DNA of 57,504 bases from Gammaproteobacteria bacterium (lineage in GTDB: Bacteria; Pseudomonadota; Gammaproteobacteria; Magnimaribacterales; Magnimaribacteraceae), in NCBI GenBank assembly GCA_012965075.1, contig DTSY01000153.1:3728-61231 (forward strand), in the 5' to 3' direction. Under the pieces are notes generated by a model, which was not told the DNA's origin, made no database searches, and saw nothing but the letters and a program-made list of their open reading frames with translations. How positions within the stretch are numbered: position 1 is the first letter of the stretch; every line of letters starts with the position of its first letter. This document shows, one piece after another, positions 1-57,504 of this stretch. The position numbers were made by a program, and so were the translations under genes.

Positions 1-208
1 GATTGTAACTAAGAATAAGGCTGAAACAGATTTGTCAGCTTTATCTTCTCAAACTCAGCAAGATGATAAGGAGAAACTGGGTGACAAGGAGGAAGTTACA
101 AAACCTCAATTGAAGTCAGAGGATGAAGAACCTAAAGAAATAAAAAACACTGAAGAAAAAGAAAACATAGGAAAACCTGAAGAAGAAGTTAAGGTTACTG
201 AGGAATAA
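1..208 (+). CDS. 3' end of a CDS entering from upstream; K/E-rich low-complexity C-terminal tail (possibly ribosomal protein S6, given its position upstream of rpsR)
   Basis: Frame 2 is open from the window edge to TAA at 206-208 (...[11 protein letters not shown]), 5 nt before rpsR. There is no start codon in the window, so it is absent from the ORF track. rpsF-(priB)-rpsR-rplI is the usual order. The tail alone does not prove identity. Confidence 0.35.
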
Positions 209-213
209 GGGCT

Positions 214-480
214 ATGCCGAGAAAGCAAAAGAAGAATTTTAAAAAAAGACGTCCAGATCAAGAAAATCGAAGGAGATTTTGTAAGTTTACCTCTTTAGGT
301 ATTGAAGAGATTGATTATAAGGATATTAAGTTATTAAAAGAATTTATTACGGAAACCGGAAAAATTATGCCAGCAAGGGTAACAGGTACCTCTGCTAAAT
401 ATCAGAGACAACTTTCTACAGCTATAAAAAGAGCTAGGCACTTAGCTCTTCTACCTTATACAGACTCTCATTACAAATAA
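214..480 (+). CDS. rpsR: 30S ribosomal protein S18
   Basis: 88 aa. [61 protein letters not shown] follows the E. coli S18 pattern closely. It has about 13 extra basic residues at the N-terminus. rplI follows 2 nt later. Confidence 0.95.
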
Positions 481-482
481 CT

Positions 483-932
483 ATGGAAGTTATTCTTTTA
501 GAAAAAATAACTAAATTAGGGGATCCAGGAGATTTAGTTAATGTCAAATCCGGCTACGCCAGGAATTTCCTAATTCCTTTCAGTAAAGCAATCAAAGCAA
601 ATGAAGAAAACAAGGCCGAATATGAGCAAAGAAAATCATCTTTAGAAAAAGCTGAATTAGAAAGAAAATCGTTAGCATTAGACTTAGTTAACAAATTAGC
701 ATCTTTAGATATTTCTTTTGCTGTTCCGGTTTCAGAAGAGGGCACTTTATACGGCTCTATTGGAACTAGAGAGATTGCAGATGCTTTAAGTGAACAAGGT
801 ATAGAGATTGAGAAAGGAATAATCAGGTTACCAGAAGGAACTCTAAAAAAACTTGGAGAATTTAAATTAGATGTGGAACTTCATCCAGAAGTTATTCAAG
901 AAATTTCCATAACTATTAAAGCCGAAGAATAG
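483..932 (+). CDS. rplI: 50S ribosomal protein L9
   Basis: 149 aa. The N-terminus MEVILLEKITKLGDPGDLVNVKSGYARNFLIP is the canonical L9 N-domain. It follows the rpsR-rplI-dnaB order. Confidence 0.93.
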   Translation: MEVILLEKITKLGDPGDLVNVKSGYARNFLIPFSKAIKANEENKAEYEQRKSSLEKAELERKSLALDLVNKLASLDISFAVPVSEEGTLYGSIGTREIADALSEQGIEIEKGIIRLPEGTLKKLGEFKLDVELHPEVIQEISITIKAEE

Positions 933-1009
933 TGTAAGTTTCTGTTGTTTTAAATCTAATCCAGTGGGAAAATTAGGGTCTAATAAAAAAGACTCAGAAT
1001 TATATTTAC

Positions 1010-2407
1010 ATGCCCCAAAACCTTTCCTCAAATGAACCGCTTCCCTTCTCTGTAGAAGCTGAAAGAGCTGTATTAGGAGGCATCATGCTGAAAAATGATG
1101 CTTGGGATCTAGTGGCAGGTGTTGTTCTAGAAGAAGACTTCTACAAAAAAGAACATAAATTAATTTTTAAAACTATCAAAAATCTACAGGATCTAGGTAA
1201 ACCTGTAGACCTTATAACAGTACAGGAAGCTCTTGAAGGAAATGGTGATCTACCTGGGCTGGTTAACTTAGGGGGTAAGGGTTATTTAACTCAGCTTGCC
1301 AAAGAGACACCTAGTGTAGCTAATATAGAAAGTTACGCTGAAATAATTAAGCAAAGATCTAATTTAAGAAGATTAATAACTACAGTAGACCAGATAGCCC
1401 AGAATGCAAGAGAGTCAGATTCTTCTGGTAGTGATCAAATTATTGACCATGCTGAAGAAAGCATCTTGAGCTTAAGGGATGATGCTAAAAGATCATCAGG
1501 TCCAAAGGGAATAAGGGAGCTATTGGGACCAGTTTATTCCAATATACAAGAAGCAAACGAGTCAGGAGATTCTCTTGTAGGAGTAAGTACTGGATTTACT
1601 GAAATAGATGAAATTACTCTAGGGTTTCAAAAATCTGATCTAATTATTATTGCTGGAAGACCGTCTATGGGGAAAACAGCCTTAGCATTTAACATAGCTG
1701 AGAATGTAGCAAGACAAACAGATCAAACAGTATTGATCTTTAGTATGGAAATGTCTGCAGAACAAGTAGTAAGAAGGTTTATTTCTAGCATAGCAAATAT
1801 AGATCTACAAAGACTAATGAGAGGGCAACTTCAGGATAATGATTGGGAAGGGATAGATAAAGCTTTGTCCATATTAAGCAGTAAAAAAATTCTTCTTGAT
1901 GATACTCCTGCACTGAGTCCCACAGAATTGAGATCTAGAGCTAGAAGGGTAAAGAGAGAAGACAAGGATTTGGCCATGATCATAGTAGATTATATTGGAC
2001 TAATGCAAGTACACGGTAGGAGCGATAATAGGGTACAAGAAATTAGTGAGATAAGCCGTTCTCTTAAAGCTCTAGCCAAGGAACTAGATGTCCCAATAGT
2101 TGCTATCTCACAGTTAAATAGGGCAGTTGAATCGAGACCTAATAAAAGACCTATATTGGCTGATTTAAGAGACTCTGGAGCTATAGAACAAGATGCGGAT
2201 GTGATTGCTTTCTTATATAGACATGAATACTACGATAGGAATGATTTAGAAAATAAAGGGAAAGCTGAGATTAATATAGCTAAACAAAGGAACGGGCCTA
2301 CTAGAACCACTTCTCTTGCCTTTAGGGACTCAGTAGCTAAATTTGAGAATCTAGCTAGGGAAGAAAGATATCCTCCTCAGTACTATGAAGACAGTGAAGA
2401 TAACTGA
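1010..2407 (+). CDS. dnaB: replicative DNA helicase DnaB
   Basis: 465 aa. It has the N-terminal PFSVEAERAVLGGIM motif, Walker A GRPSMGKTA, Walker B IIVDYIGLM, SQLNR, and RDSGAIEQDADV. No intein-like insertion is present. Confidence 0.95.
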   Translation: MPQNLSSNEPLPFSVEAERAVLGGIMLKNDAWDLVAGVVLEEDFYKKEHKLIFKTIKNLQDLGKPVDLITVQEALEGNGDLPGLVNLGGKGYLTQLAKETPSVANIESYAEIIKQRSNLRRLITTVDQIAQNARESDSSGSDQIIDHAEESILSLRDDAKRSSGPKGIRELLGPVYSNIQEANESGDSLVGVSTGFTEIDEITLGFQKSDLIIIAGRPSMGKTALAFNIAENVARQTDQTVLIFSMEMSAEQVVRRFISSIANIDLQRLMRGQLQDNDWEGIDKALSILSSKKILLDDTPALSPTELRSRARRVKREDKDLAMIIVDYIGLMQVHGRSDNRVQEISEISRSLKALAKELDVPIVAISQLNRAVESRPNKRPILADLRDSGAIEQDADVIAFLYRHEYYDRNDLENKGKAEINIAKQRNGPTRTTSLAFRDSVAKFENLAREERYPPQYYEDSEDN

Positions 2408-2472
2408 TCTATAAATAATTTAATCCATACCTAATAATTATTTACGTTGTGACACAACCTACTTTTTGTTAA

Positions 2473-4170
<1,698 letters not shown>

Positions 4171-4171
4171 A

Positions 4172-5011
4172 GTGAAAACAGTAAAAGTAGGCGAAATTTC
4201 TTTAAGTAACAAGTCAAATCTTGTCCTTATATCTGGTCTTAATGTTCTAGAGGATAAATTTATAGTTGAAGAAGTGGTAGGAGAATTGAAAAAAGTGTCT
4301 GATGAGCTGGACATCCCTTTTATTTTTAAAGCCTCTTATGATAAAGCTAACAGGTCTTCAATTGAATCTTTTAGAGGACCAGGAATTGAAAATGGTCTAG
4401 AGGTGTTAAGAAAGATTAAATCAGATTACAAAGTGCCTGTAATGTCTGATGTCCACTCTCCGGGAGAAGTTAAAAAGGCTAAAGAAATATTGGATGTCAT
4501 ACAGATCCCTGCATTTCTATGTCGACAAACAGATTTAATTTCTAGTGCAGCTATAACTGGACTGCCCATTAATGTTAAAAAGGGTCAGTTTCTTTCACCA
4601 GCTGAGATGAAAAATATTATTACTAAATTCGAACATTTTAATAACAAGAATATCTTGTTATGTGAAAGAGGAACTACATTTGGCTATAACAACCTTGTGG
4701 TTGATATGCTGGGTTTGGCTGAGCTAAAGCGATATGACTACCCAGTAATTTTTGATGTGACCCATTCTCTACAGGAACCTGGGGGGGGAGGTGAAAGCAC
4801 TTCTGGAAGAAGATCGTTAGCCTTAGATCTGGCTAAATCTGCAATATCTATAGGTATTGCTGGTTTGTTCTTAGAAACACATCCTGATCCAGATAAAGCT
4901 AAATGTGATGGTCCTTGTGCTTTACCTTTAAAACATCTAAAAGAATTTTTGTACCAGATTAAGGCTATTGATAAGTTAGTAAAAACATTTTCTGAAATAG
5001 AGATAAGTTAA
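4172..5011 (+). CDS. kdsA: 3-deoxy-8-phosphooctulonate (KDO8P) synthase
   Basis: 279 aa with a GTG start 1 nt after the pyrG stop. Motifs are FKASYDKANRSS, PAFLCRQTDL, KKGQF and DVTHSLQ.PGG. It follows the pyrG-kdsA-eno order. Confidence 0.95.
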   Translation: MKTVKVGEISLSNKSNLVLISGLNVLEDKFIVEEVVGELKKVSDELDIPFIFKASYDKANRSSIESFRGPGIENGLEVLRKIKSDYKVPVMSDVHSPGEVKKAKEILDVIQIPAFLCRQTDLISSAAITGLPINVKKGQFLSPAEMKNIITKFEHFNNKNILLCERGTTFGYNNLVVDMLGLAELKRYDYPVIFDVTHSLQEPGGGGESTSGRRSLALDLAKSAISIGIAGLFLETHPDPDKAKCDGPCALPLKHLKEFLYQIKAIDKLVKTFSEIEIS

Positions 5012-5013
5012 AA

Positions 5014-6312
5014 GTGGCCAAATTAACTATCAAAGATATTTTAGCTTTTGAAGTATTAGATTCCCGAGGAAGTCCTACAATAGCTGCAGAAGTAATACTC
5101 TCAGATAACAACTCTTCAATGGCATATGTACCTTCTGGTGCCTCAACAGGTAAGCACGAAGCTTTAGAATTTAGAGACGGAGATAAGTCTAGATACCACG
5201 GAAGAGGAGTTTCGAAGGCAATCAATTTTATAAAAAATGAATTAAAAGAATCAATCATTGGTTTAGATCCTTTAGACCAGAAGGTTATAGATACTAATTT
5301 ATGTAAAGCCGATGGAACTCATAATAAGAGTGCTCTAGGAGCAAATTCAATTTTAGCTGTTTCTCTAGCTAATTTAAGGGCATCCGCTGTTTCTAGATCT
5401 ATGCCTCTTTATCAATATATACATTCTATAAATAAACAAGTTTCTAAATTGAATAAAGAACCTATTCTTCCTGCGCCTATGTTAAATATTTTGAATGGAG
5501 GAGTTCATGCTGATAATAAGATTGATTTTCAAGAATTCATGATTCAACCTTTAGGATTTAATACTTTTAAATCAGCCTTGCGTTGTGGCGTAGAAATTTT
5601 TTATGAACTTAAAAATTTACTTAAAAGTGAAAATTTAATTACTTCCGTAGGTGACGAAGGGGGTTTCGCACCTCAACTAGCAACAGCTGAGGAAGCAATA
5701 GAGCTTATTCTTAAGGCAATAAAAGCTTCTGGTTATGAAGCTGGCAAGGATGTTTTTGTATGTTTAGACCCTGCTTCTTCAGAGTTTTTCAACGAAAATA
5801 AATATATTCTACAAGGAGCAGATAAGCATCTTAGTCCTGGAGAGATGATTAGTTATCTCAAAACTTTAACCTCAAAATACCCCATTAATTCAATTGAAGA
5901 TGGCTTAGATGAAGATGATTGGGAAGGGTGGAAGTCCTTAACAGAAACCTTGGGTTCAGAAGTGCAATTAGTTGGTGATGACCTCTTTGCTACAAATCCT
6001 GAAAGGATAAAAAGGGGAATAGAAGAAAGTGTAGCAAACTCAGTACTTATTAAAATGAATCAAATAGGAACGATTTCTGAGACTTTGGAAGCAGTAGCTT
6101 TATCTCAAGAAAATGGTTACAAAACTATTATCTCGCATCGCTCAGGTGAAACTGAAGATACTTCTATAGCTGATCTTGCTATCGGTTTGGCTGCTGGACA
6201 AATTAAAACGGGAGCTCCTTCTAGGACTGATAGAGTCTCAAAATATAATCGCTTAATAATTTTGGAAGAGAAATTTAAAATTCCTTTTGTTGGGAAAAAT
6301 GAAGCTTTATAA
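5014..6312 (+). CDS. eno: enolase
   Basis: 432 aa with a GTG start. Motifs are SGASTGKHEALEFRDGD, GDDLFATNP and ISHRSGETEDTSIADLA. Confidence 0.97.
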   Translation: MAKLTIKDILAFEVLDSRGSPTIAAEVILSDNNSSMAYVPSGASTGKHEALEFRDGDKSRYHGRGVSKAINFIKNELKESIIGLDPLDQKVIDTNLCKADGTHNKSALGANSILAVSLANLRASAVSRSMPLYQYIHSINKQVSKLNKEPILPAPMLNILNGGVHADNKIDFQEFMIQPLGFNTFKSALRCGVEIFYELKNLLKSENLITSVGDEGGFAPQLATAEEAIELILKAIKASGYEAGKDVFVCLDPASSEFFNENKYILQGADKHLSPGEMISYLKTLTSKYPINSIEDGLDEDDWEGWKSLTETLGSEVQLVGDDLFATNPERIKRGIEESVANSVLIKMNQIGTISETLEAVALSQENGYKTIISHRSGETEDTSIADLAIGLAAGQIKTGAPSRTDRVSKYNRLIILEEKFKIPFVGKNEAL

Positions 6313-6664
6313 ACTTAAAAAGTTTAATAAGGATGACTATATCTTCTTTCCTTCAGTAATACTTTTATTGGTCTTGCTGATAATGATACAAATTAATATT
6401 TGGTCTGGGGACTATGGGTATTCAAATCTGAAGGATTTAAAGGAAGAGTTTAAAGAAAAGGAACAATTAACTTTAGAACTGGAGAGAAGCAATCTTTTGT
6501 TGGAACAAGAAAAAGAACAATTAAGATCAGAAAGAAATGCCATTGAAGGGTTGGCTAGATATGAATTAGGTTTGATAAAACCAGGTGAGACTTTTTACAA
6601 ATTTCAATCTGAGCTGACTAAAGACAAAGAAATTGATCCTAAAATATCTAATCAAGATCAATGA
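6299..6664 (+). CDS. ftsB: cell division protein FtsB
   Basis: The ORF track opens at TTG 6287; I prefer ATG 6299 (MKLYKLKK...). It has one N-terminal TM segment, then a coiled coil ending ..AIEGLARYELGLIKPGE. The eno-ftsB-ispD order is conserved. It overlaps the eno 3' end. Confidence 0.8.
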   Translation: MKLYKLKKFNKDDYIFFPSVILLLVLLIMIQINIWSGDYGYSNLKDLKEEFKEKEQLTLELERSNLLLEQEKEQLRSERNAIEGLARYELGLIKPGETFYKFQSELTKDKEIDPKISNQDQ

Positions 6665-7365
6665 ATAACTTTGTTGCCATTATTCCAGCTGCCGGTAAGA
6701 GTAGTAGATACTCTGGAGAAGTACCAAAACAATTCCTGAAACTAGATGGAAGAACCGTGCTTGAGTTAAGTATTAAACCCCTTCTAGATTTTTCTGAATG
6801 CATTGGAATTTGCGTGCTAATTCCACCTGATGACCAATACCATAAAGCTCTAGATCTAATAGATAATCCTAAAATCTTTATAGCTGAAGGGGGACATAGC
6901 AGAATCAAATCTGTTGCTAACGGAATTAAATTCTGGGAACAGTCAGAAGCATCCTATGATTATTTTCTTATCCACGATGCAGTGAGGCCTTGCTTAAGGA
7001 GCTCTGATGTTCAACTAGCACTTAATTCAATAGACAATGAAGTAGATGGAGTTGTTTTAGGCATACCTTGTTCAGATACCATAAAGAAAGTATCAGTTAA
7101 GGAATCTTTTATATTAAATACTCTTGATAGAACTGAGCTATGGAGAGCTTTTACTCCTCAAATTTTTAAAAAAGAAGTCCTAGTAAAAAATGTTTCAGAA
7201 GAGAATCTAAATAAAGAATTTACTGATGAAGCTAGTTTAATAGAAGCTAATGGTGGAAAATTGAAAATGGTTCAGGGGTTTAAAGATAATATAAAACTAA
7301 CCTTTCCTGAAGATTTAAATTTGATCAAATCAATACTTTCTTCTCAAGGAAGAATGGAGAGTTAA
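6661..7365 (+). CDS. ispD: 2-C-methyl-D-erythritol 4-phosphate cytidylyltransferase
   Basis: 234 aa. The N-terminal VAIIPAAGKSSR motif and IHDAVRP are present. It overlaps ftsB by 4 nt. Confidence 0.92.
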   Translation: MNNFVAIIPAAGKSSRYSGEVPKQFLKLDGRTVLELSIKPLLDFSECIGICVLIPPDDQYHKALDLIDNPKIFIAEGGHSRIKSVANGIKFWEQSEASYDYFLIHDAVRPCLRSSDVQLALNSIDNEVDGVVLGIPCSDTIKKVSVKESFILNTLDRTELWRAFTPQIFKKEVLVKNVSEENLNKEFTDEASLIEANGGKLKMVQGFKDNIKLTFPEDLNLIKSILSSQGRMES

Positions 7366-7366
7366 T

Positions 7367-7846
7367 TTGAGAGTTGGAATTGGATATGATGCCCATAAAC
7401 TCATACCCGGAAAGGGGATGTATCTCGGTGGTGTTTTTATTGAATGTGAATATGCCTTAGAAGCATACTCCGATGGAGATGTTATTATCCATTCTGTTAT
7501 TGATTCTCTTTTAGGAGCAGCTGCATTAGGTGATATTGGTAGTCTGTTTTCATCAAAAGATCCAAAAAATAAAGACATATCAAGTAGAGTTCTTTTAACT
7601 CAAGTTATGGATCTTCTGGATGCAAATAAATATAAAGTTATCAATGTTGATATTACTTTAATAACAGAAACCCCAAAAATTAACCAAAAAGCAGATTTAA
7701 TAATTGATTTTCTTTCTAAGGACCTTAGAGTTGAAAAGGGGTGCGTTAGTTGTAAGGCTACTACAACAGATGGCTTGGGCTTTGAAGGAGAAAAAAGAGG
7801 AATTGCTTGCCAAACAGTCTCCCTGATTGAAAAAAGGATTAAATAG
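7367..7846 (+). CDS. ispF: 2-C-methyl-D-erythritol 2,4-cyclodiphosphate synthase
   Basis: 159 aa with a TTG start. Motifs are RVGIGYDAH.L, SDGDVIIHSVIDSLLGAAALGDIG and KATTTDGLGF. Confidence 0.93.
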   Translation: MRVGIGYDAHKLIPGKGMYLGGVFIECEYALEAYSDGDVIIHSVIDSLLGAAALGDIGSLFSSKDPKNKDISSRVLLTQVMDLLDANKYKVINVDITLITETPKINQKADLIIDFLSKDLRVEKGCVSCKATTTDGLGFEGEKRGIACQTVSLIEKRIK

Positions 7847-7852
7847 TTTTTT

Positions 7853-8626
7853 ATGAAAATAATGCTGTGTAATGATGACGGCATTCATGCTGAAGGCATA
7901 AATGTACTTCACGAGCAATTAATAAAGGAACATGAGGTTTTCGTTATAGCTCCGGAAAAAGAAATGAGCGGAGCTGGTTCATCTATTACAACCAAAAGGC
8001 CTCTATTCCCCATCAAAATAAAAGAAAATTTTATTGCTATCAACGGAACTCCAGTTGATTGTGTACATTTGGGTTTACATCAACTTTGTCCATTTGAACC
8101 AGATTTATTATTGAGCGGTATAAACTTTGGGGCAAATATGGCGGAAGATCTACTCTATTCAGGTACAGTTGGAGCAGCCATGGAGGGTAGGGAATTTTCT
8201 ATTCCATCAATTGCTATTTCTGCAGCAGCATTTATACAACCTGGTTCAGAAGGTAAATCCCAACCTAATTTTTTAACTGCTGCAAAGATAGGTGCAGATA
8301 TCATTGAGAAATTACACGAAATTAAAATAGATTCTAAAATAACGCTAAATGTTAATGTTCCTAATCTTAATTATGAAGAGATTAATAGACTAAAACTCAC
8401 TTACCCTGGTTCATGGGGAAAAAGAAACCCCCCACGTAAAGAAACTTTAAATTCAGGAAAAGATCAATTCTGGATAACTCACAGAAATAAAGTACCTGAG
8501 AATGAAGAAAACTCTGATATTGCAACCTTAACCAGAGGCGAAGTCTCTATTAGTCCAATTGGACCAAGATTTTTAGTAAACGATTACGATCAATTGCTAA
8601 AAGAATGGATAAACTCTTTTAACTAA
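7853..8626 (+). CDS. surE: 5'/3'-nucleotidase SurE
   Basis: 257 aa. It has the MKIMLCNDDGIHAEGI N-terminal DD motif, SGINFGAN and YSGTVGAAMEG. Confidence 0.93.
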   Translation: MKIMLCNDDGIHAEGINVLHEQLIKEHEVFVIAPEKEMSGAGSSITTKRPLFPIKIKENFIAINGTPVDCVHLGLHQLCPFEPDLLLSGINFGANMAEDLLYSGTVGAAMEGREFSIPSIAISAAAFIQPGSEGKSQPNFLTAAKIGADIIEKLHEIKIDSKITLNVNVPNLNYEEINRLKLTYPGSWGKRNPPRKETLNSGKDQFWITHRNKVPENEENSDIATLTRGEVSISPIGPRFLVNDYDQLLKEWINSFN

Positions 8627-8628
8627 GT

Positions 8629-9315
8629 ATGTTAGAAAAAAGAAAAACCCAGGGTCTTGGGATGACCTCTCTTAGAACTAGACAGAGACTGATAGAAAGA
8701 TTGACTGAAAAAGGTATTAAAGATGTAAGGGTCTTAGAGGCAATGAGGGACACACCTAGACATTTATTTTTAGATGAAGCTCTAGCTTCAAGAGCTTATG
8801 AAGACCTTGCATTGCCCATAGGATATCAACAAACAATTTCTCAACCATATATAGTTGCAAGAATGACTGAGATTCTGATAGAAGATAAAAAATTGGAAGC
8901 ACAACCCATAGAAAAAGCTTTAGAAGTCGGAACAGGTTGTGGCTATCAAGCTGCAATTCTTTCTCGTTTCTCTAAATCCGTGCATTCTTTGGAAAGGATT
9001 AAAGCATTGCACGATAAGGCAGCCATGAATTTAAAGAACCTAAAAATTAGGAATGTAAGGCTTCTATTTGACGATGGGTCAAACTTTAGAGATTCTTCAG
9101 AAAATTATGATGCCATATTATTTGCAGCTGCTCCTTTAGAAGTTCCTTCTTACTTTCTAGATAAGCTAAATGTTGGAGGAAGATTAGTTGCCCCTATAGG
9201 AGATGGAGAGGTTCAAGACCTATCACTAATAAAAAAATTAGGGAAAGATAAATACGAAACAGAAGTTGTAGAAAAAGTGCTCTTTGTTCCCTTTTTAGGC
9301 GGTATAGTTGAATAA
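8629..9315 (+). CDS. pcm: protein-L-isoaspartate O-methyltransferase
   Basis: 228 aa. It has TISQPYIVARMTE and the SAM-binding motif ALEVGTGCGYQAAIL. It follows the surE-pcm order. Confidence 0.92.
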   Translation: MLEKRKTQGLGMTSLRTRQRLIERLTEKGIKDVRVLEAMRDTPRHLFLDEALASRAYEDLALPIGYQQTISQPYIVARMTEILIEDKKLEAQPIEKALEVGTGCGYQAAILSRFSKSVHSLERIKALHDKAAMNLKNLKIRNVRLLFDDGSNFRDSSENYDAILFAAAPLEVPSYFLDKLNVGGRLVAPIGDGEVQDLSLIKKLGKDKYETEVVEKVLFVPFLGGIVE

Positions 9316-9334
9316 ATATTTTTTGGGACTTTTT

Positions 9335-10195
9335 ATGAAATCTAATCTATCCATTTTCTTTAAAGGCATGATTATGGGAGTTACTGAATTAATCCCAGGA
9401 GTTTCTGGCGGAACAATTGCTCTCATATTAGGTATTTACGAAAGATTAATAAGGGCTATTTCAAATATTAATTTTACTTTTTTGAAAGGTATATTAAGTG
9501 GAAGTTTTAAACAATCTTGGAGTCAATCTGATACCAATTTTCTTCTTTTCTTGGTTTTAGGGATGATTGTATCTGTATTATCCCTTTCCTCAGTCATTGT
9601 TTTCTTTTTTCATAATTTCCCTTTCTTTCTCAAAGCCTTCTTCTCTGGCATTCTCTTCACTTCTTTATTTTACAAACCCTTAAAGCCTGAGAAGCTTGAT
9701 AAAAAGTTTTTCTTAGGATTTTTATTAGCTTGTTTAGTAATAACTTTGGCATGGAGTTTCCCACCTAATGAATTTAGAGAAGTTAGTCTAATTTACATTT
9801 TTTTTGGAGGATTTGTTGCAGTATGTGCTTTTATACTCCCAGGTATTTCTGGAAGTTTTATATTGTTACTGTTAGGCATTTACGAGCTAGTTATTATTTC
9901 AATTAAAGATTTTAATTTAATTGTTCTTTCAAGTTTATTTGCAGGATGTTTAGTAGGTCTCTTACTTTTCATTAGGGTAGTTAAAAAAGCTTATGAAGAT
10001 TATCCCGACCACCTTTTAGGTTTCTTTTATTCCTTAGTCCTTTTAAGCATTCCTTTACTATGGAAATCTGATGAATGGAAGATTTCTCTACCCGACTACC
10101 AACTAGGTTATATTGAAGCCTTTTCAGGCTTAATTCTAGGAGTTTTCTTTATTTTTCTCTTGCAAAAATTATCTTCTACTTTTCGAGATATTTAA
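9335..10195 (+). CDS. DUF368-family polytopic membrane protein (family implicated in undecaprenyl-phosphate recycling)
   Basis: It contains duplicated [18 protein letters not shown] / [18 protein letters not shown] motifs typical of DUF368 and about 8 hydrophobic segments. The ORF track opens at TTG 9308; I prefer ATG 9335. Confidence 0.72.
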
Positions 10196-10499
10196 TTTTA
10201 CTTTTTACTTCTCTCCATTCATCAGCGTCTTCAGGAGGGTCTTTTTGTTCAGTAATATTAGGCCATTCCATGCATAGCTCCGCATTTAATTCTATAAATG
10301 GAAGTTGATCTTCTGGAAGCTCATCTTCTGAGTAAATAGCATCTACAGGACATTCAGGTTCACATAAAGCACAGTCAATACATTCATCGGGATTGATTAC
10401 AAGCATGTTAGGTCCCTCATAAAAACAATCCACAGGACAGACTTCAACGCAGTCAGTGAGTTTGCATTTAATACAGGATTCTACAACTATAAAAGCCAT
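10176..10499 (-). CDS. fdxA: 7Fe ferredoxin (FdxA type)
   Basis: [56 protein letters not shown] matches Azotobacter/Pseudomonas-type FdxA (107 aa). The ORF-track start at 10535 adds 12 non-homologous residues. The 3' end overlaps the DUF368 gene by 20 nt, convergently. Confidence 0.85.
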
Positions 10500-10574
10500 A
10501 ACATTATGAAAGGTAGATTTTAGCAATATATGCAATTAACTACTATCTGGACAATAATTTGATTTCTGGTCTAA

Positions 10575-11099
10575 TTGCGCTTTACTCATTTAGAAGGACC
10601 TATTTTGAATCAAGAAAAGTTAGTATCAATCAGTTTTGAATTAGGCGAACTACTTAAGTCAAAAGGCTATTCCTTCACTTGTGCAGAGTCCTGTACTGGT
10701 GGTTGGGTAGGACATTCTCTAACTTCTGTTCCTGGAAGTTCAGAATGGTTTGGATCATCTTTTATTACATATTCCTATGAAGCTAAAACCCAAATTTTGG
10801 GTGTCTCTTCATCTGACTTAGACAATTTTGGTGCGGTAAGTGAAGAAATTGTAGGACAAATGGTCTCGGGTGCCTTAAGTAAATCAGGTGCGAATGTTGG
10901 AGTAGCTATAAGTGGAATTGCAGGACCTACAGGAGGCACCGAAACTAAACCTGTCGGAACAGTTTGTTTTGCTTGGAAAGTAAATGATCAAGAAATAGTA
11001 ACTTCTACAGAACATTTCTCAGGGGAAAGGAATGATGTCAGATATTTCTCCGTTGAAAGAGCTTTATTGGGTACAATTAAGTTATTAAAGAACACTTAA
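10575..11099 (+). CDS. pncC: CinA-family nicotinamide-nucleotide amidohydrolase (PncC domain only)
   Basis: It has SFTCAESCTGGWV and ISGIAGPTGG..TKPVGTV motifs and sits directly upstream of recA, as in many Gammaproteobacteria. The start is uncertain: either TTG 10575 or TTG 10605. Confidence 0.8.
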   Translation: MRFTHLEGPILNQEKLVSISFELGELLKSKGYSFTCAESCTGGWVGHSLTSVPGSSEWFGSSFITYSYEAKTQILGVSSSDLDNFGAVSEEIVGQMVSGALSKSGANVGVAISGIAGPTGGTETKPVGTVCFAWKVNDQEIVTSTEHFSGERNDVRYFSVERALLGTIKLLKNT

Positions 11100-11103
11100 A
11101 TAA

Positions 11104-11123
11104 TACTGTTTATTTATACAGTA
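11104..11123. promoter_or_regulatory. LexA (SOS) box in the recA promoter
   Basis: TACTGTTTATTTATACAGTA has both consensus arms TACTG / CAGTA intact as CTGT-N8-ACAG. A TATAAT -10 hexamer lies at 11129-11134, an AGGAGG RBS at 11152-11157, and the recA ATG at 11163. Confidence 0.78.
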
Positions 11124-11162
11124 TTATGTATAATTGCCCTGTAAACTCTTCAGGAGGTAGGC

Positions 11163-12182
11163 ATGGCGCAGAAAAAGGTAACAAATATCAAGGAAATAGA
11201 TAAAAGCAAGCAATTAGAAGCTGCACTAGGCCAGATTGAACGTCAATTTGGATCGGGTACGGTCATGCGTATGGGGGATAAGAAGCTAGAGAAGATACCA
11301 GCTATACCTACCGGGTCACTTGGATTAGATTTAGCTTTAGGGATAGGCGGCTTGCCCAGAGGAAGAGTTGTTGAAATATACGGTCCTGAATCTTCAGGAA
11401 AAACAACTTTGACTTTAGAGGTCATTGCTCAATGTCAAAAACTAGGTGGAACAGCAGCATTTATTGATGCTGAACATGCTTTAGATCCCATCTACGCAGA
11501 GAAGCTTGGTGTTAATGTTGAAGAGTTATTAATTTCACAACCTGATACTGGAGAACAGGCGTTAGAAGTAGCTGACATAATGGTCCACTCTGGAGGAATT
11601 GATATATTGGTAATCGATTCGGTTGCTGCTTTGGTTCCCAAAGCGGAGATAGAAGGAGAAATGGGCGATTCTCATATTGGTTTACAAGCTCGGTTGATGT
11701 CACAAGCTTTGAGAAAAATTACGGGTAATGTTAAGAGATCAAATACTTTAGTTATCTTTATCAATCAGATTAGATACAAAATAGGGGTTATGTTTGGAAG
11801 TCCAGAAACTACTTCTGGAGGCAATGCCCTTAAATTCTATGCCTCCGTCCGATTAGATATTAGAAGGATTGGTACTGTTAAAGAAGGAGATGAGGTTGTA
11901 GGAAATGAAACTAGAGTTAAAGTTGTAAAAAATAAATGTGCTCCACCCTTTAAACAGGCTGAATTTCAAATTATTTACAACAAAGGTATCAACAGGTTAG
12001 GTGAGCTTTTAGACAGGGGGTCTGATTTAGGCATCTTAGAAAAATCTGGATCTTGGTACAGCTTGGAAGGTGAGAAGATAGGACAAGGTAAAGCAAATGC
12101 CGCGGAATTTTTACAAGAAAACCCTAAGATCGCTGAAAAAATAGAAAAGCAGATACTAGAAACTTTAGCTGAAAAAGAATAA
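11163..12182 (+). CDS. recA: recombinase RecA
   Basis: 339 aa. Motifs are [16 protein letters not shown], Walker [30 protein letters not shown] and [35 protein letters not shown]. Confidence 0.98.
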
Positions 12183-12202
12183 TTTCTCTTCCTCAGATAA
12201 AT

Positions 12203-13474
12203 TTATTGGATTTTATTTAGGACTTCATCTGGGATGAGTGAGACTATTTTATCTTCACCTCTCATCTTGAATTCAACCTTATTCTCTCTAAAAGATTTTT
12301 CTCCGATGATAATCATTTGAGGTATTCCAATTAATTCCATATCAGAAAATTTTACCCCAGCACTTTGATCCCTATCATCCCAAAGAACTTCATGTCCTTG
12401 CTCTTTTAAGGAGGTGTATATTTGGTTACAAAGATTTTTAAGGTTTTTCTCACCTTTAGGGTTTATTTCAACTAAGGCAGTTGTGTAGGGACTAATTTCT
12501 TTAGACCAGATTATTCCTTTATCATCATGATTTTGTTCGATAGCAGCAGCAACTATTCTTGATATACCTATGCCATAACAGCCCATTTCAGGGTAAATAT
12601 TTCCATTCTCAGATTGGACGGTAAGTTTCATACTTTCAGAGTATTTTCTTCCTAGTTTGAAGATATGACCTACTTCAATACCTCTTTTTAATTTTAACTT
12701 ACCCTTTCCATCAGGACTATCTTGTCCTTCCAGGCTTCGCGGATCCTGGTCAGATTTTGATTCTATTAACAATTCAGCATTAATTGCATAATCACTTTTG
12801 TCGCTAAAAGCTAGTAGATCTTCACCAGAATCTGCTAATACATGAAATTCTTCTGAATCAGCCCCCCCTATAGCTCCACTGTCTGCTTTTACTATTCTGT
12901 AATCTAAACCAAGAGAATTAAAAATCCTTACGTACGCATCCCTCATACTTTGATAGCTGTCATCCATTTGTTGTTCTGAAAGATCAAAAGAATAGGCATC
13001 TTTCATGATGAACTCTCTAGATCTCATAACACCAAACCTAGGTCGAATTTCATCTCTAAATTTAGTCTGTATTTGGTAGAAGATAACAGGAAGCTGTTTG
13101 TGGCTTCTTATTTCATTCCTACACAAGTCTGTAATTATTTCTTCGTGGGTAGGGCCTAAGCAGAATTCTCTATCGTGTCTATCTTCAAATATTAATAATT
13201 CTTTACCGTATTGTTGCCACCTTCCTGATTCTTTCCACAATTCTCCAGGTTGAACCATTGGCATCAAGATTTCTTGCGCTCCAGATTTTTCCATTTCTCT
13301 TCTAACAATATTTTCTACCTTTCTAAGGACTTTTACTCCTAGAGGCAACCAGTTATATATCCCCGATGCTACCTGTCTTATTAACCCTGCCTTTAACATT
13401 AATTTATGGCTTATAGTTTCTGCGTCAGAAGGGTTTTCTCTTTGAGTTGCTAAGAGTAAATTACTAGTTTTCAT
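12203..13474 (-). CDS. proS: proline--tRNA ligase, bacterial type, lacking the INS editing domain
   Basis: 423 aa. It is collinear with E. coli ProRS through motifs 1-2 (FYQIQTKFRDEIRPRFGVMRSREFIMKDAYSF), then again from SPDG.G.L..KRGIEVGHIF to the C-terminal anticodon-binding domain. The roughly 150-180 aa INS block is replaced by a short linker at aa ~231-255. Confidence 0.92.
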   Translation of the reverse strand: MKTSNLLLATQRENPSDAETISHKLMLKAGLIRQVASGIYNWLPLGVKVLRKVENIVRREMEKSGAQEILMPMVQPGELWKESGRWQQYGKELLIFEDRHDREFCLGPTHEEIITDLCRNEIRSHKQLPVIFYQIQTKFRDEIRPRFGVMRSREFIMKDAYSFDLSEQQMDDSYQSMRDAYVRIFNSLGLDYRIVKADSGAIGGADSEEFHVLADSGEDLLAFSDKSDYAINAELLIESKSDQDPRSLEGQDSPDGKGKLKLKRGIEVGHIFKLGRKYSESMKLTVQSENGNIYPEMGCYGIGISRIVAAAIEQNHDDKGIIWSKEISPYTTALVEINPKGEKNLKNLCNQIYTSLKEQGHEVLWDDRDQSAGVKFSDMELIGIPQMIIIGEKSFRENKVEFKMRGEDKIVSLIPDEVLNKIQ

Positions 13475-13571
13475 GGTTAATTTTTACTTGCTCAATATTA
13501 ACATTTAGTAAAAGAGTAAACGAGATAATAAGTAAATAAGCTTATGTTGGTATAATTCTCACTCAATTAGT

Positions 13572-13868
13572 ATGCCCACTTACGTATTTAAGGAAAAAGG
13601 TAAAAGAAAGTTGATTGAAGTTCAGATGAAGATATCTGAACTTGATTCTTTTAAGTTAAACAATCCTAAACTTAAACAGATTCCAACAGCTCCATCTTTT
13701 AGGCTGAAAGGGACAGGTTGGTATGAAACTGACTTCAAAACTGGAAAAAGGAAAAACCTAGCTAAAAATGATGAAGATAAGCAAGGTAATTTAAGTAAAA
13801 CTAAGACTGAGAACAAAATAAAGAAAGATAAGGTTAAAAAGAAAGAAGAGAAATCAGAAAGTTCTTAA
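13572..13868 (+). CDS. FmdB-like small protein without zinc-ribbon cysteines; K/E-rich tail
   Basis: MPTYVF....APSFRLKGTGWYETDFKTGKRKNL resembles gammaproteobacterial FmdB/CxxC_CxxC_SSSS proteins (MPIYEY.C..CG...CP.CG...SAP.F.LKGSGWYETDF). There is no Cys anywhere in the 98 aa. Confidence 0.55.
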   Translation: MPTYVFKEKGKRKLIEVQMKISELDSFKLNNPKLKQIPTAPSFRLKGTGWYETDFKTGKRKNLAKNDEDKQGNLSKTKTENKIKKDKVKKKEEKSESS

Positions 13869-13880
13869 ACGGTGCAGATT

Positions 13881-15653
13881 ATGAAGAATATAGAAACAAT
13901 AAAATGCGGATCTATAACCAAGAAGAAACTTAACTCAGTTGTTGAGGTTTGTGGCTGGATACACAGAAGAAGGGATCATGGAGGAGTCATTTTCTTTGAT
14001 TTAAGAGATGAGTCTGGTTTAGTCCAAGTGGTCTGCAACCCAGAAGAAAAAGATACTTTTGCACTGGCAGAGACTTGTAGGAGTGAATACGTAATTTCAG
14101 TTGTAGGAAAAGTGAGGGAAAGACCAGAAGGAACAGTTAACCTAGAGTTAGATACAGGGGAAGTAGAGGTAGTTGGATCCTTTCTTAAAATTCTCAACCC
14201 CTCGTTACCTATACCTTTCCAATTAGATGAGCACGCTTCAGTAGGTGAAGAAACTAGACTTAAATACAGGTTCTTAGATTTAAGAAGAGAAGAAATGCAG
14301 AAAAATATTAGATTAAGATCTAAAACTTCTAAATGCGTTAGAGATTATCTTGAAACTAATGAATTTATTGAAATTGAGACTCCTTTGCTTACTAAGGCAA
14401 CTCCAGAAGGAGCAAGGGACTATCTTGTACCCAGTAGAACATTTCCAGGTTCATTTTTTGCGCTCCCTCAGTCTCCACAGTTATTTAAACAAACTTTAAT
14501 GGCTTCAGGGTTTCAACGGTACTACCAATTCGCTCGATGCTTTAGGGATGAAGATCTGCGCTCTGATAGGCAACCAGAATTTACTCAGATAGATTTAGAG
14601 TGCTCTTTTGTAACCTCGCAAAATATTAAGGACTTAGTGACTGATTTATTAAAAAAAGTCTTCTTTGAAGTTCTAAATATTAAGCTGGGAAAATTTCCTA
14701 CTATGACTTATGAAGATGCAGTTGCCAAATTCGGTACTGACAAACCTGATTTAAGAAACCCTCTTGAGCTAGAAGATGTATCAGAATTGTTTGTAAGTTC
14801 TGAATTTAAAGTTTTTAACGACCCAGCAAATTCTAAAGATTCAAAAATAGCATGTTTAAGAGTTCCAGGAGGAGAAGTTCTAACTAGGAAACAAATAGAT
14901 GATTACACAGAATTTGTATCAAATTTTGGAGCTAAGGGATTAGCTTATATAAGAGTAGAAGACCCAGGGAAGGGTAAGGAAGGCTTACATTCACCTATTC
15001 TTAAGTTTTTGGAAGATGATATTGTAAAAACTTTATTGCAAAGGGTAGGAGCTCAGAAAGGAGATATTATCTTCTTTGGAGCTGGACCTAACAAGATAGT
15101 TAATGACTCTTTAGCTGCCTTGAGAATTGAGTTAGGAAAAAATCTCAATTTATTAACTAGTGATTGGGCTCCTTGTTGGATAACTGATTTTCCCATGTTT
15201 GAACTTAATGCAAGTGGAGAAATCACTCCTCTACATCATCCCTTCACATCACCTAAATGTAGCAAGGAGGAGCTTATAAAAGATCCTCTAAGTTGCTTAT
15301 CAGATGCATATGATATTGTCCTTAATGGTCTAGAACTAGGAGGAGGATCAGTGCGTATTCATGACCACGAAATGTTGTCTTCTGTATTAGAAGTCCTGGG
15401 AATAAATAAGAAGGAAGGGGAGGAAAAATTCGGATTCTTATTATCGGCTCTACAACATGGTTGTCCTCCTCATGCTGGATTAGCAATCGGTTTTGATCGT
15501 TTAATTATGCTTATGACTTCGTCTGAATCTATAAGAGATGTAATAGCATTCCCTAAAACACAGACAGCTTCTTGTTTGATGACGGATGCACCCGGACAGG
15601 CTTCATCAGACCAGTTAGATGAGTTAAAAATTATTGTTGATAAGGATGATTAG
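13881..15653 (+). CDS. aspS: aspartate--tRNA ligase
   Basis: About 590 aa. It has an N-terminal OB domain ([31 protein letters not shown]), [34 protein letters not shown] and [10 protein letters not shown] prefer ATG 13881 over GTG 13872. Confidence 0.96.
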
Positions 15654-15655
15654 CT

Positions 15656-16402
15656 ATGGCTGGACATTCTAAATGGGCAAATATTAAGCACAGGAAGGGT
15701 AGGCAAGATGCTAAAAGGGGAAAAATATTTTCCCGTCTAATTAGAGAACTAACAGTAGCTTCCAGGCTAGGAGGGCCAGTTGCAGAAGACAACCCTAGGC
15801 TAAGAACTGCCTTAGATAAAGCTTTATCTGCAAACATGCCAAAAGATACGATTGAAAGGGCTATACAAAGGGGATCTGGATCAGCAGAAGGAGACGACCT
15901 GGAAGAAACTACCTTTGAAGGTTATGGTCCAGGGGGTGTCGCCATAATTGTTGAATCTATGACTGATAACAACAATAGGACAGTAGCTGAAGTAAGGCAT
16001 GCCTTTTCCAAAGCAGGAGGAAACCTAGGGACAGATGGTTCTGTTTCATATCTTTTTATCAAAAAAGGATTGATACAATTAAGTAACAACACAAGCTTAG
16101 AACAGGTACTGGAAGTTGCAATAGAAGCTGGAGCTGAAGATATAGAAGAGAACTCAGATCAGTCAATAACCATTTCTACCTTACCCGAAGATTTTGATCC
16201 AGTTAAGAAAGCATTAATTGATAAAGAAATAGAAACGCTAGAGTCTGAAATTAGTTTAGTTCCGGAGACCAGTGTTTCTACAGACTTAGAAACTTCGATA
16301 AAGATTTATAAGCTGTTAGAAGCTTTGGAAGATTTAGACGACACTCAAAATGTACATTCAAATGCAGATTTTCCTGAGGAGATCGTTGAGCATCTAGATT
16401 AG
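15656..16402 (+). CDS. yebC: YebC/PmpR-family transcriptional regulator
   Basis: 248 aa. MAGHSKWANIKHRKGRQDAKRGKIFSRLIRE is the family-signature N-terminus. It follows the aspS-yebC order. Confidence 0.93.
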   Translation: MAGHSKWANIKHRKGRQDAKRGKIFSRLIRELTVASRLGGPVAEDNPRLRTALDKALSANMPKDTIERAIQRGSGSAEGDDLEETTFEGYGPGGVAIIVESMTDNNNRTVAEVRHAFSKAGGNLGTDGSVSYLFIKKGLIQLSNNTSLEQVLEVAIEAGAEDIEENSDQSITISTLPEDFDPVKKALIDKEIETLESEISLVPETSVSTDLETSIKIYKLLEALEDLDDTQNVHSNADFPEEIVEHLD

Positions 16403-16404
16403 CC

Positions 16405-16815
16405 ATGACAAATTCAAGGAATAAAGGGGCATCTTTTGAAAGAGAAATTGGAAATCTATTAACTGCAGATCTTGGCTTGAATAACAATGTAAGAAGAATT
16501 CTAGAACAAACCAGGGAAAAGCACTTGCCCGATTTAATGCTAGGACGATGGTACATAGAATGTAAAAGATATGGTACAGGTGCTGAACCACTGGAAGCTT
16601 GGTGGCAGCAAGTTCTTGATGCTACTCGTGAAGAAGGAATTCCAGCACTTGTATATAAGTTTGATAGAAGACCCATCAAAGTAAGGGTTCCCCTCGGAGC
16701 CATTAATCCTGAGTTAAATATTAATGCTCCTTATACTGCAGATCTACTATGGGAAGATTTTATCTTTCTTCTTAAAAATCTTTATAAGGAAGATATACAA
16801 GACCATGATTTATAA
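16405..16815 (+). CDS. PD-(D/E)XK nuclease-fold protein with Hjc-like (Holliday-junction-resolvase-like) motifs
   Basis: 136 aa. It carries NKGASFEREIGNLL (Glu helix), hydrophobic-PDL (Asp) and YIECK (E-x-K), in the order and spacing seen in archaeal Hjc. No RuvC (RNase-H-like) motifs are present. It is packed 2 nt after yebC and 2 nt before ybgC. Confidence 0.55.
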   Translation: MTNSRNKGASFEREIGNLLTADLGLNNNVRRILEQTREKHLPDLMLGRWYIECKRYGTGAEPLEAWWQQVLDATREEGIPALVYKFDRRPIKVRVPLGAINPELNINAPYTADLLWEDFIFLLKNLYKEDIQDHDL

Positions 16816-16817
16816 AG

Positions 16818-17216
16818 ATGCATATTTTGCCAATTAAAGTTTATTACGAAGATACTGATGCTCAGGGGGTAGTTTATTACGCAAACTACTTAAAGTTTTT
16901 TGAGAGAGCAAGGACAGAATATCTTCGAGAGATAGGCTATGAGCAGAAGAACTTGATGGAACAAGGAGCTATTTTTGTTGTCAGAGAAGTATCTATAGAA
17001 TTCAAAAAACCAGCCTACCTAGACCAGCAAATTGAAGTACATACTCGAATCATAAAAGCAGGAAAAGTTAGCTTTGATTTTACTCAAGAAGTTTTTACTG
17101 ATGAAGGTGACTTATTGTGTGGTGGGATTGTTAAATGCGGTTGTCTTGGTTTAAAAAATTTTAAACCCAAAGCTCTTCCTAGCAAGTTATACCAAGGTAT
17201 GAAATCATTGCTATAA
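16818..17216 (+). CDS. ybgC: Tol-Pal-associated acyl-CoA thioesterase (4HBT fold)
   Basis: 132 aa. VYYEDTDAQGVVYYANYLKFFERARTEYLR is the YbgC/4HBT signature. It lies directly upstream of tolQ. Confidence 0.88.
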   Translation: MHILPIKVYYEDTDAQGVVYYANYLKFFERARTEYLREIGYEQKNLMEQGAIFVVREVSIEFKKPAYLDQQIEVHTRIIKAGKVSFDFTQEVFTDEGDLLCGGIVKCGCLGLKNFKPKALPSKLYQGMKSLL

Positions 17217-17221
17217 GAACT

Positions 17222-17890
17222 ATGTCATTTTCAATCATCGATCTTATTCTCAATGCTAGTGTGGTAGTTCAGCTGGTTATTTTTTTACTTTTGTTAGCTT
17301 CAATTTTCTCTTGGATGGTTATTTTTGAAAGGTGGGTATATTTAAGTAAATCAAACCAAGAATTAGTTAGTTTTGAAGATCTATTCTGGTCAGATGCAGG
17401 CCTAGAGGCTGTTTTTAAGAAAGGCCAAGAAGAAAACTATGTAGCCATTGGAGCTGAATGTATTTTTAGATCGGGATATCAAGAATACAGGAATATTAAT
17501 GACCAAGATTTAGAGCCAGAAACAGTGTTAGAAGGAGCAGAAAGAGCTATGAGAATATCTCTTTCAAGGGAACAAGCTGCGCTGGAGAAACATTTACCCT
17601 TTTTAGCTACTGTAGCTTCTGCATCACCCTATGTTGGTTTATTTGGAACAGTTTGGGGAATTATGAATTCTTTTAGAGGGTTGGCAGAAACTAACCAAGC
17701 TACCTTATCAACAGTCGCTCCAGGTATCTCAGAAGCCTTAATAGCCACAGCGATAGGTCTTTTTGCAGCAATACCAGCTTTAATTGCATACAACAGATAC
17801 ACAACTTCAGTTGAAACACTTCTTTCAAGTTTTGAAAATTTTATGGATGAATTCTCTATTGTTCTGCACAGAGACCTTTACAAGAAATGA
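17222..17890 (+). CDS. tolQ: Tol-Pal system protein TolQ
   Basis: 222 aa and three TM segments. It has the MotA/TolQ/ExbB motif LATVASASPYVGLFGTVWGIM..F...TVAPGISEALIATAIGLFAAIPA. Confidence 0.93.
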   Translation: MSFSIIDLILNASVVVQLVIFLLLLASIFSWMVIFERWVYLSKSNQELVSFEDLFWSDAGLEAVFKKGQEENYVAIGAECIFRSGYQEYRNINDQDLEPETVLEGAERAMRISLSREQAALEKHLPFLATVASASPYVGLFGTVWGIMNSFRGLAETNQATLSTVAPGISEALIATAIGLFAAIPALIAYNRYTTSVETLLSSFENFMDEFSIVLHRDLYKK

Positions 17891-18312
17891 TTTCAAGAAG
17901 GAGAAGAAGATCATTACTTTCTGATATAAATGTAGTTCCGTATATAGATGTTATGTTAGTGCTTCTGGTTGTATTCATGATAGCGGCACCTTTAATGGTT
18001 CAAGGCGTCTTAGTAAATCTCCCTGAGACTCTATCTGAGCCATTACCAAGAGAAAAAAACGATCCTTTAATCATTTCTATTAAGTCAGATGGCGTATTTT
18101 TTCTTGAAACTCAAGCTACTAGGAACACACCGCTTAATTTAGAAGATCTTTCAGTTCAGGTAGACAAAATTCTTAAAGCAAACCCTTATTTACAGGTAGT
18201 AGTAAGAGGAGATGGGAATGTTAAATACCAGAAAGTCATGGAGTTAATGTCCGTGCTACAAGCTTCAGGTGCTGAGGATGTCGGTTTAATAACCCAACCC
18301 CCATCTTCGTAA
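17887..18312 (+). CDS. tolR: Tol-Pal system protein TolR
   Basis: 141 aa. The LSDINVVPYIDVMLVLLVVFMI N-terminal TM segment has the conserved Asp. It overlaps tolQ by 4 nt. Confidence 0.9.
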   Translation: MISRRRRRSLLSDINVVPYIDVMLVLLVVFMIAAPLMVQGVLVNLPETLSEPLPREKNDPLIISIKSDGVFFLETQATRNTPLNLEDLSVQVDKILKANPYLQVVVRGDGNVKYQKVMELMSVLQASGAEDVGLITQPPSS

Positions 18313-18315
18313 AAC

Positions 18316-18927
18316 ATGCAAAATTACCTTTCAGGGTTCTTTGTTTCTCTCTTTCTGCATTTAGGGTTAGTTTTATCTTTCGCCAACTTCTTTCAAATAG
18401 ATAATCTTTACTCACTTAACAAAGTTGAACCAATGCCCGCTTATCTTGTGTTTGAAAAACCTCAAGTTATTACAAAGAAAAAAAATATTAAGAAGGTTAA
18501 AGAATTGATACAAGAAGAACTAATAATTGACCCTGCAGTCATAGAAACTGCCAATGCAAAAGCAGAGATAGAAACTGTAAAAGTGGAAAAGGACTTGTTG
18601 TTGAAACAAATATTGGGTAAAGAGGTTAAAGGTTCTGTTGAGGAAATCTCTTATTATTCAAATCTTATTAGAGATCAAGTAATAATAAATTGGAAACAAC
18701 CAAGTTCTGCAAAAAAAGGAATGTCAGCTGAAATACTCATAACACTAGTTCCCACTGGAGAAATTGTTCAAGTAAAGCTTACCAAGACCAGTGGAAACCA
18801 AGCTTTTGATGGTTCTGCCCTTAATGCTGTTCAAAAGGTATCCAAATTTGAAGGCCTAGATATGGGTAGGAGGTTATTTGATAATAATTTTAGAAAGTTC
18901 ACTTTAGTATTTAATCCTGAAAATTAG
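18316..18927 (+). CDS. tolA: Tol-Pal system protein TolA (short form)
   Basis: 203 aa. It has an N-terminal TM anchor, a short K/E-rich linker, and a TolA/TonB-type C-terminal domain (...INWKQPSS...ILITLVPTGEIVQVKLTKTSGNQAFDGSALNAVQKV). Its position is between tolR and tolB. Confidence 0.75.
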   Translation: MQNYLSGFFVSLFLHLGLVLSFANFFQIDNLYSLNKVEPMPAYLVFEKPQVITKKKNIKKVKELIQEELIIDPAVIETANAKAEIETVKVEKDLLLKQILGKEVKGSVEEISYYSNLIRDQVIINWKQPSSAKKGMSAEILITLVPTGEIVQVKLTKTSGNQAFDGSALNAVQKVSKFEGLDMGRRLFDNNFRKFTLVFNPEN

Positions 18928-18931
18928 ACCT

Positions 18932-20230
18932 ATGATCTATAGAATTTCGACACTTTTATTTCTTATTTTCAGCTCCTTTTTGACATCAGAATTAAGAATA
19001 GAAATAACTGAAGGAATAAAAGATCCGATTCGTATAGCAATAGTACCAATAGTCTGGAATCTTGAAAATCCACCAAGAAAGTATCTGCATGAAATTATAT
19101 CTTCTGATTTAGAGTCCTTTGGGGAATTCGAGTCATTATCACCAAAAGAAATGTTAAGTCTTCCAAAAACTGATAAAGAATTATTTTATAGGGACTGGAA
19201 ACTTTTAGACGTTGATTATTTAGTTTTAGGATCAGCTTCACAAGGAGAAGTGAAAGGGGAAGTAGTAGTGAATTTCTCTCTATTTAATGTCACTAGGGAA
19301 AGGTTAATGAAACGATCTATAAGTACAGGTACTACCTTTTATTTAAATGCTTTGGCTCATGTCATCAGTGACAGAATATATAATGAAATCAATGGTTTAC
19401 CAGGAATATTTTCAACGAAAATTTCCTATATAAATAAAAATAATTCTTCTGATGAAAAATACTTTCTTAGAGTTGCTGACATAGATGGCAGAAATGATTC
19501 AATTATTTTTTCTTCTACTGAGCCCCTTATGTCTCCTGATTGGTCTTCTGATGGAAGACGTTTGGCTTATGTTTCCTTTGAAGAAGGTACTTCAAGAATA
19601 TTTATCCAAGAGATCTACACAGGAAAAAGAAAAAGTTTAAAACTGGAGAAAGGAATTAATAGTTCACCTAACTGGTCTCCTTCAGACAGATATTTAGCTG
19701 CTGTCCTTTCCAAAGGAGATAATCCAGATATTTATAGATACGATTTGGAAAAAGATTCATGGAAACAATTAACAAATCATTTTGGAATTGATACTGAACC
19801 CGATTGGTCGCCTGATGGAAAGAAGATAATTTTTACATCCAATCGAAGTGGTACACCTCAAATTTATGAAATGACTATTTCAAATGGAAAGATTAGACGA
19901 AAAACTTTTGAAGGAACTTACAATGCAAGGGCTAGATACACCCCAGATGGAAGGAGTTTTGTATTTGTGCACAGAAGAGATGAGCTATTCCATATAGCTG
20001 TCCAGAGCCTAAGAACTGCTAAGCTACAAATTTTAACTGATACTAGACTTGATGAATCTCCTACTATTTCTCCTAACGGGAAGGTAATCATTTATGCGAC
20101 TAAAGAGAAGGAAAAAGATATTCTTGCTGGAATATCAATAGATGGAAAAACAAGATTTACCTTACCCACTAGCTCAGGTGGAGTAAGGGAACCCAACTGG
20201 TCCCCTTTATTAGTTTCCACAAGCAACTAA
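18932..20230 (+). CDS. tolB: Tol-Pal system beta-propeller protein TolB
   Basis: 432 aa with a signal peptide. It shows repeated PDWSPDG / PNWSP propeller-blade motifs. Confidence 0.93.
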   Translation: MIYRISTLLFLIFSSFLTSELRIEITEGIKDPIRIAIVPIVWNLENPPRKYLHEIISSDLESFGEFESLSPKEMLSLPKTDKELFYRDWKLLDVDYLVLGSASQGEVKGEVVVNFSLFNVTRERLMKRSISTGTTFYLNALAHVISDRIYNEINGLPGIFSTKISYINKNNSSDEKYFLRVADIDGRNDSIIFSSTEPLMSPDWSSDGRRLAYVSFEEGTSRIFIQEIYTGKRKSLKLEKGINSSPNWSPSDRYLAAVLSKGDNPDIYRYDLEKDSWKQLTNHFGIDTEPDWSPDGKKIIFTSNRSGTPQIYEMTISNGKIRRKTFEGTYNARARYTPDGRSFVFVHRRDELFHIAVQSLRTAKLQILTDTRLDESPTISPNGKVIIYATKEKEKDILAGISIDGKTRFTLPTSSGGVREPNWSPLLVSTSN

Positions 20231-20304
20231 TCCCAAAAAATGTAGTCAAATTCCAAGAGGTTATTTTAAATAAAAGAAAGTATAATTATTCAAAGGAGTT
20301 AAGT

Positions 20305-20772
20305 ATGAGTTTATTTGATCAGTTTTTAATAATAGCAGCCATAATTTGTTCTTTCAGTGGATGTGCAGCAGTTTCAATGGATCGCGCAGTTGAAGCAGAG
20401 ACAGTTTCTGCTGTTTCAGAATCTGAATACTCAGACTCTGCTAGCCAAGTGGAAGGAACAATATATTTTGAATATGATAAATACAATCTAAGTGCTTCTG
20501 CTGTATCTGATATTCGTGCTCTTGCAAATTCAATTAAATCAAGTTCAAGTAAGGTCCGAATAGAAGGCCACTGTGACGAAAGAGGTACTAGAGAATATAA
20601 CCTAGCTTTAGGGGAAAAGAGGGCCAATGCAGTTTCCGAGTTGCTTCAAGTTAACGGGGTTTCATCCAGTAGTATTACAACGGTTAGTTACGGAGAAGAA
20701 AAGCCAGTTACTTACGGTTCTAACGAATCTTCTTGGACTAAAAATAGAAGAGCTGTAGTTAAAGTATTGTAA
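20305..20772 (+). CDS. pal: peptidoglycan-associated lipoprotein Pal
   Basis: 155 aa. It has a lipobox (FSGC) and an OmpA-like domain: IYFEYDKYNL...RIEGHCDERGTREYNLALGEKRANAV...NRRAV. Confidence 0.92.
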   Translation: MSLFDQFLIIAAIICSFSGCAAVSMDRAVEAETVSAVSESEYSDSASQVEGTIYFEYDKYNLSASAVSDIRALANSIKSSSSKVRIEGHCDERGTREYNLALGEKRANAVSELLQVNGVSSSSITTVSYGEEKPVTYGSNESSWTKNRRAVVKVL

Positions 20773-20784
20773 ATTTAACCTGAT

Positions 20785-21459
20785 TTGAAAAAATCACTTT
20801 TTTTATTTTTTTTATTTATTTTAGCTTTTCCGCTAAGATTTTTTTCTGAGGAAGAAGAATCATTAGATCTAATTTATCTAAAAATAAGGGCTCTAGAGCA
20901 AGAGATAGCTACTCTCAGAAACTTGATTGAAGAAAATACCTATTTGATAGAACGCTATCAGGAACTTCAACAACAAAGATATCTGGATTTAGACAAAAGG
21001 TTACATAGTCTTCTTTCAGGAGAACTCGAAGAATTAAATGAGCAATCCTTAAATCTCAATGATTTAAACTCAACTGAAGAGATTGATTTATACAAAGAAG
21101 CTTTAGAGTTGTTTGAAGTCTCAAGATATGCTGAAGCCATAGAAGTTTTCCGCGACTTAATAATTTCTTTTCCAGAAGGATCTTATTCTGCTGATGCTTA
21201 TTTTTGGTCTGGCGAACTTTATTTAGCCCAAGAACAATTAGAAGATGCGAGAGAACATTACCTAGTAGTTGCAGAAAAGTTTAAAGATCATGACAGGGTT
21301 GCCGATTGTCTATATAAGCTTGGAGTGATTGAGAAAGTTTTACTGAATAATGAGGCAGCTAATTCTTATTTTTCCAGACTTATTTCTGAATATCCTGACA
21401 CAGGAGCAGCAGAATTAGCAAAAAAATCTATGGAAACTTCGATTCAGGAGTCGAATTAA
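20785..21459 (+). CDS. cpoB: cell division coordinator CpoB (YbgF)
   Basis: 224 aa with a TTG start and a signal peptide. A coiled-coil N-domain is followed by C-terminal TPR repeats (..YKEALELFEVSRYAEAIEVF...). It is the last gene of the tol-pal cluster. Confidence 0.8.
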   Translation: MKKSLFLFFLFILAFPLRFFSEEEESLDLIYLKIRALEQEIATLRNLIEENTYLIERYQELQQQRYLDLDKRLHSLLSGELEELNEQSLNLNDLNSTEEIDLYKEALELFEVSRYAEAIEVFRDLIISFPEGSYSADAYFWSGELYLAQEQLEDAREHYLVVAEKFKDHDRVADCLYKLGVIEKVLLNNEAANSYFSRLISEYPDTGAAELAKKSMETSIQESN

Positions 21460-21491
21460 CTTGCCTAAACATTTAATATACGCCTTTCTTT

Positions 21492-21568
21492 GGGCCGTTA
21501 GCTCAGTTTGGTAGAGCAGTTCCCTTTTAAGGAATTGGTCCGGCGTTCGAGTCGCCGACGGCCCACCA
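21492..21568 (+). tRNA. tRNA-Lys (anticodon UUU)
   Basis: A full cloverleaf was folded by hand: acceptor GGGCCGT/ACGGCCC, D stem GCTC/GAGC, anticodon stem GTTCC/GGAAT with loop CTTTTAA, T stem CGGCG/CGCCG with loop TTCGAGT, discriminator A and an encoded CCA. Confidence 0.92.
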
Positions 21569-21575
21569 TCAAAAA

Positions 21576-21938
21576 ATGAAGTATTTTTTAATTCTTATTG
21601 GAGGTGCTACAGGGGCTCTATGTAGAGTTTTAATTTCTGAAGTAATTGAAAGAGCACAATTTCTCTTTTTCCCTCTAGGAATTTTTTCAGTAAATATCTT
21701 AGGGTGCTTCCTACTGGGATTACTAATTAATCTAATTGGTCCAAAATATGAAGAAATCTATGAACCTCTTTTATTAATGGGTTTCCTAGGAGCTTTTACT
21801 ACCTTTTCTGCTTTCTCAAAAGAAACTTTTCAACTGATAGAACAAGGTAATTGGTTGGCTGTTATGAGTTATATTGTTTTTACTGTAATAGGATGTTTAT
21901 TGGCTACTTGGATTGGTATGCAGATAACCAACAATTAA
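21576..21938 (+). CDS. crcB: fluoride ion channel CrcB/FluC
   Basis: 120 aa and four TM segments. Motifs are GGATGALCR, NILGCFLLG and GFLGAFTTFSAFS. It starts 7 nt after the tRNA 3' end. Confidence 0.85.
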   Translation: MKYFLILIGGATGALCRVLISEVIERAQFLFFPLGIFSVNILGCFLLGLLINLIGPKYEEIYEPLLLMGFLGAFTTFSAFSKETFQLIEQGNWLAVMSYIVFTVIGCLLATWIGMQITNN

Positions 21939-22522
21939 GATTTATCATTTTTTATTCTCATTCCCTTGGTATCTCTTAGGATTTGCCTGTAACTGTATCC
22001 TTTCTGTGTTTCAGAACTGAGCAAAGTAGATGCTCTTTTTCTAAGCCAGGTGATACCTTTTTCCGGATTTTCTTTTGCCAACTGTCTTATGGTGTCAATG
22101 ATTCTTTCTTTTTTGATAGCTATATTCATACTAGAAGTCTTGGCTTCCATTTTATTGAAATTTACCTCAGATGCAGAAGGAATATATCCCTTTATGTTGG
22201 CCACCCCTAAGGCATCCATCATTAACATTGTGTTATAGACGATATTACGTAACGAAGAATCTTTTTCCATCTCTTCTAGTACCAATTTAGCTCTAAAAAT
22301 AATATGTGCAGCCAATCTCAAATCTTCTGAAATAAGTTCATCATCTAACATAGGTAAAATATCATCCCAATGAGTAGAAAATCCGGCAGAGGCTATTATT
22401 TCAGCTGCAGATGCAGCTAGGTCTTGAATATTCCTTTTAGGATCTAAAGTTTCAATGAATTCTTGTAGTTCTTTTTGAGAAATTTCTAACTTAAAGGTGG
22501 TATCTTTATTGTTCTTAGCCAT
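21935..22522 (-). CDS. hypothetical protein; predicted all-helical and soluble, with no recognisable family
   Basis: This is a 195-aa ORF with an ATG start. It is long for an AT-rich sequence and has coding-like composition. I recognise no motif. It converges on crcB with a 4-nt overlap. Confidence 0.55.
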   Translation of the reverse strand: MAKNNKDTTFKLEISQKELQEFIETLDPKRNIQDLAASAAEIIASAGFSTHWDDILPMLDDELISEDLRLAAHIIFRAKLVLEEMEKDSSLRNIVYNTMLMMDALGVANIKGYIPSASEVNFNKMEAKTSSMNIAIKKERIIDTIRQLAKENPEKGITWLRKRASTLLSSETQKGYSYRQILRDTKGMRIKNDKS

Positions 22523-22574
22523 TCTTTCTATAATAATACTTGAGAATTAAAAAATAAGTAGAAATCGAGTTAGC

Positions 22575-22919
22575 ATGTATTTGGTTGTCAAAACAATAAT
22601 TACCGTAATAATAATCGTAGCTATTTCAGAAATAGCTAGAAGATCAAGTTTTATAGCAGGCATATTAGCTTCTATACCTCTAACTTCAGCTTTGGCAATT
22701 ACTTGGCTTTATTTTGATACAAAAGAAGTAGACACGGTCGTTAATCTTTCTAACTCAATACTTTTATTAATTCCTCCTTCCTTAACATTTTTTGTTGTTT
22801 TGCCCTTAGCACTAAAAAGATTAGATTTCATATACTCTTTTCTTATCTCAATTGTTGCCACAGTTTTGGTTTACTGGTTATATATTGCTTTACTTTCTCG
22901 TTTTGGTATTCGTTTATAG
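22575..22919 (+). CDS. small integral membrane protein (DUF3147-like)
   Basis: 114 aa with four hydrophobic segments. The family assignment is by overall resemblance only. Confidence 0.5.
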   Translation: MYLVVKTIITVIIIVAISEIARRSSFIAGILASIPLTSALAITWLYFDTKEVDTVVNLSNSILLLIPPSLTFFVVLPLALKRLDFIYSFLISIVATVLVYWLYIALLSRFGIRL

Positions 22920-22948
22920 TTATGAAAAATATTAAATAAGCCTTGGTT

Positions 22949-23218
22949 ATGAATTTATATATGGTGCATGTTGGTTACTATGACCCTTCAATAGGAGAAG
23001 GGCTCTATGAGGTTCATATGAACTTTTTTACTGCAGCTGAAGATCCTAAAAAAGCCAAGGAGAACGTCTTAAGTTTAAAGGAGTTCAAGGATAAGAAAAT
23101 GCATATAGATGGTATCAAAGAGCTATCTTATGTGGATGGATACAAAGTTTCTTTGGAAGAAGGAAAGAATCCTAAACAGGAAGAAATCCTAGGATATGAT
23201 GAGTCAAAAAAGTTATAG
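22949..23218 (+). CDS. DUF1543-like small protein
   Basis: MNLYMVHVGYYD...HMNFFTAAEDPKKAK...MHIDGIKELSYVDGYKV resembles the DUF1543 pattern (LFMV.LGG...H.V.F..A......IH.D.W.EV..VDGY.I). I prefer ATG 22949 over TTG 22943. Confidence 0.5.
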   Translation: MNLYMVHVGYYDPSIGEGLYEVHMNFFTAAEDPKKAKENVLSLKEFKDKKMHIDGIKELSYVDGYKVSLEEGKNPKQEEILGYDESKKL

Positions 23219-23224
23219 ATCTTT

Positions 23225-23566
23225 ATGAGTGATACTATATTTCAAAAGATAATTGATAAAGAATTGCCTGCGGATATTGTTTATGAAGACGATAGTTGCT
23301 TAGCTTTCAGAGATATAAATCCCGTTGCGCCTGTTCACATTTTGATAATTCCAAAGAAAAAGATAGAAAAAATTTCTGATTCAAGCCAAGAAGATAAAGA
23401 GTTACTAGGACATCTATTTCTTGTGGCAGGAGGTATAGCCAAAGACCTGGGTATTGAAGACGCCTTTAGATTGGTTGTAAATAATGGTGCTGGGGCTCAG
23501 CAAACGGTCTTTCATCTCCACATTCACCTAATTGCTGGAAGGGAGTTTCAGTGGCCTCCTGGTTAA
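23225..23566 (+). CDS. hinT: HIT-family purine nucleoside phosphoramidase
   Basis: 113 aa. It has IFQKIIDKELPADIVYEDD.CLAFRDINP.APVHILIIPK and the histidine triad HLHIHLIAG. Confidence 0.9.
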   Translation: MSDTIFQKIIDKELPADIVYEDDSCLAFRDINPVAPVHILIIPKKKIEKISDSSQEDKELLGHLFLVAGGIAKDLGIEDAFRLVVNNGAGAQQTVFHLHIHLIAGREFQWPPG

Positions 23567-25020
23567 GTAAAGTCTTTTAGCTCTTCTTGGGTAGCAAAGA
23601 CATTCTCTATCTTAGTCTGCAAAACTTCATTTAATTGAAAATTATTTCCTGCAAGTTCCAAGGCGTACCTTAGATGCTCAATAGCCCGGTCATAATTTCC
23701 TGTGAGGTAAAAATATTCTGCCCTTGATTGATGTAATGCGATTATCTTTCTTGCCAACCCTTGGACTTCAGCTAACCAATACCATATTTGAGGATCATCT
23801 TTTCTTTTAAGTAATAGGGTTTTTAGGACTTCTTCAGCTGTGTCGTATTGTTTTTGATGCATTAGGGCTCTCGCATACAGCATAGAAATAGGGTAATTAG
23901 ACGGATTCATTTCTATTAAATTTTTTCCAACTCCAACTGCCTCCAACCCATTACCAGCATTTAAATGAATTTCTAATAAAGCTGTTTGCAAGATAAGATT
24001 TTCTTCATCCAATTTAAGGGCCTGTCTTATTTCATCTAGAGCTGCGCTGTATTTGTAATCTCTAGAAAGGGCTAAGCCCAGACCATACCCAGTAATAATA
24101 TTTTGCCGTTCGTTTTTAGCCCTTCTTTTTTCCTGTCTCAATTGCATAACTGCTTGACGTGAAGTTTTAAATAAACCAATAGAAATTCTTTGCTTAATTA
24201 ATGCAAAATCTAAGCTGTTTTTATAATTTGAACCCTTTATTTCTCTAGCTCGGGTTCTAGAGTCACTTATTCTCTTCTTTGTCAGGGGGTGTGATCTTAA
24301 AAATTCAAGCTCATTAGCTCCACTTAATCTACTAAGGGCTTGTAGCTTTTCAAACATTTGAGGCATGCTTTCGGGATCAAAACCTGCAGAAATCATCGTT
24401 AAAAATCCTATTCTGTCAGCTTCCTGTTCGTTACTTCGGCTATAAGATAAGGCTTGTTGAGCTAGAACTTGCTGTCCAGCCATTATAGCTTCTGGGCTAG
24501 TTGAAGCTGCGATAGCAATACTAGCTAATAAAATTAAGGCATTTGATAAACTTCTGTCTTGCTGTCTTTGAAGATTTCTTGCGAAATGTCTTTGACTTAA
24601 GTGAGCTAATTCGTGAGATAAAACTGATACTAATTGGCCCTCAGTTTCAGAGTGGTAAATAAGACCTGAATATATTCCTATGATTCCTCCAGGAGCAGCG
24701 AAAGCATTTATGTTTTTGTCTCCTATCAGGACTATTTCTAACCGCCTGTCTTCCAGTTGGCTGTACTCACTTAACCTGTAAATAAGATGTTCAGAATAAT
24801 CCTGCACTAGCGGGTCTTTTAGATCAGGTACAGATCTCCTTAATTGAGCCATATAGAGTCTGCCTAATCTATATTCAGAATCTAATGAAATTGCAGATGA
24901 AGAAGTGTCTCCAAGTTCGGGTAAAGATTCTTCAGAAAAGACATTCAGAGATGATGTAAATAGAATCATCAAGACTAAACTTTTCATTAGATTTGAACTT
25001 AAAGATTTATTCTCAATCAT
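23563..25020 (-). CDS. bepA: periplasmic M48 metalloprotease with C-terminal TPR domain (BepA/YfgC-like)
   Basis: 485 aa with a signal peptide. The zinc motif is HELAHLSQRH, with a downstream NEQEADRIG. TPR-like repeats fill the C-terminal half. Confidence 0.8.
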   Translation of the reverse strand: MIENKSLSSNLMKSLVLMILFTSSLNVFSEESLPELGDTSSSAISLDSEYRLGRLYMAQLRRSVPDLKDPLVQDYSEHLIYRLSEYSQLEDRRLEIVLIGDKNINAFAAPGGIIGIYSGLIYHSETEGQLVSVLSHELAHLSQRHFARNLQRQQDRSLSNALILLASIAIAASTSPEAIMAGQQVLAQQALSYSRSNEQEADRIGFLTMISAGFDPESMPQMFEKLQALSRLSGANELEFLRSHPLTKKRISDSRTRAREIKGSNYKNSLDFALIKQRISIGLFKTSRQAVMQLRQEKRRAKNERQNIITGYGLGLALSRDYKYSAALDEIRQALKLDEENLILQTALLEIHLNAGNGLEAVGVGKNLIEMNPSNYPISMLYARALMHQKQYDTAEEVLKTLLLKRKDDPQIWYWLAEVQGLARKIIALHQSRAEYFYLTGNYDRAIEHLRYALELAGNNFQLNEVLQTKIENVFATQEELKDFT

Positions 25021-25091
25021 ATCGTTATAATGGTCGTTAATAAAATTATTGACTTACATAATAGCAATCAGTTCAAAAACTATCCTCAAAT

Positions 25092-25315
25092 ATGCTAAAG
25101 AAATACTTGAATGCCAACGATTTAAACTGTCCATTGCCCTTATTGAATACCAAGTTATCACTGTCTGAACTTAACAGTGGAGAAATCCTTGAAATAACAG
25201 CTAAGACACTACTTCATGGGAAGATTTTGCTTCTTATGCGAAAATAAGTGGCAATAAACTTATTCATGCTAAAAAAAAGGATAGGAAGTTTATTTATAGA
25301 ATAGAAAAGAAATAA
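25092..25315 (+). pseudogene. TusA/SirA-like sulfurtransferase gene disrupted by a 1-nt frameshift
   Basis: Frame A (25092-25247) encodes MLKKYLNANDLNCPLPLLNTKLSLSELNSGEILEITAK.., with the CPxP motif, then runs into a stop. Frame B opens at 25205 and encodes DTTSWEDFASYAKISGNKLIHAKKKDRKFIYRIEKK*. Joined, they give a TusA-length protein of about 75 aa, comparable to the intact tusA at 56776-57003. Confidence 0.55.
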
Positions 25316-25318
25316 TTA

Positions 25319-26371
25319 ATGCTAGATCTTTTAAAAGGGTTACTTGATAGGTTCTTCTTCAACGAAGAAACTGTCTATTTTGCTCTTTTTTTATTAGGGG
25401 CATTCTTACTTCTTTTCTTTTTTGGTGGAATTCTTTTACCTATTCTTATTAGTTTAGTTGTAGCCTTTTTATTAAATGGATTAGTCCTAGCCTTAGAGAA
25501 TTTCAAATTTCCAAGATGGTTGTCTCTGACCACTTCATTACTAGTTTTCTTTGCTTTATATACCAGTCTTTTTTTGATACTTCCTTCAATAGGATCCCAA
25601 ATTAACTCTTTAATCCAAAGCCTTCCTAATATAGTTGAAGCCCTGCAACAGGCTCTTTCCAACTTAGCAAGCTCATACCCAGAATTCTTCTCTGAAGATG
25701 AGATTCCTAGCCTTTTTGCTAACTTAAGCTCTCAGTTAAATAATCTTCTTGCACAAGCTCTCGGTCAAATTGCTGGGACTATAAGTTTCGCATTTAGTGC
25801 TTTAATTTATGCCATTTTGATTCCGTTAATGGTTTTTTTCTTTGTTAAAGATAAAGATACTCTTCTACCGCTTATTAGTTTCTTTGCTCCAGAAGAAAAA
25901 GGTTTGATGGATTCCATTTTTAATGAAATGAATGATCAGCTCTACAACTATGTAACAGGCAAACTCATAGAAATCTTTATAGTAACTTTAGTTAGCTATA
26001 TAGCTTTTAGTTTTCTAGGACTCCCGTATACCTTCTTACTGGCTTTGTTAGTAGGTCTATCAGTCATGATTCCTTTTTTTGGTGCTATTTTAGTTACTGT
26101 TCCAGTTTTACTTGTCGGGTTGTATGAATGGGGCATATCTGCAGACTTCTGGTGGCTTTTAGGGATATACGGAATTATCCAAGCCCTTGATGGCAATGTC
26201 CTGGTACCTTTGCTCTTTTCTGCTAGAAATAAACTCCATCCAGTGGTAATTGTAATTTCAGTTCTATTTTTTGGAGGTATTTGGGGGTTTTGGGGACTTT
26301 TCTTTGCTATTCCATTAGCAACATTTGTTAAAGCAATAATTAACTCTTGGCCTCAACAAACTCTAGAATAA
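25319..26371 (+). CDS. AI-2E family transporter (PerM/UPF0118)
   Basis: 350 aa with about 8 TM segments. The layout and the conserved C-terminal block (IPFFGAILVTVP.....ALDGNVLVPLLFS....LHPVVIVISVLFFGGIWGFWGLFFAIPLA) fit the family. Confidence 0.82.
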   Translation: MLDLLKGLLDRFFFNEETVYFALFLLGAFLLLFFFGGILLPILISLVVAFLLNGLVLALENFKFPRWLSLTTSLLVFFALYTSLFLILPSIGSQINSLIQSLPNIVEALQQALSNLASSYPEFFSEDEIPSLFANLSSQLNNLLAQALGQIAGTISFAFSALIYAILIPLMVFFFVKDKDTLLPLISFFAPEEKGLMDSIFNEMNDQLYNYVTGKLIEIFIVTLVSYIAFSFLGLPYTFLLALLVGLSVMIPFFGAILVTVPVLLVGLYEWGISADFWWLLGIYGIIQALDGNVLVPLLFSARNKLHPVVIVISVLFFGGIWGFWGLFFAIPLATFVKAIINSWPQQTLE

Positions 26372-26374
26372 ACT

Positions 26375-26845
26375 TTATTTCATCGCTTTTATTGTGTCTA
26401 GTACCTCTTGGGCATGATCAGTAACTTTTACTTTTCTCCATTCTTGCACTAGCTTCCCTTTCTCATCTATCAGGAAGGTACTTCTTTCTATTCCCATGTA
26501 CTTTCTTCCGTACATGCTTTTTTCCTTAATCACCTCATATTGGTTACATATTTTTTCATCTGGGTCAGAAATTAACTCAAAAGGAAAAGATTGCATGGTT
26601 TTAAAATTCTCATGGGATTTTAAAGATTCTCTTGATAGCCCAAAAATTAAGGTACCTTCTTTTTTAAACTGCTTATAAAGGTCTCTAAAATTTTGGCCTT
26701 CTGTTGTGCATCCTGGAGTACTGTCCTTGGGGTAAAAATAGAGAATTACTTTCTTTCCCTTAAGTTTAGAGAGATCTACATTTTCTTCTCCAGTACAAAT
26801 TCCTTTAAACACAGGGGCTTTATTCCCTACTTTAGGTGTTGCCAT
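26375..26845 (-). CDS. bcp: thioredoxin-dependent peroxiredoxin Bcp
   Basis: 156 aa. VILYFYPKDSTPGCTTE contains the peroxidatic Cys motif. A later block is GLSRES..SH..F. Confidence 0.92.
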   Translation of the reverse strand: MATPKVGNKAPVFKGICTGEENVDLSKLKGKKVILYFYPKDSTPGCTTEGQNFRDLYKQFKKEGTLIFGLSRESLKSHENFKTMQSFPFELISDPDEKICNQYEVIKEKSMYGRKYMGIERSTFLIDEKGKLVQEWRKVKVTDHAQEVLDTIKAMK

Positions 26846-26925
26846 ATTTTCTCCTTATTGTTGATATAATTAATTTATTATAAATTTATTTAAATAACCA
26901 GAATAAGTTACCCGATTAGTTTGTT

Positions 26926-27813
26926 ATGTTTAATGTAAAAGGATCAATAGTAGCCTTAGTTACTCCGATGGAGCAAGATGGCAATATTAGTTGGCAGTCT
27001 TTATTTGATCTAATTGATTGGCATATAGACTCTGGAACTTCAGCAATAGTTTCTGTAGGCACTACAGGAGAGTCTGCAACTCTGGATGTTGCAGAACATA
27101 TTCAAATAATAGAACAATCTGTAAATCACTCTGCAGGCAGAATCCCTATTATTGCTGGTACTGGAGCCAATTCTACCAAGGAAGCAACGTACCTAACTTC
27201 AGCTGCTAAAGAAGCAGGCGCATCCGCTGTCCTTCTTGTTACCCCTTATTACAATAGACCGACTCAAAAAGGTCTTATAGAACATTATTCTGAAATAGCT
27301 TCGGAAGTAGATATACCCCAAATTTTGTACAACGTTCCAACAAGAACGGCTTGTGATCTTTTACCAGAATCGGTGGCTGACCTCTCTAAAATAGAGAATA
27401 TTGTGGGAATTAAAGAGGCTTCACCCGATCCTGAGAGATTATCTCAATTAAAAAATCAAATACATGATGAGTCCTTTATTTTGTATTCAGGTGATGACTT
27501 AACTGCCTGCAAGTTCCTCAATAGGGGAGGCCATGGAATTATTTCGGTAACTGCAAATGTAGTGCCTGAAAAAATTTCTAAGATATGTGAGTTGGCATTA
27601 AGTGGGCTTGCCAAGGAAGCACAGCAAGTTGATTCTGAAATAACTAACCTTCATGACGCATTATTTATTGAAACAAGCCCGATTCCTGTAAAATGGGTGC
27701 TGAACAGACTGGGAAGGATTCCTCCAGGCATTAGGCTTCCACTTACCATTCTAGATGAAGAGTATGTTCCCGAGATTGAACTAATACTAAATAAATTAGG
27801 TCTTACAAATTAA
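26926..27813 (+). CDS. dapA: 4-hydroxy-tetrahydrodipicolinate synthase
   Basis: 295 aa. Motifs are GSIVALVTPM, VGTTGESATL, TPYYNRPTQ.GL..H and the GIKEAS Schiff-base Lys region. Confidence 0.95.
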   Translation: MFNVKGSIVALVTPMEQDGNISWQSLFDLIDWHIDSGTSAIVSVGTTGESATLDVAEHIQIIEQSVNHSAGRIPIIAGTGANSTKEATYLTSAAKEAGASAVLLVTPYYNRPTQKGLIEHYSEIASEVDIPQILYNVPTRTACDLLPESVADLSKIENIVGIKEASPDPERLSQLKNQIHDESFILYSGDDLTACKFLNRGGHGIISVTANVVPEKISKICELALSGLAKEAQQVDSEITNLHDALFIETSPIPVKWVLNRLGRIPPGIRLPLTILDEEYVPEIELILNKLGLTN

Positions 27814-28809
27814 ATGACAATTCTTAGCGGAAAAAAATATCTAGTTCTATTTACGTTAGCTTTAATTCTGGGCTCCTGTGGATGGATATTGGAAGATCAT
27901 AGATATGATTACTTAAAAGAGAAACAGTCTGAGCCTATAGAAATCTCTTCTGAACAATCTACAAGACCCATAATAGATTTTTACCCAATTCCTAGAACTG
28001 AAGAAGATCTTGTAGGGGATTCTTATGAGATCCCACTACCTGCCCAAGTATTCTCTTCCGGGTCAACTAACGAAATAAGGATGCATAAATTAGGTGAAAT
28101 TAGATGGCTTTATGTGGAAACTCTTCCTAGCAGCGTATGGCCATTGATGAAAGATTTTTGGGCATCTAGTAATTTCGGTTTATCCTACGAAGACCCCAAT
28201 TCAGGTATTTTTGAAAGCCAGGAACTACAAGTAAATTCAAAGCAAACAAAATTTCAGATGAAAATTGAACATGGTATAAGGCAAGCCAGCTCAGAAATCT
28301 TTCTCTCTCATTTAATTAAAAATACAGACAATAACTGGATTCGTGTTCCAGTAGAAGACAACCTTGAAGATGATGTTTTAAGAGACGCCTTAGATTTTTT
28401 ATCGGATGCTCCATCAACAGGAGGTACTTCTTTGGTAGCCTTAAACCTCAATCTTGGACAAAAAGCAGTTCTAAAACAATCTGAGGATGGCTCAAACTTT
28501 ATTGAAATGAATCTAGAATTTCCTAGGGCTTGGGCTGCAGTCGATAGGGCGCTTAAAGAAGCACTTATAACAGTTAATGATTTGGATCGTACAAATGGAG
28601 TATTTTTTGTTAGTTTCACTCAAGAAGAGGAAGAGGGTTTTGTTAGAAGGCTTTTTAAAAGAAATAAAAATTCCAAGAATCCAGATTTTAAAATTTACGT
28701 TAAAAAAATCGGTCAAAATAAATGCACCATTACCGTAGATAGTGCTAGCGAGGCAGGAAAGAACTTTGAAAGAGATTTACTCTCTGAGATTAACCAATCG
28801 TTATCATAG
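27814..28809 (+). CDS. bamC: outer membrane protein assembly lipoprotein BamC (NlpB)
   Basis: 331 aa with a lipobox (ILGSCGW). It lies immediately after dapA, in the conserved dapA-bamC(nlpB) pair. Its size matches BamC. Confidence 0.68.
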
Positions 28810-28817
28810 TTGCTTTT

Positions 28818-29543
28818 ATGGAAGATTTTGAAAAAGGTAAATTAGTAAGCTCAGGGAAAGCAAAATCTTTGTACGAGAGTCCCAACCCAGATTATTACAT
28901 TATGCATTACAGAGATGATGCCTCAGCTTTTGACGGCGTTAAAAAGGAAAGTTTAGAGGGAAAAGGTGCTACTAATAATAAATTTAATGCATTTATTATG
29001 GATTTTCTTGAAAAAGAAGGTGTACCTACTCACTTTGAAAGGTTACTTTCTGAAAATGAAAGTTTGGTCAAGAGGCTTGAAATGATTCCCGTTGAATGTG
29101 TAATTAGAAATATAGCAGCAGGAAGTATTTGTAAAAGGCTTGGAATAGAGGAAGGTTTGGATCTAAATCCACCTACTTTTGAGTTCTTTTATAAGGACGA
29201 TGAGCTTCATGATCCTATGATTAATGAATATCATATTGAATCTTTCGATTGGGCTACTGAAAATCAAGTAGATCAAATGAAGGAGAAGACATTTCAAGTA
29301 AATGAAATACTCAAGAATCTATTTGCAGATGCTGGAATGATACTAGTAGATTATAAGTTGGAGTTTGGTTCTTTTAAGGGTGAATTACTTTTAGGTGATG
29401 AGTTTACCCCAGATGGCTGTAGGGTATGGGATTCCCAGACAAGAGAAAAGCTTGATAAGGACAGATTTAGGCAAGATCTCGGGGATGTTGTTGAGTCATA
29501 CCAGATAATCGCAAAGAAACTAGGTATGGAACAGATCAACTAA
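28818..29543 (+). CDS. purC: phosphoribosylaminoimidazole-succinocarboxamide (SAICAR) synthase
   Basis: 241 aa. Motifs are [18 protein letters not shown]....GKG..NN, P.ECV.RN.AAGS, LVD.KLEFG and DE.TPD.CR.WD. Confidence 0.95.
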
Positions 29544-30591
29544 GATCTTTATTAATTTCTTTTAATTTTTTAGTTCCAGGACACAGGTCCTTTTCATTTA
29601 ATTGATTTAAAGGCTTATCCACTACATTAAGTATCTCTTTTAGATCCTTAGCTTCAGTATTTATATAGAGCAAACCTGTTAATACCTTACCTTCCTCTTC
29701 CGCCTTATTAATTTTTGCCAATGAAGAAGACTTATTAGAAGGATCAAAATCTTTAGAGAGTTTTTCTAAAGAGATCAGTGAGCCATCATGTAGGGGAACT
29801 TGAACGCTCTCACCTTCATCATAACTTGCAGTTATTTCTTTACCCAAGGGTACAAAGTCTGTTTCAGAGACCGACTCATTGTGTTCTCTAATGTAATCAT
29901 AGCTTTTTGTGGAAGTGCTGTGATTATTGAAGGCAACACAAGGAGAAATGACGTCTAGAAAAGAGAAGCCTTTATGCTTCATGGATGCTTTTAAGAGCGG
30001 GATTAACTGGTTTTTATCACCCGAAAAACTTCTTGCTACAAAGCTAGCTCCAAGTTGGATAGCCATTGCTGCTAAATCTATTGGAGGAAAAAGATTATCT
30101 TCTCCATATTTACTTTTTGATTCCAGGTCATTTGTTGCTGAGAATTGCCCTTTAGTTAGTCCATAAGTTCCATTGTTCTCAACTATATACACAACATTCA
30201 ATTGTCTTCTAGCGGCATGAACAAATTGGCCTATGCCAATCGAGGCAGTATCTCCATCACCTGAAATTCCCAAATACATTAATTCATGATTGGCCAAATT
30301 TGCTCCAGTTGCTATGGACGGCATCCTTCCATGAACTGAATTAAATCCATGCGCCTGGTTTAAAAAATAAGCTGGCGCCTTTGAAGAGCAACCAATTCCT
30401 GATAATTTTGCTACACGATGAGCTGAAATATTAAGTTGAAAACAAGCTTCTAAAATTGCTGCACTTATAGAGTCATGTCCACAACCTGCACACAAACTAG
30501 AAATTGAGCCTTCATAGTCTCTTCTTGTGAGCCCAAGTTCATTTCGTTCAAGATCAGGGTGGTGGTTCTTTGGTTTTACTATGTAGGTCAA
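29536..30591 (-). CDS. korB: 2-oxoacid:acceptor (ferredoxin) oxidoreductase, beta subunit (TPP-binding)
   Basis: 351 aa. It has the CAGCGHDSI cluster/TPP region and the TPP motif GDGDTASIG...ENNG.YGLTKGQ. The start lies 1 nt after the korA stop. Confidence 0.85.
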
Positions 30592-30592
30592 T

Positions 30593-32422
30593 TTATTTAC
30601 CTCCAGAGGCTGATTTCGAAGGACTACCTGTTATATGAGAGCTCATTTTGTTTGAGATAAAGTCTGCAGTTATAGGTTGACCGTCAAAACACAGGATAGA
30701 AACTAACTTATCTGGGATGATACCTCCTTCTGCCATAACCAGAGTTCTCATTTGACCATCCCTGTTTTGCTCTACTATAAAAAGTAAATCATGGTCTTCA
30801 ATGAATTCCCAGACTTCTAGGTTAAAAGGGAAAGCTCTTATTCTCATTGCATCGAGAACTATTCCTTCTTCATGGAGTTTATCCAGAGCTTCTTGCATTG
30901 AAGCTTCTGTGCTTCCAAAGTAAATGACTCCTAGAGGACTTGAATTTGTTTCTTGGTTAAAAATAGGACCTGGAACCATGTCAGATGCTGTTTGATATTT
31001 TTTGAGCAGACGAGATAAGTTTCTTGCATTCACTACTCCATCTTCAGTATATCTAGCATATTCATCATGGGATGTTCCTCTAGTAAAATATGCTCCTTTC
31101 TCTGAATGAGCACCTGGATAGGTTCTATAGGGTATGCCATCTCCATCCACATCTAAATACCTTCCAAAATTCTCAATTTCTTCCAAATCTTTAGCATGAA
31201 GAACTTTTCCTTTATCATAGGTTTTTGAGTCATCCCATTCAAACTCCGGGCAAGACCAGTCATTCATTCCCAAATCTAAGTCAGAAAGAATAATAATTGG
31301 TGTCTGGATTCTGTCTGCTAGGTCAAAAGCTTCCGCTGCAAATTCAAAACATTCTTTGGGGTTTGAGGGGATCAATAAAACGTGCTTGGTATCACCATGA
31401 GAAGCATAAGCACAAGACAAAACATCTGATTGTTGAGTCCTAGTAGGCATTCCAGTAGAAGGCCCACCTCTTTGGATATCGAAAACAACCAAAGGAACTT
31501 CAGCAAAATAGGCCAAACCTAAGAACTCGCTCATAAGGGATATACCTGGACCGCTTGTTGCTGTGAAAGCTCTTGCTCCATTCCAATTGGCACCTATAGC
31601 CATACCAATAGCTGCTAATTCATCTTCAGCTTGAATGATGGCATATTTATTTTTGTTTGTTTCCTCTTCTATTCTTAGCTTCTCACTATAATCAGTAAAA
31701 GCTTCAGCTAAAGAGGTAGATGGTGTTATTGGATACCAAGCACATACAGTTGCTCCACCATAAACACAGCCAAGTCCAGAGGCATCATTGCCACTTGTTA
31801 AAATCATTCCTTTTGTTTTTTCGGATTTATTGACTTTAATTTCACAGCTTCCTTTCAGATTTTCTGAAGCATAATCGTATCCAATATTAAGTGCCTTTAT
31901 ATTTGGGGCTATCAGTTTTTCTTTACCTTTAAATTGTTCAGCAATAAGAGTTTCATAGATTTCCTTATCCATTCCTAAAAGGTAAGAAAGCGCTCCCACA
32001 TAGACAATATTTTTAAATAAAAGCCTTGTTTTGGGGTTAGAAAATTCTTCAACACAAAGTTTTGTAAGAGGGATTTCAATGATATTTATGTCTGTTCTTT
32101 CAAAGTCCCTTTTCCAGGAAGAGTCATAAATTAAATAGCCCCCAGAATTTATTTCTCTAAGATCTTCGTTATAGGATTGAGGATTCATAGCTACAGCTAT
32201 ATCTACTCCTTCCGTTCTCCCTAGATATCCTTTTTCACTAATTCTTACTTCAAACCAAGTAGGAAGTCCTTGAATGTTTGAGGGAAAAATATTTTTAGGA
32301 CTCACGGGTACACCGGATCTAAAAATTCCTTTAGCAAACATCTGGTTTGCACTTGCAGACCCAGAGCCATTCACATTTGCAAACTTTATTACAAACTCAT
32401 TAGTGCTTACTATCTGGGTCAT
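30593..32422 (-). CDS. korA: 2-oxoacid:acceptor (ferredoxin) oxidoreductase, alpha subunit (fused gamma+alpha domains)
   Basis: 609 aa. It has N-terminal VNGSGSASAN..FAK (gamma-like domain) and central YPITPST / ATSGPGISLM pyrimidine-binding domain motifs. This is the two-subunit KorAB architecture without a delta ferredoxin subunit. Confidence 0.85.
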   Translation of the reverse strand: MTQIVSTNEFVIKFANVNGSGSASANQMFAKGIFRSGVPVSPKNIFPSNIQGLPTWFEVRISEKGYLGRTEGVDIAVAMNPQSYNEDLREINSGGYLIYDSSWKRDFERTDINIIEIPLTKLCVEEFSNPKTRLLFKNIVYVGALSYLLGMDKEIYETLIAEQFKGKEKLIAPNIKALNIGYDYASENLKGSCEIKVNKSEKTKGMILTSGNDASGLGCVYGGATVCAWYPITPSTSLAEAFTDYSEKLRIEEETNKNKYAIIQAEDELAAIGMAIGANWNGARAFTATSGPGISLMSEFLGLAYFAEVPLVVFDIQRGGPSTGMPTRTQQSDVLSCAYASHGDTKHVLLIPSNPKECFEFAAEAFDLADRIQTPIIILSDLDLGMNDWSCPEFEWDDSKTYDKGKVLHAKDLEEIENFGRYLDVDGDGIPYRTYPGAHSEKGAYFTRGTSHDEYARYTEDGVVNARNLSRLLKKYQTASDMVPGPIFNQETNSSPLGVIYFGSTEASMQEALDKLHEEGIVLDAMRIRAFPFNLEVWEFIEDHDLLFIVEQNRDGQMRTLVMAEGGIIPDKLVSILCFDGQPITADFISNKMSSHITGSPSKSASGGK

Positions 32423-34437
32423 TAATAAATCTTAGCTTCCTCATAAAGATAAGTCTGCATATCCCATGCCCCAGTAGGGCACCTTTCAGCACAAAGTCCG
32501 CAGTGCAGGCATATGTCTTCATCTTTTACCATCACTCTCTGAGTCTGTATTAGTTTGTCTGACACAAGTAAATCTTGATCAAGATTTAAGGCTGGGACTC
32601 TCAAGTTGTTCCTTAAGTCTTCCTCATTAGAGTTATCAATAAAATTTATACAATCTACTGGGCAAATGTCTTCACAGGCATCACATTCAATGCACAGGTC
32701 TTCAGTAAATACAGTTTGTACGTCACAATTGAGGCATCTTTGGGCTTCTTCAAAAGCCATTTTTTCGTCAAAACCTAGTTCAACCTCAACCTTTAAGTTT
32801 TTTAAGGATATGGATTGGTCTGCATGAGGTACCGGAAATCTTTTAGCTTGCGAAATATCGTTATCATATGACCATTCGTGAACACCCATTTTTTGAGTAA
32901 CAAGGTTAGCAGTTGGTTCAGGTCTTTCGTAGAGATCGAGATCATTAAAAAATTTATCAATAGAGATAGCAGCTTGATGGCCATGCGCTGCAGCCCATAT
33001 AATATTTTCAGGCCCCCAGGCAGCGTCTCCACCAAAGAAAATTTTAGGATGAGTTGATTGGAATGTAACCTTATCAATAACAGGCATATCCCATTCACCA
33101 AATTCAATTCCTATATCTCTTTCAATCCAATCAAAAGCATTATCCTGTCCAATTGCAACCAGGACATCATCACATTCAAAAATTACAGGGTCTTCGCCCG
33201 TAGGAACCAATGATCTTTTACCGTTATCATCAAAAACGGCATCTACCTTTTCAAACTCCATGCCTACTAGTTTTCCTTCGTTTAATAGAAACTTTTTAGG
33301 TACATGATTTTCAAATATAGGAATATTCTCTTCCATAGCTTCTTCTATTTCCCATTCGGAAGCTTTCATCTGATCAAAAGGACTTCTTACAACAACTTTG
33401 ACGTCCTCGGCTCCTAAACGTAGAGAGGATCTGCAACAATCCATAGCCGTATTTCCTCCTCCGAGTACTATTACCTTTTTTCCTACAGAGTCAGTATGTT
33501 CAAAAGCAATACTTGTTAACCAATCTATACCAATATGTATATTTTTTGCTGCGTCTTGCCTGCCTTCAACATTAAGGTCTTTTCCTCTAGGAGCGCCTGT
33601 TCCAACAAATATGGCATCAAAATCCTCTTCAAGTAACGATTTCATGCTTGCGATTTCAGAATTGAATTTCATTTCAATACCCATATTGATAATTTGGTCT
33701 ACTTCATCGTCTAAAACTTCAACAGGCAATCTAAATGCAGGTATATTAGTTCTCATAAGTCCGCCTGCTTTATGGTCTTTTTCTAATATTACGCACTCAT
33801 GACCTCGGACAAGAAGATCTCTAGCTACGGTAAGTGAAGCTGGACCTGCTCCGATAAGGGCAAGTTTTTTACCAGTTTTTTCTTCTGGAACTTCTGGCAA
33901 AAGATGAGTTATATCTTCCTTATAGTCATAAGTAACTCTTTTGAGTCTACAGATTGCTACTGGTTTTTCATGAGATCTAGTTCTCCTGCAAGCCGGTTCA
34001 CATGGTCTATCACAAGTCCTTCCTAGAATGCCCGGAAAAACATTAGATTCCCAATTGATCATATAAGCTTCTGTGTAGTTTCCTTGAGAGATTTGTCTTA
34101 TATATTCAGGAACCGGAGTGTGAGAAGGGCAAGCGTACTGGCAATCTACTATTTTATGGTAATACTGAGGGTTATTGGCATCAGTAATGGGCATAAAAGT
34201 TTCTACAGCAGTACTTGTTTCTTCAATTTTATGATCTTCTAGGGGTGCTTGGTTTGTTAACTCTATTTTTTCCTTTAAGGAATCAATAACTGACCATCTT
34301 AAGTCTTGGGCTTCTTCTAGATTATGGGTTTTTAGAGATTGTCTAAGGTCATAGCCAAGTTGATTACGCAAAGTTCTTGGAACTGCAACTTTTACCCACC
34401 AAGTATTATGTCTTTTAAAAAGGTAACGAGTATCCAT
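32422..34437 (-). CDS. GltD-like (glutamate synthase small-subunit family) NAD(P)H/FAD oxidoreductase with a C-terminal 2x[4Fe-4S] ferredoxin domain and an atypical N-terminal extension
   Basis: 671 aa. The GltD-like core starts near aa 96 (CPSHTPVPEYI...GRTCDRPCEPAC). It has two Rossmann motifs (LALIGAGPASL and VIVLGGGNTAMD), GGDAAWG, and two ferredoxin motifs (CIECDACEDICP and CLHCGLCAERCP). The stop overlaps the korA ATG as TAATG. An alternative start is ATG 34194. Confidence 0.8.
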   Translation of the reverse strand: MDTRYLFKRHNTWWVKVAVPRTLRNQLGYDLRQSLKTHNLEEAQDLRWSVIDSLKEKIELTNQAPLEDHKIEETSTAVETFMPITDANNPQYYHKIVDCQYACPSHTPVPEYIRQISQGNYTEAYMINWESNVFPGILGRTCDRPCEPACRRTRSHEKPVAICRLKRVTYDYKEDITHLLPEVPEEKTGKKLALIGAGPASLTVARDLLVRGHECVILEKDHKAGGLMRTNIPAFRLPVEVLDDEVDQIINMGIEMKFNSEIASMKSLLEEDFDAIFVGTGAPRGKDLNVEGRQDAAKNIHIGIDWLTSIAFEHTDSVGKKVIVLGGGNTAMDCCRSSLRLGAEDVKVVVRSPFDQMKASEWEIEEAMEENIPIFENHVPKKFLLNEGKLVGMEFEKVDAVFDDNGKRSLVPTGEDPVIFECDDVLVAIGQDNAFDWIERDIGIEFGEWDMPVIDKVTFQSTHPKIFFGGDAAWGPENIIWAAAHGHQAAISIDKFFNDLDLYERPEPTANLVTQKMGVHEWSYDNDISQAKRFPVPHADQSISLKNLKVEVELGFDEKMAFEEAQRCLNCDVQTVFTEDLCIECDACEDICPVDCINFIDNSNEEDLRNNLRVPALNLDQDLLVSDKLIQTQRVMVKDEDICLHCGLCAERCPTGAWDMQTYLYEEAKIY

Positions 34438-34609
34438 ACCTATTATTTTTTAATCTCCCTTTTAGTTAACTGTACCTTACTTTGATTCGTATGGTACATA
34501 AAAAAACCTATATTGAAAGCTTTTTGTACAAAATGTTTATGTATCTTTTTATATAAATTAGGTCTTTACAAATCTTTAAAAATATAATAAAGGTACATAT
34601 ATTAAAATC

Positions 34610-34637
34610 TTGACAAAATTAGTCGGGATTATAGAAT
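34610..34637 (+). promoter_or_regulatory. candidate sigma70 promoter of iscR with an IscR type-1-like half-site in the spacer
   Basis: TTGACA (34610-34615), 16 nt, then TAGAAT (34632-34637). The spacer holds TTAGTCGGGAT, resembling the ..TACTCGGGAAT / ACCCGACTAAA element I recall in the E. coli iscR promoter. The -10 ends only 10 nt before the iscR ATG, so this is tentative. Confidence 0.35.
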
Positions 34638-34647
34638 ACCCATCATT

Positions 34648-35097
34648 ATGCGCTTAACTACAAAAGGAAGGTACGCTGTAACTGCTTTATTAGATCTTTC
34701 TTTATACCAATCGGGTAAAAAGTTTATTTCAATTTCTCAAATAGCATCAAGACAAACAATGCCAGTTTCCTATTTAGAACAATTGTTTAGAAATTTGAGG
34801 AGAGCAGGTATTGTTGAGTCGGCAAGAGGACCAGGCGGAGGATATAGACTAAGCAGACCGAGTACGGAAATTAATGTTTCAGAAGTAGTGGCGTCTGTAG
34901 AAGATAAAATGGATGCTACTCAATGCGGAGGAGCAACTGATTGTAATTCAGGAAAAAGATGTCTTACGCATGATCTTTGGACAGAGCTAAACGAACAAGT
35001 GGATAGCTTTTTATTAAATAAATCTCTGCAAGATGTAATTAAAAATAAAAGGACTTCTTTATCTAGGAAGCAAGAAGGGTTAATTGTTACAGGTTAA
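34648..35097 (+). CDS. iscR: Fe-S cluster assembly transcriptional regulator IscR (Rrf2 family)
   Basis: 149 aa. It has [38 protein letters not shown], and the cluster ligands C..(5)..C..(5)..CLTH. Confidence 0.93.
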
Positions 35098-35099
35098 TT

Positions 35100-36317
35100 A
35101 TGATTAAGCTGCCAATATATCTAGATCATGCTTCTACTACTCCTGTTGACCCTAGGGTAGTTACCAAGATGCAAGAATGCCTTTCCCTAGAAGGGAACTT
35201 TGGTAATCCTGCTTCTAGATCTCATCAATTCGGATGGAAAGCTGAAAAAGCTGTAGAGGAAGCAAGGGAAAATGTTGCTTCTTTATTAAATTGTGATCAT
35301 AGAGAGATTGTGTGGACCTCTGGAGCCACCGAAGCAGATAATTTGGCGATTAAAGGGGCTGCCAGGTTTTATAGGAAGAAGGGTAATCATATTATTACCT
35401 CAAAAATAGAACACAAAGCTGTTTTAGATAGCTGTAGGCAGTTAGAGAGAGAAGGCTTTGAAGTTACCTATCTAGATCCTAAAAGATCTGGAATTATCAG
35501 TCCTGAGTCGGTGTTAAATGCAATTACAGAAGAAACAATTCTTGTTTCAATTATGCACGTAAACAATGAGATTGGAGTAATTAATGATATTGAGGCTATA
35601 GGTGAGGTTACTAGAAAGAAAGAAGTTCTTTTTCATGTAGATGCTGCACAAAGCACAGGAAAAGTTTTAATAGATTTGTCAAAGTTGAAAGTTGATTTAA
35701 TGTCTTTTTCAGCCCATAAGACTTATGGGCCAAAAGGAATAGGTGCTTTGTTTGTTAGAAGAAAACCAAGAGTAAGATTGGAGGCACAGATTCATGGAGG
35801 TGGCCATGAGAGAGGCATAAGATCTGGAACCCTACCAACTCATCAAATCGTTGGAATGGGAGAGGCCTTTAGACTAGCTAAGAAACAGATGAATTCAGAT
35901 AATTCACGTATCAGAGCTTTGAGGGACAGATTTTGGCAAGGCTTACAAGGAATGGAAGAAATTTATTTAAATGGAGATTTGGAAAGAAGAGCTCCTGGTT
36001 TTTTAAACGTGAGTTTTAACTTTGTGGAAGGAGAATCATTGATAATGGCTTTAAAAGACATAGCTGTTTCGTCAGGTTCTGCTTGCACTTCTGCAAGTTT
36101 AGAACCCTCGTATGTACTAAGGGCTCTAGGGCTTAAAGATGAGCTTGCTCATAGTTCAATTCGTTTTGCCTTAGGAAGGTTTACTACAGAGGAAGAAGTT
36201 GATTACACAGTTAATTTAGTAAGAGAGTCAATAGTACAATTAAGAGAACTTTCCCCGCTTTGGGATATGTTTAAAGACGGTGTTGATATGGATAAAGTAG
36301 AATGGGTTTCACATTAA
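35100..36317 (+). CDS. iscS: cysteine desulfurase IscS
   Basis: 405 aa. It has [15 protein letters not shown], the PLP Lys in [17 protein letters not shown], the active-site loop SSGSACTS, and the C-terminal SPLWDM. Confidence 0.97.
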
Positions 36318-36329
36318 GGGAGGATAGGA

Positions 36330-36734
36330 ATGGCATATAGTAAAAAAGTAATAGACAAGTTTGAAAAAACTTTAAGAGAACCAGAAAAAAATAGTGTAGG
36401 AAGATGGGATCCTTCTGAAGAAGATGTGGGCACAGGCATGGTTGGCGCACCAGCGTGCGGCGATGTTATGAGACTACAGATTAAATGTGAGTCCAAGGGT
36501 GATTCGCACATCATAAAAGATGTTAAATTTAAAACATATGGCTGTGGCTCTGCTATAGCTTCCTCTAGCGAAATTGTAGATATGCTGATAGGTAAAACTC
36601 TAGAAGAAGCCCGAGATATTAAGAATGTAGATATCGTCAAGGCGTTAGACTTGCCTCCAATCAAAATTCATTGCTCAGTTTTAGCTGAAGATAGTATTAG
36701 ACAAGCTATTAAGGATTATGAAACTAAGGTTTAG
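36330..36734 (+). CDS. iscU: Fe-S cluster assembly scaffold IscU
   Basis: 134 aa. It has MAYSKKVIDKFE, GAPACGDVM, KTYGCGSAIASSS and LPPIKIHCS; the last is the HscA-recognition LPPVK motif, retained as LPPIK. Confidence 0.96.
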   Translation: MAYSKKVIDKFEKTLREPEKNSVGRWDPSEEDVGTGMVGAPACGDVMRLQIKCESKGDSHIIKDVKFKTYGCGSAIASSSEIVDMLIGKTLEEARDIKNVDIVKALDLPPIKIHCSVLAEDSIRQAIKDYETKV

Positions 36735-36753
36735 AGAAAATTAATTTTAGTAA

Positions 36754-37110
36754 ATGAATCTCCCAAAAACCTTCGACCCCGGTAGTTTTACTATGTCGAG
36801 TGCCGCTATAGAGCACTTCAAGAACAGTCGTTCTTTAGAAAAGGGAGATATGGGAATAAGGTTTTCTGTAGAAGAAGCTTCAGGTTGTTCTGGGTATAAC
36901 TATGCCATGGATTTCGTTGAAAACCATGCGGATGAAGATTTTGTTTTTAATTGCGAAGACTTAAAAGTTTATATTGATCCTCAATCTTTCACCTATCTGA
37001 AAGGTACAAAAGTAGATTTTGTGTCTGAAGGCGTTAATGAAGAAGTGAAGTTTTTAAATCCAAATGTAAAAGCAGTCTGTGGTTGTGGAGAAACCTTTGA
37101 AATAGATTGA
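36754..37110 (+). CDS. iscA: iron-binding A-type carrier IscA
   Basis: 118 aa. It has SGCSGYNY, KF.NPNVK and the C-terminal CGCGETF. The start could instead be the internal Met at 36793. Confidence 0.9.
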   Translation: MNLPKTFDPGSFTMSSAAIEHFKNSRSLEKGDMGIRFSVEEASGCSGYNYAMDFVENHADEDFVFNCEDLKVYIDPQSFTYLKGTKVDFVSEGVNEEVKFLNPNVKAVCGCGETFEID

Positions 37111-37129
37111 TAAACATATTTCTTTTTTC

Positions 37130-37155
37130 TATCCATATTAAATATCCATATTAAA
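37130..37155 (+). repeat. perfect 13-bp tandem direct repeat (TATCCATATTAAA x2) abutting the fdx start codon
   Basis: Read directly: 37130-37142 and 37143-37155 are identical. One A follows, then the ATG of fdx at 37157. Confidence 0.95.
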
Positions 37156-37156
37156 A

Positions 37157-37495
37157 ATGACAAAAGTTAAAGTTTATCCTCATGAAGAAATCTGCCCGGA
37201 AGGAGTAGAACTGGAAATCGCCTCAGGAGAGTTTCTTTGCGAAACTCTTTTAGATAAAGGAATTCCAGTAGAGCATGCTTGCGAATTATCCTGTGCTTGC
37301 ACGACGTGCCACGTTATTGTCAGAAAAGGATTTACTTCTTTGGAAGAAGCTACAGATTCGGAAGAAGATATGTTAGACAAAGCGTGGGGGCTTGAACCAG
37401 AATCTAGATTGAGCTGTCAAATAGTTATTGGCTCTGAAGATTTAGAGATAGAACTCCCTAAATACACAATTAACATGGTTTCTGAAATTAACTAA
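37157..37495 (+). CDS. fdx: ISC-system [2Fe-2S] ferredoxin
   Basis: 112 aa. VEHACE.SCACTTCHVIVRKGF..L....D.EEDMLDKAWGLEPESRLSCQ is nearly identical in pattern to E. coli Fdx. Confidence 0.93.
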   Translation: MTKVKVYPHEEICPEGVELEIASGEFLCETLLDKGIPVEHACELSCACTTCHVIVRKGFTSLEEATDSEEDMLDKAWGLEPESRLSCQIVIGSEDLEIELPKYTINMVSEIN

Positions 37496-37502
37496 GAGAT
37501 TT

Positions 37503-37697
37503 ATGAAGTGGATTGATATAAATGAAATAGCCATTGAGCTGATAGAGAATTATCCAGAAATAGATCCTAGAAATATTCTTTTTACAGACTTACATAAATG
37601 GATTTTAAGCCTAGAAGATTTTGAAGATGAGCCTAATAGATCAAATGAACAAATCTTAGAAGCTATCCAAATGGCTTGGATAGAAGAATTAGAGTAA
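37503..37697 (+). CDS. iscX: Fe-S assembly protein IscX
   Basis: 64 aa. [21 protein letters not shown]....[28 protein letters not shown]...W.EE parallels E. coli IscX (YfhJ). Confidence 0.88.
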
Positions 37698-37756
37698 CTA
37701 TTTTTTGGGTTAATAAGTATAATGCCGCGCCAAAAGCGGTATCCAAGAGGAAACTG

Positions 37757-38161
37757 ATGCAGACTACTCTTTCAATAATTAAACCTGACGCCGTCCAAAA
37801 AGGCTATACAGAAGACATTTGTACTAGAATCAAAGAAAGCGGACTAAAGATTATAAGTAAAAGACAAGTTCTACTAAGCAGTGAACAGGCTGAGGGCTTT
37901 TATGATGAGCATAAAGGGAAGCCTTTTTTTGAGGCTTTAATTAATTTCATGACTTCAGGGCCTGTACAAGTTCAAATTCTGGAGGGCCTTGATGCTATAT
38001 CCAAATATCGATCGTTGATGGGTAATACAAACCCAAAGAAAGCCAAACCAGGAACATTACGACATGATTTTGCGGAGGCAATTGACGCCAATGCGGTTCA
38101 TGGTTCAGATTCATTAGAGTCAGCAGCAAGGGAGATTGCCTACTTTTTCCCTGAGCATTAG
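37757..38161 (+). CDS. ndk: nucleoside-diphosphate kinase
   Basis: It begins [13 protein letters not shown] and contains GFY.EH.GKPFF..L..FMTSGP and N.VHGSDS (catalytic His). The ORF-track start at 37676 overlaps iscX and adds 27 non-homologous residues. An AGAGGA RBS precedes ATG 37757. Confidence 0.93.
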
Positions 38162-38175
38162 GTTAAGAAGGGAAT

Positions 38176-39045
38176 ATGGCAGAAAAGGAAAAAAGAATTT
38201 ACCCCGGAGAGCTTTTAAAAGAAGCAAGAAAGAAGAAAGGACGTAAATATAGAAAGCTATCTTCTGAATTAGGCATCCCTGAAAAATATCTAGAAGCTTT
38301 AGAGGAGAATAACTTCTCTATCATGGCTGGACCTACTTATGTAAGAGGGTACTTAAGAGCTTATGCAAAAAAATTAGATCTAGATCCAGAACTAGTAATA
38401 ACAGCTTTTGAAAGATACTTAAAAGATAGAAGAAAGCAAGAAAAGAGCTCTTTAAAAAAAGATAATAAGAAAGGTAGAAAACAGAAGTTTTCATTCTTAT
38501 ATGCAAGTATTCTTTTAGTTATTATCTTATTAATTATTTTTGTACCTGAAAGAAACACTGAAACTTCAGAGAATAAAGGAATTGATACCTACACTGAAGA
38601 GGAAATACCTGATTTCAAGGAGATCTTGCCTGGTCTAGAAGTTGAAAAGGAAGTAAATTTTGAACAAACTTCTTCAACAATTCCTCCAAATCTAACTATT
38701 TCAGAACTTTCTACTGATAAAGAAGCCTCAAGTGCTGTAATTGAAAAAGCAAATGACCAGATAATTGAGGCAATTAACACAATAGAGATGAATTTCTCTG
38801 GAGATTGCTGGATTGAGATAATGGATAACAATAGGAGATTAGAATACCAGTTAGCCAAAGCAGGCTCTTCAATTTATGTTAAAGGGGCAGGTCCGTTTAA
38901 GTTAATTATAGGAAACAGCAACAGAGTAGAGTTGTTTTACAATGGAGCAAAAATTAGCCTTGCCTCTACCACAAATGTTAAAACTAATGTAAGTTGTTTG
39001 GTCTTACCAAAAGGAAGATGTAGTGAATTTACCTTGCCAAATTAA
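38176..39045 (+). CDS. rodZ: cytoskeleton protein RodZ
   Basis: 289 aa. It has an N-terminal HTH ([13 protein letters not shown]....[18 protein letters not shown]), one central TM segment, and a C-terminal DUF4115-like beta domain. It lies directly upstream of ispG, as in E. coli and Pseudomonas. Confidence 0.75.
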
Positions 39046-40138
39046 AAGAAGAAAATCTAAACAAATAATGGTTGGCAACGTTCCCATTGGCGGTGGTGCA
39101 CCTATATCTGTGCAAAGCATGACAAATACTGACACTCGAGATGTTAAGTCTACTCTAGCCCAAATTAACAGTCTTAAAGAAACGGGAGCTGACTTAGTAA
39201 GGGTTTCTGTACCCGATCAAGATTCTCTTGCAGCTTTTAAGAAGATAAAGAAAAAATCACAACTACCCCTTATAGCTGATATACATTTTGATCACAAACT
39301 TGCATTAGGAGCCATTAAGAATGGAGCTGATTGCTTGAGAATTAATCCAGGAAACATTGGAAAAAGAGAAAAGGTTGAAGAAGTAGTTTCTGCCGCTAAG
39401 GATTATGGGGTTCCCATTAGAATAGGAGTTAATGCAGGGTCTCTTGAAAAGAAGCTACAGAAGAAATATGGGGAACCAACAGCGGATGCATTAGTCGAGT
39501 CTGCCCTAAATCATGTTGAAATTTTAGAGTCTCTCGACTTCCAGAATTTTAAGCTGAGCATAAAAGCTTCAGATGTTTTTCTTACCATGGAAAGTTATAG
39601 AAAGATTTCAAAACTAATTGAACAACCTCTTCATTTGGGTATTACAGAGGCTGGAGGCTTTAGATCTGGTACGGTTAAATCTGCGGTAGGCCTAGGATCC
39701 TTATTACTTGATGGCATAGGAGATACCATTAGGATTTCTTTAGCTTCCGAGCCTGAAAACGAAATAAAGGTGGGTTTCGATATACTCAAAAGCCTGAAAC
39801 TAAGATCTAGAGGAATCAACTTTATTGCATGTCCTAGCTGTTCGAGGATGAATTTTGATGTCATAGGAACTATGAATCAACTAGAAAAACGCTTAGAAGA
39901 TGTCTCTGAAGATTTAGATGTAGCTGTAATTGGATGTTATGTAAATGGCCCTGGAGAATCTAAGCAAGTTTCTATTGGAGTTACTGGCGCTTCACCTAAA
40001 AACTTAATTTATATAGACGGTAAGCCTGATCATAAGATAGATAATGATAACTTGGTGGATCATTTAGAATCTCTAATTAGAGAAAAAATTAGCAAACAAA
40101 AAAATAATCAGAATACTGTTATCGCAAAATCAGATTAA
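39023..40138 (+). CDS. ispG: 4-hydroxy-3-methylbut-2-en-1-yl diphosphate synthase
   Basis: 371 aa with a GTG start. It has [41 protein letters not shown] and GC.VNGPGE. It overlaps rodZ by 23 nt. Confidence 0.95.
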
Positions 40139-40141
40139 GAA

Positions 40142-41413
40142 ATGGCTAAAATCAAATCCATAAGAGGGATGAATGATGTAACTCCAAAAGAAGTTGCAAT
40201 ATGGCAACTTGTGGAAAAAAGTATTCGCTCAGTCTTTAGCTCATACGGTTATGAAGAGATAAGGCTTCCTGTAGTCGAACAAACAGAATTGTTTGCAAGA
40301 TCAGTTGGGGATTCCTCTGATATTGTTTCAAAGGAAATGTACACATTTGAAGACAGAGGTGGAGACGGAATCTCTTTGAGGCCTGAAGGGACAGCTGGTT
40401 GCGTCAGAGCATGCATAGAAAATGATCTATTAAGGATTGATTCACCACGACTTTGGTATATGGGACCAATGTTTAGGTATGAAAGACCCCAGAAAGGTAG
40501 GTCCAGACAATTTCACCAGGCCAGCGCTGAAGTTTTTGGTATAGACCATCATAATGCTGATGCTGAACTAATGATGCTGGCTAAGAGTCTATGGACTGAT
40601 CTAGGTATAAGAAACAACGTCAATCTTGAAATTAATAGCTTAGGTAATTCAGAAACAAGAAAAAAATATAAAAGCCTTTTACACGAGTTCTTTAAAGGAT
40701 TTTCAAGTGAGTTGGATAAAGATTCTCAAAGGCAACTAAAAGAAAATCCTCTGAGAATTTTAGACTCAAAATCTGAAACAATAAAAGGTTTGTTAGCTGA
40801 TGTGCCTTCAATACTAGATCATCTTGATTCTGAATCTGAAGACCATTTTAATAAATTAAAAGATTTACTTACTCAGTCAAATATTGATTTTGAAGTAAAC
40901 GATAGGCTTGTAAGAGGACTAGATTATTACAACAAAACAGTATTTGAATGGAAAACGAAGGACTTAGGAGCTCAAGACACAGTATGTGGAGGAGGAAGGT
41001 ATGATGGTCTTGTGGAACAGCTAGGCGGGAAAAAGTGTCCTGCAACTGGTTTTTCTATAGGTTTAGAAAGGCTAGTTCTTCTAGTAAAAGAACACTCAAA
41101 AGATAATGGCCCTAGTACTAATAATTTAGATTGTAATTTTATCTGCTTAACTTCAGAGTCGATTTCTTATGCTCTACTAAATGCCGAGAAGATTAGAAAA
41201 GAGATTCCTTCTCTCAATTTGAAGGTAAACTTGCAAGCTACAAGTGCTAATTCTCAGTTCAAAAGAGCTGACAAGTCGGGATCAAAGATAGCTTTGATTG
41301 TTGGTGAAGAAGAGTTAAAGGATAATACAATCTCAATTAAGAATCTGAGAGGAAAAGAATCCCAAGAAACTCTTAGTTTGGATCAAGTTATAGAAACACT
41401 AAAAAAACTATAG
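40142..41413 (+). CDS. hisS: histidine--tRNA ligase
   Basis: 423 aa. It has GMNDV.P, LRPEGTA...R, MFRYERPQKGR.RQFHQ, RGLDYYN.TVFE and GGGRYD.L. Confidence 0.95.
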   Translation: MAKIKSIRGMNDVTPKEVAIWQLVEKSIRSVFSSYGYEEIRLPVVEQTELFARSVGDSSDIVSKEMYTFEDRGGDGISLRPEGTAGCVRACIENDLLRIDSPRLWYMGPMFRYERPQKGRSRQFHQASAEVFGIDHHNADAELMMLAKSLWTDLGIRNNVNLEINSLGNSETRKKYKSLLHEFFKGFSSELDKDSQRQLKENPLRILDSKSETIKGLLADVPSILDHLDSESEDHFNKLKDLLTQSNIDFEVNDRLVRGLDYYNKTVFEWKTKDLGAQDTVCGGGRYDGLVEQLGGKKCPATGFSIGLERLVLLVKEHSKDNGPSTNNLDCNFICLTSESISYALLNAEKIRKEIPSLNLKVNLQATSANSQFKRADKSGSKIALIVGEEELKDNTISIKNLRGKESQETLSLDQVIETLKKL

Positions 41414-41423
41414 TAATAATCAA

Positions 41424-42062
41424 ATGGTAAAGCTTTCTTCAACCGAAGAAGAGAATACAGAATTTCTGAGTTCATTATGGGGTAGTTATAAGTATCTGCT
41501 CTTGCTCTCGTTGATTTTGTTAGGTGGTGGAATTATAGGGTGGGAATATTGGTCTCAAAATAAAGTAACTAAGTTACAGGATTCTTCAGACATGTACGAA
41601 TCTTTTATAAATGCATTAAATGATAGTGAGTTAGATCAAAAGGTATTGGCTGAAGAGATAGTTCAAAAATACCCTAACAGCCTGTATGCAGATTTAGTAA
41701 CTTTTCATCTAGCTAAAATTTTTGTGGATCAAAACGATCTAAATAAAGCTGAAGAATACCTAAGATGGATTTTAGATAGGCACGATTCAAAATGGGGCTC
41801 AGATTTTGATCCAATTGAAGTTACAGCTAGATTAAGGCTAGCAAGAGTTTTAATAGCAAATGAGAATCCTGAAAAGGCTATAGAGGTAATTGAATTCTCT
41901 CAAAGCTTGAATGGTTCACTTTATGAAGTTAAAGGAGATGCAGAAGAACAACTGGGTCAGTTTTCTCAGGCTAAATTAAGCTATCTTAGGGCACTGGAAT
42001 CCACTCAAAGCCAGTCTATACAAGCTTTATTAAAAATGAAATTAGCCAACTTGGATAATTGA
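41424..42062 (+). CDS. yfgM: YfgM-like membrane-anchored TPR-like protein
   Basis: 212 aa. It has an N-terminal TM anchor followed by a helical-repeat domain. It occupies the conserved slot between hisS and bamB. Confidence 0.68.
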   Translation: MVKLSSTEEENTEFLSSLWGSYKYLLLLSLILLGGGIIGWEYWSQNKVTKLQDSSDMYESFINALNDSELDQKVLAEEIVQKYPNSLYADLVTFHLAKIFVDQNDLNKAEEYLRWILDRHDSKWGSDFDPIEVTARLRLARVLIANENPEKAIEVIEFSQSLNGSLYEVKGDAEEQLGQFSQAKLSYLRALESTQSQSIQALLKMKLANLDN

Positions 42063-42063
42063 T

Positions 42064-43227
42064 ATGCATAGGATTACAAAACTTTTTACAATTTTTTTAT
42101 TACTAGTAACTTTAAGCAGTTGTTCCTCTCTCAGTTGGTTGAAGTTTTGGGGAGATGATGAGGATGAGATTGAATTACCTGCCATCTTAGACGAAATTAC
42201 AAAGAAAGTGATCATAAATAGCCTTTGGGAAGTGAAAGTGGGGAAGGAGAAACCGGTAGGAAGAATTTTACCTTCTATCAGTGGAGACAAAGTTTTTTAC
42301 ATAAATCCAGAAGGAGAACTATTTGCTTTCGAGAAAAGTACTGGAAGAAAGCTATGGGAAAGGGAAACAAATGATCAAGCTTCAGGAGGCATAGAGTCTG
42401 CTTTTAGAAAGATTATTTACGCTACTTTGGATGGTGAGGTGGTAATTTTGAACCAAGAAAATGGTCAAGAGATATGGAGGGCTCAAACAACAAGTGAAAT
42501 ACTCTCTTCCCCAGTTACAAATGGAAGCGTTGTCGTTGCTCAAGGGGCTGATGGCAGTGTGGCGGCATTTGATTTAGATACAGGTGAACAGAACTGGATA
42601 CACCAAGTTTCTGTGCCCAACTTAAGCCTTCGGGGTACTTCTACTCCTATCTTAAGACAGGGTTTTATTTTTACTGGATTTGCAAACGGTACAGTGGCAA
42701 TGATTTATCCAGAATCTGGATCTGTAAGGTTGGAGCTTCCTATTACTATAAATGAAGCTGCTTCAGAGTTAGAAAGAATTGTAGATATAGACGGGAAGGT
42801 AGTGGTAGCAAATAATCTATTTGTTGCAGCTTCTTACCAGGGCCATATAACTGCAATAGATTTGCAGCAAGGTAAGCCAATCTGGCAAGAAAAGATCTCT
42901 ACCACCAAAGATTTAGTAGAGGCTAGATCTAGAGTAGTAGCCATAGACGATAAGGACATTGTGAAAGCTTTTGGTTTATCTTCTGGAGTAATTTTATGGC
43001 AACAAGAGGGTTTAAAATTGAGAGGCCTAACTTCACCAGTAAATATTAGAGGTAATATTGCTGTAGGAGATTTTGAAGGCTACATTCATATTTTAAATGC
43101 TGGTGATGGTTCATTTTTAGGCAGATCCCAGATATCCAAGAATCCAATTTTAGAAATTGTTTCCGAAGGAGATAAGTTGGCTGTAACCGATGAAAAGGGA
43201 AGGCTATTTTTCTTATCTCTAAAATAA
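42064..43227 (+). CDS. bamB: outer membrane protein assembly factor BamB
   Basis: 387 aa with a lipobox (LSSCSS). It has PQQ-like beta-propeller repeats (G.v.A.d...G...W). It follows the yfgM-bamB-der order. Confidence 0.85.
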   Translation: MHRITKLFTIFLLLVTLSSCSSLSWLKFWGDDEDEIELPAILDEITKKVIINSLWEVKVGKEKPVGRILPSISGDKVFYINPEGELFAFEKSTGRKLWERETNDQASGGIESAFRKIIYATLDGEVVILNQENGQEIWRAQTTSEILSSPVTNGSVVVAQGADGSVAAFDLDTGEQNWIHQVSVPNLSLRGTSTPILRQGFIFTGFANGTVAMIYPESGSVRLELPITINEAASELERIVDIDGKVVVANNLFVAASYQGHITAIDLQQGKPIWQEKISTTKDLVEARSRVVAIDDKDIVKAFGLSSGVILWQQEGLKLRGLTSPVNIRGNIAVGDFEGYIHILNAGDGSFLGRSQISKNPILEIVSEGDKLAVTDEKGRLFFLSLK

Positions 43228-43269
43228 ATCTTTATAATTACAAATTTTTAGGGGAGAGCAGGTCTGGTC

Positions 43270-44640
43270 ATGTCTTGTATAGTAGCTATTGTTGGAAGGC
43301 CTAATGTAGGTAAATCCAGTTTATTTAATATATTAACTGGGTCTAGAGCTGCACTAGTAGCTAATTTTTCAGGATTAACTCGAGATAGGCAATACGGAAG
43401 AGATCTCAAATCGTCGGCCATACTAATTGACACAGGGGGCATAGGAAAGGATTCTTCTGATCTTAGTAAAGATGTAATCAAACAAACAAATCTAGCAATT
43501 GAAGAGGCTGATATTCTCTTTTTTATGGTTGATGGAAAGGATGGATTAATGCCTTTAGATGAGGAGATAGCTAAGAAGTTAAGGAAAAGGAATAAGCCAG
43601 TTAGGTTAATAGTAAATAAAATAGACAACGCAAAAGATCTAGAAGGGAGTTTTGAATTTGATCAGTTAGGATTCAAAGATAAAGCTGTAGTTTCTACAGC
43701 TCATAACTTGGGCTTAGATGCCCTAAAAAAAGCTTTACTAGAAATATCTCCGGTAGCTGAACCCATCCAAGAAAAAAGAAATGACCTGAGGATTTCTATA
43801 TTAGGTCGACCTAATGTTGGAAAATCAACTTTAATAAACAAATTATCTGGGTTTGAAAGAGTGTTAGTGTCCTCAGAATCTGGCACTACCAGGGATTCAA
43901 TTGAAGTACCCGTTAAAGAAAGAGAAATAACCCTCATAGATACAGCTGGAGTTAGAAAAAAGAGTGTGTCTAAGGGTAAGGTTGAACAATTTTCAATTTC
44001 TCAATCAATTGAAGCAATTAAGAAGTCCAATGTAGTCATTCATATCTTGGATGCTGTAGAACCTTTAGTTGACCAGGATATGCATCTACTAGGTCTAGCA
44101 CTTTCAATAGGAAAGCCTGTCCTCATTGTTGCCAATAAAATTGATTTATTAAATAAAGAAGAATTAGCTAACTTAACTGATCATATTTTTAGAAGGTTGA
44201 GCTTTGCGAAATTTGTTGGGGTTAGTTTAATTTCAGCAAAAGAAGGTAAGGGTCTAAAGAAATTATTGAATTTAGCCGAAGAAGCTTACTTGGCAACCAG
44301 CAAAGATTTTAGTACTTCTGTTCTTAATAAAATTTTAAATGAAGCTATAAAAAAACAACCTCCTCCATTGATTGGGAGGTTCAGGCCTAAGATGAGGTAT
44401 ATCCATCAGGGTGGAAAGAATCCCCCTTTATTTATTATTCATGGTAAAAACTTGAAAAAACTATCTTCATCTTATAAAAAATACATGGAAAATTATTTTA
44501 GAGAACACTTAAAACTAAGATCTACTCCTTTAATCATCGATTTTCTTGAAAGTGAAAATCCTTATAAAGATAAACCTAACGTATTAAGCGGTAGACAAAA
44601 AAAGAAAAGAAAAAGAATAATTAAAAGAAGTAAAAAATAA
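43270..44640 (+). CDS. der: ribosome biogenesis GTPase Der (EngA)
   Basis: 456 aa. It has two GTPase domains (GRPNVGKSSLFN / DTGG / NKID, and GRPNVGKSTLIN / DTAG / NKID), a KH-like domain and a basic C-terminal tail. Confidence 0.95.
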   Translation: MSCIVAIVGRPNVGKSSLFNILTGSRAALVANFSGLTRDRQYGRDLKSSAILIDTGGIGKDSSDLSKDVIKQTNLAIEEADILFFMVDGKDGLMPLDEEIAKKLRKRNKPVRLIVNKIDNAKDLEGSFEFDQLGFKDKAVVSTAHNLGLDALKKALLEISPVAEPIQEKRNDLRISILGRPNVGKSTLINKLSGFERVLVSSESGTTRDSIEVPVKEREITLIDTAGVRKKSVSKGKVEQFSISQSIEAIKKSNVVIHILDAVEPLVDQDMHLLGLALSIGKPVLIVANKIDLLNKEELANLTDHIFRRLSFAKFVGVSLISAKEGKGLKKLLNLAEEAYLATSKDFSTSVLNKILNEAIKKQPPPLIGRFRPKMRYIHQGGKNPPLFIIHGKNLKKLSSSYKKYMENYFREHLKLRSTPLIIDFLESENPYKDKPNVLSGRQKKKRKRIIKRSKK

Positions 44641-46781
44641 TGAGAAGCAATAACAATAAACTTATCTTTTTTCTGTTAGTCTGTTTTCTTTTTATTGGCT
44701 CTAATGAATTACAAGTAAGAGATTTGAAAGAATTGAATCCTCCTAACCCAAAAAAAGAAGCAGTAAAATTTGAGTCGCATGGCGTAATAAGAGTTGATGA
44801 TTATTACTGGATGAGGGATGACACAAGAAAAAAACCCGAAGTAATAGATCATCTAAAATCAGAGAATAAATTTCTTGAACAATGGTTTGAGACAGGTCTA
44901 GATCAGCGAGATCAGCTTTTCGAAGAAATAACTTCAAGGATACCTAAAAAAGAAGACTCCGTTCCTATCCCCTTGGGATCCTACGAATATTTCAGAAGGT
45001 ATGAGCCTGAGAATGAGCACGCCATCTATATTCGCAGGAAGCTTAACTCAAAGAAGGAAGAGATAATCTTAGACGTCAATAAATTGGCAGGAAAATCTGA
45101 ATTCTATAATTTGTCGAATTGGAGCATCTCCCCTTCAGAAGATTTAATGGCTTTAGCCGAAGATATCACAGGAAGAAGAAAGTATGAGGTTAGGATAAAA
45201 AACCTGAACTCTGGTAAATTTTTCAATGATAGTATCAAGAATACTTCTGGGGATATGGCCTGGTCTCTTGATGGTCAATATTTGTTTTATGTTTTGAGGG
45301 CACCAAAGACTCTTCTCCCCTTTAAAGTCTATAGACATAAACTTGGAGAGAGGCAATCCGAAGACCATTTGGTTTACCAAGAAAAAGATACCACTTTCAA
45401 CGTAACGCTTGGGAATTCTCGTTCCATGAAATACATTGAAATAAATGTTTCAAGTACCACCAGTTCCGAAACACTTTTAATTGATTCAAATTTTCCAGAA
45501 AGTTCACCAATAAAAATTTTGGCTCGAGAAGAAGACCATCTTTATTCCATCGAGGATGATTCTGAAAGGTTACTTATACTGACTAATTGGAAAGCTAAAA
45601 ACTTTAGACTTATGGAAACGAATCTAAAGAACTCTTCAACCAAGAAAAATTGGAAAGAATTAGTACCCCATAGAGAGGATGTCTTGTTGCAGTCTTTTCT
45701 GGCTTATCCTTTAAACATAGTCTTATTGGAGAGAGAGCAGGGATTGAGACAAATTAGAATTATGGACAGGAAGGGACAGTTCATAAGGAAGATCAAATTT
45801 AATGATCCTGCTTATTCAACTTACTTCGCATCAAATCCTGAGTATGAAAGTAAGAAAATGTATTTTGGTTATACAAGCATGCGAACTCCAGATAGTATTT
45901 ATTCTTATAACCTAGCGACAGGCAGAAGAAAGCTATTAAAACAATTAGAAGTCTTGGGGACGTTTTCTCCTAGTACTTACAAAGTCGAAAGGAAAAATAT
46001 TAAGGTTAGAGATGGAACTCTGGTACCTGTTTCTTTGGTTTATAGAAGAGATAAATTTAAAAAAGGTAAAAATCCTCTTTTCGTTTACGGCTATGGCTCT
46101 TATGGATATTCAGTTGATCCAGGATTTAATTCCAACAGGTTATCTCTTTTAGACAGAGGATTTGTTTTTACCATTGCTCATGTTCGAGGAGGGCAGGAAC
46201 TCGGAAGGCAATGGTATGAAGATGGAAAGATGTTTAATAAATTAAATACTTTCTATGATTTTATTGATGTAACCAAAGGACTTATAAAACAAGGCTATGC
46301 GGATACTGAACGAGTCTATGCTGCAGGAGGGAGTGCAGGAGGTCTCTTAATTGGTGCTGTTCTTAATATGGAGCCTGAACTTTATAATGGAGTAATTGCA
46401 AATGTGCCTTTCGTAGATGTAATAACAACTATGTCTGATCCTTCAATTCCACTAACCACAGGAGAATATGATGAGTGGGGGAACCCCGAGAACAAGGATG
46501 AGTTTGAATACATTATGCAATATTCCCCTTATGACAATATCGACCATCTTCAGTACCCAAGCATTCTAGTCACAGCAGGGTTATGGGACTCTCAGGTGCA
46601 ATATTACGAACCTGCAAAATACGTTGCAAAATTAAGAGAATTTAATCAGTCAACTCATCCAATCTTAATGAAAGTAAATCTTTCTGCGGGCCATAGTGGT
46701 CTCAGTGGTAGATTTGCAAGCCTAGCAGAAGTGGCTATGGAATACGCTTTTTTGTTACGCATTGATAAAGAAAAAAGGTAG
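44640..46781 (+). CDS. ptrB: S9A-family serine peptidase (oligopeptidase B / protease II-like), probably exported
   Basis: 713 aa. The start overlaps the der stop as TAATG. It has an N-terminal hydrophobic signal-like segment, a propeller domain, and a catalytic domain with GGSAGGLL (nucleophile Ser), downstream Asp, and GHSG (His). Confidence 0.82.
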   Translation: MRSNNNKLIFFLLVCFLFIGSNELQVRDLKELNPPNPKKEAVKFESHGVIRVDDYYWMRDDTRKKPEVIDHLKSENKFLEQWFETGLDQRDQLFEEITSRIPKKEDSVPIPLGSYEYFRRYEPENEHAIYIRRKLNSKKEEIILDVNKLAGKSEFYNLSNWSISPSEDLMALAEDITGRRKYEVRIKNLNSGKFFNDSIKNTSGDMAWSLDGQYLFYVLRAPKTLLPFKVYRHKLGERQSEDHLVYQEKDTTFNVTLGNSRSMKYIEINVSSTTSSETLLIDSNFPESSPIKILAREEDHLYSIEDDSERLLILTNWKAKNFRLMETNLKNSSTKKNWKELVPHREDVLLQSFLAYPLNIVLLEREQGLRQIRIMDRKGQFIRKIKFNDPAYSTYFASNPEYESKKMYFGYTSMRTPDSIYSYNLATGRRKLLKQLEVLGTFSPSTYKVERKNIKVRDGTLVPVSLVYRRDKFKKGKNPLFVYGYGSYGYSVDPGFNSNRLSLLDRGFVFTIAHVRGGQELGRQWYEDGKMFNKLNTFYDFIDVTKGLIKQGYADTERVYAAGGSAGGLLIGAVLNMEPELYNGVIANVPFVDVITTMSDPSIPLTTGEYDEWGNPENKDEFEYIMQYSPYDNIDHLQYPSILVTAGLWDSQVQYYEPAKYVAKLREFNQSTHPILMKVNLSAGHSGLSGRFASLAEVAMEYAFLLRIDKEKR

Positions 46782-46838
46782 AAGCTTATTAGTTCAGAAA
46801 AAAGAAACAAGAGAGTAATAGCTCTGTTAATTCCTACT

Positions 46839-48038
46839 GTGATTTTTGTAAGCATGGGTCAATCAGTCTATTGGCAAACCATGCCTTTAATAGGGAGAGA
46901 ATTGGGTTTTAGTGTTAAATTGATTACTTCTTTAGTTTCTTTCTCAGCTTTAATGTTTCTTATTTTCACTCCTTATTGGGGCAGGTTGAGTGATAAAAAA
47001 GGAAGAAAATTTGTACTTTTAATTGGATTGGTCGGATACATAGCTTCAACCCTTCTTTTTTGTTGGATAGCTTATTTAGGACTGATAGGTTATTTCACCT
47101 TTACTGCTCTTATTTTCTTTTTGCTTGTGGCGCGTGTGATTAATTCTGCACTGGGTGCTGGTATGAGACCAGCAACAGGGGCTACAGTTGCTGATGTTAC
47201 GACAGAAGAAAATAGATCAGCTGGTATGGGGCAATTTGGGGCGGCCAATAATGTAGGGACTATTCTCGGACCAGTCTTAGTTTCGTTCATTGCTTTTCTT
47301 ATAGCCAACACTGCCATTTTTCCAGCTTCGCTAGAGCCATATGGTCGTCTAATTCCTCTTTTGTTTATGTCATTTCTTATGATGATGGCATTAGTATTTG
47401 TTTATTTTTATTTACCAGAATCATTAGTAAAACAAGAAGCTAACAGCTCAGGGCAAGGTTTTAATTTTGATAAATCAAATCTGATGTTAATTTCAACTGG
47501 GGTTTTGATTTTTTCATCTTTTGCAATTATTCAATCCATTTCTGCTTTTTATCTACAGGATACTTTCTCTCTCTCGATTTTAGCAACGCAACAAAGTCTA
47601 GGTATAGCCTTAGGGTTTATGGCTCTTACCTCAATAGTTGCGCAGCTAACAATTGTTCAAAAAATAAAAATTCCCCCTATTAAGCTAGTTCAATGGTCAA
47701 CTCCTTTCTTTATATTAGGCACATTGGTGGCCGTGTATGCTGATAATTTCAATATTTACGTCCTCGGCATGTCAATAATAGGCCTTGGCATGGGTTTAGG
47801 TACACCAGGGTACACAGCAGCGGCTTCTCTAAATGCTGATTCAGAGAGCCAGGGAGCAGCTGTAGGTTTAGCTATGGTTGCTCCTGGATTGGGGTTTTCT
47901 ATAGGCCCCCTTTTAGGGGGTTTTCTATACGAATCTTCTCCATCACTTCCTTTCCTAGCCATTCTTCCTATCTTTGTTCTAGTCTTCTTAATTGCTTCAT
48001 ACATTAATAAAAGTCTGGCGGCAGGCAAAACTTTATAG
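46839..48038 (+). CDS. MFS transporter
   Basis: The hydrophobic profile has about 12 TM segments. The MFS motif A is WGRLSDKKGRKF. The first TM looks truncated at GTG 46839. The frame is open upstream to the ptrB stop (..KRNKRVIALLIPT..) but has no canonical start there. Confidence 0.8.
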   Translation: MIFVSMGQSVYWQTMPLIGRELGFSVKLITSLVSFSALMFLIFTPYWGRLSDKKGRKFVLLIGLVGYIASTLLFCWIAYLGLIGYFTFTALIFFLLVARVINSALGAGMRPATGATVADVTTEENRSAGMGQFGAANNVGTILGPVLVSFIAFLIANTAIFPASLEPYGRLIPLLFMSFLMMMALVFVYFYLPESLVKQEANSSGQGFNFDKSNLMLISTGVLIFSSFAIIQSISAFYLQDTFSLSILATQQSLGIALGFMALTSIVAQLTIVQKIKIPPIKLVQWSTPFFILGTLVAVYADNFNIYVLGMSIIGLGMGLGTPGYTAAASLNADSESQGAAVGLAMVAPGLGFSIGPLLGGFLYESSPSLPFLAILPIFVLVFLIASYINKSLAAGKTL

Positions 48039-48101
48039 CATTCGCTTTATTGCCAAATTATAATTACGCTGTTCCCAGCCCATGACAGCTTAGAAAGCCT
48101 T

Positions 48102-48491
48102 ATGAAAGAAAAAGACAACCGTCCAGTTTATTTAAACCCCTTGGCAACAGATCTCCCAATCATTGGGGTATCTTCAATACTTCATAGGATATCGGGATTT
48201 TCTTTATTTTCTATTTTTCTTGTTTCGGTATGGATGCTAGACAGGTCATTATCTTCTGAACAAGAGTTTATAACTCTAGTGAAAGATTTGAATAATCTAT
48301 TTGTTTTGAAATTAATATTTTACTTATTTTTAGTTGGCCTTCTTTACCATTCTCTATTAGGGATAAAGAAACTAATGTCCGATGCCTTTGGAATAGGAGA
48401 AGAGCTTAAGTCAGGTACTTTGATTTCTTGGAGCTTCAATTTAATTTTTCTGTTTATAGCAGTTTTCTTATTTAGTAAATTATTTATTTAA
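48102..48491 (+). CDS. sdhC: succinate dehydrogenase cytochrome b556 subunit
   Basis: 129 aa and three TM segments. It has RPVYLN....P....SILHRISG (haem-ligand His region). It is the first gene of sdhCDAB. Confidence 0.82.
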   Translation: MKEKDNRPVYLNPLATDLPIIGVSSILHRISGFSLFSIFLVSVWMLDRSLSSEQEFITLVKDLNNLFVLKLIFYLFLVGLLYHSLLGIKKLMSDAFGIGEELKSGTLISWSFNLIFLFIAVFLFSKLFI

Positions 48492-48492
48492 C

Positions 48493-48843
48493 ATGAAGGG
48501 AATATTTGGGTCCGGGACCAATGACTTTTTGGCAGTAAGAATAAGTTCACTAATTCTATTGTCTTATTTCCTATATTTAACTTTTTTTGTCATTAGTAAT
48601 GCACCAATAAATTTTGATCTGTGGAATGGTTTATTCGAGAATGTAGTTATGAAGATATTTACTACTTTATTTCTTTTGTCTTTCGGTATTCATACCTGGA
48701 TAGGCACTTGGGCTATTGGAAGTGATTATTTAACTTTGGCTAGGTTGGGGGGCATGGGGCTTAACATCAACAAGTTTTATAGAATGGTTTGTGCTCTGAT
48801 AATAAGTTGCGTAACTGTTTGGTCATTATTGATTATTTGGTAA
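48493..48843 (+). CDS. sdhD: succinate dehydrogenase hydrophobic membrane anchor subunit
   Basis: 116 aa and three TM segments, with a conserved H.W.G region (GIHTWIGTW). Its position is between sdhC and sdhA. Confidence 0.78.
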   Translation: MKGIFGSGTNDFLAVRISSLILLSYFLYLTFFVISNAPINFDLWNGLFENVVMKIFTTLFLLSFGIHTWIGTWAIGSDYLTLARLGGMGLNINKFYRMVCALIISCVTVWSLLIIW

Positions 48844-48849
48844 AGGATT

Positions 48850-50643
48850 ATGAAAGTTGATGAAATTATAAAAGCTCAAGACCTTCCCATTAGGGACTTT
48901 GATGCAATAATTATCGGAGGAGGAGGGTCTGGGATGAGAGCTTCTCTTCAATTAGCAGAATCAGGTTTAAATACTGCTGTTATTTCTAAAGTATTCCCTA
49001 CAAGATCACACACCGTTTCCGCACAAGGAGGTATTACTTGTGCTATTCAAAGCGATGACCCTGAAGATGATTGGCGTTGGCATATGTTCGATACTGTAAA
49101 GGGATCTGATTATATTGGGGACCAAGATGCCATTGAGTATATGTGTAGTGAAGGCCCGAAAGCGGTTTTCGAACTTGAACATATGGGGATGCCTTTCTCT
49201 AGAACTGAAGAAGGAAGGATTTATCAAAGACCTTTTGGAGGGCAATCTAAAGATTATGGTAAAGGCGGACAAGCTTGCAGGACTGCTTGTGCAGCAGATA
49301 GGACGGGTCACAGTCTTTTGCATACCCTTTACCAAGCAAACCTGAAAGCAGGAACAAACTTTCTAAACGAGTGGTTTGCCATTGATTTGGTTCTCAATTC
49401 TTCCAAAGAAGTTACTGGAGTTATAGCTTTTGAAATTGAATCAGGCGAAATATTTTATATTAGATCTAAAGCTACAGTTTTAGCTACTGGGGGAGCCGGT
49501 AGAATTTACGCTTCTACCACTAATGCTCTTATTAATTCAGGAGATGGGATAGGAATGGCACTTAGAGCTGGATTACCAGTTCAAGATATTGAGATGTGGC
49601 AATTTCACCCTACGGGCATCTACGGACACGGAACCTTGGTAACAGAAGGTTGTCGAGGTGAAGGCGGTTATCTCATTAATAAAGACGGTGAAAGATTCAT
49701 GGAAAGATATGCCCCTAACACCAAAGATTTAGCCAGTAGAGACGTGGTTTCTAGAGCCATGGCACAAGAAATTCTTGAAGGTCGGGGCTGCGGTCCGCAT
49801 GAAGATCATATCAAGTTAAGACTTGATCATCTGGGAGCAGAGGTTGTTCATAAGAGATTACCTGGAATAACTGAATTATCTAAAACGTTTGCTCATGTTG
49901 ATCCTGCAGTTGAGCCAATTCCAGTTGTACCGACTTGTCACTATATGATGGGAGGAATTCCCACCAACATAAATGGTCAAGTTGTTACCTTGAAAGAGGG
50001 AAAGGATTCAGTAGTCAATGGCCTTTATGCCGCGGGAGAAGTGGCCTGTGTTTCAGTTCATGGAAGTAATAGGCTGGGCGGAAATTCTTTATTGGATCTA
50101 ATTGTGTTCGGCAGAGCTGCGGGAATTTATATTGAGGAATCTCTTAAACAAGGTTCAAGCTTAAGTCCCTCTTCTAAAGAAGACATAGATCAAGCTCTGA
50201 TTAGACTTAATAAGTTGAATGCTTCTAAAGAAGGTAAAGAAACAGCTGAATTAAAAAAGGATATGCAGGACAATATGCAAAGCAATTTTGGAGTTTTCCG
50301 AAGAGAAGATCTTATGGAAAAAGGGATCGAGGATTTAGGCAACTCAAGAGAAGCAGTAGAAAATATGTACTTGTCAGATAAATCAGTTTCATTCAACACA
50401 GCTAGAATAGAAGCACTTGAAATGCAGAATTTATTCGAAGTAGCAGAAGCTACAGCAATAACTGCTAATGAGAGAAAAGAAAGTAGAGGAGCTCATGCTA
50501 GAGATGATTACCCTGAAAGGGATGACGATAACTGGCTAAAACATTCAATTTATTTCTCTTCAACAAAATCTGTTTCCAAAAAAGATGTCAATTTTAGGCC
50601 CACAACTGTTCAGGCCTTCCAACCCACTGAGAGGTCATACTAA
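48850..50643 (+). CDS. sdhA: succinate dehydrogenase flavoprotein subunit
   Basis: 597 aa. It has [22 protein letters not shown] (covalent-FAD His), [23 protein letters not shown] and ESRGAHAR. Confidence 0.97.
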
Positions 50644-51383
50644 TGAATACAACAATACCTTTAGAAGAAGTTAAAAATGTTACGTTGAGCATATATCGGT
50701 TTGATCCAGGCAAGGATAAAAAAGCTTATATGCAAGATATAGAGATAGAAGTTCCGGCGAATATGGATCTTATGGTTTTAGATGCCTTGCTTTTGGCTAA
50801 GAAGAAAGAAACTTCTCTTTCTTTTAGAAGGTCTTGTGGAGAAGGCGTGTGTGGTTCAGATGGAATGAATATAAATGGAAAGAATGGTCTAGCTTGTGTC
50901 ACTCCACTCTCAGAGGCTGTTAAAAGAAATAAATTAGTTTTGAAGCCTATGCCCGGGCTTCCTGTAATAAGGGACCTAATAGTTGACATGAAACAGTTTT
51001 TTGATCAGTTAGAGAAAGTAAAACCGTATTTAATAACCAAAGATGAGGCCCCGGAACAAGAAAGAAAGCAATCTCCAGAAGAAAGGGAAGAATTAGATGG
51101 TTTATACGAATGCATTCTATGTGGATGTTGTTCGACGGCCTGCCCCTCTTTCTGGTGGAATCCAGATAAATTTTTAGGTCCAGCAGCACTTCTGCAATCC
51201 TGGAGGTTTATAGCTGACTCAAGAGATCAAGCCACTGAGGAAAGGTTAGATGATTTAGATGATGCATTCAGTCTCTATAGATGTCATGGAATAATGAATT
51301 GTGTTTCAGTATGTCCGAAAGGACTGAATCCCACTGAAGCAATATCTAATATCAGGAAAAAGCTAATCAATAGAAAGAGCTAA
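50643..51383 (+). CDS. sdhB: succinate dehydrogenase iron-sulfur subunit
   Basis: 246 aa. It has the three cluster motifs CGEGVCGSDGMNINGKNGLAC, CILCGCCSTACP and CHGIMNCVSVCPKGL. Confidence 0.96.
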   Translation: MNTTIPLEEVKNVTLSIYRFDPGKDKKAYMQDIEIEVPANMDLMVLDALLLAKKKETSLSFRRSCGEGVCGSDGMNINGKNGLACVTPLSEAVKRNKLVLKPMPGLPVIRDLIVDMKQFFDQLEKVKPYLITKDEAPEQERKQSPEEREELDGLYECILCGCCSTACPSFWWNPDKFLGPAALLQSWRFIADSRDQATEERLDDLDDAFSLYRCHGIMNCVSVCPKGLNPTEAISNIRKKLINRKS

Positions 51384-51405
51384 AGGGGAAAAAGGGGGAA
51401 GTTTT

Positions 51406-52833
51406 ATGGCCAATCACTATGATGTAGCAATCATAGGCTCAGGTCCTGCAGGTTATGTCTCAGCTATACGCTGTGCTCAACTTGGTTTAAAAACAGTTTG
51501 TATAGAAGAAGTAGCTAACCAGAACGAAGCAGCTCTGGGAGGCACTTGCTTGAATGTTGGTTGTGTTCCTTCTAAGGCTCTTTTAGAAAGTTCTCTGATC
51601 TTTTCTAATACCAATCACAATCTAAAAGATCATGGAATAGAAGTATCTGAAGTTTCTCTAGATGTAAATGCTATGCACCTAAGAAAGGATAAGATTGTTT
51701 CTTCGCTAACCAAAGGAGTCTCTGGATTATTTAAACTAAATAAGGTAGATACAGTTCAAGGTAAGGCTTACATTTCCGATCCTCATACCATAAAGGTAAG
51801 CACAGAAGGTACAGACCAAAACATCAGAGCAGAAAATATTATTTTAGCCACAGGTTCTAGGCCTATTGAATTATCAGATTATCCATTTGATGAAGAGTTT
51901 TTGTTTAGTTCAAATGGAGCTTTAAAATTCAGTGAAGTTCCCAATAGAATTGCAGTGATTGGAGCAGGGGCAATTGGACTTGAACTAGGTAGTGTCTGGG
52001 CAAGACTGGGATCAGAAATAACCATTTACGAAGCCTTAACAGATTTTCTGCCTAACGCCGATGACAGTATCTCAAAAGAAGCCTTAAGGATATTTCAGCA
52101 ACAGGGCCTAAATATAGAACTAGGAACAGAAATAGAAAGTTTGGAGGTGATTGGCAATCAAGTAGAAGTAAAAGTTAGCAATGATGAAATAAATAATCTT
52201 CAAGTGGATAAAGTTATTTTTGCTATGGGCAGGAATCCAACTTCGAAAGGTCTTTTTGATCCCGCTCTAGGGATTCAAATAGATGACAAAGAGTTTGTTA
52301 TAGTCGATGAGCATTGCCAAACACAGGTGCCTAATATTTACGCCATAGGAGATTTAGTGAGAGGCCCCATGCTAGCCCATAAAGCTTCTGAAGAAGGCAT
52401 TATGGTTGCAGAAAGAATCGCAGGAAGAAATTATAGTTTGAATTATAAAAATATTCCTTTTGTGATTTATACCCATCCTGAAATTGCTTGGGCGGGGTAT
52501 TCAGAAAAAAGTGCATTAGAAGAAGGTATTCAAGTTGAAGTTGGCACCTTTCCATTTCAAGCTAATGCCAGAGCATTAACCTCTAATGAGAGTACTGGAT
52601 TTGTTAAAGTAGTGGTAAATCAAGAAGATGATTCAATTATAGGAGTTCATGTCTTGGGTCCCTCAGCAGCAGATGTGGTTCAGCAAGGCTTAATAGCAAT
52701 GGAATCTAATGTAACTGCAAAAGAACTGGGTTCAGTTATGTTTAGTCATCCCACTGTCTCAGAAGCATTACACGAGGCTGTTTTATCAGCAAAAGGTAAT
52801 GCAATTCATTTGAATAATAGGAAGAAAAAGTGA
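51406..52833 (+). CDS. lpd: dihydrolipoyl dehydrogenase (E3)
   Basis: 475 aa. It has IIGSGPAGY, the redox disulfide [13 protein letters not shown], the second Rossmann motif [12 protein letters not shown], and the C-terminal [11 protein letters not shown]. Confidence 0.93.
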
Positions 52834-54002
52834 ATCTACATGAGTATCAAGCTAAAGGTCTCTTTAGAGAGTACGGCATCTCGGTATCGAAAGGCATCCC
52901 AGTCAATAATTGCAATGCAATAGAAGAAGCAATTAATTCTTTAGAAGGTAATCGTTGGGTGGTAAAAGCACAAGTACATGCAGGAGGAAGAGGTAAGGCC
53001 GGAGGAGTGGAGCTGGTTGATACTATCCAAGAAGCAGAAGCATTTGCAGAAAAGTGGTTAGGTAACAACTTAGTGACTTATCAAACTGATGAAAGAGGCC
53101 AACCCGTAAATACAATTCTGATAGAAGAGTGCATAGATATTGCTGAAGAGTTATATCTAGGAGCTGTGATAGATAGATCCTCACAAAGATTAGTTTTCAT
53201 GGCTTCACAAGAAGGAGGAGTAAATATAGAAGAAGTAGCTGCATCAACTCCAGAAAAAATCTTCCAAGTTGCAATTGATCCTTTAAAAGGGCCATCTTCT
53301 AATGAAGCGGATCAACTGTCGTCTCTATTAAACATGAATGAAGTTCAAAAAGAACAGTTTAAAGATTTGTATCTTTCTCTAGCTAAAATGTTTATAGAAA
53401 AAGATTTGTCTTTGTTAGAGATAAACCCCTTAGTTATAACTACAGAAGGAAATCTGATCTGTTTAGATGCGAAAGTAAATGTTGATTCCAATGCCTTATA
53501 CAGACAAGAGTCTTTGGTGAAAATAAATGATGTTTCTCAAGAGGACGAGAGAGAATCTTATGCTTCAAAATGGAATCTTAGTTATGTGTCTTTAAATGGA
53601 AATATCGGTTGTATGGTAAACGGAGCGGGTTTGGCTATGGGAACCATGGATATTATTAAACTTCATGGCGGCGAGCCTGCTAATTTTCTTGATGTCGGAG
53701 GAGCTGCGGATTCAGAGCGTGTATCAGAGGCTTTTAAAATCATTCTCTCCGATAAGGCTGTTCAGGCTGTCCTAATTAATATTTTTGGCGGCATCGTCCG
53801 TTGTGACATTATTGCTGATGGAATAATTGAAGCAGTAGAGCAAATAGGAGTAAATATACCTGTTGTTGTAAGACTAGAAGGTAATAATTCAGAGTTAGGA
53901 TCCGATAAGCTTTCCAAGAGTGGGCTAGATATAATCATCGCTTCTGGCTTAGAGGACGCAGCCAAGTTAGTTGTTGAAGCTTCTCGAAGAGGAAAATCTT
54001 GA
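52830..54002 (+). CDS. sucC: succinate--CoA ligase (ADP-forming) beta subunit
   Basis: 390 aa with a GTG start overlapping the lpd stop. It has [30 protein letters not shown] and [16 protein letters not shown]. Confidence 0.96.
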
Positions 54003-54871
54003 GTATTCTCATAAATAAAGATACCAAGGTAATCTGTCAGGGTTTTACCGGTTCTCAGGCAACCCAGCATTGCAAACATTGCATTGATTATGGAACAAAT
54101 TTTATGGGTGGTGTCACTCCAGGAAAAGGGGGTCAAACCCATTTAGACTTGCCAGTATTTGATACAGTTAAAGCTGCAGTCAGCGCTACCCAAGCTTCTG
54201 CTAGCTTAATATTTGTTCCGGCAAGGTTTGGTAAAGAATCTATTCTTGAGGCTGCAGAGGCAGGCATAAAATTGATTGTTTGTATTACGGAGGGCATACC
54301 AACCTTGGATATGGTAGAAGTAAAGAAAAGGTGTGATGATTTGGGCTCAAGACTGATAGGGCCAAACTGTCCAGGAGTGATCACGCCTGGAGAAAGTAAA
54401 ATGGGTATTATGCCTGGATATATTCATTTGCCTGGAAGAGTGGGCGTTATATCCAGATCAGGTACATTAACTTATGAGGCGGTGAAGCAAACTAGTGACT
54501 TAGGTTTTGGACAGAGCAGTTGTGTAGGCATAGGAGGTGATCCTATTCCTGGATCCACTTTCATTGACATGCTTCACCTCTTTGAGGACGATCCAGTCAC
54601 TGAAGCAATAGTTATGGTAGGTGAAATAGGAGGAACAGCTGAAGAGGAAGCAGCAGAATTTATCCAAAGTAATATATCAAAACCTGTGGTTTCCTATATT
54701 GCAGGTGTTACAGCTCCCTCAGGTAAAAGGATGGGTCACGCAGGCGCAATAATCGCTGGGGGAAAAGGTACTGCAGAAGAAAAATTTAAAGCACTAGAGG
54801 CCGCGGGCGTTCACACTGTTAGAAGTCCAGCAGAGATAGGTAAAGGTGTAGGAGAGATAACAGGATGGTAG
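53999..54871 (+). CDS. sucD: succinate--CoA ligase alpha subunit
   Basis: 290 aa with a TTG start. [31 protein letters not shown] and the GHAGAII phosphohistidine loop are essentially collinear with E. coli SucD. Confidence 0.96.
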
Positions 54872-55710
54872 ATTACAAGCATTTAGAGATCGAAGATCAG
54901 GGACAAATAATTATTTGTTATTTATCAAATCCTCCAACTCATACTTTAACAGCACAAGGGCTACTAGAAATTCACGACTTTCTTGATTCCTTGGTCACTA
55001 ATAAAGAACTAAGAATTCTAGCTTTTACTGGGGCAGGAGAAGACGTTTTTATAAGACATTATGAAGTAGGAGAATTGGCAGACTCTGCCGAGAAAAACAT
55101 TAGCCAGCAAGAAGAAACAAAGAAACTAGAAAACAATCCTATTAAAGAATTACATGGTTTTCACAAGATGCTATTAAAGATCAGAGATCTGAATGCAATT
55201 GTAGTAGCCGGTATTAATGGAAATACAGCAGGAGGGGGTTGTGAGTTTTCTTTAGGATGTGATTTGAGAGTTATGTCTTCAGGAGATTACTTTATTGGGC
55301 TACCCGAAACATCGGTAGGAATTCTCCCAGGAGGTGGTGGAACTCAAAGGTTAGCTAGGTTAATAGGATCCTCAAGGGCTTTAGATCTAATTCTGCATGG
55401 GCAGTTAATATCAAATGTTAAAGCCCTTGAATTCGGAATCATAAATGAGATTCTTCCTAAAGAGTCTTTCCTCAAATCTTTAAAAGAATACTGTCAGATT
55501 TTGGCTAACAGAGCCCCTATTGCTCTGCGAGAAGTTAAAAGAGCAATTCATAGAGGTATGGATTTACCTCTGGAAGAAGCTTTATTGATTGAGCAAGAAG
55601 CTTTTAATAAAACTATGAATTCAAAGGATGCTGCAAAGGCAATGAGGACCATGCTCAATTCTAAAGAAGAGATAGATGTAATATCCAAATTGGAATGGTC
55701 AGGGGAATAA
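54865..55710 (+). CDS. enoyl-CoA hydratase/isomerase (crotonase) family protein
   Basis: 281 aa. It has the crotonase oxyanion-hole block [22 protein letters not shown] and GLPE...[12 protein letters not shown]. It overlaps the sucD end by 7 nt. Confidence 0.85.
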
Positions 55711-55715
55711 TTCTT

Positions 55716-56741
55716 TTACTCTTCAGCTACCTTAATTACCTGTTTTCCAAAGTTTTTTCCGGAAAGAACATCTCTAAGAGCTTGGGGTGCGTTTTCTATC
55801 CCGTCGCTAACAGTCTCTCGATACTTAATTTTTCCTTCTTTTATCCAGTTTGAGAGCTCTCTGGTGGCTTCTGCCCATTCTTCAAACCATTCAGTAACTA
55901 CAAAGAATCTGTGTTCAGGAATAGGATCTAAAGCCCCAAATACGTGGAAAGGAGTTTCTTCTTTTTCAAAGTCAATCGAATTGTAGTGAGCTATGAAACC
56001 ACAAATCGGTATTCTGGCTCCTGGATTAAGGTTCTTGGCGACTGCTTTAGAAACTTCTGCTCCAACGTTTTCAAAATAAATGTCTATTCCTTCAGGACAA
56101 GCAGCCTTAAGGTCTGCTTCCAAGTTTCCAGCTTTGTAATCCACACAAGCATCAAATCCCAGTTCTTCAGTCACATAAGAGCATTTAGTTTCTCCACCAG
56201 CGACTCCTACTGCTCTGCAACCTAGAAATTTTGCCATTTGGCCTACGACAGTCCCCACAGCACCTGAGGCAGCTGAGACTACTACGGTTTCTCCAGATTT
56301 TGGTTTACCCACTCTTAATAACCCGAAATAAGCTGTTCTACCAGGCATTCCTACAGTGCCCAGGTAGGTTGAGAGTGGAACTATCTTTGGGTCCGCTTTG
56401 AATAACTGTCTGTCGTTTCCAGGAGCTACTATGTAGCTCTGCCAGCCCCGATGAACACATACATAATCACCTACACTGTAGTTATCAGATTTGCTTTCTA
56501 CCACTATTCCAACGCTTTCGCCGGTCATAACTTCACCAATTTTTATTGGATCCGCATAAGATTTAGCATCATTCATTCTGCCTCTCATATAAGGATCAAT
56601 GGATAAGTACAGGGTTTTAATTAAAATGTTTCCTTCTTCAATTTCAGGAACTGGAACTTCCTCCAATTTCCAGCAATCATCCTCTGGCATGCCTTCTGGT
56701 CTTTTATTGAGAACCCATTTTTTATTTATTTTTTCAGCCAT
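55716..56741 (-). CDS. NADP-dependent oxidoreductase, zinc-independent MDR family (YncB/CurA/PTGR1-like)
   Basis: 341 aa. It has LYLSIDPYMRGRM, GMPGRTAYFGL and the Rossmann motif VSAASGAVGTVVGQMAK. Confidence 0.85.
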   Translation of the reverse strand: MAEKINKKWVLNKRPEGMPEDDCWKLEEVPVPEIEEGNILIKTLYLSIDPYMRGRMNDAKSYADPIKIGEVMTGESVGIVVESKSDNYSVGDYVCVHRGWQSYIVAPGNDRQLFKADPKIVPLSTYLGTVGMPGRTAYFGLLRVGKPKSGETVVVSAASGAVGTVVGQMAKFLGCRAVGVAGGETKCSYVTEELGFDACVDYKAGNLEADLKAACPEGIDIYFENVGAEVSKAVAKNLNPGARIPICGFIAHYNSIDFEKEETPFHVFGALDPIPEHRFFVVTEWFEEWAEATRELSNWIKEGKIKYRETVSDGIENAPQALRDVLSGKNFGKQVIKVAEE

Positions 56742-56775
56742 CTTTTCCTTTATTTAGATTTTTTAATTTAGTTTA

Positions 56776-57003
56776 TTAATTTTTACTTCCTTGTTTTTCA
56801 ATGAGGAAATAAAAAGGTTCAGTTGAGGTTTCTTTAGTTAACAGATTATGACCTAAGAATTTACAAAATCTATCAATATCTCTTTCCGTAGAAGGGTCGG
56901 TTGCATAAAGTTCTACTTTTTCACCAGATTTTAATCCTTGCATTGCCTTGTGAAGCATCATTATAGGCTCGGGACAAAGAAGACCTTCTGCTTTAATTTT
57001 CAT
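56776..57003 (-). CDS. tusA: sulfurtransferase TusA family protein
   Basis: 75 aa. It has the LLCPEPIMML (CPxP) active-site motif and ATDPSTERDIDRFCKFLGH. Confidence 0.8.
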   Translation of the reverse strand: MKIKAEGLLCPEPIMMLHKAMQGLKSGEKVELYATDPSTERDIDRFCKFLGHNLLTKETSTEPFYFLIEKQGSKN

Positions 57004-57504
57004 ATCTGATTGTTAAATACCTATTTGTTGTGTAATTTAATCTCCAAATCATTAAGGCTGAAGCTATAACAAGACCTATGCACATGCCAACCCACATACC
57101 TTGAGCTCCGAGTTTTATGGTCCAAAAATCTGTTATTGCAAGACTGTAACCAAACGGCAGTGCAAACATCCAATAGGCTACTAACATAATTATCATTGGC
57201 CCGACAGTATCTTTGTAACCCCTTAAGCTGCCCATACCACACATGGCCAAGCTATCTGGTATTTGAAAAAAAGCAGCAAACATAAGCAGGATTACTGCCA
57301 ACTCTACAACCTCAGGATCACTCGGCCATATTGAAGTGACTACTAATTGAGCAAATAAAAGTAAGAATAAAGTGTTAAATAGGCCTAAAACCCCTCCAAA
57401 TTTGAGCGAGTAAAACGAGCTGTATCTGGCTGCTTGAAAGTCTCTTTCTCCAACTTTATTTCCTACCCTCACTGCAGCTGCCATACCTATACTTAACGGG
57501 ACCA
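56993..57504 (-). CDS. MATE-family efflux transporter, C-terminal part (gene continues beyond the window end)
   Basis: The frame is open to the window edge. It has about 6 TM segments and MATE-like blocks (..AVRVGN.VG....A........G.......QIPD.......G.LRGYKDT..PM). The stop overlaps the tusA start by 11 nt. Confidence 0.8.
   Translation of the reverse strand, partial: VPLSIGMAAAVRVGNKVGERDFQAARYSSFYSLKFGGVLGLFNTLFLLLFAQLVVTSIWPSDPEVVELAVILLMFAAFFQIPDSLAMCGMGSLRGYKDTVGPMIIMLVAYWMFALPFGYSLAITDFWTIKLGAQGMWVGMCIGLVIASALMIWRLNYTTNRYLTIRYEN

Follow-up and report, generated by a model that had tools for sequence, protein, structure and literature searches.

In the marine SAR86 group (Magnimaribacterales), the chromosomal place in which ruvC, ruvA and ruvB would be expected is occupied by a small gene, here called gene X, whose product very likely is an active nuclease resembling the archaeal Holliday junction resolvase Hjc, as judged from its sequence and predicted structure. 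We consider that protein X probably serves as the functional replacement of RuvC in SAR86. Gene X was analyzed in a stretch of SAR86 DNA of 57,504 nucleotides (the window), to which all nucleotide coordinates refer. A preliminary description of the window, made from its letters, had proposed a possible non-orthologous displacement of RuvC together with loss or relocation of RuvAB, and displacement with loss of RuvAB is supported by the slot that the gene occupies, the absence of RuvABC markers, the synteny at 80/80 loci and the phage and Hjc-like relatives of the protein.

Gene X starts with an ATG at 16405, ends with its stop codon at 16815 and encodes 136 amino acids. Only 2 nt flank it on either side, as the yebC stop codon ends at 16402 and the ybgC ATG lies at 16818. 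The translated protein contains the peptide blocks NKGASFEREIGNLL, LPDLML, WYIECK and IPALVYKFDRRPIKVRVPL; these blocks, the 136-residue frame and the 2-nt gaps were all found again in the window as they had been described. The genes are arranged as recA, a ProS-like synthetase gene on the minus strand, a 98-aa ORF, aspS, yebC, X, ybgC, tolQ, tolR, tolA, tolB, pal, cpoB and tRNA-Lys, and the part from aspS onwards, which had been noted before, was upheld by Pfam, translations and synteny. The features of this region are as follows.

11163 to 12182, plus strand: recA, 4 kb upstream of gene X (translation; conserved across loci; rough dN/dS of 0.03)
13872 to 15653, plus strand: aspS, upstream of yebC as in E. 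coli (translation; E. coli order; synteny)
15656 to 16402, plus strand: yebC (TACO1/YebC family), the usual upstream partner of ruvC (PF20772 and PF01709; 51% identity to E. coli YebC)
16405 to 16815, plus strand: gene X, a 136-aa PD-(D/E)XK nuclease of PDDEXK_15, Hjc-like, a candidate Holliday junction resolvase (ORF, Pfam, AF2 and hhalign)
16818 to 17216, plus strand: ybgC (4HBT thioesterase), the first gene of the tol-pal cluster (PF03061/PF13279; downstream in 79/80 loci)
17222 to 21459, plus strand: tolQ-tolR-tolA-tolB-pal-cpoB, downstream of ybgC (translations; synteny; CpoB with TPR and TolA_bind_tri by Pfam)
21492 to 21568: tRNA-Lys

Two overlapping antisense ORFs on the minus strand (16278-16703 and 16394-16591) are not conserved, with just 22/81 copies open over at least 100 codons, and the former was rejected as a gene. 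Promoter-like and terminator-like matches in 13400-21700 showed no excess over the shuffled expectation, and an internal promoter or terminator setting gene X apart was rejected because the counts were at or below that expectation. With the antisense ORFs unconserved and no excess of promoters or terminators, gene X can be read as an internal member of a tightly packed same-strand cluster. The label 'fmdB' for the 98-aa ORF at 13572-13868 had no Pfam support and was dropped.

One genome per GTDB species was scanned with X, which revealed 80 loci, all from SAR86/Magnimaribacterales, the source group of the window, with identities of 62-98% and including the closed HIMB1674 chromosome (CP151794.1). 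The order recA, proS (minus strand), small ORF, aspS, yebC, X, ybgC, tolQRAB, pal and cpoB was kept at 80/80 of these loci, and the survey of related genomes for yebC-X-ybgC, which the preliminary description had proposed as a check, thus found the arrangement at all 80 SAR86 loci fetched, which speaks against a coincidence. At one of them (L039), 3.2 kb with two metabolic genes are inserted between X and ybgC, and X still adjoins yebC. Additionally, the order aspS-yebC-X-ybgC-tolQ was found around a more distant metagenomic homologue (57% identity). The gene was intact in 81/81 SAR86 copies, with an ATG start and a length of 135-143 aa. The median identity to the window protein was 79.8% for RecA, 75.6% for X, 66.6% for YebC, 60.1% for TolQ, 57.6% for AspS and 55.3% for YbgC, so that only RecA exceeded X among the proteins compared. 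Pairwise dN/dS was about 0.17 for X, 0.18 for YebC, 0.26-0.27 for YbgC and TolQ and 0.03 for RecA, which are rough values because dS is near saturation. Gene X is under purifying selection and has been vertically inherited across the order.

The E. coli K-12 annotation reads aspS-nudB-yebC-ruvC, and ruvA-ruvB come shortly after. Among bacteria that possess RuvC, about half have it in one operon with YebC; YebC, YbgC, TolB and TolQ are the top genomic neighbours of RuvA/RuvB/RuvC by STRING, and the best associates after YebC are YbgC, TolB, TolQ and TolR (PMC3403352). The E. coli order and these STRING neighbours (PMC3403352) uphold the earlier statement that gene X sits in the slot of ruvC-ruvA-ruvB. 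When E. coli RuvA, RuvB and RuvC were used as tblastn queries (E ≤ 0.01), no match was found in the 57.5-kb window or within 10 kb of X in the 80 SAR86 genomes (1.47 Mb). Gene X itself showed no Pfam match to RuvC (PF02075, RNase H-like), which, together with the blank tblastn result for E. coli RuvC in the window and at the 80 loci, agrees with the earlier reading that this ORF shows no trace of the RNase-H-like catalytic tetrad of RuvC.

For the whole genomes, the absence of RuvABC is taken from a published table of CheckM HMM markers in one paper, in which the closed genome of HIMB1674 was scored as lacking RuvA_N, RuvA_C, RuvB_C and RuvC (Ramfelt et al. 2024, PMC11582366 Table S1), as were nearly all of the SAR86 genomes listed. 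The RuvAB loss suggested in the preliminary description is supported by this table and by the lack of tblastn matches around the canonical site. The markers for RadA, RecN, MutS domain I and the MutL C-terminal domain were absent too, and those for RecF, RecO, RecR and YqgF/RuvX were present (PMC11582366 Table S1). Ffh and FtsY were likewise scored absent in that table, which is surprising, and some of the absences could be threshold effects. The HIMB1674 paper makes no mention of a resolvase or of Holliday junctions, and its supplements do not mention RecG, RecQ, RecB, RecJ or PriA (PMC11582366). The features by which a displacement in situ is recognized, namely the same slot, absence of RuvABC according to PMC11582366 Table S1, vertical inheritance and purifying selection, were all found for gene X.

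Pfam was used to assign protein X to a family. Residues 3-97 matched PF24608 (PDDEXK_15, 'Phage putative PDDEXK endonuclease') with 38.5 bits and an E-value of 1.4e-9, where the curated gathering cutoff is 27 bits, and the same model was matched by 66/66 aligned relatives (best E-value, 4.6e-19). In PHROGs, protein X belongs to phrog_244 (E-value, 2.4e-13), which is labeled 'RusA-like Holliday junction resolvase'. RusA (PF05866) had no Pfam match in protein X or in the 66 members, and the RusA fold differs; the label therefore describes function rather than homology. At E ≤ 1, protein X did not match the Hjc model (PF01870), and RecU (PF03838) matched none of the 66 members. Membership of protein X in the RuvC, RecU or RusA families was thus rejected, since there was no family-model match to any of them. 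The Pfam models of NucS, Vsr, MutH and UPF0102 found no match among the 66 members, NCBIfam assigned protein X to no family, the PADLOC defence models gave 0 families at E ≤ 1, and a PDB search with protein X as a single sequence returned a chance match only. PF01870 was touched by 4/66 relatives (best E-value, 2.4e-4), and the Mrr catalytic domain was matched by 2/66 members (E-value, 2.2e-6). When 1.84 billion representative proteins were searched exhaustively, 452 clusters were found at E ≤ 1e-3, typically 120-180 aa in length.

The active site was compared with that of archaeal Hjc using an alignment of 66 family members that extends down to 29% identity. In Pyrococcus furiosus Hjc, E9, R10, R25, D33, E46 and K48 serve catalysis, and V24, V35, F68 and F72 serve the dimer (PMC10140301). 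The six catalytic positions correspond to E12, R13, R31, D43, E52 and K54 of protein X, which are kept in 61-66 of the 66 members (66, 61, 66, 62, 66 and 66, respectively). The motifs lie at the following positions.

16423 to 16443, plus strand: K7-G8-x3-E12-R13 on helix 1, aligned with Hjc K4-G5-x3-E9-R10 (catalytic Glu and Arg); K7, G8 and E12 invariant, R13 in 61/66
16495 to 16497, plus strand: R31, aligned with Hjc R25 in the hhalign register; 66/66
16531 to 16533, plus strand: D43 (the P-D of PD-(D/E)XK), codon GAT, aligned with Hjc D33; D in 62/66
16558 to 16566, plus strand: E52-C53-K54 (E-x-K), codons GAA TGT AAA, aligned with Hjc E46-V47-K48; E and K in 66/66

The invariant residues of the alignment are K7, G8, E12, R31, Q35, E52 and K54, and at least 90% conservation was found for R5, R13, L33, D43, W66, W67, Q69, P80 and R88. 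Poor conservation of the catalytic E/D/E-K residues among homologues had been named beforehand as a finding that would speak against a resolvase; as the counts show, E12, E52 and K54 are retained by every member (66/66) and D43 by 62/66. With the six catalytic positions conserved, protein X is Hjc-like at its active site. At the dimer positions, the counterparts of Hjc V24, F68 and F72 in the 66 members are K/R, A/S and variable, respectively, while V35 aligns with I/V/M/L and is partly hydrophobic; 3/4 of the Hjc-type dimer contacts are thus not kept hydrophobic in PF24608 members.

The structure of protein X was predicted with AF2 at a pLDDT of 92 and a pTM of 0.87, with the elements H4-23, E44-46, E49-56, H64-74, E79-86 and E92-96. 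The model has the alpha-beta-beta-beta-alpha-beta core of the PD-(D/E)XK superfamily, with E...D...E-x-K placed on helix 1 and strands 2-3. The preliminary description had also recommended structure prediction followed by a search for Hjc structures, and in a Foldseek comparison with the PDB, ranks 1-19 were all archaeal Hjc/Hje (E-values of 1.6e-3 to 0.1, TM of 0.45-0.6 and probabilities of 0.75-1.00), followed past rank 19 by unrelated folds. None of the structures of RecU, T7 endonuclease I or Vsr appeared within the top 50 Foldseek PDB matches. Among predicted viral structures, the best TM was 0.8, and several of the matches are named Holliday junction resolvase. The X-family profile, when compared with PDB sequences, touched six Hjc/Hje below significance (E-values of 0.2-1.5), with K-G-x3-E-R, D and E-x-K in register. 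Direct alignment by hhalign of the X family with an Hjc profile, built from verified PF01870 proteins of Thermococcales, gave a probability of 92.6% and an E-value of 4.4e-7 over 88 columns. In this alignment, IPALVYKF of protein X lies opposite IPVLAVKF of Hjc, which bears out the remark that the block after E-x-K parallels an Hjc strand. The view of protein X as a PD-(D/E)XK protein with Hjc-like motifs is accordingly borne out by PF24608, Foldseek and hhalign, but it falls outside PF01870, in a family of phage proteins.

Of the known systems, archaeal Hjc/Hje (PF01870; PDB 1GEF, 1HH1, 1OB8, 2WCZ and 2EO0) provided the best and only convincing structural matches. They share with protein X the PD-(D/E)XK core, a length of about 120-140 aa, the N-terminal K-G-x3-E-R helix, the D, the E-x-K followed by a hydrophobic strand and all six catalytic residues. 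However, the two are not identical: protein X lies below the PF01870 threshold, its TM values are only 0.45-0.6, its C-terminal third (residues about 100-136) differs and the dimer contacts are not kept, and its family has conserved positions of its own (W66-W67-x-Q69 and R5/Q35/P80/R88). Moreover, X is bacterial or phage-borne, whereas Hjc is archaeal. RecU of Firmicutes and Mollicutes resembles X in being a PD-(D/E)XK resolvase that replaces RuvC lineage-wide; RecU lineages, however, keep RuvAB and carry recU distant from ruvAB, whereas SAR86 lacks RuvAB and carries X in the old place of ruvC (PMC3403352 for RecU). The UPF0102/YraN proteins are small, bacterial and distantly related to Hjc, but they lack residues corresponding to Hjc E9, R10 and R25, and one of them showed no nuclease activity in vitro (PMC10140301), whereas the X family keeps all three residues and none of its 66 members matches the UPF0102 Pfam model. 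Resemblance to Hjc is no guarantee of function, because the inactive UPF0102 protein is itself Hjc-like (PMC10140301). By analogy, X may also be compared with RusA and Rap/NinG of lambdoid phages and prophages, with which it would share a phage origin, a nin-like region and the RuvAB-free action expected of it. RusA differs from X in fold and has no Pfam match in it. RusA is not a PD-(D/E)XK enzyme; in E. coli, its suppression of ruv mutants is assisted by RecG.

All non-SAR86 relatives of X whose context was examined lie in phage genomes, mostly in recombination or replication modules. In particular, a 55%-identical relative adjoins a VapE-type primase and a DUF3799 protein, and a 47%-identical relative belongs to a temperate phage with an integrase, ERF, a YqaJ exonuclease, a primase-helicase, a RecA-dependent nuclease and a terminase; a 42%-identical relative is surrounded by short unannotated ORFs. 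Cultured phages carry such genes as well. In Roseobacter phage CRP-406, the relative stands beside a PD-(D/E)XK exonuclease-like gene, SSB and a primase/helicase, and in MPK9, a lambdoid phage of Pseudomonas, it comes after O, P, NinB and a Ref-like gene, ahead of the lysis genes. In lambdoid phages, this nin-like region is the one that harbours rap/ninG or rusA. IMG/VR contained 44 further X loci, of which 14 (L095-L108) show 58-62% identity to X and lack a neighbouring yebC or ybgC. One of these, L102, is clearly a phage contig with genes for an endolysin, a virion protein, a tail fibre and an ejection protein, and its X relative lies among the structural genes.

In a neighbour-joining tree, the SAR86 X genes formed one clade whose sister and deeper relatives were all viral, and a phage group (L096 and L104-L107) was nested within the SAR86 clade; the tree carries no support values, so that this reading is tentative. 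As all of the non-SAR86 relatives examined are found in phages, gene X looks like a domesticated phage gene. The simplest reading of the sequences, which we hold tentatively, would be one transfer of X from a phage to SAR86 in the ancestor of the order, and phages possibly recaptured the SAR86 gene later.

We infer the junction specificity, the dimeric state and the cellular role of protein X as follows. The SAR86 ancestor would have acquired X from a phage, and the gene would now stand in the former place of ruvC-ruvA-ruvB. Its product would be a small PD-(D/E)XK endonuclease that depends on metal and shares the build of archaeal Hjc. SAR86 makes four-way junctions, as it retains RecA, which is encoded in the window, and RecFOR, by which the junctions would be produced. 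Protein X would bind the junction, most likely as a dimer, and a metal site formed by E12, D43, E52 and K54, aided by R13 and R31, would nick two opposing strands and leave ligatable products. Since RuvAB is gone, X would work as a stand-alone resolvase, like phage resolvases and RusA, and branches would migrate either spontaneously or through a different motor, RecG for example. We give roughly even chances to a fuller scenario, in which a free-living and abundant order dropped RuvABC as a whole and just one Hjc-type enzyme, domesticated from a phage, inserted exactly at ruvC and keeping the yebC-linked expression context, resolves junctions without the RuvAB motor, while phages may have recaptured the host gene.

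Other roles for protein X were weighed against that of a junction resolvase. It might be a broad structure-specific nuclease for branched DNAs such as reversed forks, D-loops, flaps and Y-junctions, in keeping with many debranching enzymes of phages, with true junctions handled mainly by other routes, for example dissolution or RecG. The phage origin of the family, the relative among virion genes in L102, which fits the clearing of branches before packaging, and the absence of RuvAB, which gives junction specificity to RuvC, all point in this direction, and viral resolvases are described as typically more promiscuous than bacterial ones (PMC3864405). However, the closest structures are those of the junction-specific Hjc/Hje and not of flap or fork nucleases, and X lies exactly in the ruvC slot under a constraint like that of housekeeping genes; we regard a broad nuclease as unlikely. 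A PD-(D/E)XK nuclease with an unrelated job, be it restriction or defence, a toxin or a nickase that offsets the lost MutS/MutL (cf. NucS/EndoMS), is more doubtful still. The fold serves many functions, the Mrr domain of restriction nucleases was matched by 2/66 members, and the MutS and MutL markers are missing in SAR86 (PMC11582366 Table S1); against this, X is a single 136-aa domain without a recognition domain, adjoins no methylase or antitoxin gene, has no PADLOC match and, among its 66 members, no NucS, Vsr or MutH match, and its fixed single-copy place in a housekeeping operon throughout the order is unlike that of the variable defence islands.

That protein X has lost the ability to cut DNA, and instead binds DNA, serves a regulatory role or acts as a partner to YebC or Tol-Pal, seems highly improbable: the gene is translationally packed between yebC and ybgC, and the Hjc-like bacterial UPF0102 protein bound DNA with no nuclease activity (PMC10140301), but the catalytic residues are invariant or nearly so in both SAR86 and phage members, which would be unexpected in a non-catalytic protein. 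Very little probability also attaches to the view that RuvABC is truly present in SAR86 in a divergent form missed by the marker HMMs, with X as an accessory phage-derived nuclease that lies next to yebC by chance. Few bacterial proteins are as conserved as RuvB, and E. coli RuvA, RuvB and RuvC matched nothing in the 1.47 Mb around the canonical site. The scoring of Ffh and FtsY as absent in the same table, surprising for a free-living bacterium, favors that view, but four independent markers are missing in the closed genome as well as in hundreds of SAR86 genomes (PMC11582366). The fixed position, vertical inheritance, strong constraint and invariant catalytic residues disfavor the unrelated job, the non-catalytic protein and the RuvABC artefact alike. 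Displacement of RuvC by X remains our preferred reading; the presence of YqgF/RuvX, the modest Foldseek E-values, the unconserved Hjc dimer contacts and the place of the L102 relative among structural genes were counted against it.

Unrelated resolvases are known to have taken the place of RuvC elsewhere, as with RecU in Firmicutes. What is new in SAR86 is that the replacing gene belongs to an uncharacterized phage family with Hjc-type chemistry, that it lies in situ between yebC and ybgC, and that RuvAB has been lost too in a free-living, abundant lineage. RuvAB has been reported in more than 98% of sequenced bacteria, with RuvA and RuvB missing in fewer than 2%, mostly small-genome parasites (PMC3403352). 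SAR86 lives freely and ranks with the most abundant bacteria of the surface ocean. Should X be the sole junction resolvase, it would be the second lineage-wide PD-(D/E)XK replacement of RuvC after RecU, and one that also does without RuvAB; it would give the first cellular function for the uncharacterized PF24608, and it would clearly exemplify how a phage gene is domesticated while a genome is streamlined. X bears on recombination in SAR86, and recombination shapes the population structure of marine bacteria. The arrangement had been thought undescribed, in accordance with which our literature search found no paper describing the X family, displacement of ruvC in SAR86 or Holliday junction resolution in SAR86, nothing relevant on SAR86 repair genes, no characterized PF24608 enzyme and phrog_244 in incidental mentions only. 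The cultured strain HIMB1674 with its closed genome and the small, confidently predicted protein make the idea directly testable. In public databases, the SAR86 X proteins are named 'hypothetical protein', and one carries the automatic UniProt name 'Holliday junction resolvase'.

Some of the genes upstream of the 136-aa Hjc-like nuclease gene in the window, together with two open reading frames (ORFs) lying just past tRNA-Lys and crcB, are as follows.

10575-11099, forward strand, cinA-family gene directly 5' of recA
11163-12182, forward strand, recA
12203-13474, reverse strand, ProS-like class II aminoacyl-tRNA synthetase of 423 aa with core and anticodon-binding domains
13572-13868, forward strand, lysine-rich 98-aa ORF between proS and aspS
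21935-22522, reverse strand, 195-aa ORF
22575-22919, forward strand, 114-aa ORF

The pairing of cinA with recA in the window is a common and ordinary arrangement. E. coli ProS has approximately 570 aa; because the ProS-like synthetase of the window comprises only 423 aa, it appears to lack the editing insertion domain. A Pfam scan revealed no match for the 98-aa ORF, but 74 of the 80 SAR86 loci carry a counterpart of it, with a median identity of 49%. Pfam likewise gave no match for either the 195-aa or the 114-aa ORF; judging from its sequence, the latter looks like a small membrane protein.

Two SAR86 loci deviated in record or layout. The record of L007 (PAWD01000035.1) is entitled 'MAG: Thaumarchaeota archaeon SAT137', yet it contains the SAR86 locus running from recA to yebC, the nuclease gene, ybgC and tol. 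The L007 nuclease was 86% identical to the window protein, and the record looks like a bacterial contig mis-binned into an archaeal MAG. In L039, from the SAR86 single-cell genome AH-779-I09, a 3.2-kb insertion with two ORFs (10412-13614) was present between the nuclease gene and ybgC; despite this insertion, the nuclease gene remained directly 3' of yebC. When inspected by eye, the two inserted ORFs appeared to resemble a thiamine-diphosphate enzyme (551 aa) and an aldehyde dehydrogenase (478 aa).

Besides RuvABC, the markers RadA, RecN, MutS, MutL, YbaB, ClpB, RF3 and LolA/LolD were scored absent in the closed SAR86 genome; the same score for the Ffh M domain and for FtsY is surprising (PMC11582366 Table S1). 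Either the SAR86 core is unusually reduced, or the HMM thresholds missed some of these markers.

Homologues of the nuclease were also found on marine phage contigs from IMG/VR (L095-L108), where they showed identities of 58-62% and were tentatively nested within the SAR86 clade in a neighbor-joining tree. On one of these contigs, L102, the homologue (6001-6420) was flanked by a virion structural protein gene and tail-fibre-like genes and lay outside any recombination module. The phage homologues may represent host-to-phage recapture by SAR86 phages. The L102 contig also encodes a 593-aa protein with a CHASE2 sensor and adenylate/guanylate cyclase domains (1432-3213) and, additionally, a curlin-repeat protein of 265 aa, both of which are unusual phage cargo.
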